From positions 62,001 through 126,000 of the forward strand of contig QPMI01000437.1 of NCBI GenBank assembly GCA_004431415.1: a stretch of 64,000 nt of DNA, read 5' to 3'. The notes under the pieces are model-generated. The model was given only the letters and a program-made list of their open reading frames with translations, was not told where the DNA came from and searched no databases. The translations under genes and the position numbers were made by a program. Positions within the stretch are counted from its first letter, which is position 1. Each line of letters starts with the position of its first letter. Below are positions 1-64,000 of the stretch, one piece after another. This stretch comes from Cyanophora paradoxa CCMP329. Taxonomy: Eukaryota > Plantae > Glaucophyta.

Positions 1-724
1 ATACTACCTGTCACACTTGATCTCAATTATTCTGTTTTATAGAACATATGCAATCTAATCGATTGTTCAATTGGAGACCATGCAACTCTGTGACAAGTTT
101 TAGGTGCAAAAATGTAAATCCGCAATCCCATCGATTGTTTAATTGGACGTGATGCAGTTCCGATATATTCCAATAGAAAATCCCGCAATATAATCGATTG
201 TTTAATTGGAGATAATGCAACTCTGTGACAGTTTTTGGGTGCAAAAATGCAAATCAGCAATCTCATCGATTGTTCAATTGGACACAATGCAACTCTGTGA
301 CACTTTTTGCGTTTTTCGATACAGAATGGGCGGTGGTCTACTTCAATACAAGAGAGATATATCGAGTTTTTGCGAATTTATGCAATTTAATCGCGATTAT
401 ATCGATCTTTAAGTAGTTTAATGCAAATTAATCGCAGATTTGTATGTAATCGACAAAGAACATAATCAATCGATATAAGATCAATTGATTCAATCGTAAA
501 TATGCATAAAGTTAAACGCGTTTTTCATTTTTAATACAAAGTTTGCATTAATTTATACAAAGTTTGCATAAAAAGTTAAAGAATTTAATCGATAAATACG
601 TATTTTAGTATTAATTTTGACACATATGTATAAACTTATTTAAATCCTGAGTGAATCGAGATCGCGAAGCGATCGAGATGAACGAGGGATTTAAATAAGT
701 TTATACATATGTGTAACGACCCCT
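1..724. mobile_element. Possible right end of an AT-rich DNA transposon/MITE (PIF/Harbinger-like) inside an intron of the WD40 gene
   Basis: An AT-rich block with subterminal repeats ends abruptly at GTGTAACGACCCCT|TAA (711-727), where GC-rich WD40 intron sequence resumes. The left end lies outside the window. Confidence 0.3.
58..310. repeat. AT-rich minisatellite, about 4 units of 63-72 bp
   Basis: ATCGATTGTT(C/T)AATTGGA..ATGCA recurs at 58, 130, 193 and 265. Confidence 0.8.
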
Positions 725-798
725 TAAGCTTGAGCCCTACAAGAAACCGAAGGCATGCAAGTGCATGGTTCTGTAGGTGCTGAGGGCGTGGGGCGCAG

Positions 799-3700
799 GA
801 CGGGAAGCGGATTGTGTCAAGGGACAAATGCTACAAATTTCTGGCGTGGGACACGGAGCTCGGGGTGGAGCCGCTGCAGCTGCAAGGCTTCCCGGACTTC
901 GGCTTGGCAGTGGCGTTGTCAGCGGTGCGCGAGAGCAAATGGGGCTAGAGCAGCCAAGAAATCGAAGCTCCCCAAAAGCTGGGGGCACATGGGGACCCGA
1001 ACCACTGATTGGCGCTTGACCCATGGTGCGCAGGATGGAAAGCGGATTTCGATATGCCAGCGGATTTGGAATTCGCAAGATGAGAATGACAAGGATGAGG
1101 ATGAGAATGCCGAGGATGACGAGCCTGTGATGCAGGTGTGCACATGCATGTGGGACACGGACTCCGGGGCGGAGCCGGTACGGTTGCAAGGCCACTTCGA
1201 CCGGTACCAGGACTATAGGGTGCACATGTCGGCGGTGCGTGAGATCGAATGCACGAATGCAGCGAATGCACGGGGGTGCAAACCGCTGATTGGGGTGCGG
1301 GGGCGTTTTGTTCACGTGGTGCGCAGGATGGAAAGCGGGTTGTGTTAAATTGGTGCAATGAGAATAACGATGGCATGATGCAAGTGTGGGACCCGGAGTC
1401 CGGAGTGGAGCTACTGCGGCTGCAAGGCCACACAGACGGGATCACCTCGGTGGCTGTGTCAGCGGTGCGCGAGGGAGGGTGCATGGTTGATTATAAAGTG
1501 GTGCAGCGAGCATGCAGGGGGGCTTACAAATGAAAAAGGAGGCCGCGAAGACGTGATAAAAAAACTTTAAAAAGCAGAGAAAATCTGTCAGCCCTTGGAA
1601 AGTTTGCGATAAGATTCAGAGGCGAACCAGACACGATGATTATATAAGATGAGGCCAGAGCAGCCCAGTTCACGTGCTCAAGCATGCATGGGAGCTTGCG
1701 GATAATAAAGGCAAACACAAGGATGGGATGAAGAGTGGAGAGAATTTGGCAACCCTCGAAAGGGTCACAATGAGAGACGAGTGAGCAAGTACACATGGCA
1801 AAGAGTTCTGACTGGGCATGGCGCATGTGCACAGGACGGGAAGCAGATCGTGTCCGGGGGCTTAGACATGTCGGTGCGGGTGTGGGACGCGGAGTCTGGA
1901 GCCGAGCTGCAACGGATGCAGGGCCATACGGGCTGGGTCAACTCGGTGGCTGTGTCAGCGGTGCGCAAGAAAAGGATTATGCATATGAATGGGGCGCCTC
2001 GACATGCAATTGCGGCGGGTTTGATGACAGTGGTGGCGGCTCAACGAATGTGATATCTTGATCCTCTAAAAGGAGCGAGTTCCCGGGGTCATAGAGCTCT
2101 GATTGGGGCGGGGGGACACGGCGCGCAGGACGGGAAGCAGATTGTGTCGGGGAGCTTCGACAAGTCTGTGCGGTTGTGGGACATGGAGTCTGGGGTGGAG
2201 CTATTGCAACTACAGGGACACACAAACCACGTCAACTTGGTGGCCGTTTCAGCGGTGCGCGAGAGAGGGCGGGGTCAGAGCAGCCGAGCAAGCATACGTG
2301 TACAGTACAGGGGGGCTTGCAGACAGTAATTATAAGGGTGGCTGTACACATTTGCGATAGCAAGCAGGGTGATTCTGTTGACCATCCCTATTTGAATTTG
2401 GATTCAAGGTGAGAAAGAATTTGGGATCATAGGTTCTGATCGGCCATGGGGCGCGGCGCGCAGGACGGGAAGAGGATCATGTCGCAGAGTGCCGAGGAGA
2501 AATCGATGCGGGAGTGGGACGCGAAGTCAGGAGTGGAATTGCTGCGATTGCAAGGCCACAACACGGACGTTCGAATTTACGATCTCGACATTGCGGCAGC
2601 GTTGGTAGTGCGTGAGAGAGGGCGGGTTCAGAGCAGCCTATAGCTAGCAAGCAAGCAGGGGAGCCAGCAGAGAGAATCTGAGAGAGGGTCACAAGCAGAG
2701 GCGAGCGATTATTTGGGGCCATAGGGCTCTAACAGGGGCCCGGGGGCTTGGTGCACAGGATCTGGACAGGAAGCGAATCGTGTTCGTCAGAAAAGACATG
2801 TCGGTGCGGGTGTGGGACGTGGAGTCCGGGGTGGAGCTGCTGCGGCTGGAGGGCCACACGGACGAGGTCACCTCGGTGGCCGTGTCAGCGGTGCGCGAGA
2901 GAAAACGGGGCCAAAGCAGCCCAGCAAGCATGCATATGCATGGGGGCTTAACGATTAAATACAATAAAGGCGACTGCAAGCTTAAGGATCTATCAAAGAG
3001 TATAAATTATTTTTTATTTGAATCATTCGACCCTCAAAAGGGTCACGATCAGAGGCGAGCAAGTGTACAAGGCCATTGGCTTTTTCAAATAATTTGACTG
3101 GGGCGCGGGGGCGTGGCGCACAGGACGGGAAGCGCATCTTCTCCGGCAGCAAAGACATGTCGGTGCGGGTGTGGGACGCGGAGTCGGGGGTGGAGCTGCT
3201 GCGGCTGCAAGGCCACACGGACGAGGTCAAAAAGGTGGCCGTGTCAGCGGTGCGCGTCACATATATGATGCATATGGGGCCAGAGCAGCCGAGTTCACAC
3301 GCTTAAGCATGCATGGGGACTTGTGGATAATAAAGGCAAAGGCGAGAATGGGATAAAGAGCGGAGAGAATCTGGCGATCGCGCGACCCTGTCGTCGTCGG
3401 AGCGGGCTTCAGGACCCGCGCAATACGTACAGGGAACCGTCCCGCGATTCTCATAACCCTCGAAAGGGTCACAATGAGAGACGAGTGAGCTCTAGTACAC
3501 ATGGCCATAGGGCGCTGACTGGGGCGCGGGGTCGTGGCGTACAGGACGGCAAGCGGATCGTGTCCGGCAGCAGCGATGAGTCGTTGCGGGTGTGGGACGC
3601 GGAGTCCGGGGCGGAGCTGCTGCGACTGCAGGGCCGCAGAGGCTGGATCACCCCAGTTGCCGTGTCAGGGGTGCGCGAGGGATGGTTTGGTGTCGAGCTG

Positions 3701-6318
3701 GCATAGCAAGTTACAAGGATTGATAAAGAATGAAGCGTTTACGTCGGTCCTCCCAATTAGCATTCGGGCCAGACGTGACCAAGCGCATAGCGCATGCGCA
3801 GTATATTGGTATTGACTGGAGCGTTGGGTCACAATGCGCAGGACGGGAAGCAGATCGCGCTGCTTGGCAGGGGCCCGGGTGGAAACGAGCTGTACATGTT
3901 GGACACGGAGTCGGGGGTGGAGCCGTTGAAAATTGAAATCCGCTTTTATGACAAGTACGCGCTGTTGGCAATGTCGAAGGTGCGCAGGAAATGGCACATG
4001 GTTGGGGCGCCCTTGTTTGCACATGCAGCCCTTTAAAATGGTTGGAGATATCGAGCGCTGATTGGGACGTGGGGCTGGTCCACAGGACTGGAAGTGCATC
4101 ATGTCCTGCACGCACAGCGAGGACGACACGATGCAGGTGTGGGACGCCGAGTCTGGAGCCGAGCTGCTGCGGCTGCGGGGACACACAAGCTGGATCACCT
4201 CGGTGGCTGTGTCGGCGGTGCGCGAAATCGAGGGATGGTGCATTGTCGATCATGAGGCGGGGCAGCGTGCATTAGGGGGGGGGGGGGGGGGGGGGGGTCT
4301 TACCAATGTTACCAATGAAAGGGAAGCTACAAGGCCGCGATAAATTAGCCGTTTGAAGAGCGGAGAGAATCCGTCGACCTTCAAAAGAATCATGATCAGG
4401 TACGTTGCCGTGGGGTTCTGATTTGGGCGAGGGGGCGCGGCATGTAGGACGGGAAGCGGATTGTGTCAGGAAGCGAGGACAAGTCGGTGCGGGTGTGGGA
4501 CGCGGAGTCCGGATCAAGAATGAAGATGCTGTTGCAGCAAGGGCAAACCAACGCAAGTGGCTTGGTGGCCATGCCTGCGGTGCGCGAAGGAGGGGGCGGG
4601 TCGAGGTGGCACAGCAAGCATGCAGGACCGGGCCAGGGGGCGTATGGTTTTAGTCAAGGCAGCCACAATTGCAAGGCCTAGGCCTAGGGCGTACTAAATT
4701 ATAAATGTTTTATAATTAAGAGCAGAGATAATCCGTCGACCCTTGAAAGGATCACGATCAATAAGAGATCCAGCTATAGAGGCGAGCAAGTGAAAAGTGC
4801 ATATTCTTCTGACTGGGTCGAGGGGGCGTGGCGCACAGGACGGGAAGTGCATCGTGTCCAGCAGCGGAGACATGTTGGTGCGGGTGTGGGACCCGAAGTC
4901 CGGAGTGGAGCTGCTGCGGCTGGAGGGCCACACGGACGAGGTCACCTCGGTGGCCGTGTCAGCGGTACGCGAGAGAAAATGGGGCCAAAGCAGCCCAGCA
5001 AGCATGCATATGCATGGGGGCTTAACGATTAAATACAATAAAGGCGACTGCAAGCTTAAGGACCTATCAAAGAGTATAAATTATTTGAATCATTCGACCC
5101 TCGAAAGGGTCACGATCAGAGGCGAGCAAGTGTACAAGGCCATTGGCTTTTTCAAATAATTTGATTGGGGCGCGGGGGCGTGGCGCACAGGACGGGAAGC
5201 GCATCTTCTCCGGCAGCAAAGACATGTCGGTGCGGGTGTGGGACGCGGAGTCGGGGGTGGAGCTGCTGCGGCTGCAAGGCCACACGGGTCAAGTCATCTC
5301 CCTGGCCGTGTCAGCGGTGCGCGAGAGATGGTGCATTTTTAATCATGAGCTCGAGGCGGCACAGCCAGCATGTGCATGCAGGGGGCCTAGGGCTTACAGA
5401 TTAAAAGGAAGTCAGAAAGACGTGATAAAGTTTTAAAGAGCGGAGAGCAATGCTCAGAGCATCGATATCCGTCGACCCTCGACAAATTGCACGACCGAAT
5501 CTAGAGGCTAGTGAGTTTACATGGCCGTTAGGTTTCTGACTGGGGCACGGGGGGCGTGGCGCACAGGATGGGAAGCGGATTGTATCAGGGAGCAACGACA
5601 AGTCCGTGCGAATGTGGGACACGGAGTCTGGAGAAGAGCTGCTGCATCTGCAGGAGCACACTGAAGCCATCGCATCGGTGGCCTTGGCGGTGTGTGCGGG
5701 ACGCCCAGGGGGCAGGGTTGCGCTGGTCCAGCTAGCATGCAGCAGGGCTCATGAACGGGATAGGAATGGCTCAAGGTCGCCTGTGATTTATCACTTATTG
5801 TTAAGACGACACGTGCTTTGTTTGATCCTGCACCATGATCGGACTCTGACTTCACACGCTTTGTTCATGTGCAGGACACTTCGTTTTCCCTCGTGCAGGG
5901 CAAGCTCGAGTCCACGATTCGGATCCTCGTGAAGTACGAGTCCGGGAGCCAGCGCGAGTGGTCCCTAATGATGGATCATGACCAGCCTCTTGTGGCCAAA
6001 ATCGTCCATGAAGAACTAGAGGAGAAGGCCAAATACGAGTTGTTTTCCTACGACGAGGCGAGAAGATTGCAGCGTGTGCAATTGAAAGCACGAAGCGCCC
6101 CTTCCTGTGCATCTGCCATTCTTCCGGTGCGGCCTGCGCATATGCATGCACTAGCGATTGGCGGTGGGGGCGGCGGCTTTGGATTTGCGATACGTGCACA
6201 CAGGGTGGCGGGGCGCTACTTGCCGTCGCTGGCCCGGCGGGTATTCGGGTGGAGCACGTCCCGGTTCGACCCCGGCCCATGCATACTGTCGATCCCGCCT
6301 ATATTGCAATTGGCTGAT
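799..6318 (+). CDS. WD40-repeat protein, 3' part; 15 single-repeat exons plus non-repeat C-terminal exons
   Basis: AG|GA(C/T)...|GT phase-0 exons: 799-924, 1034-1234, 1327-1464, 1835-1960, 2129-2254, 2464-2607, 2759-2890, 3124-3249, 3545-3670, 3842-3979, 4086-4217, 4448-4579, 4839-4964, 5191-5316, 5567-5689. Consensus DGKRIVSGSxDxSVRVWDAESGxELLRLQGHTxxVTSVAVSA. A unique exon follows from 5875 (DTSFSLVQGKLEST...). The 3' end is approximate and the 5' part is upstream of the window. Confidence 0.9.
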
Positions 6319-6911
6319 CATGAGCGGCGACCACCTGGGCAGCCCTTCCGATGCACGCGGCGCATTGCGCAGACTGCAAAGCTCGAAGCGCACGGGACAC
6401 TGGTACGAAGTCCCCCCTTCAATTTGACACTCCAATCGCAAATTTCGTATATACATGTCTCCCAACGCGCCGCCCACTCGGGCTCCGGGCGATCACAGAT
6501 TGACTCGAGCACGTCAATGGCGCCCCGCCTGCGGAGGCTGCTGCTCCAACTCGGAGCGGTCGACAAGGGCGCCCCGTAGCCTGCAGATTCGCATGCCAGT
6601 GGGCCGGGCGATGCAAATGAGAGCGATATCGATAGCTCCATTCTTGATTGCAGAAACACGTGCACACCTGCATTTTCCGTCTACATATCTAGCATTTTCG
6701 CGGCTATATAGCTATATATCTGTATACGTATGCAATGGCGCTCGGTCACTGTGGCCAGGCCGGCAGCCAGACTGACGGTCCTGCTCTAGATTCCCGGGCG
6801 CCAGCATGCACGCCTATAGCTATCCTATCCAAATCCCTTTCTGATCATGAGTACCGACGTCAACCGGCCGTGGCCCACGTCTGGCCCATGCATCTGGGCC
6901 CAACATTGACA

Positions 6912-6981
6912 TGCCGCAGTTCGCAGCCCAATTGCAACCGTTACCGCGGGGGCCGCAGCTGGCTTGCCCTGAGTCGCAACA

Positions 6982-7012
<31 letters not shown>

Positions 7013-10000
7013 ACCCTCCCCTCCCCGCTGCGCAGGCGGGGCCGGTGCAGCCGGACCGTGCGCCCGTGAAATCGCGTTGCTGCGGCGCCGGCTGGCGGAG
7101 GCGGAGGGTCGGCTCGCGGCGGCGGCGAGGCAGGAGGCCGGCCTCTCTGCGGCGCTGGTGGAGCGGGCTGCGCAGTCCGCCGCAGAGCTCCAGCAGCTGC
7201 GCGAACAGGCGCGCTCATGATCAAGAAAATTTCGCGCACCGCCCTCGGCGGCTTCGAATTCCGCTCTAATAAAATTGACTTCGGCACGACAGCTTGGGGA
7301 GAGACGAGCAGCTGGCGGAGCAAAAGGCCCACCTCGCCTTCCTGCAGGTGCTCGGCCGCTCCTTTTCACTTCCTAGGTTCCTTTCTATAGCTAGTACTTC
7401 CTGGCTTCCTTCCAAATTGAAATTAGTTCACTTTTCCCTTCCTGGCTTCCTTCGTAATTGCAATTAATTTTACAGATAGGCCGGGTCTCCTTGAACCCAG
7501 GCCTTTAAATCTCCAGTGGGTCACGCTCTCTGCAGCTGCAGCGGGAGTCGGACCGGGAGGCGGCGGAGGGGCTCAAGGCGGCCTTCGCGGCCCGCGACGA
7601 GGAGCGGGGCGGGGAGCTCGCGGCGGCGGCGGGGCGCGAGGCCGGCCTCCTCGCCCAGCTGCGGGCCCTCCAGGCGCGCTCGCGAGTTAAATTTCTCGGC
7701 GCAGCACGGTGATCTTCGATTCATATTTCGAATATTGAAATGCGCGCTTTTCGAAGCAGGAGCAGCACGAAGCAGATCGGCAGACCGTCCTCGGTCTGAA
7801 GGGGGATCTCAAGGTTTTCTCTTCGAATTCAAATATTTGCAAGGGGGGAAAGAAGACCGAAGGTCTTCCCCCCTTGCTTCCCGTTCCCTCGCTTCAGCCA
7901 AAAGTTTTCTATGAGGCCGTTTTCGAGGTCCAGTTTGCAACGAAAATGTGCCGTTATTCGCGATCTGATTGGCTCGGTGGACCGGTCAGCTTTCGAGCTC
8001 GCGAGAGCTCTCTCGAACTCGCGAGAAGTGGTCTTCGAATTCCTTCCGCGGTTCTGCATGCCATGATGGAACCAGTTCTCCCTATATATATAGCTAGCTG
8101 TCTCAACTAGATTTCGGCTTCGTCGCAGAGCGTCGCGTACGCCTTGCTCTTCGTTGCGCGGTTCTGCATACAATCACAGTGCGTGTGTACTTCCTAGCTG
8201 TCTCCTCTAGATTTCCGCTTCGAATTCCTTGCAGTGCGCCGCGTACGCCGCACGGTATCCGTGACGCCTGAACTACTTTTGACTGCATCAAGTTTGCACC
8301 GCAGCACTGCGTACCGAGCACGCGCCGCTGCGCGCAGCCGAGCACGCTGCCCGGCACTCGTGCTTGATAGAGCTTGCACCGCACTGCGGCAAAACCGCTT
8401 GCACCGCTGCCTATAGCTAGCTGCCGCAGTGCGCCGCTGATCGCAGCCGAGGACGCCAGGCCGTCCAGACTGTCATCTCTTGCTGCGCCGAATACGTCTG
8501 CGAAATCGAGTTTATACCGCAGTTTTGCGTGCGCCGCTGCCCGCGGCCGCAGCCGAGCACGTTGGCCGCGGCCCGGCCCGGCGCTTTTGTTGCGCTCGCG
8601 CGCGGTTGCCACTCCGCTGCACGGCTTCTCCGACTGGCGGCGGTGCTTGCTTCCGGCTACTAGGCTAGCAGCTTCGCGAGATTGCGCACTAGATGGGGCG
8701 GCGATCTAGATCTGCAGCCGCTTCTGTGCCCGGAGATGTCGTCCCTGGGCGAGATTTCCTGCCGTCGGACGCCCAATGCACGTTCTCATCGTCGTGCACT
8801 GGCGGAATTTGCTTACGTTGTCCGCCCGGAGTCCGTGAACACTTCTGCTATCGCAGAAGCTTGCTTCGTCATGTTCGGCAGCACAGTCGCAGCATCGCCA
8901 CGCAGGGCACTTACAATTCAGCAGTGAGCATGCGTGCGCAGTCTTCAGTTGGCGTGCAGCTGTCTGAAATTATATATATATATTGCATACACAGGTCGCC
9001 GCAGCTGAAGACCACAGAAGTCCTCCCACAGGCTTATCGTCACATTTTCCTCTGGCGGTACCCTCTCGTTAATTGACATGCATATCCCGCCCGCATTGAC
9101 GTGTACGCTCAGCCTGGAGCGTTTCAACTTCCTGAGAGGAACATTGGAGCAGAGCCGGCCCGTCAAATCAATCAGGTTTGCGATAGACTGATATATTCAT
9201 TTCGAATAATGTTAATGACTTGTTCCTCCAGGCTTTGCCACCATCGTCGATCGCAGTGCGTGATGAAACTCAAGAGACTTAAAAAAGCTTATTCAAATTG
9301 CTGAAATGCTGTGCAGGAATTCTCAACCTCCTCGAAACGCGTGCGCTGCAATGGGAGATCAGCTGATCGTGTATCGTTTTCGGACGAAAACGATCTGAAT
9401 CACGCGGACGAAAACGATCTGAATCACGCTGACTCAAGCCCCGAATTCCGCATTCCGAATTCTCAATCCCGAACTCATGGTCCCGATTTCCGCGAAAGCA
9501 AATGCGCATCCCGCGAAACTGAGCCATCCGTGAGCCGGGAAGTGCAACGGCTCGGTTTCCAACATCCCGGGCCGCATTGGAGAGCGGTGCGCCGTTTGGC
9601 ACCTGGTCCTTAATGCTATCCCTCAGTGCGTTCGCATCAGATGTCGTGCAGCACCTGCAAACGGCTTTTCACAGACAAGTTCTCGTTCGACCGGCACATC
9701 GAGCGTGCGAAGTGCTCGCCGCAGGCTGTACCTTCCGACATGTCTATTGCGGCAACGGCAGCGGTCGGCCAGTACCCGTGCAGGCAGTGCTCTATTATCT
9801 GTCCGTCGGCTCCTTCTCTTCGCCAGCACGAGGCTGCACACGCCCGAGGTAATTTTTGTGATGTTTTCCTGAACCAGATCGATGTAGTGACGTTGCCCGC
9901 AATGCAGAGGCTGCGGAGGACGTAGTCGAGTCAGAATGCAGCAGCAGTTCGTCCGAGGAATTCGAAGAAGCCGACCCGGCGTTAGGCCGCCGGAAGCGAA

Positions 10001-12329
10001 CGGCCAGACGGGCCACGCATAGCTGCGATCATGAGGGCTGCGGCTGGAGCGGCGCTTCTGCATCCTCTCTGCGGAAGCACAAAGAGAAGAAGCACCCTCC
10101 AGGTGGATTCTATTTTCGTGGACATGTGGATTCGGGATTCCCTCGCTAAATTGTCGATATCGCCGGTCAGATATCGCTCCTTGGGACGCACTGCCAGCTC
10201 TTACTACGACGTGGATGAAGACGTGGCCGCGAAACAGCACGTTTTGGACGTGCGCCTGCTGCGCGGAGTATCGGCCTGCCGCGGACTTCCCCAAATGCCC
10301 CTTCTTCCCTGCCTCGCTTGAGATCTTTACTCCCCTCTGGGTGTACAAGTGAGCACTCCGAACCTATTCTACATTTCCATTGCGCAGCACTTATCTGGGT
10401 GCAGGGAGGATATCGAGGCGCCCCCACCGTGGCAGAAACAGCTTGGCGTCGAAAAACGCGAGGGCTCTCTGCTGCTGCCGCCGGCCTTTGAGCGCGTCAC
10501 CGGAGCGGAAAGCCGGCCGGGCCTGCAGCAAATGCTAGCCGTACTCAAAGTCGAAGGCGACTCGGGCACCTTCGTCGAGTCGTGCCCTGGCAGGATGTGC
10601 ATGCGCGCAGCTGCAAGGTCGCCTGCAAATCGAACATTCCGCACTTTAATTTCGTCTTTGCCAGCGCTGCATCCCCACCCTCAAATCGGGCGACATGCCG
10701 CGAACAGCAGTGGCGTTGTGGGACTTCGGCTATATTCCCGAGGAGCTGAGCTGCCTGAACGAGGCGGAACGAAAGCTGATTGCGATTGTCAGCGGCGAGA
10801 CTCGCGTCCGTACACACCACCCTTCGGGCCAGCGCTTTACTCGTGGCAACTGCATCTCATTCTTCAACAAGATCAACGAACTCGTCCTCGTTCTCCCCCG
10901 CACGGCCGGGCAGTCCGAAACTGTTTACATTCAAACTGAGCCTCGGAGGGTGCGCCCGTCACCGTGACTCTGAAAGTGCGGCCCTGGCTCATTCGTCGCG
11001 CTCTCTTCTGGCTGAAAAAGGTTTGCGGCCCATTGTAATATTCTCTTTCAGGTGTTTGCAACAGCGGGTGAGACCTTGTGCGCGCGCTTCGCAGAACAAT
11101 ATTCTGTATAAAAACATCGACATCAGCGAGGAGAATTTGGCCACATACAATCGGAACGTCATGGTTGTCCCGCAGGCAGGCGACGTTGTGCATACAGCGG
11201 ACGGGCCCGTCAATTCCTCCGAAATAATTGAGTCTGCGAAGCATTTGCCGCTCGACGAGGATCCCGAAGATGCAAAGACGGGTGCGCAAAGATTCAAAAA
11301 AGTGGACCGCCCTTACCTGACCTCTGTTCATGATTGCCACGGCAGGCCTGCAATCGAGGACCTCCACATGGGAGTCCTCACGCGCATCCGAGACGCCGGC
11401 CTCGCGGATATCGAACTTCAAGACCTTGTCTACCAGATGCGCGGCGGGAGCGAGCAGCGCGCCAGCCGCGCGGCTCTGCAGGCGCTCGAGGCGGCGGGCC
11501 GCCTCACCATGCTCTCGCAGCAGGGCCCTCTTCAGGACCGGCGCCGCTGGCTGCCGCTCACCCGCACGGCCGACTTCCGCCCCGACCCCCTCCAGAAGGC
11601 CTGGATCGCCTACGTTTACGGCGAGCCCTCTGCAGACAGCACCATCATCTTTTAGCCAGCTGTTCAGGGTTAGCGGTAGTCCGTGCGAACACAGTTCATG
11701 CGCAGCGTTTTTCCGCTCCAGAACAATCTTTCTTATACAGTGCGCTGAATTTGGCCTTTCGTTGAGCCTTTTCTTTATTCGGTTTGATCTCAGCGCCTGA
11801 TTGGGTCTTTTCTACATCTGCTTATCGGGCCTTTTCTATTTTTTCAATCATAATCTGTGTTTATCTTTACACTTCAACCTGCCGCGCGCACTGGGCCGGG
11901 GTCGATCTACATTTGCCCCGTGCATGTTCGTGCCACTACGACTCTTTCATTAGATCCCGGTTCCCCCCTTGCACCCCCGGCGCGCCAAAACGCGGCCGGG
12001 CCCCTAGTAATTAGAACGCGATCATACATAATTGCTATTTGCGACTGTTCCCGAGTCCCGATCCGGCCGCCAGGTCCGCTCGCTGGAGCTTCAAGCGTCC
12101 CGACAGGAGCTCCGTGCTCACGTACAGGTCAGGATTCAACTTTGATTTGCGGCTTTCAACTAAATTTCCAATCCGGCACCAGGCTCGAAACGCGGAGGTG
12201 GCGGATCTTTTGCACCAGCTGCACGCTCAGCGCGAGTCGGCCGTGCTCTGGCGGCGGGCGGCGCTGGGCCCGGGCCAGCACGCGCATGGCGCACATGCAT
12301 CCCCTCACCAGTGGGGGCCGGAGATCTAG
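6912..12329 (+). CDS. Multi-exon coiled-coil protein of unknown function, host of the intronic Helentron-like element
   Basis: Heptad-rich exons: REIALLRRRLAEAEGRLAAA (~7035-7208), LQRESDREAAEGLKAAF (~7536-7673), EQHEADRQTVLGLKGDLK (7760-7813); after the insert, VRSLELQASRQELRAHVQ (~12074-12127) and ARNAEVADLLHQLHAQ...PEI* (12183-12329). Start codon uncertain. Confidence 0.55.
7838..12007 (+). mobile_element. Non-autonomous Helentron/Helitron2-like rolling-circle element
   Basis: 5' TGCAAGGGGGGAA (7838-7850) with a nearby inverted copy (7866-7877). Perfect 13-bp subterminal inverted copy TTCCCCCCTTGCA (11961-11973), then a GC hairpin (11976-12000) and CTAG|T. Flanks are T-rich with no TSD. 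Carries DUF6570-like coding sequence. Confidence 0.8.
9626..11655 (+). pseudogene. C2H2 zinc-finger + DUF6570-like (Helitron RepHel N-terminal) coding region, spliced and frameshifted
   Basis: CSTCKRLFTDKFSFDRHIERAKC and CRQCSIICPSAPSLRQHEAAH fingers. Then MPRTAVALWDFGYIPEELSCLNEAERKLIAIV...RGNCISF...LPR...KVRPWLIRRALFWLKK/NNILYKNIDISEENL. Frameshift near 10940; no HUH Rep or Pif1 motifs follow. Confidence 0.7.
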
Positions 12330-12765
12330 ACGTGACTCGCTAATGACGTCATACCGTTCAGATGTCGCTCGAGTTCCTATAGCTAGGCCCTGAGGCCGTG
12401 CCTGTTCCATTCGAATACAAAACTGAAGGAGACAAAGACCTAGACACGTTCTGGGGGATTTAGCTATAGCGACGGTTCCGACGGGCACTGCACGTGCAGG
12501 TCCGCCTGGCGCCCTGGCGACCGCGGGATATCGGGCCCCGGGGAGGCCCAGGAAGGAAGGCCCGGGGCCAGGTGGGAGAGGGAGGGAGGGGCCAGGAAGG
12601 CACAGACGGATAGCCTTGGATAGCCTTGGACTGGGGATTGGATATGTTGATATCTTGGTAGGACGGACTCCGGATCCTGCTGCCAGTGCTGCTTCTGCAG
12701 CTACCCGCTCGGCTTCTGCCACCGAAAGGCATATTATATTCGCCGACACGCATCCTTAGGCTACC

Positions 12766-15700
12766 ACTACTGCTGGCGGGCGCGGGCCGCCGCCTCGGCG
12801 TCCCTCCGGTCCAGCTCCCGCTCCGCCTCGCGGTACGCCTCGCGCGCCTCCGAGGCCGAGGCCGGGCCCGGGCCTGGCGCCCGCCCAAAGGTCTCCGGGT
12901 CCAGAGCCGCCATCACCTGCGCACGTCAGATCAGATCAAAACAGATTTGATCGGATCTCAGATTTGATCGGGTCAAAATACCTGGCGCAGGGCGCGGGCG
13001 GCGGCGCGCTCCGCGAGCCGGCCGAAGAGGCGCTCGCCTGCATTGGATTTCAAATTCAAAATTGAAATTTTGAAGAGGAATTTGAATTTGAAGAGGCGCG
13101 TGACTCACCCTCCGGGAGGAGCCGCGGCCCGACGACGGCCGCCAGGCGTTCCACGTCCACGCGCTGGCCCGCCTGCATCCAAATTCAATTTGAAAAATTC
13201 GAGTTTTGGCGGGAAAGGGGGGTACCGCACCTTGCTCGCGGACTGGAGGAGGCGGCCGATGGACTCGAGGGCCTCGCGGTCCTCGTCCCTCAGGCGGCTC
13301 CAGGGCATGGAGCCCGGCCCGGGCGGCGCCGGTGGCCGGCCCTGCCCCCGAAGTCACGAAAAGAAAGAAAGGGGGGGGGGGGAAGAGGAGGGTTACCTGG
13401 AGTACCCCCCAGAACGTCTGGGCAGCCTCTGCGGCCAGCGCCTCCGCCGCGTTCTCAACGGCCCGGACCACCTGGGGGTACACCGATCAGACGGGGAAAG
13501 AAATTGGGGGGCGGGAAAGAGGTCACCTCGTCGACGACGACGTCGCGGATGAACGTTCCTCCGTCCGAAAAGACGAACTCGAAGATCTGTGCACGTACCC
13601 CCCGACCGCCAGTTAGAAAAGGGGCGGATCAGGCGGAAGGAGGTAAAGGGGTAAACCCACCTCGGCGGTGGTCTCGCCGCGCTTCGCGTCGGGATCGGCG
13701 CCCGGGGCGGGCCGCGCCACGGGGGCCGCCCCCTCGCTGGCCTTGCGAACCAGGCTCTCCAGCCGCCGCCTGCGCGCGATGAGCGAGTGAGCGAGAATAA
13801 GAAGGGCTTGAAGGGCGAAGGCTAGAGGTGTAATGCCTTTCTTAATATAAGCGAGACGCCTTTGAATACTCCGGGATATAAGAATCATATCTGGATCTAG
13901 AACCCAAAACAGTAATCTAGAATCTCGAACTAGACCTAGACCGCAACGGACCAGCGGATGCGGCCGTCGGCGAGCAGCAGCTCCTTCAGGGATTCCCTCA
14001 GCTCCTCTTAAGAGAAGCTTAAGAGAATCTAATCAGAAGCCTAAGAGAATCTAATCAGGACCGCCGGCTTGAAATTAAAAAAGTGAGGTGGTGTGCCTTC
14101 CTCAATCTAGAATAATCTACGGATGCAACTGACCAGCGGATGCGGCCGTCGGCGAGGAGGAGCTCCTTGAGCGACTCCTTCAGCTCCTCTTGGTTCGCCG
14201 TCATCAGCTGCTTCACGATGTAGGGGTACGCCCGCGCCAGAACCTGGGGTGGGAGAGGGGGGTTAGTGAGAGGGGGGTACGGTGCGGGGCGGGGCGGGGC
14301 AGGGGAGGCGGAGGTAAGAGGGGGGGCAGGCGCCGAGGACGTCTCTAGAAGCTAGAATATTCAAGTTAAACCTGCCCGGGGGGGGGGGGGGGGGGGGGGG
14401 GGGAGGGAAAAGGGGGGTACCTTGAACTCGGGGTTGGAGGAGAGGGCGATGCCCTCCAGGACGGTGAGGGACCGGATGACGAGGCTGTAGAAGGGCGGGA
14501 TCTGCGAACGAAGCTTAAGTGCGAACGAAGTGGGGGGTAGGGGTGGGGGTAGGGTACTTTGAAGGGGAACTCGTACATGACCCCCGCCAGGTCGTCCGAG
14601 AGGTTCTGGGGTACGGTTCGAAGGTCGGGGGGGTGGGGGGAAGGGATGAGGGGGTACCTGGAAGTTGAGCTCCGCGACGCCGTCCTTGACCGCGTTCTGC
14701 GGCGCGGCGTCACGGCGCGGGCGGGGGCACAGCGGAGACGGCGACGCTAGGCCGGGCCAGTCCGGCTAGTCTAGCCGCCTTGCTTCGAATTCGCGCATCT
14801 CACAGTTGCAGCGGGGGCGCCGGGGGCGGGGGAACGGGCGGGGGAACGGTCACCTGGAAGACGCGTGTGAGGGCCGGCTTGATCGGCTCGAGGTCTACCC
14901 CCCGGCGCCAGTCGGTCAGGCAGCGTCGGGCGATTCCCTCCTATAGCTAACTCTTCCGGCGATTCCTAATCGAGGGCGGGGCGGGGCATGGGCGGGGCGG
15001 ATATAGCTCTTCTAGCGGCCTCCTACAGTTCCTAGTTGCTTGGGGCCGGGCGGGGCGGGGCGGGGCAAACAAAGCTCTTCTATTGACAAAGCGCTTAAGT
15101 TCCTAGTCGAGGGCGGGGCGGGGCGGGCCGGTGCGGTGCGGGGCGGGGCGGTGGCGCACGAGAGGAAGTCGAGGGCGACGAAGTCCGACGCCAGCGCCGC
15201 GAACTGCGGGGGGCGGGCTCAAATCTAGAGGACCCGAGACGGAGGAGGAGGAGGAGGGGGAGGGGGCCGCTCGAGAAACGGTGGCCCGCCCAGCATAGCT
15301 GGCGCCGCAGGGGCGGCGGGCTCAGAGGAACCGAGACGGAGGGGGTGGAGGGGGAGGGGGAGGGTCCACGAGGGGCGAGATTCATTAGATTGCGGGGGGC
15401 GGGCTCAGAGGACCCGGGACGGAGGAGGGGGAGGAGGGTCACGGGGCGATCGAAAGGAGGTAAGACTGTTGCTATCTCCTTCCTCCCAGGCCTTATTGGA
15501 TTCACGTCCGGTTCTGGTAAAAGCCCTGCTGGGATTTCCTACCTCGCGGTTGACGAGGTGGACGACGGCCTTGATGAGGGCCGTCCGGTGCCGCCCCTCC
15601 AGCTCGATCATCATCCCTGCCCGAGGAGGTCAACGTTTGGTTCGGTTCAGTTTAGTTTAATTTGAGCATCGGCTTTTAGTTGTTATTTGATCTTATGTCG

Positions 15701-16360
15701 CTTTGATCAGTTTGGCTTAGTTCAGAGGCGCTGCGGGTGGCGTGGGGGGGGGGGGGGGGGGGGGGGGGTACCGAAGTCGAGGTACGCGAGCTTGCCGTCC
15801 TCCGTCCGCAGCAGGTTCCCGGGCTAGCGCTTCGGTTTCGAACCCCGGCGGCGCCGAATGAGGCCCGGATCCCACCCCTCGAGGGGCGAGCGGCGGGCGC
15901 ACGTGAGGGTCGGCGTGGAAGAAGCCTGCGGGGGGCGGGGGATCAGAATGGCTCAGAGCCTCAGGTTCTTGTTATGCGGGTTGCGCTCTCCCTGAGATTC
16001 TTGTTAGGTTCTAAGAATTGCTCTCCCTTTGGTTCTTATTGGGTTCTAATCTCTCCAGATAATCAAATCTCTCCTCAGCTTCTTATCGGGCGGATTCTTA
16101 TCGGGCTCGCGGACGCGCACCGCAGTCGAGGAGCTGCATGAGGGAGCAGCGGACGCCCAGCCTGGGGACACGCACGGCGCGGTCGGTCAGCTACACACAA
16201 TCCGGAGCGCTCGGAGAGCTTCAAGCTTCAATATATCTTGATCTCAATCTTAAAGATCCTTTGGAGTGCTTCGCCTCTCTATCTATCCGCCTACGTAGAG
16301 CTGGGCGGCGCACTCGACGAGGTAGTTGCTGTCGCCCGTCGACACGGGGTCCGTCAGCTG
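12766..16360 (-). pseudogene. 5'-truncated duplicate of the ABC1K gene (3' exons only)
   Basis: Exons nearly identical to 31350-34600 (FFHADP, GNLLRTEDGKLAYLDFG, IPPFYSLVIRSLTVLEGIAL, AARARQQ*). Homology stops in the intron above LTDPVSTGDS, and the VAVK-containing N-lobe exons are absent. Confidence 0.8.
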
Positions 16361-16617
16361 CGCGTGCGGCCTGCCCGTCAGCCCGTCTTAATACCCTTGT
16401 CTTATCCTTCTCTTGTCCCCGTCATTCTTTGTATATTTATATTCGTAAATATAACTGACTCATGACATGAGAGACCGACTGGCGGTTGCTAGCAATTTTG
16501 CATCCGGTTTCAAAACAGTCCGCTCAATAAATGGGGGGGTGCGGGGGGGCTTGCCCCCCTGCTTGTACAATTTGGATTTTGCCGAGCTAGCCTCGGATTG
16601 GGGGACAGAAAGAAACG

Positions 16618-19600
16618 CTACTTAAAGACGACGACGATGATATGATGACACGACGCAAATTTTAAACCTAGGCCTGGGGCGGTACGACTTCCTGTATACT
16701 CCGAGGCTACAAAGGCTACGAGCGAGGGCGGCCGCAGTTGATCGACTTCTCGTACAACCGCCGGATCTCGGTGGCGACCGCAGCGTCCCCGCACCTGAGC
16801 GAGGGCTAAATTCGAAGGGCTACACGGAGCGCTAGAGGGGCGTGGGGCGCTGGTCGCACCGCTGCGTGGCGTCATCGACAAGCATGGCCACCTAGAAGAA
16901 CAACATTAAGAGCTCGAAGCTTCGCTGGATTCGACTTGCGCACCTCGACGTCTAGGCAGTCCATTGCGTTGTCGAGCGCGTCCACCAACTCCTCGCCGGC
17001 GTCAGCTGGCAGCTTCGCCTTCAGCCGCCCCCGCAGCGCGTCCGCCGGCCGCATCAGAAGCGCACGCCCCGTCAGTCCCAGCCGCCCCAGGCACCGGATC
17101 CTGCGAAGGGGGAGTGTCGGGTTGCTGGGGTGCGGGGACGGCGGGGCGGGGGCGGGAGCGGACTCGGGCGAGCCCTCGGGAAGAATAAACTTTCGGCGCA
17201 GCCACTCGAGGGTGACGGGAGCCGCCCAGTCCAGCACCGCTGCAGGGTCTGGCTCACTGCCGATGGCGGGGGCTGCCGGAACGCTCGTAGTAGAAGAAGA
17301 AGGCTGCGCATTTGGCGCTGCAACGGCATGTCAGGCGATGTGAGCGGGGGACGACCAGGCGAGTAGGAGAGTAATGGGAGAGGGGGGTTTTGGGGGTGGG
17401 AGGGTGTGATGGTCGGAATGGGATTGGGGGCACCTGGCGGGGGGGCGCTGTTGCTGCTTGAGAGGGGTGCTGGGGCGGCTGCAGCCGGCTCCAGCAGCGC
17501 AGGCCAGTCTGTAGTGTGCTGTCCAGACTCGAAGGGCCGTGTACCCGTGGCGGAGGTGCCTGCTGGCCACGAAAAGGCTTTAAATGCGAGCGAATTTGGG
17601 TGGCTCAGTTAGCTTTTGCCAAGGAGGGGGTACGGGTGCATAAGCTGATGTGCGGGAACCGACCTGATGCGGGCGTATTCGACACCAAGAAAGGGTCCGA
17701 CGGGAGTGCCTCTAGCTCTAGATCTGTGAGCGAAAGCGCGAGTCTGAGAGATTGAAGTCGCGCCGCAAGTAAGCAACAGACCTCCATGTGTATGCACGGT
17801 TCCAGCGTTGCCGTTGATTTGAAGCTCTAGATTTTGATCACGCACACTGTTGCTGCTCGCGGCTGCTTCCTCTGAGTCTCCGCTCCTCCCCTCCTCTGGA
17901 CCCGACTCCTTGAACAGCAGCGGCCGCTCGAGCTCGCTATTGATCTGCATGCAAGCCTGCGCCTGCGGTAGGGGGGCCCTGCAGCTGCGATGTGGGATAA
18001 AGCTGTGACTGCAACGGAGGTGAACAGGGCAACGAACGGGGCCGAGGGCGGAACGACGGGCGGGGCCGGGGGTGCCAGCGGGACGGCGGGCAGGGCGGGT
18101 GGTGCCGGCGGGACGGCCTGCGGGGCCGGGGGTGCCGGCGGGACGGCGGGCGGGGCCGAAAGTGGGATGAAGGGCGGGGCCCGGGGTGCCGACAGGACGG
18201 TAGGCGGCGCCGGTGGTGCCGGCGGGACGACGGGCGGGGCCGGGGGTGCCAGTGGGACGATGGACGGGGCCAAATGCGCATGCGGGACGAGGGGCGGGGC
18301 CGTGGCCGGGACGGCGGGTGGGGCCGGGGGTTCTGGCAGGACGGTAGGCGGCGCCGGTGGTGCCGGCGGGACGACGGGCGGGGCCGGGGGTGCCAGTGGG
18401 ACGACGGACGGGGCCAAATGCGCATGCGGGACGAGGGGCGGGGCCGTGGCCGGGACGGCGGGTGGGGCCGGGGGTTCTGGCAGGACGGTAGGCGGCGCCG
18501 GGGGTGCCGGCGGGACGACGGGCGCGGCCGAAGGTGCCAGCGGGACGACGGGCGGGGCCGCGGCCGTGCACGTGGGCGAAACAGCAGGCGGGACGGCAAA
18601 GGGGGCGGTGCTGGTGCGTAGGGGTGCTGGACTCGAGGGGATCGCTTGAGGGGCCTCTGCGTCCGCCTGAGCGGCTCCTGATCGCGAGCGGTGGGGGGCG
18701 CCCCGGGGTCCCACGAAGACGGCCCCAGGGCGGGGCTCGCCGGAAGACAGGGAGTCGCGATTGGTAGGGGCGGCAGAGGGGGCGGCCATGGGGGCTGTCG
18801 TGGAGTCTGAAGAGACGGACTCATCCTGCACATGCCTCGCCCCGCCCTCCCTCTCCCCTCCTTCAGAGCACGAGTACTCCTGCAGAGCACGTTGAGAAAA
18901 ACGCCTAGAGAACGGAAGATATAAATAACCAAGCACCTCGATCGCGAGGGCTCCCGTCTCCTCGGCGACAAACGCAACCGTCCTCGCCGGGGCCGCCTGC
19001 AACCCTGGGGGACGCTGTGCGGGCTGCGCCACCAGAACGCCGCTCCCTCGTGCAGAGACTAGCGGCCCGACAGCCTCACAGAACAGCCAGACTGCAACAG
19101 AGGCCTCGCATGCTCAACCAGCAGCGGGCGCCAGCCGCCCGATCCGGGCACCGACGGCTCTCACCGCAGGCCCGACTGAAACTTTCCCGCACGTCTTCCT
19201 GTGCCCGGGTCCGCATGCGGTCGCGCACCGCGCGGAGACTGCTCGCGAACTGAACCGACTTCTGCTCTGCGCATACAGAGAGGCCCACGGCCTCACAGCG
19301 CCGCCAGCAGGAGCCCTCCTTGCTCCCGACCTGGTCCCAATCTTCCTCCGCGTCGCGGACGACGACACCGAGGCGCGCAGCTACGATGGTAGGCCGTACG
19401 CGTATCCGCGCCTCTGGGTGCTCCAGGGCCTTGCTCCGCAGAGTCTAGAAAGCGCCCTCACACGCTGCCTGAACCTTGCACCCCGGTACGCGGCACGCGC
19501 AGCTAAACGCGTTCGGCAAACGCTTCTGGAACGGGCCCGACGCCTCTGGTCACGTCGCTGCGAAATCAACGCGGAGTGGGAACGCGACTGCCGCGTCTCC

Positions 19601-22600
19601 CAGGCCTCAAAGAAGCGACCGCGCCCGCCCCGCACGGGCGCCCGCGCCCGAGAGCGGGCCCGCGGCCCCCGGACCTGTAAGGAAGTCTGCGCCGCCTGCG
19701 ACGGGCCGATTCGCCTTCACAATCTACTCAACGCCGCTCGGAACGCAGACTGCCCACCGGAGTACGCGGGCTGGAAGGCGGCGCTCCGCGCCCAAGAGCT
19801 CTACGATTGCGTCAAGGTACGCCCTTGGGAGTCACATCCTAGCCCGCTCTAAACGGTACCCCGAGCCGCGCGAAAGGGGGGGGGGGGGGGGGGGGCTACG
19901 TCGGGAGGAGACTCTCGACACCACCTACCTACTACTTCACCATACCTAGTCCTCGAGAAACTTACCTGATCTACTCTTAGCCTCGCACACACTAGATATA
20001 GCCGCCCCGACCGACTCGCTGGGCCCCGCCCAAGCGAGCGCCTGCCTTGCCTCCCTCTCCCGCTCTGCCCTCCCGCTCGCTCTCTTGGCCCTGCCTCCCA
20101 TTCACGACCTCGCCCGCGCTCCTCGCGCCTCGACAGGGAGGGAACGATGGATCGGAAGGCTTGGCGGAAGGCTTCGGCTGGTCGTTGCACCCACCAGATA
20201 CCCCGGCCATCGTGCCAGGACCGTGGGTTGAAGGACCGCCGCGGAGGGGGGCTCGCAATTGCCCGCGGCGGGGGTGCGGCGGCTGGTTCGAGGCTGGAAG
20301 CCCTGCTGACCGAGAAATCCGACCCTCCCCCTCCCCGCCACGGCCGGCGCCGACCTTCTCCGTCCCGCCCCACTTCTTCCCCGCAACGTCCCCCCTCGCC
20401 TCATTCCCCTCGGCCCCTCTACGCCGACGTGCTTCCACCCGCGCTTCGGGCGAGCGGCCCCCTCGACGCGGAGCCCGCCGCGCTAGCTGTAGTCGCGGCC
20501 GCGTCGAGAGTAGGCAGATTAGACCGCGGGTCCGTCCTGGCTTTCCTACCGTACAGTAGAACAGCCCGCGAGCTCCGGACGTCCCGACAGTCCCTAGGCA
20601 GGCAGCACTAGCAGTAGTAGTGTTTTAATTTACCTCCCTCTCGTAGACCCTGGGTAGTCCTCTCGGTAGCCTAGTCCTAAGCTAGGCTAGATGTATAGGT
20701 AGTAGCTCTCTGCTCTGGGTTAGCTTTGCTTTAGTTTACGTCTCCTTGACTAGCTCCACCCTGTCCGATGGCTGATAGGTTCCCTACCCGGCGTAACCAG
20801 TAGGCTCATCTTTCGACTTGACACTTTACGGACTCCTCAGTTCTATCATTAGCCGTATTGTCTCGGTGTGTGCGAATTCACTAATGGGATGCACGGTTCC
20901 AGCGTTGCCGTTGATTTGAAGCTCTAGATTTTGATCACGCACACTGTTGCTGCTCGCGGCTGCTTCCTCTGAGTCTCCGCTCCTCCCCTCCTCTGGACCC
21001 GACTCCTTGAACAGCAGCGGCCGCTCGAGCTCGCTATTGATCTGCATGCAAGCCTGCGCCTGCGGTAGGGGGGCCCTGCAGCTGCGATGTGGGATAAAGC
21101 TGTGACTGCAACGGAGGTGAACAGGGCAACGAACGGGGCCGAGGGCGGAACGACGGGCGGGGCCGGGGGTGCCAGCGGGACGGCGGGCAGGGCGGGTGGT
21201 GCCGGCGGGACGGCCTGCGGGGCCGGGGGTGCCGGCGGGACGGCGGGCGGGGCCGAAAGTGGGATGAAGGGCGGGGCCCGGGGTGCCGACAGGACGGTAG
21301 GCGGCGCCGGTGGTGCCGGCGGGACGACGGGCGGGGCCGGGGTGCCAGTGGGACGATGGACGGGGCCAAATGCGCATGCGGGACGAGGGGCGGGGCCGTG
21401 GCCGGGACGGCGGGTGGGGCCGGGGTTCTGGCAGGACGGTAGGCGGCGCCGGTGGGGCCGGCGGGACGACGGGCGGGGCCGGGGGTGCCAGTGGGACGAC
21501 GGACGGGGCCAAATGCGCATGCGGGACGAGGGGCGGGGCCGTGGCCGGGACGGCGGGTGGGGCCGGGGGTTCTGGCAGGACGGTAGGCGGCGCCGGGGGT
21601 GCCGGCGGGACGACGGGCGCGGCCGAAGGTGCCAGCGGGACGACGGGCGGGGCCGCGGCCGTGCACGTGGGCGAAACAGCAGGCGGGACGGCAAGGGGGC
21701 GGTGCTGGTGCGTAGGGGTGCTGGACTCGAGGGATCGCTTGAGGGGCCTCTGCGTCCGCCTGAGCGGCTCCTGATCGCGAGCGGTGGGGGCGCCCCGGGG
21801 TCCCACGAAGACGGCCCCAGGGCGGGGCTCGCCGGAAGACAGGGAGTCGCGATTGGTAGGGGCGGCAGAGGGGGCGGCCATGGGGGCTGTCGTGGAGTCT
21901 GAAGAGACGGACTCATCCTGCACATGCCTCGCCCCGCCCTCCCTCTCCCCTCCTTCAGAGCACGAGTACTCCTGCAGAGCACGTTGAGAAAAACGCCTAG
22001 AGAACGGAAGATATAAATAACCAAGCACCTCGATCGCGAGGGCTCCCGTCTCCTCGGCGACAAACGCAACCGTCCTCGCCACGGCCGCTGAAACGTCTCC
22101 CCACCGGCTGCGACCATATGCCGTCGGGTCGTGCGGGTGGGGACTGAAGCCGGGTACCAAAACGCACGTCGGGTCGCTGAAGCCAATTGCAGGGCGCTCT
22201 GTTGCAAGTTTCATGTAGAACGTCTCGCTCCTGTACCCTGAGACATTTGTCGATGTATGTGAGAATAGATATAGAGCTGAAGCTTAAGCTGGCCTGGTAT
22301 TAAACTCATAGAATAGACAGAAAGCACAGGTACCCTTCAGAGAAAAAGAGAAGCTAAAACCGTGCTGGTGTGTACCCATGCCAAACCTGGCGCCGGTGCT
22401 GCCTTCAGGGCGACGATTCATCCCACTGAAAACGTGAGCGCACCATGCCAGCCGGCAGCGGTCCCGAAATTGCAGGGCTTCCTTCATCGAGGGAAGCAGA
22501 GGTGAGATGACCTGCTTCGGAGTGGGAGATGAGCAGCGCTAGCTGCAGCCTGAAGGACTGCAGTAACAGCACCTTCACATCTTCAATATTGAAGGATGCA

Positions 22601-25600
22601 ATGTACAGGTCCCGATTAATGTTGCAAGCGTCATCGTTATAATTATTAGATTCACCACAGTCCCGATCAATGCAGTAGATATTAGGTGTCACCGACTGCG
22701 GACAAACACAAATCAAAAGAGAAAACTAGGAAAGGAGGCGAGGGGCACGCCTTCAGCTTCCTAACGGCCATCCACATCCTCTCGACGAGTTCGCAATCGA
22801 CCTAATGAGGCCAGGCAGAGGATCGGAATGTGCGCATGAGAGCCAAAGACAGCAAACAAGAAGCCAAAAAAAAGCGGCTCGAACCGGGGGTGTGACCAGG
22901 GCCCGCCAATTGGTCCTTAAAACCTCTGCACCATTGTAATTGTATATATATAAGCATCAAACCTAGCTAAAAGGGCAGAGATAGCACGAACACGCACGCA
23001 AGAGCTCGTGCCGCTCGGATTGCAAGATTCCACCATTTTGATGCCCATGGCAAGCTTCGTCTGCTGCAGAAGCTGGCCTTGCTACCCCTACCACTGCAGC
23101 GCTCTCCCCAGTTGCATGCGCAGGTTTGATTTGCTTTGCCATCTGAGCTGAGCTCGAAATCTGCACCAGTGTCACAGCAGCCGTCGCAGTGACACTGCAA
23201 GCTTAGTGCAGGCAGACGCACCGCTGGCCCCGTGCCTCGAACGAGGTCCCTCACTTTCGCAAATAGAGCCCCTAAATCCGAGCCATCGATCCCGTCCAGG
23301 GCCCCCTCCTCCAGTCGCGCGATGAGCGGGTCTCCATCGTACTCGCAGATGTCGAATTTGAGGTCAGCATCCGAGGGCCCATCGGTGTGGCCGTCCCTCC
23401 CATCGAGCCACTGCGCCGCCAGTATGCAGCGGTCCCGGAATCGATCTGCCTCCTGAAGCCCCGGCCCAGAAAGTCGGAATGAATTCGAAAACGCGCGGGT
23501 CGGGCTATGCATATGGGGGGTGCCGCGCCTCTCGGGAATGGAACATGGAGCTCGAGCCTATGAACTCCCGTCCGCGCCAAGTGAATCCGTAGGCGCTGAA
23601 CTTTAGATCTGCAGCTGCAGCTGGTGCACGTGATCGGCTGGGGCCGACTGGTCCATCAACCGATGAGCCATGTGCGCGTGCTGGAGCCCAGGTCGCAGTA
23701 TCAGTCCCCGCTGCTGAACCATGTGCTGATCCCGATCCCACCGTCGCTGCCAGCAGCACTGCTGAGCTTTGCGCTGAGACCGCGGTCGATGGCACAATTG
23801 CAAGTACTGCATGCGCACTGGCTGCAGCGTCACCAGCAACTGCCATCCCCTGCAACGTTGACTGTGCATGCAGCTGTTCGATGCTCGATGCCCGCGACAG
23901 GGAAGCAGCTGCAGCTGCAGGCAAGTGTACAGGCTCTTCCTCCATATCCGCGCCTCGTTCCAACTCGTGATCCTCGCTTAGCAAATTAGTCGCTTCAGTT
24001 GAGGGCAAGGCAACACCGACGGCCTCCGGATCCTGGTCCTGTACATGTTAGAGTTGCCACATGTCCATCGCAAATTAATGACCGGGGAGCACGGAATACC
24101 TTCTGCAAGTCGCAGCTGTTGTTGGCCGTGCCGGCAGAAGACGTGAGGGTCTTGCCATCCTGCAGAAGGCAGCCCTGGCGATAAGAACCACGTTACTTCG
24201 ACTTCAAGTCAAGTGCAGACCGCTGTCGGAAAAATGACATCAACATTTCTCCTGTCTGCGTCCGCGGTTCGCATGCGCAGTCCCCATTGCCTTTGGTTGT
24301 GGCCGTTGCCTTCATGCCCGGTTGGGGCCGGGCCAGGGGCATTGGCTGGCGAGTCGAGCGACGCGCCGCGCTGGCGCCGGCCTAGACACGAGGCGGAGCT
24401 GGAGGCCGTGGAAGCGCGGCGGGCGCGAAGAGGTGGCGGCGAGCTGGAGCTCGAGATGCCTCCCGCCTCCGATCCCGATTGCGAGCTTGCCTCGAGCCTT
24501 CTCTCATCCTCGCTCCGCGACCGCAATCGTGAGCCGCCTGCTCTGCGCTTGCGCTTGCCCCCGGTACCGGTGCCACCTTCGCGACTCGAGCTCGCGGCCG
24601 CCTGCAGCGCCCTTGTGAGTGAAACGTATACTAAAAATGCGACGCTTGAAACTCGCACCTCTAAACCTGGGCGCGCATTCTGATCTGTCTCGCTATCGGC
24701 GCCACCTGCATGCTTCTTCACCAATTCCCGTATGGACGCGAGGACAGTGAGCGTGTCACGGTTCTTCGTGACCCCCAGAACGCCACTTCGCACTTCATGG
24801 AACAGCGCCTCCTCGGAATACTCTGCGGTTGAAAAGAAACGGAATGAGTCGGCGCAGAAACCTCCGACGTTCGGTTTCCTAACCGTGTGCATCGAAGTTC
24901 AGCGCGGGCTCTGACGTGAAGGTTTTTTGCAGCCCCTCTCGCTTGTCCAGCTCACGGCATACCAAAATGCACCGGTCACGAAAGCGCGCCGCTTCCTGTT
25001 CCGCCCAAATCAAGTAAGAATGCGTCGTCGGAGGGCCGGCCCATACATTTATAGAAATTGCGGAAGTTCTTGCCTTGCGCGAATAGCAGACGGCAGTGTA
25101 GCATGCGGTTTTCCTCCACCTCCAGTTGCCACGAAAGGATGGCGTCCGTCCATCGCGAGACTCCTTGTTTACCCCTATGTACTTTATCGCTCCCCCCTGT
25201 CCGTCGTTTTGTGCAGGGTTGGACTGCACATCCTCCTCAATGCCGACCTCGGGCTCCTCGCGCTCAAATTCACGATCGCGCTGCAAATCCTGCGACCCGG
25301 ACCTCTTAGTGCCTGCAAAACAGCGAGTAATTATATAATCAACCGTACAGAGCGCGCCTCTTGCACGTCCGCCAGCTCGACATCGATATCCGAGCTCGAT
25401 TGTGAAGCATGCTGTCAAATCAAACGATAAATCGGGAAGAGAAACAGAACCAAACATTTAGAGATCACATAAGCACTCAACGATAGTGGAGTTCGGACCT
25501 GCCAGTGACCAGCTGCAGCTGCAGGTCCCAGTGAAAGCAACTCTTCGGGGGCGGAGGCGGACGGCTGGTCCGCGGGCTTGTCCAGACCTGGTTCGCCCAC

Positions 25601-27369
25601 CAGAGACGGCATTCCAGCATGCGCACATGCCTGTAGCACTTCAGAATGAGGTAAGAGAATTAGCAGGCCCCGCAGCAACATGCCTGGATTGCCCCTGTAG
25701 CCAGGCCTGTCTCCTCAGCGACGAATGCAATCGTCCGTGCCACGGCTCCCGCCACGTCCTCCTCCCAGCTGCCGAGGGAGTTTGGGTCGAGCGGGCGAGG
25801 CGAGGGGCTCGCGTATTCGAATCGCGATCGCTTGAATTACGTGGGATCGTTGTCGCCGACGAGAGGGCGCTCTCTTTCAGGGCTTCTGAAGAGCTTCGTG
25901 TAGAAGTTCTCGCTCTTGTAATCTGAAATTTATGAGATACAACAAGCTGACAAAAGCTCGAATAACGATGCACACTCTCCAGCGAGAAAGTCAGCTTGTC
26001 GCCAAACTCTTTGTAAGCCTCACCCTCCGGCCCGTCCGGCCCGAACCTGACCCACATTAAATCGAGCGCCTCATGATCAGCCATGGCCGGCATGCAAAAC
26101 TCAGCGGAGCAGGGCTGCACCAGGCGATGCGGCAGCGGTCCCTGAAGCGTTGGGCCTCCTCAACCGAAGGCATCAGGGGCGAGAGAACCTGCATTGGCAG
26201 CAAGCATCGTCCGCGAAGCGTAAGACGCGATCTCAGCGCTATCACAGGATCGGACCTGCTCGTTCTGTAGAGTAAATGCGGCCACAAACCGTTCTGGCTG
26301 TGCAGAGATGCGGTGCACGGAAAACGCCACCCGCTGCAGCAAACGCAGAGGGAACAGTTTAAACAAAAACGAGAGAAGAGAGAACTAGAGAGGACTGGGA
26401 CAGCTACCTTTCGACTCAGCACTTTCTTCAATGTCAGCACTTTCTTCAATGTATCCTTCATGAGTTGTGAATCCAGCTGGCAGCAAAATTAATAATGTAA
26501 TATCCAGGGCAGACGTAGCTTAGAATTAGAAGGCTCGAACCGGTGTCGTCACTAGCATCCGCCAGCGCGTCGTTAGGAAGTCTGCGAAGCCATGAATATT
26601 AATATAAATTCTAGCTGTTGTCATGAACTCGCGCACGCAGAAGTTGGCCATGGAGCGCAGAAGTTCCCTGTGCTAGACCCATCACTGCTGCAGAGGAGGA
26701 GCCTGATGCGGGGTCTACAGCCAGCGGGGCCGCAAAGCCCTGTGCCGGAGCCGCCGCTGCTGCGGCTAAGCCCTGTTCATTCGCAGCTGGCCGCAGTGTC
26801 GTAGCCTTGACTAAGAGTTTGATTGCATCAACGAGGACCCGAAAGTCGGTCGCGCTGATCCCGTCCAGGGCCCCCTCCTCCAGCCGCGCGATGAGCGGGT
26901 CGCGCCGGACGAAGTTGGAGTCGGCGTCTGAGGAGCCTCTGGCGTCTGAGAGGCTGCCGGCCGCGGCGCAGCGGTGCTCATCCCGCCGGTCAAGCCACTG
27001 CAGCACCAGCGAACATCTGTCTCGAAACTGCTCCGCCTCCTGTACCAGTCTTAAGTCAGGAAAAATGGCTCGAGAAAAAATGAAGGGGGAATGCCTGGCC
27101 TTACGGGAATGGAATCCAGAAGCGCTGAACTCCCGGTTACGCCAGGTGCAGACAAGTCGGAGAGACTTATTGTCAGATCCGTTGTGCCAGCGCCAGCGTA
27201 TGCCATTGCCGCTGCTTCCGCTTCCTGCTGTCCCACTTTGCCAACTGCCTGCTGAAAGCTGCAGTTGATCCTCCTCAATCGCAATTTCCTCGTCTGTCAA
27301 AAGCTCTCCCGTCGCTGGATCTTCTCCTGGTGTACCTGATGAACCTGAACCCCGCGTTGCAGCCCGCAT
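16618..27369 (-). CDS. Large multi-exon protein with five divergent AP2-like domains and a Pro/Ala-rich repeat region (possibly disrupted, possibly several genes)
   Basis: EAEQFRDRC (~27039), EEAQRFRDRC (~26160), EAARFRDRC (~24995), EADRFRDRC (~23452), KEALQFRDRC (~22480). The clearest copy reads KYIGVNKESRDGRTPSFRGNWRWRKTACYTAVCYSRK/EAARFRDRCILV...ALNF. Both ends approximate. Confidence 0.55.
17792..18988. repeat. Left copy of ~1.2 kb direct repeat flanking the LINE fragment (contains a Pro/Ala-coding minisatellite)
   Basis: Near-identical to 20889-22080; differences are mostly single-base indels in G/C runs. Confidence 0.9.
18989..20888 (+). mobile_element. 5'-truncated non-LTR retrotransposon (L1/Tx1-like ORF2 C-terminus plus ~1 kb 3' region)
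   Basis: Stop-free frame 18989-19852 with no start of its own: CAGC...ETFPHVFLCP zinc knuckle and LWSRRCE (IWxxR[NC]-type motif). No introns. Inserted antisense within the AP2-like gene. Confidence 0.7.
20889..22080. repeat. Right copy of ~1.2 kb direct repeat
   Basis: Begins ATGCACGGTTCCAGCG and ends ACCGTCCTCGCC, exactly as 17792-18988 does. Confidence 0.9.
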
Positions 27370-28670
27370 GCATCAACAGCGGATCAACAGCGGATCAACA
27401 GCGGAATTTTAAAGCTTCAACTGACAAACCTGCTGCGGCCATTTTGTTGAAGTTGTTGACATGCATATGTTCGAATTCCTGCCAAATGCGCAGTGCACGT
27501 GCCCTTGACCCGTATACGTATGCGTGTCAGAGCACGCATTATATATATATCATATGATCATAGATAGGCCGCGCGTGCGCTGGCCATGGAGGGGCTCATA
27601 GATAGGCCGCGCATCATAGAGCACGTGCACGCGTACGTATATATATATACGGCTCTAGAACTGGAGGGCACGCGCAGGCCCGCTAGCTTGCAGGGCAGCG
27701 ACAAACCTCAGATGAAGCGCCCGTCTTGCTGTATGTCTGCACGCAGATTATATAATTAGCAAAAAAATGACAAGGCTGCCGGAGGAGATCTAGAGTGCCT
27801 TCGGAATTCTGTTTCTTCGATCGGCTGCGCAGCGATCACAAAGCCACGGGGACGGCGCGAAGCTCTGACGCTCAAGCCAGGTGCACGTGTATGCCAGCGT
27901 CAATTCTGAAAGCTAGACCTGTACATCCCCGATATCAATCATGCATCAGCAGCGAGCGCAGGCGTAGCGGACCGGAGATCTAGATCTACATCGATCGATA
28001 TCTAAGCCATGGCCAGGTCTAGTGCTCTAGATATCGGATAGCTAATAGCTGTATAACATGCAACCTCGAGCTCGGTCTACGTATGAGCGTTTAAGCCGGC
28101 CGTGTGCTGCCTCCAGATCTATATCTCCAAGCTCCAAGCAGGCGAGCGCCGCGGCGCAAGCGCACGAGAGACCGTAGGACTCACTTAAGAGCACATGCGT
28201 TCTCTTGTTCGCGTCTGCATGCGAATACTCTAGCTCGGACCTACTGGCCACGTGCACGCACCTACCATGGCCAGCGGGAATGGAAGCCGAATGCAGATAT
28301 CGATGGCCTCGAGGAGTGCACGTGACGATGTGTGAGCTCGAGGCGCCGGCGATATCGATGGTGAGCCGGCCGCGGCGTGGCCGCCGGCCGCGTCCACGGG
28401 TGAAGATGTGCACGTCAGGCCTAGGCGCTCGTCGATCGCGACGTCGACGTCGACGTCGGCCGGCGCGGCGCGGCGAGCTCGAGGGAGCGCGGCGAGCCGC
28501 GGCCGCGGCGGCTGTAATCTGCAGAGCTCATCAGAAAAGTCTACATTAGCTAGCTCATCATCAGCCGCGCTGTCGCTGCAGCCGGCCGCGGCCACGTGAA
28601 TGTTCAGATCATCGGATCGAGCGCGCGAGCCGCAGGGGATCGAACTTATGTGTGCCGAGCGCACCTGACG

Positions 28671-31049
28671 ATGCTTCAGAAGCGGCTCGCCCAGTCTAAC
28701 ACGCCGCGCTCTCCCTCCGAGTCTTCGCCCTGTCTCACACGCCGCGGGGCGGGAATGGCGGTCAGCCGCTCGAGCTCCAAACGCTCGAGCTCGACCTCGA
28801 GCTCCACCGCGAGTACAGCGCTCCGAGCCCTCTGATGAGTACCGCTGTCAAGCAAGATCGGGGATTCGGGCCGGGGTACGCGTTCGAATTCGCGAGCGAG
28901 ACTCGGCGAGGCGGCTCAAAGAACAGCCGCGCGCGCACGCGGGGCGCGGCCATGGAGGCGACTGCGGGCACTAGCCGCGGGCGCGCGCGCGCCGCGACGG
29001 GCGTGCAGGCGCGCGCGCGCCTCCGCGCGTGCCGCGGCCGGCGCCGGCGCCGCGGCCGGCGCTGCGCCGCGGCGTGATCACGTGCACGTGGCTGATCATG
29101 AGCGCGCAGCGGACTTATCACGGGCGATACCACGGGCGCGTCGCCTCCGGCAAGTACTGGTGCCGCGCGTGCAGCAGCTCAACGTTAACGCCACTCACAG
29201 CTTAATTTACCCCAGCAGCACCCCAGCAGACAGCGCAAGAACTGTAACCCGCCTTTCAGCTTTCAGTATCTGTAGAAGAAGGGTCCGCCTGAGAACTCTA
29301 TATATAGCTAGCTGCCCTTCTTCGTGCGGGCGGCGCTCGCCTCCGGGGAGGGCCCCAGGCTCTACTGCTGGAACCCGGTGCGGCTCTGCTATACATAGAT
29401 ACTACTCTAATGACTAGGGCCAGCCGGCCGCCCGGCCTTCCGTTCCCGTCCCTTTGATGAAGTCTCGCCCCTCTCCTCCCACTGATATCGTGGACGGTAC
29501 TTAGCTATCCAGCAAGCAAGCTACCCTGGGCCGCTCGGGCCCCCGTCGCGCCCCCGTCGCGCCCCCCCCCCCCCCCCCCGCGCCCTCCCCCCCCTCCCTC
29601 TTCTCACGTCGCCCCCCCCCCCCCCCCCCTCTCTTCAGGAGTACCGGCACGCGGACGTTGCGCTGATGCACTCAAACCTCTGCGCCTCCAAGTTCCAGGT
29701 CGGCCTCCCCCCCCCCCCCCCCCCCCCACCCCCCCCTCTACGCCCTTCCCTCCCCTCCCCCCTTCCCCTCCCCCTTCACCACCCTCTGCCCTTCCCTTCC
29801 CCCCCTCCCCCTCCCCCTCGCCCTCCTTCTCACGCCCCACCACACCACCCTCTGCCCTCGCACTCGCCAGAGCCGCATCCCCTCTTTTTCCCCGCCCTGG
29901 CCCCCGGCCGGCTTCCCCTACCCCCCCCCCCCCCACCTCCCTCCCCGATCCCCCCGGGACGGCCAGCTAGAGGAGGAACTCGGCTTAAAGGGACACTCCC
30001 CGCCTTCCTCCCTCGCACTTGACTAACAGACAGCCAGCCTGCTTCCCCTCTCCCACCCCCTAGCCTGACCCCCCCCCCCCACCCCCCACCCTCTCCCCCG
30101 CTTTCCGCCTTCCTCCCTCGTTCGCCTGCTTCGAACCCCACCCCCCTCCCCCTCCCCCGGGACGGCGAGCCGGCTAGCTCTCCGGCTAGCTTGTTGGCTG
30201 GCTAGATAGCCTTCCCCCCCCCCCCCCCCGCGCCAGTCGTCGGCCCCCGGACGGCCATCTAGAGGGGATGCTTGACGGCTTGCTGGCTAGATACCTTGCT
30301 GGCTCTCCGGCTAGCTCCCCCCCCCCCCCCCCCCCCCCCGCTCGCCCTGGAACAAACGCCTCTGAGAACTTCGTTCGCAGCCGGGGCTCTACCGGACCGT
30401 GCGGGCCGCCTGCCCCGTCCCCGCCAACCGCCTCTCCTACTTCGAGGTCCGCCCTACGAGAATCTCACACAAATCTTATACACAATCTCTTAGAATCTCA
30501 AATAGATCCAGCAAGAGTCCCTCTTAAGAATAACATGTAAGAGACCTGACGGGAGGCTCCAGATGCACCTCTCGGCGGGGACGGACGCGAAGAGCATCTG
30601 CCTCGGCGTCGCCACGCGGCGGCTCGCCACGAACGCCCTCTGCGGCTCCGACGGCTCCTCCCTCGGCTGGTACAGGCGAGCGAGCAATCCGTTTCATTTC
30701 TTCTAATCTTCTTTTGCGGTTTCTGACAGAGCGTCTGCAGCTCGGGCGACATCGTCTTCGCGGGGGAGTGGCGCGAGTTCTCGCGGGAGGGCATCCGCGG
30801 GGGCCAGACGGCCGGCGTCCTCGTCCACCTCGCCCAGCCCGGGGGCCCCGGTGAGGCGGCGCAGGCCTCACTCTCCTTCTACCTCGACGGCCGGTCAGCC
30901 ATCCGGATCAAATCAGATCAGATGATCTGAGCCGAGCCGAATTCGAACTGAATGCGGCGCCCCCACTCCCCCCGCAGCCCGTCGGCTCGGTCAGCCAGCC
31001 CGTCGCCGTCCCCGCCGACGCGGGACCCCTGTACCCCTGCCTCACCCTC
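28671..31049 (+). CDS. SPRY/B30.2-domain protein (3' end not located)
   Basis: Spliced GLYRTVRAACPVPANRLSYFE / SICLGVATRRLATNALCGSDGSSLGWY / GGQTAGVLVHL...LSFYLDG / PLYPCLTL. Start codon tentative. Confidence 0.7.
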
Positions 31050-31349
31050 GTGCGCCTTCAACCCCCCCCCCCCCCCCCCCCCACCCTTCTCAGCCCGGCC
31101 GCGTGCGCCCTCCCGCTGCGTGCACCCTTGACAGCCGCGTGCGCCCTCCTGCTAGCGCTCGGATCAGATTTGATCTGATCTGATCTGAGCGGGAAAGAGG
31201 GGTACATATTCGAGCCCCCACACGAGTCCTTAGGCTACCACTACTGCTGGCGGGCGCGGGCCACCCGCTCCACCTCCTGGAGCGCTTTCGAATTCAAATT
31301 CTTGAAATTTTGTCGGGAAAGAGGGGTACATTTTCGAGCCAGGCTACCA

Positions 31350-34300
31350 CTACTGCTGGCGGGCGCGGGCCGCCGCCTCGGCGTCCCTCCGGTCCAGCTC
31401 CCGCTCCGCCTCGCGGTACGCCTCCCGCGCCTCCGAGGCCGAGGCGGGGCCCGGGCCCGGCGCCCGCCCAAAGGTCTCCGGGTCCAGAGCCGCCATCACC
31501 TGCGCACGTCAGATCAGATCAAAACAGATTTGATCGGATCTCAGATTTGATCGGATCAAAATACCTGGCGCAGGGCGCGGGCGGCGGCGCGCTCCGCGAG
31601 CCGGCCGAAGAGGCGCTCGCCTGCATTGGATTTCAAATTCAAATTTGAATTTGAAGAGGCGCGTGACTCACCCTCCGGGAGGAGCCGCGGCCCGACGACG
31701 GCCGCCAGGCGTTCCACGTCCACGCGCTGGCCCGCCTGCATCCAAATTCAATTTGAAAAATTCGAATTTTGGCGGGAAAGGGGGGTACCGCACCTTGCTC
31801 GCGGACTGGAGGAGGCGGCCGATGGACTCGAGGGCCTCGCGGTCCTCGTCCCTCAGGCGGCTCCAGGGCATGGAGCCCGGCCCGGGCGGCGCCGGCGGCC
31901 GGCCCTGCCCCCGGCGTCACAAAAAGAACGAAGTGCGGGGGGGGGGGGGGAAGAGGAGGGTTACCTGGAGTACCCCCCAGAACGTCTGGGCGGCCTCCGC
32001 GGCCAGCGCCTCCGCCGCGTTCTCGACGGCGCGCACCACCTGGGGGTACACCGATCAGAAGGGGAAGGAAGGGAGGGGGGGGGGGGAAGAGGCGACCTCG
32101 TCGACGACGACGTCGCGGATGAACGTTCCTCCGTCCGAGAAGACGAACTCGAAGATCTGCGCGCGCAGCCCCCGACCGCAGGTAAGAAAAGGAGCGGATA
32201 AGGAAGGGGGAAAAGTGAAGGGGTAGACACCTCTGCGGTGGTCTCGCCGCGTTTCGCGTCGGGATCAGCGCCCGGGGCGGGCCGCGCCACGGGGGCCGCC
32301 CCCTCGCTGGCCTTCCGCACCAGGCTCTCGAGCCGCCGCCTGCGCGCGATGAGCGAGTGAGAGAGAATCAGAAGAGATTATCAGCTTAAGAATCTAATCA
32401 GGACCACCGGACTCTAAGTAGAGAAGTGAGGTGTTATGCCTTCCTTTCTTAAGAAGACTCCTATATTAAGGAAAAAGAATTCGAGTAATCTAGAATCTTC
32501 AACTAAATCTAGACCATAGATGTACGCAACGGACCAGCGGATACGGCCGTCGGCGAGCAGCAGCTCCTTGAGCGACTCCTTCAGCTCCTCTTGGTTCGCC
32601 GTCATCAGCTGCTTCACGATGTACGGGTACGCCCGCGCTAGAACCTGGGGTGGGGCAAGGGGAGAGGGGGGAGGGGAGTTAGTGGGAGGGGGGTACGGGG
32701 CGGGGCAGGGCGGCGCAGGGCAGGCGGAGTTAAGAGAGGGGGCAGGCGCTGAGGACGTCTCTAGAAGCTAGAATATGCCGGGGGGAAAGGGGGGGGAGGA
32801 GAAGGGAAAGGGGGGTACCTTGAACTCGGGGTTGGAGGAGAGGGCGATGCCCTCCAGGACGGTGAGGGACCGGATGACAAGGCTGTAGAAGGGCGGGATC
32901 TGCGAACGAAGCTTGAGTGCGAACGAAGTGGGGGGTAGGGGGGGGGTAGGGTACCTTGAAGGGGAACTCGTACATGACCCCCGCCAGGTCGTCCGAGAGG
33001 TTCTGGGGTACGGTTCGAAGATCGGGGGTGGGGGGGGGGGGAATGATGAGGGGGGTACCTGGAAGTTGAGCTCGGCGACGCCGTCTTTGACCGCGTTCTG
33101 CGGCGCGGCGTCACGGCACGGGCGGGGGTACAGTGGAGACGGCGACGCCGGGCGGGGGGCGCCAGCGGTCAAGTCTAGCCGGGCAGGTTCGGCTGGTCTA
33201 GCCGTCTAGCCGGCGCTGGGGCGCCGGGCGGGCGGGCGGGGGAACGGTCACCTGGAAGACGTGGGTGAGGGCCGGCTTGATCGGCTCGAGGTCTGCCCCC
33301 CGGCGGCAGTCAGTCAGCCAGCGTCGGCGCCGCGGAGGCGGCGCGCAGAGGGCGGGGCGGGGCGGGGCGGAGCAGATGGGGCGAAGCGGGGCGCACCGAC
33401 GTCCTCGCTGCGGGAGAGAGGGCAAGGATCAGATACAAAAGGGGGGCCGGCGGTCCGGGCATTCCCAGCTCTCCCTCTTAGCCCCTAGTTGAGGGCGGGG
33501 CGGGGCGGGGCGGGGCGGGGCGGGGCGGGGCGGACAAAGCTCTTCGATTGACAAAGCTCTGAAAGCTCTTCTAGTCCCTAGTCGAGGGCGGGGCGGGGCG
33601 GGGGAGGGGCGGGGCGGGGCCTAGATTCCCACTCTACTTCGCTCCCAGCTTTTCTTTTAGCCCCTAGTCCAAAGGGTCGGGGGCGGGGCGTGGGCGGGGG
33701 GCGGGGCGGGGCGGGGCGCCGGATCCCTTAGCTCCTTTTTATTCTTAGCTATCTATCTTGGCCGGGGCGGGGCGGGGCGGGGCGCACGAGAGGAAGTCGA
33801 GGGCGACGAAGTCCGACGCCAGCGCCGCGAACTGCACAAGGCGGGGGCGGAGGTAAGAGAACGGTTGCATTGCGGAGGGGGCGGAGGGATCAGATCGATT
33901 CAAGATTTGCATTATACTGATTTAAGCCTTCTTGGATTCTTCTTGGGTTCTTCCTACCTCCCGGTTCACGAGGTGGACGACGGCCTTGATGAGGGCCGTC
34001 CGGTGCCGCGGCTCCAGCTCGCTCATCATCCCTGCCCGCCCGACGGAGGTCAGGAAGCTTAGCAAGAGAAGGAGAGGTTCTAGTTGTTGTGATTCGATCT
34101 CATGTCGCGTCAAGTAAGTTAGTTGGGTAGTTCAGAGCGTGTGGGTCCTGGGCGGGACGGGGGGTGCTGCGAGTGGGGGGGCGTGAGGGGGAGGGGGGGT
34201 ACCGAAGTCGAGGTAGGCGAGCTTTCCGTCCTCCGTCCGCAGCAGGTTCCCGGGCTTCGGGTTCGAACCCCGGCGGCGCCAAATGAGGCCCGGATCCCGC

Positions 34301-37300
34301 CCCTCAAGGGGCGAGCGGCGGGCGCACGTGCGGGTCGGCGTGGAAGAAGCCTGCGGGGGGCGGGGGGCGGATAATTAGATCTCTCCTCAGGATCTTCTCC
34401 TCAGGCGTGCGCGTGCGCACCGCAGTCGAGGAGCTGCATGAGGGAGCAACGGACGCCCAGCCTGGACACGCACAGCGCGGTCAGCGACTACACTTCGAAG
34501 CGCTTCAAGCCGAGCTAGGCGGCGCGGGCCCGGCGCTCTCTGGACGCACTCGACGAGGTAGTCGCTGTCGCCCGTCGACACCGGGTCCGTCAGCTGCGCG
34601 CCACGGCGTGTTAGGAGTTAGAGAAGTCTTATTCTCTTCAGAATCGGGTCGTGCGGGCGCGCCTTGGTGCCTGTGATCCACTCCATGACGAGGACGCGCG
34701 CCGTCGTGTGCTGCGCGGGCGCGCGGGAGGGCGGGCCGCCGCCTCCGGTCAGCGCGAGGACAGCCGCGGGGAGGGAGGGAGGGGGGGAAGGGCGCGGGGG
34801 GTACAGGGCACCTCGAAGTAGATGCGGGGGACGCGGATGTCCGGGAAGTGCGGGCAGTAGAGCGCCGCGAACCTACACCCCGCCGCGGAGCATTAGAACA
34901 TCGAAAGGAAGCCTTGGATGACACGAGACGTCCGAACATTGACTCCCCTCCCCTCCCCTCTCCCGCCCCTCCCCGCCCCTCGCTCCCCTTCCCGGGCGCG
35001 GGCGGGCGCACCGGGCGGCGTTCTGGCCCTCGGCGACGTAGTTCAGCTCGTCGTACAGCCGTGTCCCGAACCTGCGCCCGTTCGCTCAGAATTGATCGCT
35101 CAGAATTGATCGCTCAGAATTGATCATTATTGTATGCTTGATAGCAAGCTTTTATGTTATGCTCATGCTTATGTCGCGTATGCAAGCTCAAAGAAGAGCG
35201 CACTCGTCGACGATGCCGACGAGGTCGGAGCGGAGCTTGCGGCGGCGCTTGAGGAGCGCCGCGCCGCGCCGCAGGATGAGGAGGTCCAGCGCGATCGACG
35301 CCGCCACCCCGGGCCGCTGAACCTGAAGGAGGGTGAGGGGAAGGGTCACCCTGGGCCGGAGGGTGGGGGGGAGGGCGGTTGGGGAGCGAGGCTTAGAGGG
35401 TCCGCATCCACATGTGCTTAGAGGGGGCGCTTAGAGGGGGCCGTTTTTTTTCCCGTGATGGGGAAGGGCCGCTGAACCTGGTGGGGAGGGTGGGCGGGGG
35501 GGAAGGGGGGGGAGCGAGGCTTAGCGGGTCCGCATTGCATGGGGAGTGGGAAGGTGGAGGATACAGCTCTTCTAGTGGCCGTCTAGCTCCTTTAGGTAGG
35601 GAGGGAGGTACCTTGACAGCGACCTCCTGGCCTGAGAGCAGGCGCCCGCGGTAGACCTGGCCCCGCGGATTGGATCGGATCAGATCAGATCAGATCAGAT
35701 CATATCAGATCGGATTAGATCGGATCGGATCTGACCTGGCCCAGCGAGGCGGCCGCCACGGGCTCGGGCGAGAGCTCGCTGAAGACCTGCTCAGATCAGA
35801 TCAGATCAGATCAGATCAGATCGGATCGGATCAGATCAGATGAGAGCGCGCCTCCTGCCAGGGCCGACCCAGGTCCTCCTCAATCATCGCAAACGCGATT
35901 TCGTTCGGGAAGCTCGGCAGCCGGTCCTGGGGGGTACCGGTCGCTCTCAGAAACGGGGTACAGTACTCCGCGGCGCGGCGCGGCGGCTCGCCTGGAGCTT
36001 CTGGAGCTCGGCCATGACGACGGGGGGTACGAGGTCGGGCCTGATCGAGAGTGCTTGACCCACCTGCGGGGGTGGGGGGGGAGAGGGTGAGGGGGGTACA
36101 GATCGGACGGGGCCTGTACCCCGTACCTTGATGAAGGCGGGGCCCATGTTCGCGAGCATGTCCCGCAGCTCCACCGCCCGCTGCTGCATGTGCAGCTGCG
36201 CGCGGGAATCAGATTCGATGCGATCGAATTCGATGAGATCAAATTCGATGAGATCAAATTTGATAAGCGGCCTCTTCAACTTCTTTCTCTGCTGGGGACG
36301 CTGGGGCCTACGCGTGCGCGTACCGAGGTGGTGCCCCGCCGCTTGTCGAGCCACACGGCGGCGGCGAGGCGGAGCGCCGGCACCTGGCCCGGATCGAATG
36401 TGAGCGAGGCTCGGATCAAATTCGAATTCGAATTCGAGTTGGGAGGCGGACCGCGAGCTCGGCGGCCCGGCGGGCCACGCGCCCCGGGCGCCGCGCGAAG
36501 AACTCGTCGATCGCTTCTATGTTGTACCTGCGCGCGGGGGAAGTGTCGGACGGGGCGCCGGGCGCCGGGCGCCTCGCGCGCGGGCGGCACACCTCCCCGG
36601 GCCGGCGGCGGAGCGCGGGACCTGCTCCCGCCGCTGCAAGTTCTCGAAGAATCCCTGCGGAGCGAAAAGCGCTCTCGGATTCGGGACTCTGGCTGGCCGG
36701 CCCCGGATTCGAACGCGCACCACGAGCCGGTCAAGGACGAATTCGATGTCGCTGATGAGAAGATCGACACCCCACCTGCAGGCAGCGGTCACGATCCGGG
36801 GCGCGGAAGCTGCGGGGCCTGCGCGGCGCACAGCTTCTTCTGCATCTGCACCTGCGGCGCGCGTGAGCGCGGGAAGGCGAGCGAAATATGTTCTCGGGCC
36901 GCGCACGAGCTCGTCGACGATGGAGATGCTCTCGTTGTCGTCCGCCAAGTCAGCGAGCTCTTCGTCTGAAAGCTCGGCCCGTTGGCATTGTGCTCTGCAG
37001 CGCGTGGCGCGTGGCGGAGAGGGGGGCGCTCACCGAACGCGCGGCGCGGCACTGGCGACGGCAGCTCGACGAACTGCGGCCCCTTCTCCCGCCCCGGGGC
37101 CGCGGGAGGGGCGACATGGCCCGCATCTGTCTCCTCCGGCACGCGGCGAGGACTGCGCGATGCGCCAGTCGCGACGCCGTTTGTGCCATTTCTATGCACA
37201 TGACTCGACGCGCTCCCTTCGCTCTCGGGCGGCGCGGGGGTCGGCGCGTGCTCAGTTTGCCCGCTGGCGAACGTCTCCGTCCTCCTCACGGCTGAGCGCG

Positions 37301-37496
37301 CGCGGCGGGGAGGAAGCGCTCCCTCGAAGCTGCGCCGAAGCGGGAGCGGCGCTCCATACACGCTTCTCCTCAGGGTCGAGGCCGCATTCGGGGGAGCGCG
37401 TGCCTGCTCCTCTGACAGGATAGGGCGGGCTGGACATGTCGGCGCTGCTAGAGGCCTCGTCACCAGCGCGGCGGCCGTGCCGATGAAAGCGCTCAT
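31350..37496 (-). CDS. ABC1K: ABC1K/UbiB-family atypical protein kinase, probably plastid-targeted
   Basis: MGPAFIK/VGQALSIRPDL, LQDRLPSF, PVAAASLGQ/VYRGRL, EVAVK/VQRPG, ELNYVAEG, VLVMEWI, FFHADP, GNLL, YLDFG, EFPFK/IPP. N-terminus MSAFIGTAAAL is transit-peptide-like. Confidence 0.92.
35668..35840. repeat. (AGATC)n intronic microsatellites; also at ~41535-41600, ~42945-42980, ~49200-49250 and ~60927-60950
   Basis: Direct reading; the runs sit adjacent to splice sites. Confidence 0.85.
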
Positions 37497-37763
37497 CGCC
37501 CCGGAGCGCCCGTCGCGTCCTTCGACTGTTCGCTGGAGGGCTGTATCGTCTGGACCCGAGAGGCGGCGATGCACCTGCCGAAACCGACTCCGAATCCCGC
37601 GCGCGGCGAGTGCTGGTCGTCCGAGCTCAGCGTCGATTCGAACGCTCGCGTACCCCAGCAGCGGGGTAAGCGAAAAGTCGAGCGGATCGTGCGCGCTGAG
37701 CCGGCAGCTGCGCCTTGTTAGGCAAACTCGTCTTCGAGTGCGGGATAGCCGGTCCGCGGCAGC

Positions 37764-39219
37764 ATGCGCTGGAGACCGGCGCTTTCCGCCAGTTCTCGTC
37801 CAAGCCAGCGCCCGGAGCCGGCGATGTTTGTGTCGGCGCTGTGCGGGGCATGCGTTTCGAGAGGCCCTCGGCACGCGGCGCTGCTGCGTCCGGCGTTGAT
37901 CGGGCGCGCCCTCCGCACCTCGGCCCAGCCGAAGACGGGCGGGGCGCAGCGGCACGCGCACCATGCGGCCGGTGTCGTGGCATCAGCTGACCGCGCCGTG
38001 GAGCCCGCAAGCGAGTCCGCGCTGCCCCCGCCGCTGCTGAGCGTCGCCCGTGCGACCCCGCCCCGCCCCGCCCCGCCCGCCCCGCCCCGCTGATTCACAG
38101 ACTTCTTCGCACCAGCTATGATGGATTACACCGGTTCGTCGATCCCCTCATCCTCTTCCCCTCTTCTGCCCCCTGCAAGCGCTGACTCCGCCCGGCTCCG
38201 CAGACAAGAACATGCGGTACATGATGCGGCTGCTGACGCGGAAGACGTGGCTGTACACGGAGATGGTTGTCGACAGCACCATCGTCCACAACCCCGTCGA
38301 CAACGACCGCTGGCTCGGGTACCACCCCGTCGAGGTGCTTCGGCGTCGGCTGCTCACGCGCTCGCTCCACTTAGCGGCGGCGCGCAGCATCCGGTCGTGC
38401 TGCAGCTGGGCGGGTCGCGCCCCGATCAGCTCCGGGAAGCCACGCGAATCGCCTCGGCCCGAGGCTACGACGAGATCAGTGCGCCCCGCACGCGCGTGCC
38501 CCTCGCGCCCTTCGCTCCCCACTGACAGCGCCCTCTCAGATCTGAACTGCGGCTGCCCGAGCGACAAGGTGTCCGGCAAGGGCTGCTTCGGGGCCTCCTT
38601 GATGCTCGATCCTCAGGTGATCTGAGCGCGATCCCCCCCCGCCCCCCCCCCCGCCCCCCCGCCCCAGCTCAACTTCGTTCGCAGCGCGTGGCGGACATCA
38701 CCGCGGCGATGAACGAAGTGGCGTCGGTACCCGTCACGGTCAAGTGCAGGATCGGTGCGGCCCTGGAGCTCGCGCCCCCGTCCCCGATTCATTCATTCAT
38801 GTGTACCCCCCTTCCCCCCTACAGGCGTCGACGACCGCGACTCGTACGAGGAGCTCGCGGTCCGCTTTTTTTCTTTCTTTCTTTCGGCGCAGCGGTTCCC
38901 GCCCGCCCGGCCCCCTCCCTCCCTCACACTTTCGGCGCAGGAGTTCGTGTCGCGGGTCTCGGAGGGCGGGGGCGTCCGCCACTTCGTCGTCCACGCCCGC
39001 AAGGCCCTCCTCAACGTGCGCGAGCCCCGGCCCCGGATCCAGAGTTCTCTTAGTCTATCTAGAGCTCTCTAGAGGTAGAGCTAGAGCCAGAGACTATCTC
39101 TAGGTCTAGTCTCTCTCTAGTGAGCGCCGCCCCCGAGCTCGATGTCCCAGATCTAGATCTAGAGCTCGTCCTTCCTCCCCCCAGCTCTCTTCCCCTCTCC
39201 AGCGCCCCAACTGCACCCG

Positions 39220-39260
<41 letters not shown>

Positions 39261-40522
39261 CCCCCCCCCCCCCCCCCCCCCCCCGAAGTGCGCGGACGGC
39301 GCGCTGACGTCGGCGTCGGCGGCGCGCAGGGGCTGAGCCCACACGACAACCGGACCATCCCGCCCCTCAAGTACGACGTCGTCTACCGCCTGGTAAGCTT
39401 TTCAAGCTTTGAGCCTTTAGCTTTGAGCTTTGAGCTCTAAGCTTTAAGCTTGAAAAGAATCAGATTAAAGCTTTCCGTGCCCGTTCTAGACCTGTCTCTC
39501 CCCCTGACTCGCCTGACCTCGGCCGCGCGGGGGCCAGATGGAGGACTTTCCGGGCCTGCTCTTCTCCATCAACGGCGGCATCAAGGCGCGCCCCGCCCAT
39601 TAAGCGCTTAGGCTTCCGCGTTGCACTGCACTGCGTCTCACCTTCAAGGCTTATAGCGATCGATCTTCTACACTTCTATCTATCTATCTCACAGCGTTTT
39701 TAGCTCTTTAGAACCCCTCCCCGTCGGCCGTTTTACGCTCTCGCATTGCACTGCACTGAGTCTCAACGTGGGCGTGCGCGCAGACGCTGGCGGCTGCGAG
39801 GGAGCACCTGCAGAGGGGCGTCCACGGCGTCATGATCGGGCGGGCCGCCTACGAGGTCCCTATAACAATAATAATAAGAAGAGTCTTATCGAAAGCTAAT
39901 AGAAGTTGCATCGCAGAACCCGTTCTACGTCTTCGCGAACGCAGACGCCTGCCTCTACGGCGCCGAGAACCCGTCCCTCAGCCGCCGGGAGGTCCTGGAG
40001 CTCTACGGAGAGGTGAACATTTCAAAGGGAAGAGAAGGGGGTACGTGGATTCCGCATCGGCTAACTGCGTACCCCCGCCGATCCAGTTCGGGGAGGTGCG
40101 GATGCGGGAGACGCGCCAGTCGCGCTCCGCCATCATCAAGCCCGTCCTGGGGCTCTTTACCGGCGACCGGTTCGTTCGTGTCGCGTACCCCCCTTCCTCT
40201 TCTTCCCCCCCTGATGCGCCGCAGAGGCGCTCGTGCCTTCCGGCGGGCAGTGGATACGGGCCTTAAGGCGGGCAAAGGCGTCGCGGAGACGCTGCGCGCC
40301 GCCGCCCGCGAGGCGCGTACCCCCCCCCCCTTTCCTCTTCTTCCCCCACCCCTCCCTCTTACTCTTCTCCAGATGCCGGACGAGATTTTGGATTTCCGAT
40401 TCGGGCCCCGGGGCGAGGGGTCCGAGGCGATCCCGGCCGCCGGGGGCGCCGAGCCCGCCCCGGCCCCCGCCCCCGCCCCCGAGGCCCCCGAGGCCCCCGC
40501 AGGGGCCGTCGCCGCTTTGTAG
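37764..40522 (+). CDS. dusA: tRNA-dihydrouridine synthase, DusA type, with N-terminal targeting extension
   Basis: LSVAP/MMDYT/D, LYTEMVV, HPVVLQLGGS, GYDEI/NLNCGCPSDKV..GCFGASLM, PVTVKCRI/GVDD, HFVVHARKALLN/GLSPHDNRTIPPLKYD, INGGIK, GVMIGRAAYE/NP. Confidence 0.93.
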
Positions 40523-41299
40523 CGCTAGCACCCGGCCCCCGCTCTTGAGTTGTTAGTTCACAGCTTTACTCTTCTGACCCCCGAGGCCCCCGTAGGCGCC
40601 GCTGCCAGTTTGTACATGTAGGGCTAGCACCCGGCCCCCGCTCTTGAAAGTGAAAGTGAAAGCAACGTCGACACTGCTCGAGCTCTGCAGCAGTTACTAG
40701 TGGGTTATATATAATTAGCGCTCAAGATTTCCCTGGCACGGCGACCGGAGCCCTAAGCCGCTGAGCCTGGCATGCACAATGGCGGCATTCGAATTAATAT
40801 TCATATTTACGGCAGACTTTCGACTAAGAAGGCAACCGCTTTGCGACTGCAGCAGGAGCCAAGCTCAACGCGGATCTAGACCAACACATTTCCAAGATCT
40901 CGAAGCCTGCATACCTCAGAAAGTTCGGATTACGATCGCTTTACAAACTGGGGCGCCTTCTGATCGAAGACCGTCGGAGTACTTACTGTCTAGGTTTTAA
41001 AACTGTTGAAAAGGGGGACATTGCCAAGAGGAAATTGCGTGTGAGAGGGAGAGGGAGAGGGAGAGGGAGAGGGAGAGTCCGCTGGCAGCCAGCAATCGAC
41101 CGACTCGAGCTAGTCTTGCCAGAGGAACGGACGAAGGCCAAAGGTCCTGCTTCCTAGTTCCAATCTACCCCCTACCTACCTACCCCGCACGATGAAAGGG
41201 CTGCACTTGAAAGAAGAATAAGAGGCTTAAGACGAAGAAGGCCGTCCCGGCCGGAGTAGTAGTCCGGAGCACCCACCGCCACCAAGTAGTCCGTACTGG

Positions 41300-44200
41300 T
41301 CACCCCATCATGGCCTGCACTATGGTGGAGTAGATGTGCGCCATGAGCGTCTCGTTCGTGATCTTGTGCCCGTTCGCGTCCTGCGGGCGGGCGGGCCCCG
41401 GGCGGCCCTCACTCAGAGGCGGCATTCTCGCTCGCTCGCTCTACTTCGTTCGCACCTGGATGCAGAAGATGTCCTTCACGCGGGACCCGTACGTCGCGAC
41501 GCGCGCCTGCGTCACCTGCGGGCGCGCCGACCCGGATCAGATCAGATCAGATCAGATCGGCTCAGATCAGATCTGATCTGATCTGATCTGATCTGATCCG
41601 AGGTCGGATCAAATCAGAGCCGACCTGGACGCCCAGCCGCCGCAGGGCCTCGGTCACGTCCCGCAGCAGGTTCGGCCGGTCCGGCGCGCTGCCGAAAGCG
41701 CCTCAGTGGAGCGAGAGCGAGAACGAGGTCGCGCCGCCGATATTCTTTGGGGAGGGCGTGCTAGAGCTCGACGATGCAGGGCCTAGGCCTCCTGCACATC
41801 AAACCGCACTAGAACTAGAACTCGAATCTGACAAGAATCTGAAGGAGCGCACTAGAACTCGACGACGGAGTGCTCGTCGGACTCGAATATAATAAGATCT
41901 AGCGCGAATCTGACATGAATCTAACAAGATGTGATCTATATAAACACTAGAACTCGAATCTAACGTGAATCTAACAAGGAGATCTAGAATCCAAGAAACG
42001 GAAGGGGAGCGCACTAGAACTCGACGACGGAATGCTCGTCGGATTCGGTGGCGGGGTTCAGCACGGTCGCGATGATGAGCCGCCTCAGCCGCTCCACCGC
42101 GTGCGCCTCCTGCAGCTGCGATCGCGAACGAAGCGATAGTTAGAGGCGATGGCCAAGCGAAGCGTAGAAGGCTGGCGAATCCGAGTGACTGCTGATCTAG
42201 AATCTAGTAACTAGAATCGATAGAAGGTAAGATGAATCCGACGCGGGCTGACCTTGCCGCCGGCCTCGTCAGTGATCAGGATCTCGAGCCGCACCGACGC
42301 CTCGTCCTTCCACGAGCGTGCCTGCCCGACAGTCAGGGTCGGATGGCGCGGGGCGGGGATTAACGTAAGATTTCCGTTGTAGATATGAGAGAGATGAGGC
42401 TTAGAGAGTTTTAGAGTGGAGGGGAGCGCGGGGCGGGGCGGGGCGGGGCGAGCGGCGGCACCTTCCGGACCCGCACCCCGAGGTCGCTCATCAGATTGCA
42501 CACGTCTGCCGAAGGCGCAGACGTCGAAGGTCAGTCGGCACGGTACCCCGGCGGCGGCAACACGCCTGTTGTACCCCTCCATCCCTCCCGCCCGCCCTCA
42601 CGCCCGCCCGCCCGCCCGGCCGCCCGCCTGGCCGCACGCACCGAATAGGAGGGACATGTAGTCGGGGCACTTGATCGCGACCGACGTGGCGTCCGGGTTG
42701 TCGTCGTTGTTGAACTCCACCTGCACCTGTACCCCCCGGCGCGCCCCCGTCGGACTCCCGTTCGTGTACACCCCCCCCCCCAATGCTGCGCGTGTCCAGC
42801 GCGCACCTTGTCGTTCTCCTGCTCTCTGAACACGAAGTAATGATCGCCCGTACCGTTCGCAGCGGCCGGCGCCCCCGCCGCCGCCGCCGCTGGGGCCGCT
42901 GGGGCCGCCTCCGCCGCAGGCCGCTGCCCAACGCAGCGTCAGACCAGATCCGATCGACTCAGATCAGATCAAATCAGATCAGACGCACCTGATCCGAGGT
43001 GAGCTGCTGGAGCTCGGCGTCGCGGTTCAGGAGGCACTCCCGCAGGCTCGAGCTGATGTTGATCTTCGCCTGCGCCGAAAAAAATGAGAGGCGAAAAGGA
43101 AGAAGAAAGAGGGAGAGAAGGCGCGGAGCGAGGCCGAGCTAGCTAGACCGTTCCCCTGTAGTCCTTGAGAAGAAAGCTTAGCTCACTAGCTCCCTTATTG
43201 TTCCTAACGTCGCTTTCTTAAGAGCCCTTGCTCACCTCCTTAAGAGCCCTAAGTAAAAGAAGAAGAATAATACAGGGCGGAAGCCGGAAGCGAGGCCGAG
43301 CTAGCTAGTTCTTCTCAAATTAACCCACACTGGCTTTGCCGCGCTAGATAAGCTTCGTTTCTTTTCTCTTTTCAAGTTAGCTCAGCCCTTGCTAATCTAG
43401 ACCAGCTAACTAGACTTAGCTCAGCTGGCTCCCTTTTTTTGTTCCTCAGCTGGCTCCTTCTTTTCTTTTTTCAAGTTATAATTAGCTCTTGCTTACCTCG
43501 GGGTCCTTCATGGCGGCGGCGATGACCTCCTTGACGCGCTGCAGTTTCCGCGGGTCCTCGATCCGCTTGTGCGTCTGCGGGGAGGATAAGGATGCAAGGC
43601 GCGCTGAGGCAAGGCGGCGAGGCAGGGCGCATGAGGCCGGGCCAAGGCTGCTGCTACTAGCTGGGCCCGCCTACCTGGGACTCAGTGACGAAGAAGATGT
43701 CCAGCATTCGGCCCTTGTGCGAGAAGATCTGGGGGCGAAGGCGGATGGATTAAACTTAGAAGAGGCAGATCAAATCTATCTAGAGGGATGGGAAGGGGGG
43801 GGGGGGTAGGGGCACCTTGGCGCCGTCGACGGAGACGCCGACGAAGCTGAGGGCGCGCGAGACATCGTGGAGGAGCCCTGGGCGGTCCCGCCCCGAGACG
43901 TCCACGCTGGGGAGGGAGGGAGGCAGGGTCAGGCGGCACGCTGGGAAGAGCGAGAGAGAGAGAGAGAGAGAGGAGGCGAGCGGTTGCTGCTGCTCCAGCT
44001 GCAGTTGCAGCAGCTGCTGCGCGCGCACATTGTGTGGGACTTTCCCTTCTGCTCCCAATCCGCAGTGAAGCCGTGCGCGTCGGACGCCACGATGTCTGCG
44101 CCGGGAGTCGAACCGGGCGCGGATCCGGAGCGGGCGGCTTTTGGAGAGCAGACCGGCGACGGCCCGCTCCAGGAGCGGTAGCTTCGGCTCCTCCACTTTG

Positions 44201-44409
44201 AGTCCGTACGAGGCCGTAAGATACAGCGTAGCAATGGCCTGCGCGCGGCGCGCGGCGGGTCGCGCGGAGCAGAAGAACCAATGGAGCGGAAAGGAAAGGA
44301 AAGAACGGACCTGAGAACCCTGCTCCCGGTACTCCGCGCTGTGGATATGGAGGTTCTGCGCGATTAAAAAAAGAGAGCGCTCAGATGCAGCAGCGCGCGC
44401 GAGGGGCAT
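41300..44409 (-). CDS. ACT-domain repeat protein (ACR/GlnD-type ACT domains)
   Basis: VDVSGRDRPGLLHDVSRALSFVGVSVDGAK/IFSHKGRMLDIFFVT; VEFNNDDNPDATSVAIKCPD; APDRPNLLRDVTEALRRLGVQ/VTQARVATYGSRVKDIFCIQ. Start uncertain. Confidence 0.8.
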
Positions 44410-45016
44410 CGCGGCCGGCTGGGGGCCGCAGCCGCGCCTGCTCCGTGGTGACAAGGCCGAGAATCTGAGCCTAACTCAGTGCGTTTCAAATCGAATCAGC
44501 AGAGCATTCGCACGTCGTTAAGTAGGTTCGGCCTCACGCGACACGCGATACCTGCCGCGGCAGATAAGGTCGGGGAGGCGCCGGGCCGGCTGGGCGCATG
44601 CGCAAGCCTGCGCTTCGCACCGAGGCAAGTGAACTGTGCCCACGCGATGCCAATATCGCGAGCGGTCAGCCTCGACGAAAGGGCGTACCTATGCAAGGTC
44701 ACCCTAAGACAAGGCGCACCTTCGCGCTGCCGCGGTAATCGGTTAAGTTTGCAGTAACAGAGCGCGCGAGGGGCTCGGCCGAACGCACTGGATCGTGTTC
44801 AGCGCCTTGATCTTCGAGACCACCGTTTCTGCGGCTGCGGTCTCGCTGGGCCCGTCCGCGGATGCGGTTAGTTCTGTCATCCTAGAATCGCTCTCTCTCG
44901 ATCGCCCTCCCGGCTTAGCTAGGCTCGCGGCTACCCGCGGCTTTTCGGTGCGCCGCTACCCCCCCAAGTCGGCTCGCCGCGACGTACTGCTGCAGCAGCC
45001 AGCACAGCGGGAAACG

Positions 45017-47429
45017 ATGTTGAGCTCGAGCAGAATGCCCGATGGGAACTGTGCGTGCCCCGCTGCCCGATCCGGCCTGGGCGCCTGCGGCCCACGCGCA
45101 CACGGCCCACCGCGGCCGTGTGCACTTCAGCTAACGATCGGCGTTTATTTCGATCTCAGGCGATGCCGTTTCACGCGGCCATCACTGTGCGTACCGCGGG
45201 CTCAGCGCTCGGCTCCGCGTTGACCTTTGCGTTCGCAGCCGGGCCGAAGATCCGACAGATCAGCCACATATCGGAGTGGTCGAAAGTCGGTGCGCTCGAA
45301 CTGACTCGAAGCCCCGCGGTGTCGCGCGCCCGCTAAAACGAAACGTCCGCTGGAAGGGCGCTATCCGTCCCCGCTCCTTACGGGCCCGGCCAGCGGCCCC
45401 ACGCACAAATGCCATCTAGAGATCGTGCAGGTGCGGCAACGCGCGCGGCGTTCCTTTTTCGGCCCTCGCAGACCTTTCTGCGGCGGAGCGCAGGACGGCG
45501 AGATTGTACAGACAGGCATCGTCTTCAAGGAGCTGCCGGAGGGTGCGCGCTTCTTCGCCTCTTCCTCCTCGCATCCCACGACGTGGGCGCCTGTCGCTTG
45601 CAGGCCCGCCGTCGACGGCGTTCTACTACCGCTCGGGCCCCCGGAAGGAGCTTGCGTTCCATCCGAAGGAGGTCCGCGCCTGCATCGTCACTTGCGGAGG
45701 TGCGCACGCGCGCCGCGCCGCACGTTCGGCGCCGCTCTGACGCGCCGCAGGCCTCTGCCCCGGCCTCAACACCGTGATCACCCCCGCGCCCTCGCCCTCG
45801 CCCTGGCCCGCGAGCGCGGCGCCCACCGCCGCCCCCGCGCTCGCTCGCAGGTCATTCGCGAGGTGGTCATGTGCCTTATGAGCAACTACGGGGTGGAGGA
45901 GGTCTACGGCATCCAGTACGGATACTGCGGCTTCTGTGCGCCGCGCCGGCGCCGCGCAACGGGGCCCTCGCCTTCCGGTAGTAGCTGACCGCGCCGCCTC
46001 CGCTGCTGCAGACGAGCCGGAACTGCAGCACATCCACCTCACGCAGGACAAGGTGCCGCCGCGCCGCGCCGCGCCGCGCCACGCGCGCGTCTTTCGAATT
46101 TGATTTGGGGGCAGGTCGCGCACATCCACCACGAGGGCGGCACGATCCTGGGCTCTTCGCGGGGCGGCTTCGACCGGAAGAAGATCGCCGACTCGATCGA
46201 GAGCCGCAAGTACAACATGGCGCGCCCCGCCCGTCCCGCCGCCCGTCCCGCCCTACAAGGCTTCTAAGCCGACGGAGGTTCTCTAAGCACCGGCCCGCTG
46301 TCTGCTCGAACGCCTCCGCCTCGCCCCCCGCCCCGCCGCCCTGCACCCGGGCGAGCGAGCGAGCCGGCTGTACCCGTGCAGGTCTTCGTGGTGGGCGGGG
46401 ACGGCACCCACAAGGGCGCCAAGGAGATCTCCGACGAGTGCAAGGTCCGGGGCCTCAAGGTGCGCGTACCCCCCGGGCCCCGGCCCCGCGTACCCCCCGT
46501 TCCTCTTCTTGGGCCGGGCGCCTGCCGACCTCTCGACCTGACCCTCCTCCTTTTCCTCCTCATTCACAGGTTGCGGTGGCTGGCATCCCGAAGACGGTAC
46601 GAACCGAGCCCCTGCCCGAGCCCCGAAAGAAAGAGAAAAGAGAAGGGAGAACGAGCCGACGAGCGCGTACCCCGCAGATCGACAACGACATCCGGGTGAT
46701 CGACAAGAGCTTCGGGTTCGAATCCGCGGTGGAGGAGGCCCAGCGCGCCATCCGCACCGCGCACATCGAGGCCAAGGTCAGTGGGCGGGCGGGCGGGCGG
46801 GCGGGTTTGTGCCTCAAGCCAGTGGGCGGGCGGGCGGGCTGGCGGGTGCCTTTCTAGCGGAGCCGTGGGCGACGCCGTGGACGCCCCTCCCTCCCTCCCT
46901 CCCTCTCTATCTATCTTTCTTTCGTACCTTCGAACCGAACCTCGCCAGGCCTACCCCAACGGCATCGGCATCGTCAAGCTCATGGGGCGCCACTCGGGTG
47001 CGCCGCCCACCACCCAACCCGCCCGCCCCCTTCCAGCTCCGATCCGCCCCCCGCCGACCTCCCCCCCGGCCGTCCGAGCGCCGCCCCGTCCCTCGCCCGC
47101 CCCCTTCCAAACTCCGACCCGCCCCCCGCCCGCCCCCTCCCCAGCTCTACTCCGGCCCGCCCCTCGCCGACCTACCTCCCTCCTCCCTCCAGCTCCCATC
47201 CGCCCGCCCCCCGCCGACCCCCCGCCCTCCCCCCCGGCAGGCTTCATCACGGTCTTCGCGACGCTGGCGAGCCGCGACGTGAACGTCTGCCTCATCCCCG
47301 AGGTCAAGTTCTCCATGGAGCCCCTGTGCGCGTACCCCCCTTGCCTTTCCTCCTTCCCCCGCCCTAGAGCGCCTTCCATCGAGCCCCTGTGCGCCTCGCG
47401 TAGCCCCCCTCCCTATTCCTCCCTTTCCT

Positions 47430-47464
<35 letters not shown>

Positions 47465-49302
47465 CCCCTTCTCCCTTTCCTTCCTCCTCACCGCCTCACC
47501 TCTCCTGCCTCAGGTGCGAGTACCTGGAGGCGCTGCTGAAGCAGGACGGCCACGCCGTGATCGTCGTCGCCGAGGGGGCGGGGCAGGTCCGTCCGTCCGC
47601 GCCGTCCCTCCGAAGCGGGCCTCGGCCCGGCCTAGTACCCAGCGCTCTACAGACTACGCTGCTTACTGCCAAACCATAGCTGATAGCCGTCCGTCCGCCC
47701 CGGCGCCGCCGCCGCCTCCTCCCCTCCTCCCCCAGCCCCTCTCCCCCTCGCCCTCGCCCTCCCTCCCTCTCCCTCTCGCTCACCTGACCCTCCCCCCCCC
47801 CCCCCGCCCCCGGCAGGACCTGATCGAGCCGGAGAAGCGGCGGACGGACCGCGACGCCTCCGGCAACCTCAAGCTCATGGATCCCGGCGTGGTCAGTTAG
47901 TCCAGCCGAGCCTAAAATGACCTTACATCTAGGACCTTAGAGCTTGACCAATACCTAAGCCTCCCCACCCCCTCCTACCTAACCTAAAATGACCTAATGA
48001 CCTAGAAATGATTTAGGACCTTAGAGCTTAACCAGGACCTATGGACCTCAAGCTCATGGACCCCGGCGTGGTCAGTCCGGCCGGCCGAGCCTAAAAATAA
48101 AACGATGCTTGATCTAGGAACCCAAAAAGCTTAACTAGGACCTTAAATGACCGTACATCTCATGGGCCCCGGCGTGGTCCGCGGACCCGGCCGAGCCTAA
48201 AAACGAGCCTAGAAATGACCTAGGACCTGAGAGTTTAACATCTGAAGGCCGAACCGGCCGAGCCGCGCCCTTGAACGACTGCCTATCGCGAGACGGACCT
48301 GACCAGCCACCTGTCCAACTAACTAACTAACTGATAAAATGACCTTACAGCCCTGGCGCCCCCTTATAACTACAACGCCCCCACACGCCCCAGCGGATTG
48401 CCCCCCGCCTCCTCGCCCCCCTCTTATTCGCCCGGCCCGCAGTACCTCAAGGAGCGCATCTCGGCGCACTTCCACAAGATAAACATGAAGTGCAACGTCA
48501 AGTACATCGACGTGCGTACCCCCCTCCCCCCCCTCCCCCCTTTGGCTTCCCGCTCTGGCTCTGGCTTCCCGCCCTCCTCCCGCAACATGTAGCACCGCCA
48601 CCCCTCTCCTCCTTGACCCTTACACCCTCTCCCTCTACTACCCCCCCCCCCCCCCCCCCCCCCCCCCCCTTCGCAGCCGACGTACATGATCCGGACGATC
48701 CCGGCGAACGCCGCCGACTCGGTCTACTGCACCGTCGTCGCCCACAACGCCGTCCACGGCGCCATGCACGGTCCGCCCGTCTTCATTTCTAGGATCTGAA
48801 GTATGATCCTCGAAGCGATCCTTGATCCTGAGGTCATAATCATGAAAAGTCATTAAGATGAAGAGTAGGCGGAAAGTAGAATAGAGTAGACGGCGCCATG
48901 GCGTCTTCACAAATTCCTACAAGGATTCTACTACAAGATATAAGCTTCAGACTAGATTCAGAGCCCCCCCCCCCCCCCCCCCACCCCCCCACGCCAACGT
49001 GCCGACGCGCGCGCGCGCCCCGTCCGCAGGCTTCACGGGCTTCACCACGGCCCTCGTCAACGAGAAGTGCGCGTACCCCCCGATTCTTCCCCCCTTCTGA
49101 TCCCCCCCCCCTCCAGGTGCGTGTACCTCCCCTTCGACGACATCATCGGCCCCCCCGCCACCGTCGACCCGAACGGCCGCATGTGGGGCCGAGGTGCGCT
49201 CAGATCTCATCTGATCCGATCTGATCTGATCTGATTCGATCTGATTTGATCTGGGTCCGTCGCGCAGTGCTTAGCTCGACGGGCCAGCCCGACTTCGAAT
49301 AG
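45017..49302 (+). CDS. PFK: ATP-dependent 6-phosphofructokinase (plant/group X type)
   Basis: [98 protein letters not shown]. Confidence 0.95.
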
Positions 49303-49716
49303 GCGTCTCAGGCCTCGGCCTCTGCGTCTTCTAGCTTTAGTTTCAGGCCCTAGTCTAGGTACAACCCTCGCGCCCCGCACCTCTTTCAGCCTTTGCACAG
49401 CCTCCTTATCACTGAATCTAATGATGCCCTACCGACGGCGCTGGCCGGAAAGAGGGCGGGCAGCGGGGCCTGCAGCTAGCACTGCGCACGTACGCGTGCC
49501 TCGCCGTATGCGCAAGAACGAGACCCAAGACCTAGCATATATATAGACTCTGAGATCTACACGGTATACGTATACGTAGTTGCAATTGCTGCGCTCTAGA
49601 TCCGATGATCTGTGCAGCTGCGGCGCCCCTAGGCCTGGTTCCGTACGCGTCGCCATGGTTTGAGTTTTTGGCGTGAGCGATGCAGATACGGCTAGCTAGC
49701 TAGCGCCGGGGCGGGC

Positions 49717-52700
49717 CTAGCGGCGGAAGTGGACGTTCAGGACGGAAGGGTGCATGGGGGAGTGCTGGATGGAGATCACGAAGGGCAGCGCCGGGTGGAA
49801 GAGGTACGAGAGCCAGCGCCTGCGCCCAAAAAGTATTGATTAAACAGCCGGGTACGAGTGCACGTAGCGGGGGCCGGACGGGCGCACTTGTTCCGGGGGC
49901 TGGAGCGGGGGCTCGTGGGACCGGGGTGGATCTGCCCGGAAACGAATCAATTATTTACCGGGGGGAGGGGGGAGCGGGGGGGTACCTTGAATCGGATGGC
50001 GCCGGTGCGGCGGGAGAGGAACTTGACGGGGTACTCGAGGCACTGGTACGAGCGGCACTGGAAGCTGCGAGGAGGTCGCGGGGCGCGTGAGCCGAATCGA
50101 ATCGCGGGGCGGGGTACCCGGGAGGGGTAAGAGAAAGGCTTCTTATTCGTTTTCTCGAGCACTGCTCGCTTGTTTTGGATCCTACGAAGCCCCCGCCTCT
50201 GACCCTTACGAGCTCCTCTTCTAGAGCTTATGTACGGCTCTTCTTGCGGGCTCGGGCGCACGAGCCGCCGTGGGAGACGAGGCGGTCGTATGAAGCCCCC
50301 GTCTCTGACCCCTAAAGCTTATTTAGGGCTCTCCTTGCGGGCGCACGAGTCTCCGTGGGAGACGAGGCGGTCCTATGAAGCCCCCGTCTCTGACCCCTAA
50401 AGCTTATGTACGGCTCTCCTTGCGGGCGCACGAGTCGCCGTGGGAGACGAGGCGGTCCTATAAAGCCCCCGTCTCTGACCTTAAAAGCCTTGAACCCTAT
50501 GAGCCTTGACCCTTGCGAGCTCTTCTTTTAAAGCAACCTTGAACCTTCTAAAGCTTATTTACGGCGCTAGATCTTCTTGCGGGCGCAGCGCACGAGTCGC
50601 CGTGGGAGACGAGGCGGTCGTCGTAGGTGAAGAGGGCCGGGTCCAGCAGCGGGCTCTCGCAGCCTGCAGAGCGAAGAAGGGGGCGGGGCGGGATCAGGAG
50701 AACGACCGCAAGTGAGGAGAAGTGAGAAGGACGCTTAAGAGGCTTGGCCACGATCCTAAGCTCGTAAGGAGGGGAGGGAGGTGCCTAAGGTGCCTAACAG
50801 GTGCTCTCGCAGCCTGCGGGGGCGAAAGAAGGAGGAGGAGGAGGAGGAGGAGGAAAGCAAGTAAGCCTTCTCAGAGCTAAGCAAGCTAACTGGAGGGCGG
50901 GGCGGGGCGGGCGCACTGTTCTAAAGCTAAAGCTAAGTATTATAAAGCTAAAGCTGGAGGGCGGGGCGGGCGCACTGTTCTGGGGGGCGCAGGGGAGCAT
51001 GGAGAGGTGCCGCCGCGCGAAGGAGCCCGCCGCGCTGCGCGCGCTGCCGGGCCGGAACGCGCGAAGGCGCCGGTCAGAAGGCGGCGAGGGATCGATGTCT
51101 GGGACATTGCTAGGATATCCTTCCTGTGGTTCCTGTGGCCTCTCCTTCCTTCTCACCTCGCTGCGTAGACGGCGCGCTGGGCGCGGTGGAGCTCGCGCAG
51201 GTGCCCGTTCGTCGCGATGCTCCCCACCGAGAGCGCACCGCTCGTCGGGGACGAGGGCGAGCGCGCCCGGAAGAAGTCCTAAGGGGGTAAAAGTGAGAAG
51301 AAGAAGTGAGGAGGAAGCTTGAGAGGCTTAGCTAAGGAGGGGAAGGGGCCGGCGGGGTGCGTGCGGGCGGGCGCGCCTGGCGGGCCGCGTAGATCTAAGA
51401 TTCTAAGATTCTAAGACGCTAAGACGGTCTACTATTCTAAGATCTAAGAGGGCCGCCCCTGGTGGGACTCGTAGAGGGCGAATAGATCTAAGATGCTAAG
51501 ACAACTTAACATTCTAAGATTAGATCTCATACGGGCCGGCCGGGGCCGCGCCTGGTGTGTCTCGTAGAGGGCGAAGAGGTCGTCGGAGGTGTTGTGGAGG
51601 AAGCGCATCACCCGCGTCGTCCGCACCTGCGCGATCGCGAGCGAGGGGAAAGGGGAAAGGGGAAAGGGGGCGTGAGCGTGGGACGCGGAGTGGACGTGAG
51701 CGCTAGGATGGCTCTAGGCGTCGGGGGCGCGAAGAAAGCTCCAGAGAGCGGGGGGGGGGGGGGGGGGGGGGCTCTTGGTCGAGGGCGAGCTCGAGTTCGA
51801 GTGGTCGAGGCGGGGGGCCGAGCTCGGTCAGCTCTAGGGCAGGCGAAAGAACCGCGCGCGCTGGAGGCTTAGGATCGAGGTCGAGCCCGAGCCTCGAGGG
51901 TTTGGCTTAGGGGCGGGCGCCGCGGCGCACGTTGTAGACGACGAAGAATGCGGCAGCGTTCCAGTGGGCCCCCGCCTGCGCCCCCGCCCCGGGTAAGCAG
52001 GAGGCGGAAGAAGAAGAACGCTTACAGTACTAGTCAGCTTTGAACGTTGGCTTCTTTAAGTTACTCTAAGTTAGTCGAGTTACTCTTCTAGTCTAGTTCA
52101 GGGGCGCGGGGGGCACCTCGACGGCGCGGGCGGGGTTGTCGGGGGGCCCGATCAGCTTCAGAAGCACGTGGTCGCCGTCCAGAAACTGGAAGCGCCACAT
52201 TACCAGGCTCTGTAACGAACGTCTTAGTCAGTTGGACGGCTTTTCAGTTGAGCGTTACTTTTCAGTTACTAGAGCATTGGATTCCTAATTAAGCGTTTTT
52301 TAATGCTGGCTCGCTAAGCTCTGTAGACCGGGGCGCTTGCGGCTCGCCGCAGACTTGACGCCGGCGCCCCGCCCATGGCCAGCCGCGCCGCGCCGCGCCG
52401 CGCCGCGCCCAGCCCCGCCCCGCCCTCACCTCGTACTGGGCGGAGTGGCAGTGGAAGTTGCGCTGTGCCTGCAGGCGCTGCTCCCGGCGGGCCCGGTCAG
52501 ATCATGCCGGGTCAGAGGGGCGGAGGGAGTAGAGGAGGGCTAGAGGGAAGCAAGAAGAGCGCTAGCGGCTAGAGAAGAAGATTAGGGATGCTCTGAGATA
52601 GATAGACGGGCTTCCCAGAGTTCCATAGACGCCGCGCCGGCGGCTGGAAGCTTCGAATTCGAATTCGGGGAAGGGCGCTAGCGGCCGGACCGGCCAGGTC

Positions 52701-54593
52701 AGGTGGGGCAGAGGAGGTCGAGGAGGGGCCGGAAGGAGAGGCGAAGAGCGCCATGGCTAGCTATAGGCGTGGAACGCTAGGAGGGGAGGAAGAAGAGCGC
52801 TGGCGGCTAGATTGGATTAAGGGGGGAGCCGGCGGCTGGAAGCTTCGAATTCGAATTCGCACCTGCTCGCGGGTGAGGCCCGGGTTGAGGGACTGGCGGA
52901 AGAGGTGCGCCAGGATGCGCTGCTTGACGCCCGTCACCAGCGGCTTGGAAGAGGACGAGAAGGAGGAGGATGAGGAGGAGGGGGAGGAAGGGGAGGAGGG
53001 GCCGTCATGCGGCGGCGGGTGCGGCGGGTGCGACGGCGGCGGGTGCGTTTGCTGGGCGTGAGCGCCGTGGGCGCTGGAGGGGCCGGCGGCGTGGATCGGG
53101 CTGACGACGTCGGGCCCGGGGCCGAACCCCGTCGTGGGCTCCGGGCGGAGCCTCGCGACGGAGGCACGGAAGCTCAAGGGGTACGCGCTGCCTGCTCCGA
53201 GATTAGCGTACCCCCCCTGCCCTCCCGCGTCCAACGATGACGACGAAGACTGCGCCGGCTCCGGCCCCCCGCACGCCGCGGGGCCTCCGGATCCGTCCGC
53301 CGCGGCATGCGCGCTGCAGAGGTCTCAAGATCAAAAGATGGGGGGGGGGGAAGCGGCGGGGAGGAAGCGGCGGGGGGGTACGCACGTGAACGCGGCCTCG
53401 GCGTCGCGCTGGCAGGCGAGAAAGAGGTCGTCGTCCTCGTAGCAGTGCGGGCCCACTACCCGCACGTCCACGAGCGAACCCGTCTCCTGTTGGTTTGTCA
53501 GAGGGTAAGCGAGGGGGGTACGTGCAGCGCAAAGATTGCTGTTCGATTCGATACGCGTACCCGGACGTGCATGATGTGGATGGCTTGGTACCGCACGGAG
53601 AGCACTGCAAAGGCGTCCTGGTACAGGTGTACCCCCGCGTGGTGCTGCGCCCCCCCCCCGGGGGTACGCGATCGGCACGGGGGAGGGGGCTACGCAACGC
53701 GAGGGAACGGGATCGGGGCACCTGCAGGACGATGTAGTCGTCGAGAAAGACGCGGCGGTCGTACTCCTGCGCGTTGGAGGGGGGGTACGCACACGTCAGC
53801 GGATGCTAGGGGAGTACGGCTGAGTCTGCGCGCGTCGCCCGCGGCCGGCCGCACCACGCCGTCGGCGAGGCCGACTAGGTAGAAAGTGATGCGCTCCAGG
53901 CGGGGTACCCAGTTGACCTGCGGCTCCCGCGCCCCCGGGGCCACCACCCGCGTCTGGTCCGCGACCGGCGGCAGGTGCGCCCCGCCCGTGTTCGCCGGCA
54001 CGGACGACGCCAGAATCATCTGAGCGTGTTGCCGTTAAAATTCGATCCGCTCCGTCCTGGGAGAACAGATTTTGAAGGCGGCGCTCACGAATCGGTCGCC
54101 TTCGGTCATGAGGCAGAAGTCTTTGCAGAGTACTTCGGGGTAGCCCGCGAGGTTCTTCTCGTAAACCAGCGTGAAGTACGTTTCAAACCTGAGGAAAACC
54201 TCAGCGCGGCTCGCGGGCGGGCGGGCGGCCCTTCGAAATTCTGATCACGCCGCGCCTGCCGTCCCGCTCGCGGGTGACGTCTTCGCGGGAGGACGTGGGC
54301 CAGCAGAAGCGGTACACGGCAACGGACTGGAGGCTCCGGTTGAAGCATATGAGGTACGAGCCGTCGCTGCTCCAGCGGCGCGCGCAGATGTGCGGAGGAT
54401 ACTCCACGTTCGCGATGCATGTGCTCGGGACCTGCGGGGCTGTCAGGGACGCTCCTTCGCAGCTGGCAAGGGGACAACGGGGTCGCACGATGTTCTCGTA
54501 GAACGAGCGAAGGTTGACGGCCTGGGCTCCGGGGCGAATGCGCCCCAGCTCGCGCTGCTGCAAGCGCTTTACAATATTAAGCTGCGGCCGCAT
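49717..54593 (-). CDS. DET1: De-etiolated 1 homolog
   Basis: NIVKRLQQRE..RSFYENI, NVEYPP..RRWSSDGSYLICF, KDFCL, LERITFYLV, LVDVRVVGPHCYEDD, TGVKQRILAHLFR, QFLDGDHVLLK, LPCAPQ, SPLLDPALFTYDDRLVS, YLFHPALPFVISIQH..VLNVHFRR*. Confidence 0.92.
50259..50620. repeat. ~85 bp tandem repeat in a DET1 intron, each unit carrying a copy of the exon end and donor
   Basis: GCACGAG(T/C)C(G/T)CCGTGGGAGACGAGGCGGTC at ~50259, ~50343, ~50428 and at the real exon ~50590. Confidence 0.85.
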
Positions 54594-55018
54594 GGCCTCG
54601 CTCTCCGGATCGCGTCCTCCCTGTCCGCGACGGTCTCCCGCTCGTGCGGGCGCTGTCTCGTCCTAAGACGGCGCTCCGCCCTGGCCCCCGTCGACCTCAG
54701 ACCACGAGCGACCGCTGTCCGATCCGCTGCACAACCGCTCCCTGGACGCTGATGGGGGGTTCGTGCGGCCGCTGCAGATGTTGCAGCATGTAAGCCTCGC
54801 CTACTAGGCTCGCTTCCTGCCCACCGCCTGCTCCTGCAAGGCCAAGGTGCCACGCTTCTCCGACCGGCCCGGGGGGCGCGTGAGCTTTCGCAAGATCTTC
54901 TCCGCTAGGTGTAGGCTTCTCAGGATCAGTTGCTCAGCTGCTTCTGTGCGGCTGGCCCCCCCGAAGGCAACAAAGGCGACCGTACCCAATTGTCAAAGGC
55001 GATCGTACCCCATCGAGG

Positions 55019-58000
55019 ATGGCGCGACGGGCGCTCTGGGGCCTGCTCGTCCTGCTGGCGGTCGCTTATGCATCGGCAGCAGCCATCAAGCAAGTCCAGC
55101 TCCTCGCCGACCTGGAGGCGGGCAGGCCCGTCATCCACGCTGGTGCGACGCGGCGGAGAAAGCACCGGCCGCGGGCATTTGATTCTCGTTTGCAGGCATG
55201 CAGTATCGCCTTACGTTTGACACCGACGACGTGCCGCTTGTGAAGGTACTTACGAACCTCCGGCCGCGGCCGAGCGCTTCCACGCACCTCGCTGCACTCG
55301 CTTAAAGCGCGAGATTCTTGCGATGCTAGCCCTGCCGGCGCCCTCTGGTGGCCTGGAGCGTTACGGCCGCTTGACTTTGTGCGTCCTGCCGCCGCGCACA
55401 GATCGTCCTGTGCCAGACTGGAGCCGCCTGCACGCCGGAGAGCAATGCGCACGTGGCGGCGGAGTCGTTCGATGCGACCGTGAAGGACTCGGCCGACTTC
55501 AGCCGGTGAGTCCAACGGCAACGCCTTCTCGGGCATCGAAGCGCGCTGACGCTCTCTCCAAAGGGACCCGTTCGCGGCTTCGAGCGTCTCCTTCTTCTAC
55601 TTCGCGCCCCCGTCGTACCTGCACGCCGGCACGTACTTCATCCGCATCTACAGCACCAGCGACGCCGGAATCTACGCCGACTCCGTCAGCTTCGCCCTTG
55701 GTTCGCTCTTTCTCTATCTCGCGCGCGCGCACTCGTCGCGGCGCCGCGGCGCCGAACGCCCGCCGCAGCGGAGGGCCACGACGCGCGCGACGACTCGGCC
55801 GTCGCCGGCGTTCGTGCGGCGCCGATCTCTGAGGCGCTGCACCTCGGCATCGCCGGCCTCGGCGGCGCTTACCGCCCCGGCGAGACCGTCCGCCTCACCG
55901 TCCGCTCCGAGGCGGACGCCCTCCCCGACGTCTTCCTCTGCCGCGCCGGCCCCGCCTGCGCGTGCGTCGCCCCGTACCCCTCCCGGCCCTCCCTCCCTCC
56001 CGCTTCGTCGACGTGTACCCCCCGCAGGACGCGGATCCACCTGGGGTCCATCGGGACGCAGCAGACCTTCGACTACACGCTGCCGGAGGGCACGCAGCCC
56101 GGCGACGACTACCTCTTCCGGTTCGCGCTCGTACCCCCCTCCCCCTCCATCCCCCTAACCGCCCCCCCGGCAGCTTCCAGCTGGGAAGTGACGTCACGAA
56201 CTACGTGGACTCCCCCACATTCACCGTCGAGGGTACGCCTTCGGCTTTCGCCCGTCTCCGGCGCCGGCGCCTACCCCCAACTCCTCCCTCCGCAGGCGGG
56301 GGCCTGCCGGACGAGTGGACGGGCGCGGCGGGGCGGGCCCACCCCGTCGCCTCTCTCTTCCTGATCGTCCTCATGCTCGTCGCCGTCGGCGGCCTCATCT
56401 GGATCCTCATCAAGTTCATATCCCCCCCCCCTCCCCCCCCCCTCCCCCTCCTCCTCACTTACGTATACCTCCCAGGCTCTCGCCGGGGCACATCGCGTCG
56501 CGCCCGGCGCACAGGTCCGCCCTCCATCCATCCATCCATCCATCCAGCGCAACCCCCCTCCCTCCCTCCCTTCATTCTCCTCTCGCAGGACGCGGCTGGA
56601 GGGCCTGGGCGCCATCTTCGTCGCCGAGGCCTGCCTCGCCTTCATCGCCTTCCTCTCCTTTACCCTCGCGGTGCGGTGCCATTGGTTTGGAGCTTTCTAT
56701 CACGAAACCTTCATATTTTATAGTTTTGAGGCTTCTTAAGCTCCTCCCATCCTCTAGGATTCTCGATTTTCTGCTGTAAACCTCGTTTCTTAATTCCTGC
56801 GCTTCACCCTATCCATCTATGTATGCAGCTTTTCACCCGCCTAGGCCTGACTCTCTCTGCCGCCGCAGCTGAGCGACCAGCGCCACTCGGGGCTCTTCCA
56901 CGCGGTCTCGAAGTCCTACCGCCCCAACGCGCACCAGTTCCTCTCCGCCTCCGCCGCCCCCGCCGCCCTCGAGCGGTCCGTCCGAGCTAGTACCCCCCCC
57001 CCTCCCCCTCCTCCTCCTTTTTTCTCCCTTCATTCATTCTTTCATTCTTCAGGGGGTACTACAGCTGCGGCGGCTCGAAGCAGTACGTCCACCCGCAGGC
57101 GCTAGGCCCCGCGGGGCGGCCCCCGCACGCCGCCTCCGACCTCGTGTACCCTCCCACCCCTCCTCCCCCCCCCTCCCCATCTCCTCCGCCCCTTACAGCC
57201 TCTCCCCTTCCCCCCCAGGGCGGCGGCGCAGATCGCGAACATCGCGTACATTGTCCTCACCCTGCTCGGCCTCGCCCTCGACGCCCGTGACGTCCACGCC
57301 GGTGCGCGAGCCGAACCGAGCTGATCAAACCCAATCTAACTGGCTTCGCTTGTTGCTTGTATTTATCTATCTGGCCTATAGCTTTGGCTTCTTTCGGATG
57401 ATCGATCTATCTATCTGACGCCGCGCGCCGCGCGCAGCGTTCCGTCTGCAGCCGCCGGTGGCCGCCCCGAAGACCGCCAACGCGGCCGTCAACACCGCCA
57501 TCAGCGCCGTGCAGGCGCGTACCCCCCTCCCCCTTCCCCCCCCCGCGCTACGCGCTCGGATAGGCCCGGCCGGCCAGGCGGGGAGGGCGAGGGCGCAAGC
57601 CTTCACCCCCCCCCCCCCCCCCCCCCCCCTTTAGCTCACTTCGTTCGTTCGCAGACGAACGCCTTCCGTCTCGGGCTCGCCCTTGTACCCCTCATCCTCT
57701 TCCCCTCGCGCTCTCCGTTTCCGCCTTCGGCTACGGCCACTGCGTCTCCTCGGTGCGGCTATCCCGCCCCCCCCCCCCCCCCCCCCCCCTCCCTCTCCTC
57801 CCCCCTTCCCTTTTCCCGGACGGCCCCGCCCCGTGCGCCGCCCTACCCCGCTCCCTTTCGTCTGCTCTAACCGGCGGACGGGCCTGCCCCCCGCCCGCCC
57901 CCCGCACTCCACGCCGCCCCGTGCCCCGCCGCTAGCTAGCTAGCCAGCCCCGAGAGCCCAGCTAAGAGCGGGCCAGCAAGCGAGCGCCTGATCCTGTGCC

Positions 58001-59022
58001 GCCCTATGCCGCCCTACCTCGCGCCCCGCCGCAAGCTAGTTCGCTCCGCCCGCCCGGCCCCTGAGAGCGGGCCCCGCGCAGTACTACTTCGGCTCGCCGG
58101 CGTCGGTCCACTGGGTCGCCTGGATGATGGTGCGATCCCTGTTCATATATTATTATGAAGTTTCTACGGGAGTAATAGTTCATAGATTTTAATCGGCTCT
58201 ATAGATGTTAGTAGATAGGTCGGGGTCCAATGGGTCGCGCTCCCCGGACCCTAGAGACTTCTCCCCGCGCTCTCCTCGGCTCTCTTTCTTTCTCTTCTCT
58301 GATCGGCGCCTCTCTGTCCTGTCCAGCCGCTGATCGCCATCGGGCTCGGCGCCGGCCTCTTCGCCGTGCAGCGCTTCCGCCCGGAGCGCCTGGGCCAGGC
58401 AGCCCTCGCCGCCCTCGGCCTCCTCATTGCCTACGGCGGCATCACGTACCTCGTCTCGCTCCTGGGAGCCAAACTCTCGACGCTCCTGGGAGCCGCCATG
58501 GGCGCCCAGACGTTCGCGTTCCTCCTCTTCATTCTGGCCCGCTTCTACGACCGGCACATGACGGCCGAGCCGTCCGCCGGTACCTCCGGATTCGGCTTCG
58601 CTTTCAAGGCGTCGTCCTCCTCGGAGGCGGAGGTCGCGGCGTACCCTCCCCCGGCCCCGGTCCCGTCCGCCTTCCAGTTCTCGAAGCCGTCGGCCGTACC
58701 CCCGCCGCCGCCTCCGCCCCCGCCCCCGCCCCCGCCGAAGCCGGCGGCGGCCCCGGTGACGTCATCCCCCTTCGTGCCGGGGCTCGACTACGTACCCGCC
58801 TCGGACTACTCCCTCTCGGCCAACTCGTCGTTCACCGAGGCCGCCGCGTACCCCTCCGGCTCCGCGCCCCGCCGCACGGGCCCGGGCCCCGGGACGGCGC
58901 GGACGGAGCCGCGGCGGGCCCCGCGGGAGGAGCCTCAGCCGACCCCGGACAGGCCGCGCGACGCCGGCGCGACCTCGCTCGCCCTCACCATCTCCGACCT
59001 CCACGAGGGTACCGTGTTTTGA
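55019..59022 (+). CDS. Signal-peptide, ectodomain plus multi-pass membrane protein with Pro-rich C-terminal tail; family not recognised
   Basis: MARRALWGLLVLLAVAYASAAA leader. Beta-rich exons 55.4-56.2 kb. Hydrophobic exons such as VASLFLIVLMLVAVGGLIWILIK, IANIAYIVLTLLGLAL, ALAALGLLIAYGGITYLVSLL and TFAFLLFILARF. Stop at 59022. Confidence 0.65.
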
Positions 59023-59705
59023 GCTAAAAATAGCCTCGCGGTCAAATTCGAAAATTGAGTTTCGCGGCAGGGCGGAGCTACCGGAGCCTGAACTTCGTGG
59101 ACAGTGCGGCCCGCAAGCCGACCGTCGGCGAGTCGCTCCGCAACTTCTTCTACTGAGCGTAGCCCCCGTGCGCGCAATCTCTTCTAGGCGTAGCGTAGGC
59201 TTTCGAATTCCTGCACGAGTCGAACCACCACAATCGCGAACCGTACAGCTTTTGCATGGCCCGCCCCATTCCAGGCCGGAATCCCGGGTCGGGAATCTGG
59301 ATCCGTGGCTATGTAGCTTAGCTATATATAGAGACTCGAGCTTAGGCTCCTTATCATTTGAGCCCGACTCTGCCAGACTCTCCGAGTCTCCGAGCCGAAC
59401 CGAGAGAACCGAACCGAAGAGTGCTGGCTAGCTATAGTTGAACTCTAGATCTGCCTCGCCAGCCCCGAATCGATTGCGCGAAATTAAAATGCGATGAATT
59501 GCGCGAAAATGCGACATCGGTGCATTCGAATTTCGCGATCGCGATCGCGATCGCATGCCTCAGTGCGCATGAGCTCGGGGGCTACAGCAGCCCAGAGGCC
59601 GCGAGCATTTCGCATTTTCTCGCATGGCATGAGGTCGCGGCAATGCGTGTCAATGCTGTCAATTCATCAAACGCTTAATTGCGCGGGATTGCAAAATTGC
59701 GATGA

Positions 59706-62700
59706 TCACGAGGTTCGCATGATCATGGGCTCGGGAGCTACAGCAGCTGCGGCGCCGGAGCCTGAGCCTTCGATCGCCCGCTCGGCTGTCGAGAGGCACT
59801 CCCCGAGCTCCTTCGCCCGCACCGGCTTCTGCAGCGCGGGGCGTGGGCGGCCGCGGGCGGAGATCTAGAGGCCTAGGGCAGTCCCGGCCGCGCGCGGGAG
59901 ATAAGCTGGTTTAGATATCGATAATCGATATAGATATCGGGCGTCTCCGTCTCCACTCGAATAGCTCTCGACTCGTCTTCGTCAGCGAATTCGAGTTCGG
60001 AGGACGAATTCGAAGAATTTGGATTCGAAGCTTATATCAAGGGGCGGAGAAGCTTAAGCTTATATGACGGGACGCACGGCGAGGAAGGCGTCGCATCTTT
60101 TAATTATATTGAGGGGCGGAGAAGCTCATATCAAGGGGCTCGTACAAAGAATCTGGATTAATATTCGAAGCTTATAAATGAAAAAGCGCACGGCGAGGAA
60201 GGCGTCGTAGCCGGCGGCGGCGCACTCCCGCCGGTCGTGGGCGCCCACGTTGGCGGAGAGGGCGACGGCGAAGGGCCGGCGCGCGGGGGGCAGCTCGGCC
60301 CGCAGCCGCTGCGCCAGCTCCAGCCCGTCCATCTCCGGCACTGCACATAAATTAGAAAGCTTATATTGTAGATTAGTTATAGAAGCTTATAGCTTAAAGC
60401 TTGTAGCCTATAGCCCGTCCATCTCCGCCACAAGGCGAGAGCTGATAAATAAGTACACGTGTGCGTAACGACGATGCGGAGTTCATTTTTTGAAGCTCAG
60501 TGGTCATTGGATTAGAATGCTTAAGCTTCGCTGGTCGCGTTCGCTTGATTAACATGATTTAAAACTCTCTGAGCTCTCTTGATTCGAAGCTCTCTGAGAC
60601 AGGGCGCACTCGTATGCATCAAATTGAACAAAATATAGCCGCAGACGTTAGAAGCGGAATTAAAGCTTTTCGAGACAGGGCGCACTCATGATGTCGGAGA
60701 GGAGGATGCGGAAGGGGCGGGGCCCCGCGGCGGCCTCGCGGGCGGCCCGCAGCGCCTCGGCGCCGTTGGCGGCGTGGTGGACGTCCCCGTAGCCCAGCCG
60801 CCGCAACTGCACCAGCACGATCTTCGCGTTCGTCTGCACGCACTCCGAGGCTCAGGATCGATATCGAACCAACCAAACTCAAAGCTTAATTTATTGACGA
60901 CTGGGGAGTTTTAAGGTCCAGGCCGCTCAGATCAGATCAGATCAGATCTGATTATATAAGTGGGCTCACGGGCGTGTCCTCCGCGAAAAGAATCCGAGGC
61001 TTCGGGGGCAGCTGCTGCGGTCCTCCCTCCGCCTCCGTTGACGTCGCCGGTGCTGGCTCCGGACGTGCCTCGGGCTCCGCAGGGACGGGTGGGGCACGCG
61101 GGGCCGGCTCGGGGGATCCGGAGGGCCGCGGGGCCGGGGCCGGTGGGGCGCGGCGGCGGGCGGCGTCGGCGAGGGTGGAGTGGAGGACGGCCTCGGAGAC
61201 GGGCAGGCGGAGGGAGACCACGCCCGCCCGGCAGCACCCTGCGCGCCCGCCCAGCGCTAGCCACTCAAGGAAGGGATTTATATATATCAGAGCAGGGGCC
61301 GGGGCGCCGGCCTAGCGCCTAGGGCTGGAGGCCTACATTTATATATGTGGCCGGCGGTATTATATATATTATTAAGCTACACATGTCGGGCGAGTCTTGG
61401 CTTGCTTGCAAGTCAAGGGCCGCACTGGGGTCCAGGACGACGGAGAGATATATATTCGAAGGATCCTAAGGAGGCTAAGGAGGCTTTATATTTGTGATAG
61501 CTGCACTGGCTTTAAGGGTTTAATATGATTGCTTGGCCGCACGGGGGTCCAGGACCACGGGGACGCGGAGGAGGACGAGCGGGGGCGGGGCGCCCCCCCC
61601 CGCGCCCCGCGCCCCCGCCAGCTCCCCCAGCATCCGTCCCACCTGCGCGCGGGCCAGCGATTATTGTAAATTTAAGGGGGCTCGGTCGACGCTTTATATT
61701 TTCGGCCGACGCTTATAAATAGAAAGACCGACGCTTATCAGTATAAGGGCCGACGCTTATAAATATAAAGGTCGCCGCCTATTAATATAAAGGGGCGCCA
61801 GCTCGCCGGCCGCCAGCGGACACGCTTTTGATGTACGCACGAAGGCGGGGAGATCGGGCGCGGGGATGGCGCCCGGCATGAAGAGGATGACCGCCGCCAG
61901 CAGCGCGCCCCGCCCCTCCTCCACCTCCCGCCGCACCGCCTTCAATTTCGCGCGCAAAAGATCAGCTCCAGGCGTGGGCGCGGCCTGGGCGGGGGCGCGG
62001 AGTGCACGCCTGCAGCGCCTCGTCGGGCGTGCGGGGGTTCGCGGTGCGCATGCCCCACGCCGCCGCGTCCTCCATCGCTGTGATGCCCCACACCTGCCCC
62101 CGCCGCCGAGGGCGCCTCAAGCTCGGCGCTCGATCAGCTTCTTATTATATAACTGATATAACGCACTTCCTCGTCGAAGGCGGCGATCAGCGTCCGCCCG
62201 CGCAGCCCCGGGTCCACCTCGGGGCCCTGAATGCGTGGCGCGCACCGCGCCGCCCCGCGTTGGATTCGGCGTAGCGGTTTCGAAAAGATCCCTTGGCCTG
62301 GGCCTGAGAAGAGGTTTTCGCACCACCTTCAACGCTCCGGCCGGGAGGGGCGTGGCGCGAAACAGGAACGCGAAGGTGGAGCCGCAGCCTGCGGGCCCAA
62401 ATTAAAGCAGGGCACAGGCGCTCAGAGCGGCAGCAGATCTAGAGCTCGACGCGCAGCTGGCGCCAGGCGCACGCACCGGGGGTGGACACGAGCTGCATGT
62501 CGCCGCCGAGGGCGCGAGCGATGCCGCGGGAGATGAAGAGCCCCAGGCCCGTCCCTGCCCGCGATCGGAGTAATTCAGAGCTCGACGCGCCTTGCATTAC
62601 ATCAAGATCGATATATATCTAGATCTAGCTATAGAGCTCGAGCCGCGAAATGACGCAAAACAAAAGACGAGCCGCGAAATGCCGCGAAAAAAGCCGCGAA

Positions 62701-64000
62701 ATGCTGATCATGAGCACCGCGAATTGTGGGTCTAGCGATAGCTATAGGGCCGCCGGGCCGCGCAATAATTCATATTTGAGACTTCACGATATCGATATAA
62801 TTAGATCCAGAGAGGGGTGCATCCGGAGCCGCCTCGCTAGATTATAGCCCAGTAGTAGTTGCTAGCTATATATAGTTTGGATCCGGAGCCGCCTCGCTCG
62901 ATTAATTATATTGCGAGCGCGCACCGGGGTGCCGCCGGCTCTTGGTGTTGTCGAGCTGCGTGAAGAACTCGAAGAGACGCCGCTGGTCCGCCTCCCCGAT
63001 CCCGCACCCCCCGTCTGCGCGCGCGCGCGTCAAACCTACGTGAAAGGCAGATCTAAATTTCTATTTCAAAAGTGGACGTCGCATTGATACACCACGGCAC
63101 ATGTGTCAATGTTCTACGTGACGTGCCCTTCCGACCGATCAACTAGATAGCTGAAGGTGCTAGCTAGGTGAAAGGCAGATCTAAGGGTGGCGGTGCCGGC
63201 CGCGGCGGCGGCGGCAGAAATTAAAAGGCAGATCTAGAGACGGCGGGGACCATCTCTGCCGCCGGCGGCAGGCAGGCGGGCCGGGCGCGCAGGTGACGTC
63301 GACGCGGTAGAACATCTAGATCTAGATCTACAGCCTAGATCTAGAAATTGAAGCTAAAGGCAGATCTAGATCTGAAGGCAGGCCGGCCGGGCGTGCCGGT
63401 GACGTCGACGCGGTAGAGGGCGGTGCCGTCGGGGCCGGGGCGCCCCTCCGCGTCCACCTCCACCGTGATGCGCCCCCCCTCCGAGAACTTGGCAGAGTCT
63501 GGCCGGCATGACCGTGCCGGAAGTTAAACATTAGCGTCAACGCGATAATGAGAGCTTTGAATCAGCGGCTGAATATTTATTCAAAGGGCGCACTGCCGAC
63601 GAGGTTGATGAGGACCTGGCGGATGCGGGCGGGGTCCGACACGATGCAGCGCTGCAGATTCCGCCGGATCTGCACACGCGGCGCGGGCCGAGGGGCGTCG
63701 ATCACGAATCAAGACTCAACGGCAAAGCGCGAGGCGCGAGATGGGAGGGGCCGAAGAGGGGGAGGGGAGGGGGGGGGAGGCGCAGGGGAGGCGCGGGGGG
63801 AGGGGGAGGGGAAGGGGGGGGGTAAAGGGGGGAAGCTTAAGGGGAAAGGGGGAAGGGGGGGGTGGGGGGGGGCGCACGACGAACTGCAGGGCGATGTTCT
63901 TCTGGCCCGTCACCTGCCCGCGGGCCTGCCAGTGAGACCCTAGGCCTGCCACGGCCGGCCAGATCTAGATGACGATCTAGATCTAAAGTTCCGCGCACGC
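59706..64000 (-). CDS. Hybrid sensor histidine kinase, 3' part (HATPase_c + receiver domain)
   Basis: DPARIRQVLINLVG (N box), DGGCGIGEADQRRLFEFFTQLD (G1/F), GTGLGLFISR (G2), RILFAEDTP/TNAKIV, ANGAEAL, ILLSDIM/MPEMDGLEL, ALSANV...GYDAFLA/KPV. Last exon 59706-59828; gene continues past the window. Confidence 0.9.

Follow-up and report, generated by a model that had tools for sequence, protein, structure and literature searches.

In the Podospora anserina HNWD/NWD NLRs (het-d, het-e, het-r), the WD40 repeats are 126 bp long and show high internal conservation (PMC1805685, PMC12222747), and in HET-E-like (NWD) NLRs in general the 42-amino-acid tandem WD40 repeats are more than 80% conserved within a gene. 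The hypervariable positions of the HET-E repeat are 10, 11, 12, 14, 30, 32 and 39 (PMC12222747). Repeat exons that are alternatively spliced have been reported for the ROCO and NB-ARC-TPR genes of brown algae (PMC11378527). A 64,000-nucleotide stretch of contig QPMI01000437.1 of the glaucophyte Cyanophora paradoxa, hereafter the window, contains an array of WD40 exons that is most likely the recognition part of an algal immune receptor and a variant of known hypervariable NLR sensors; a search of non-subscription literature yielded no description of a one-repeat-per-exon WD40 NLR sensor, nor of NACHT-WD40 receptors in glaucophytes.

The first-pass annotation of the window had listed fifteen phase-0 WD40 exons between positions 799 and 5689, bordered by AG and GT, and all of them were found on the plus strand with exactly the lengths claimed (126, 201, 138, 126, 126, 144, 132, 126, 126, 138, 132, 132, 126, 126 and 123 nt). 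Exon 1 (799-924) is divergent and has lost the His and Asp of the tetrad, exon 2 (1034-1234) is divergent and carries the acidic insert described earlier, and exon 10 (3842-3979), as radically changed as had been reported, has lost the tetrad and is the most divergent among the exons of normal length. Exons 4 (1835-1960) and 5 (2129-2254) are canonical, exon 6 (2464-2607) is divergent in its 3' half, and the array is completed by exons 3 (1327-1464), 7 (2759-2890), 8 (3124-3249), 9 (3545-3670), 11 (4086-4217), 12 (4448-4579), 13 (4839-4964), 14 (5191-5316) and 15 (5567-5689). Searches run exon by exon gave Pfam WD40 matches for exons 4, 8 and 12 and none for exons 1, 2 and 10, and a profile of the canonical exons hits WD40 propellers of known structure. 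Canonical exons are 70-92% identical to each other at the nucleotide level (84-92% for exons 7, 8, 13 and 14), while 7 of the 15 exons are strongly divergent, and the blades total about 16-18, with no tidy 7+7 arrangement.

There is one repeat-length exon per repeat, in symmetric phase. An Asp codon opens each of the 15 exons directly after AG, GT directly follows each exon end, and all acceptors except that of exon 1 (14 of 15) have a YTRAY branch-point-like motif at a distance of 27-41 nt on their upstream side (27-31 nt in 13 cases); splice signals of this kind suggest splicing at exactly the annotated sites, across introns of 92-370 nt. The length of 8 of the 15 exons deviates from 126 nt, every time by a multiple of three (P ~1.5e-4), and the reported absence of stops is borne out, with none in 15 exons against 11.2 expected under simulated neutral drift, in which 0 of 20,000 runs remained stop-free. 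Beyond exon 15, a candidate next or terminal exon at 5875-6073 (plus strand, phase 0, branch point at -29, 3' end provisional) is predicted to form four beta-strands and a helix and is possibly a cryptic closing blade. No credible homologue of this exon emerged from the Atlas (best 0.77) or from a fold search (best Z 3.9), both of which were uninformative, and its sole phmmer match, a bacterial carboxypeptidase-regulatory repeat protein, was rejected as spurious.

The exons had been taken to be propeller blades. They are not: each intron interrupts a blade after strand a and before strand b, such that each exon encodes strands b-c-d of one blade and strand a of the next. The introns of the array are homologous to one another: the founding repeat already carried a phase-0 intron separating strand a from strand b, and tandem amplification then multiplied this exon together with its intron. 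The same amplification of exon+intron units by unequal crossing-over is found in another unicellular eukaryote, in the 90-bp-exon LRR genes of Tetrahymena, which differ from the array in encoding LRRs, in their phase-2 introns, in their association with retrotransposons and in not being NLRs (PMC6564038).

Tandem duplication of one exon+intron unit also accounts for the phase-0 symmetry, which the first-pass annotation had read as a sign of in-frame skipping. Were combinatorial skipping of symmetric exons, that is, alternative splicing, the main diversifier, each skip would pair strand a from one blade with b-c-d from a different one, creating new top-face combinations. The uniform phase 0 and near-identical splice signals of all exons would permit this, the degraded branch point at exon 1 and the poor-looking blades of exons 1, 2 and 10 might make these exons skippable, and the brown-algal ROCO and NB-ARC-TPR genes provide a precedent (PMC11378527). 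Symmetry is nonetheless an automatic product of tandem duplication, and the proposed skipping found no isoform evidence; this copy was undetected in two putative RNA runs, and no exon-skipping GT..AG joint is present among the joints listed for them. DNA contigs of other loci fit the joints 2896>3100, 1479>2105, 2899>1815, 4223>4446 and 5322>3503, which consist of exon end plus donor and acceptor plus exon start. Nor is there a recurrent inverted repeat that would supply docking/selector base pairing between exons, and at 92-370 nt the introns are not short enough for steric exclusion, both of which set the array apart from Dscam-type mutually exclusive cassettes. A closed propeller also tolerates a change in blade number less readily than an open LRR/TPR solenoid tolerates a change in repeat number, and skipping as the main source of diversity is considered unlikely.

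Recombination, by contrast, has left a direct trace. A tract at 2831-3220 (plus strand), spanning the 3' half of exon 7, intron 7 and most of exon 8, recurs at 4905-5287 (plus strand) as the 3' half of exon 13, intron 13 and most of exon 14, with 0 exonic mismatches, 5 intronic mismatches and a 7-nt indel. It is the only datable rearrangement in the array, and the duplication is real in both DNA runs, where it appears as a collapsed contig at 1.5-1.7x depth. The first copy comprises strands a-b-c of one blade, all seven variable sites and the flanking d strands. Both breakpoints are intra-exonic, and the unit that moved is one whole blade with its intron. The repeats have been swapped, by unequal crossing-over or conversion, through HET-E-style recombination with breakpoints in the conserved exon core, copying whole blades together with the intron; the genomic shuffling proposed earlier holds, whereas the exon as the shuffled unit does not. 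Triplet chimera scans were set aside, since shared divergence confounds them, and a block duplication with a period of 8, from exons 2-3 to exons 10-11, was rejected because, despite shared derived residues, its tree support is weak (55/72).

The brown-algal ROCO-LRR and NB-ARC-TPR genes share with the array a repeat-length exon per repeat and genomic shuffling, and both are candidate algal immune receptors (PMC3341825, PMC11378527). They differ in that the array encodes a closed WD40 propeller and the ROC-COR/NB-ARC receptors an LRR or TPR solenoid, and in the position of the array's breakpoints inside exons. Unlike the brown-algal receptors, the array lacks antisense or inactivated spare exons; tblastn and nhmmer searches of both strands found no extra repeat copies in the introns, on the minus strand or in the rest of the window.

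The pattern of variation supports the hypervariable HET-E/NWD-type WD40 sensor that had been suggested. The seven HET-E positions correspond to columns 10, 12, 19, 32, 33, 34 and 36 of the array alignment, and pairwise difference at these columns is 0.72-0.79, compared with 0.23-0.39 elsewhere (permutation p ~1e-5). Measured against the consensus, pN/pS of the canonical exons is 0.31 outside the hot sites and 1.34-1.56 at them (1.34 at six), or ~1.0 at hot sites over all 15 exons, the hot-site values resting on ~6 synonymous changes, so that dN/dS >1 is not statistically established. The scaffold is under purifying selection, and amino-acid change is concentrated on the HET-E top-face positions. 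The array and the Podospora HNWD/NWD NLRs have in common 126-bp WD40 repeats, the seven sites of variation, the exchange of repeats through recombination and a mix of canonical and cryptic blades; they differ in the intron in every repeat and the lower internal identity of the array, whose allorecognition role or ligand is putative, by analogy.

The closest relatives of the array repeats are intronless bacterial WD40 arrays (up to ~66% identity), and none of 164 related loci has two or more intron-like spacings. Within 42 conserved-repeat arrays of these relatives, columns 10, 34, 36, 33 and 12 also vary (Spearman 0.51, p=6e-4). Nine of ten sampled N-termini carry NACHT/NB-ARC/nSTAND1-type STAND ATPases, and six of those nine also have TIR_2 or DUF4062. 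Bacterial TIR/DUF4062-NACHT/NB-ARC/nSTAND1-WD40 proteins share the closest repeat sequences and the variable columns with the array, which differs in having an intron in every repeat. Two homologue searches with single exons gave no matches, a profile search returned short fragments only, none of them a protein of C. paradoxa itself, and DNA patterns of the exon/intron boundaries and of the hairpin described below had no match in metagenome or viral collections. Given that the window has no NTPase exon, the array might instead belong to a stand-alone WD40 scaffold gene, unlinked to a NACHT gene and homogenised only by recent duplication. This is very improbable, as exon 1 is an internal exon without a start, and the HET-E-site variability, the 70-92% identity of canonical exons and the STAND-linked relatives are atypical of housekeeping WD40 proteins.

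Upstream, the array's gene is apparently interrupted, the array being its 3' part. Positions 1-714 form the AT-rich terminus (GC 0.40 versus 0.55-0.7) of a hairpin-ended integrated element of 45-55 copies, apparently within an intron; its summed contig depth in the two DNA runs is 4150/4385, versus 78/99 in the adjoining single-copy array. The terminal hairpin (620-714) has 46-bp arms and a GCGAAGC loop (z=-11.5), and an Rfam match to MIR2630 was dismissed as covering this hairpin only, with a score far below the gathering score. The residual host intron and exon 1 acceptor follow at 715-798 (plus strand), with a degraded branch-point motif; this 84-nt flank gave no alignment to other introns above shuffle level, and an exact look-up of an ORF at 755-1345 found no record. 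Contigs covering 685-1780 bridge the element-host junction in both DNA runs.

Insertion of the element in the intron may explain why this copy is not seen in RNA. In the two putative RNA runs, available as contigs from which rare words were dropped, no contig is at least 99% alike, and depth is zero in bins over exons 1, 2, 3 (5' part), 6, 10 and the 5875 exon, with paralog transcripts at depths of 4-50. Recent inactivation of this copy, in which the insertion prevents splicing, introns in this genome being short, and leaves the array at most a repeat donor to expressed paralogs, agrees with these data, with the presence of the insertion in both DNA runs, with pN/pS of at least 1 against the consensus in exons 1 and 10, and with the pseudogene repeats of Podospora NWD genes (PMC1805685). 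It is nevertheless distinctly unlikely: NLR expression is often low or inducible, the RNA sample is small, and since all 15 exons retain their AG/GT borders and are free of stops and frameshifts, any inactivation would have to be very recent. Exon order is identical in the 2012 and 2024 DNA wherever contigs cover the array, and no length polymorphism was seen there, although the two runs perhaps come from a single strain and none of the contigs covers the array from end to end. A speculative and quite improbable reading, for a family of algal NLRs, combines two layers, in which DNA recombination swaps blades, exon skipping recombines half-blades and an intronic endogenous virus gates this copy; strand-a sites would then be set against strand-b/c sites, creating new binding faces, and a full-length NLR would require removal of the virus by splicing or excision.

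The favoured interpretation, with a probability of roughly 0.6, is that the array encodes the WD40 sensor at the C-terminus of a STAND/NLR-type receptor, diversified by DNA recombination and mostly constitutively spliced. The exons would be joined, for the most part constitutively, into about two propellers that may recognise a ligand, either non-self or modified self, and thereby activate the NTPase/TIR part, and diversity would arise at the DNA level between lineages and paralogs, as in Podospora het-d/het-e. The strong divergence of seven exons, the untidy blade count, the lack of length polymorphism in the DNA runs and the missing transcripts of this copy weigh against it. The locus combines the diversification signature of fungal HET-E with the exon architecture of brown-algal receptors in a unicellular alga. 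Its introns record recombination breakpoints that the intronless het-e arrays hide, and reveal the structural blade as the unit of exchange. Whether DNA recombination or splicing is the source of receptor diversity in protists, a question still open for brown algae, thus becomes directly testable.

The 15 one-repeat WD40 exons of the array (799-5689, plus strand) proposed in the first-pass annotation were recovered, lengths included, by direct re-reading of the sequence: each is preceded by AG, followed by GT, in phase 0 and stop-free (15/15), and the repeats are WD40. The introns (92-370 nt) begin with GTGCG in nearly all cases and end in CAG, with one TAG, and a branch-point-like motif lies 27-41 nt before each acceptor except that of exon 1. 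There (769-798), the motif is mutated and an alternative, out-of-frame AG occurs at 775-776; exon 1 is the best candidate for skipping within the array. All indels, which occur in eight exons, have lengths divisible by three (P about 1.5e-4), and when the array consensus was mutated to the observed exon divergences, drift gave a mean of 11.2 stops and never the observed zero (0/20,000 runs). Thus, the reading frames are preserved beyond chance. No further repeat copies were found on either strand of the window.

Resemblance to the hypervariable WD40 repeats of HET-E, the Podospora NWD-type NLR sensor, had also been proposed, and this claim held. The seven positions that diversify in the HET-E repeat (PMC12222747) correspond to exon columns 32, 33, 34, 36, 10, 12 and 19. 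Pairwise difference at these columns is 72-79% versus 23-39% elsewhere in the exons, an excess (permutation p about 1e-5) that persists with recent duplicates dropped. Within 42 arrays of relatives with conserved repeats, it is again these columns that vary (Spearman 0.51, p=6e-4). It is highly improbable that the array is a generic WD40 scaffold. In a site-wise check of selection, six hot sites of the eight canonical exons reach a pN/pS of 1.34 versus consensus, and the remaining sites 0.31. Overall dN/dS among exons is 0.46-0.60. Positive selection at the six hot sites is suggested, short of statistical demonstration.

A WD40 sequence repeat comprises strand d of one blade and strands a-b-c of the next (PMC12222747). 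The array introns separate strand a (VxSVAVSA) from strand b (DGKRIVSG); each exon therefore encodes strands b, c and d of one blade together with strand a of its successor, and the equation of exon with propeller blade fails. Nor is the exon the unit of shuffling. In the sole datable rearrangement, 2831-3220 (exons 7-8) matches 4905-5287 (exons 13-14): the exonic part, about 157 nt, is free of mismatches, five mismatches are intronic, and there is a 7-nt indel. The tract opens within the conserved core of exons 7/13 and ends directly after GHT in exons 8/14, with its breakpoints lying inside exons; it spans a single whole blade, its intron and all seven variable sites. The duplication is real: in both DNA runs the copies merge into a single contig whose depth is 1.5-1.7 times that of single-copy sequence. 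Older homologies between introns 3/8, 3/11, 11/12 and 11/14 record earlier rounds of recombination. Relative to its homologue intron 3, intron 8 carries an insertion of ~80 nt (3376-3455) without an Rfam match. Exons 2/10 and 3/11 (1034-1464, 3842-4217) have derived residues in common, ordered alike at lag 8, which hints that an older block, perhaps of propeller size, was duplicated; tree support for this is weak.

Of the two routes first suggested, exon skipping and genomic shuffling, the copied tract bears out the second, but the joints listed from two putative RNA runs include no GT..AG joint that skips an exon. The phase-0 symmetry read as a sign of in-frame skipping is demanded by duplication itself, because any such duplication needs it to survive, and it is no evidence for skipping. 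Splicing-based diversification is known from brown algae (PMC11378527), whose type of exon architecture the array has; here it is doubtful, as there is no docking/selector pairing in the array, no spare exon pool in the window and no isoform found. It would be of interest in that one skip would fuse half-blades.

Twenty DNA runs from one organism contain 90-95% of the window's words and four putative RNA runs next to none. Two of the latter, compared with the window at 80% likeness as contigs with rare words dropped, contain no contig at least 99% alike to the array, and depth is zero in bins over exons 1, 2, 6, 10 and a candidate next or terminal exon at 5875..6073. They do contain many pieces (80-99% alike) of paralogs, often starting at exon starts and running on into the VAVSP end of the preceding repeat; this fits spliced or intronless paralogs, short of proof for splicing at the array's sites. 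Exon order and sequence are identical in 2012 and 2024 DNA, probably of one strain, where contigs reach; since these contigs omit rare words, neither silence nor invariance of the array is proven. DNA contigs of other loci in the same organism carry an exon end and donor on one side and an acceptor and exon start on the other, and the paralogs therefore have the array's exon boundaries. Most paralog contigs have about half this locus's depth in both DNA runs, with GC bias or heterozygosity as candidate causes.

Upstream, directly before a host intron remnant (715-798), lies the AT-rich end of a multi-copy element (1-714), closing with a 46-bp hairpin (620-714; GCGAAGC loop, z=-11.5), with a summed contig depth about 45-55 times the array's. 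Its junction with the host is bridged by single-copy contigs (685-1780) in one 2012 and one 2024 run and is thus not an assembly error. Recent inactivation of this copy of the array by the insertion is unlikely. The element's terminus (420-714) is present at about 45-55 copies; among DNA contigs its hairpin comes in variants in which GCGAAGC units are repeated, and hence several related ends exist. For the Cyanophora paradoxa assembly, the supplement to an endogenous-virus survey gives a count of 366 (PMC10120064). Downstream, the 5875..6073 exon (plus strand, phase 0, good branch point) yielded no homologue; modelled at low confidence as four strands and one helix, it may close the propeller. 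On the minus strand at 6150-6590, coding-looking frames and an acceptor near 6590 point to a putative convergent neighbour gene. In one paralogous DNA contig, the end of a WD40 exon is joined to sequence resembling 6339-6380, where there is weak paralog RNA cover.

Elsewhere in the window, 17990-19030 and 21087-22214, some 3.1 kb apart, are near-identical copies of one GC-rich block of tandem repeats (period 30/144). C2H2 zinc fingers are followed by further frames (9623-11655) that presumably resemble a Helitron-associated region; two pieces had no Pfam match. Exons at 38204-39015 we take to resemble tRNA-dihydrouridine synthase; a 45-aa piece had no Pfam match.

Related loci came from metagenome, viral and bacterial collections; all 164 are tandem arrays, none with two or more intron-like spacings. 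Ten long N-termini were sampled from the loci with the best scores. Nine of them are STAND ATPases (NACHT/NPHP3_N, NB-ARC, nSTAND1, AAA_16), six of these carrying TIR_2 or DUF4062, and the tenth is a kinase; the best short match lies within a fragmented TIR_2...WD40 locus. NLR-like proteins are enriched for high internal conservation (PMC13449251). A Haliscomenobacter plasmid locus (L003 732-7709) with related repeats spreads SIR2 - nSTAND1 - WD40 - WD40 over adjacent genes and is likely a defence system.

The array resembles HET-E in its pattern of variation and in recombination, and we favour, with a probability of roughly 0.6, an NLR sensor diversified like het-d/het-e: point changes would gather on the propeller top face, recombination between repeats would shuffle the array at the DNA level, and introns would travel along as passengers of the recombined repeats. 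The literature searched contained no description of a HET-E-type WD40 sensor with brown-algal-type exons; the array is a real feature and would be a hypervariable sensor of this kind, of putative NLR class.
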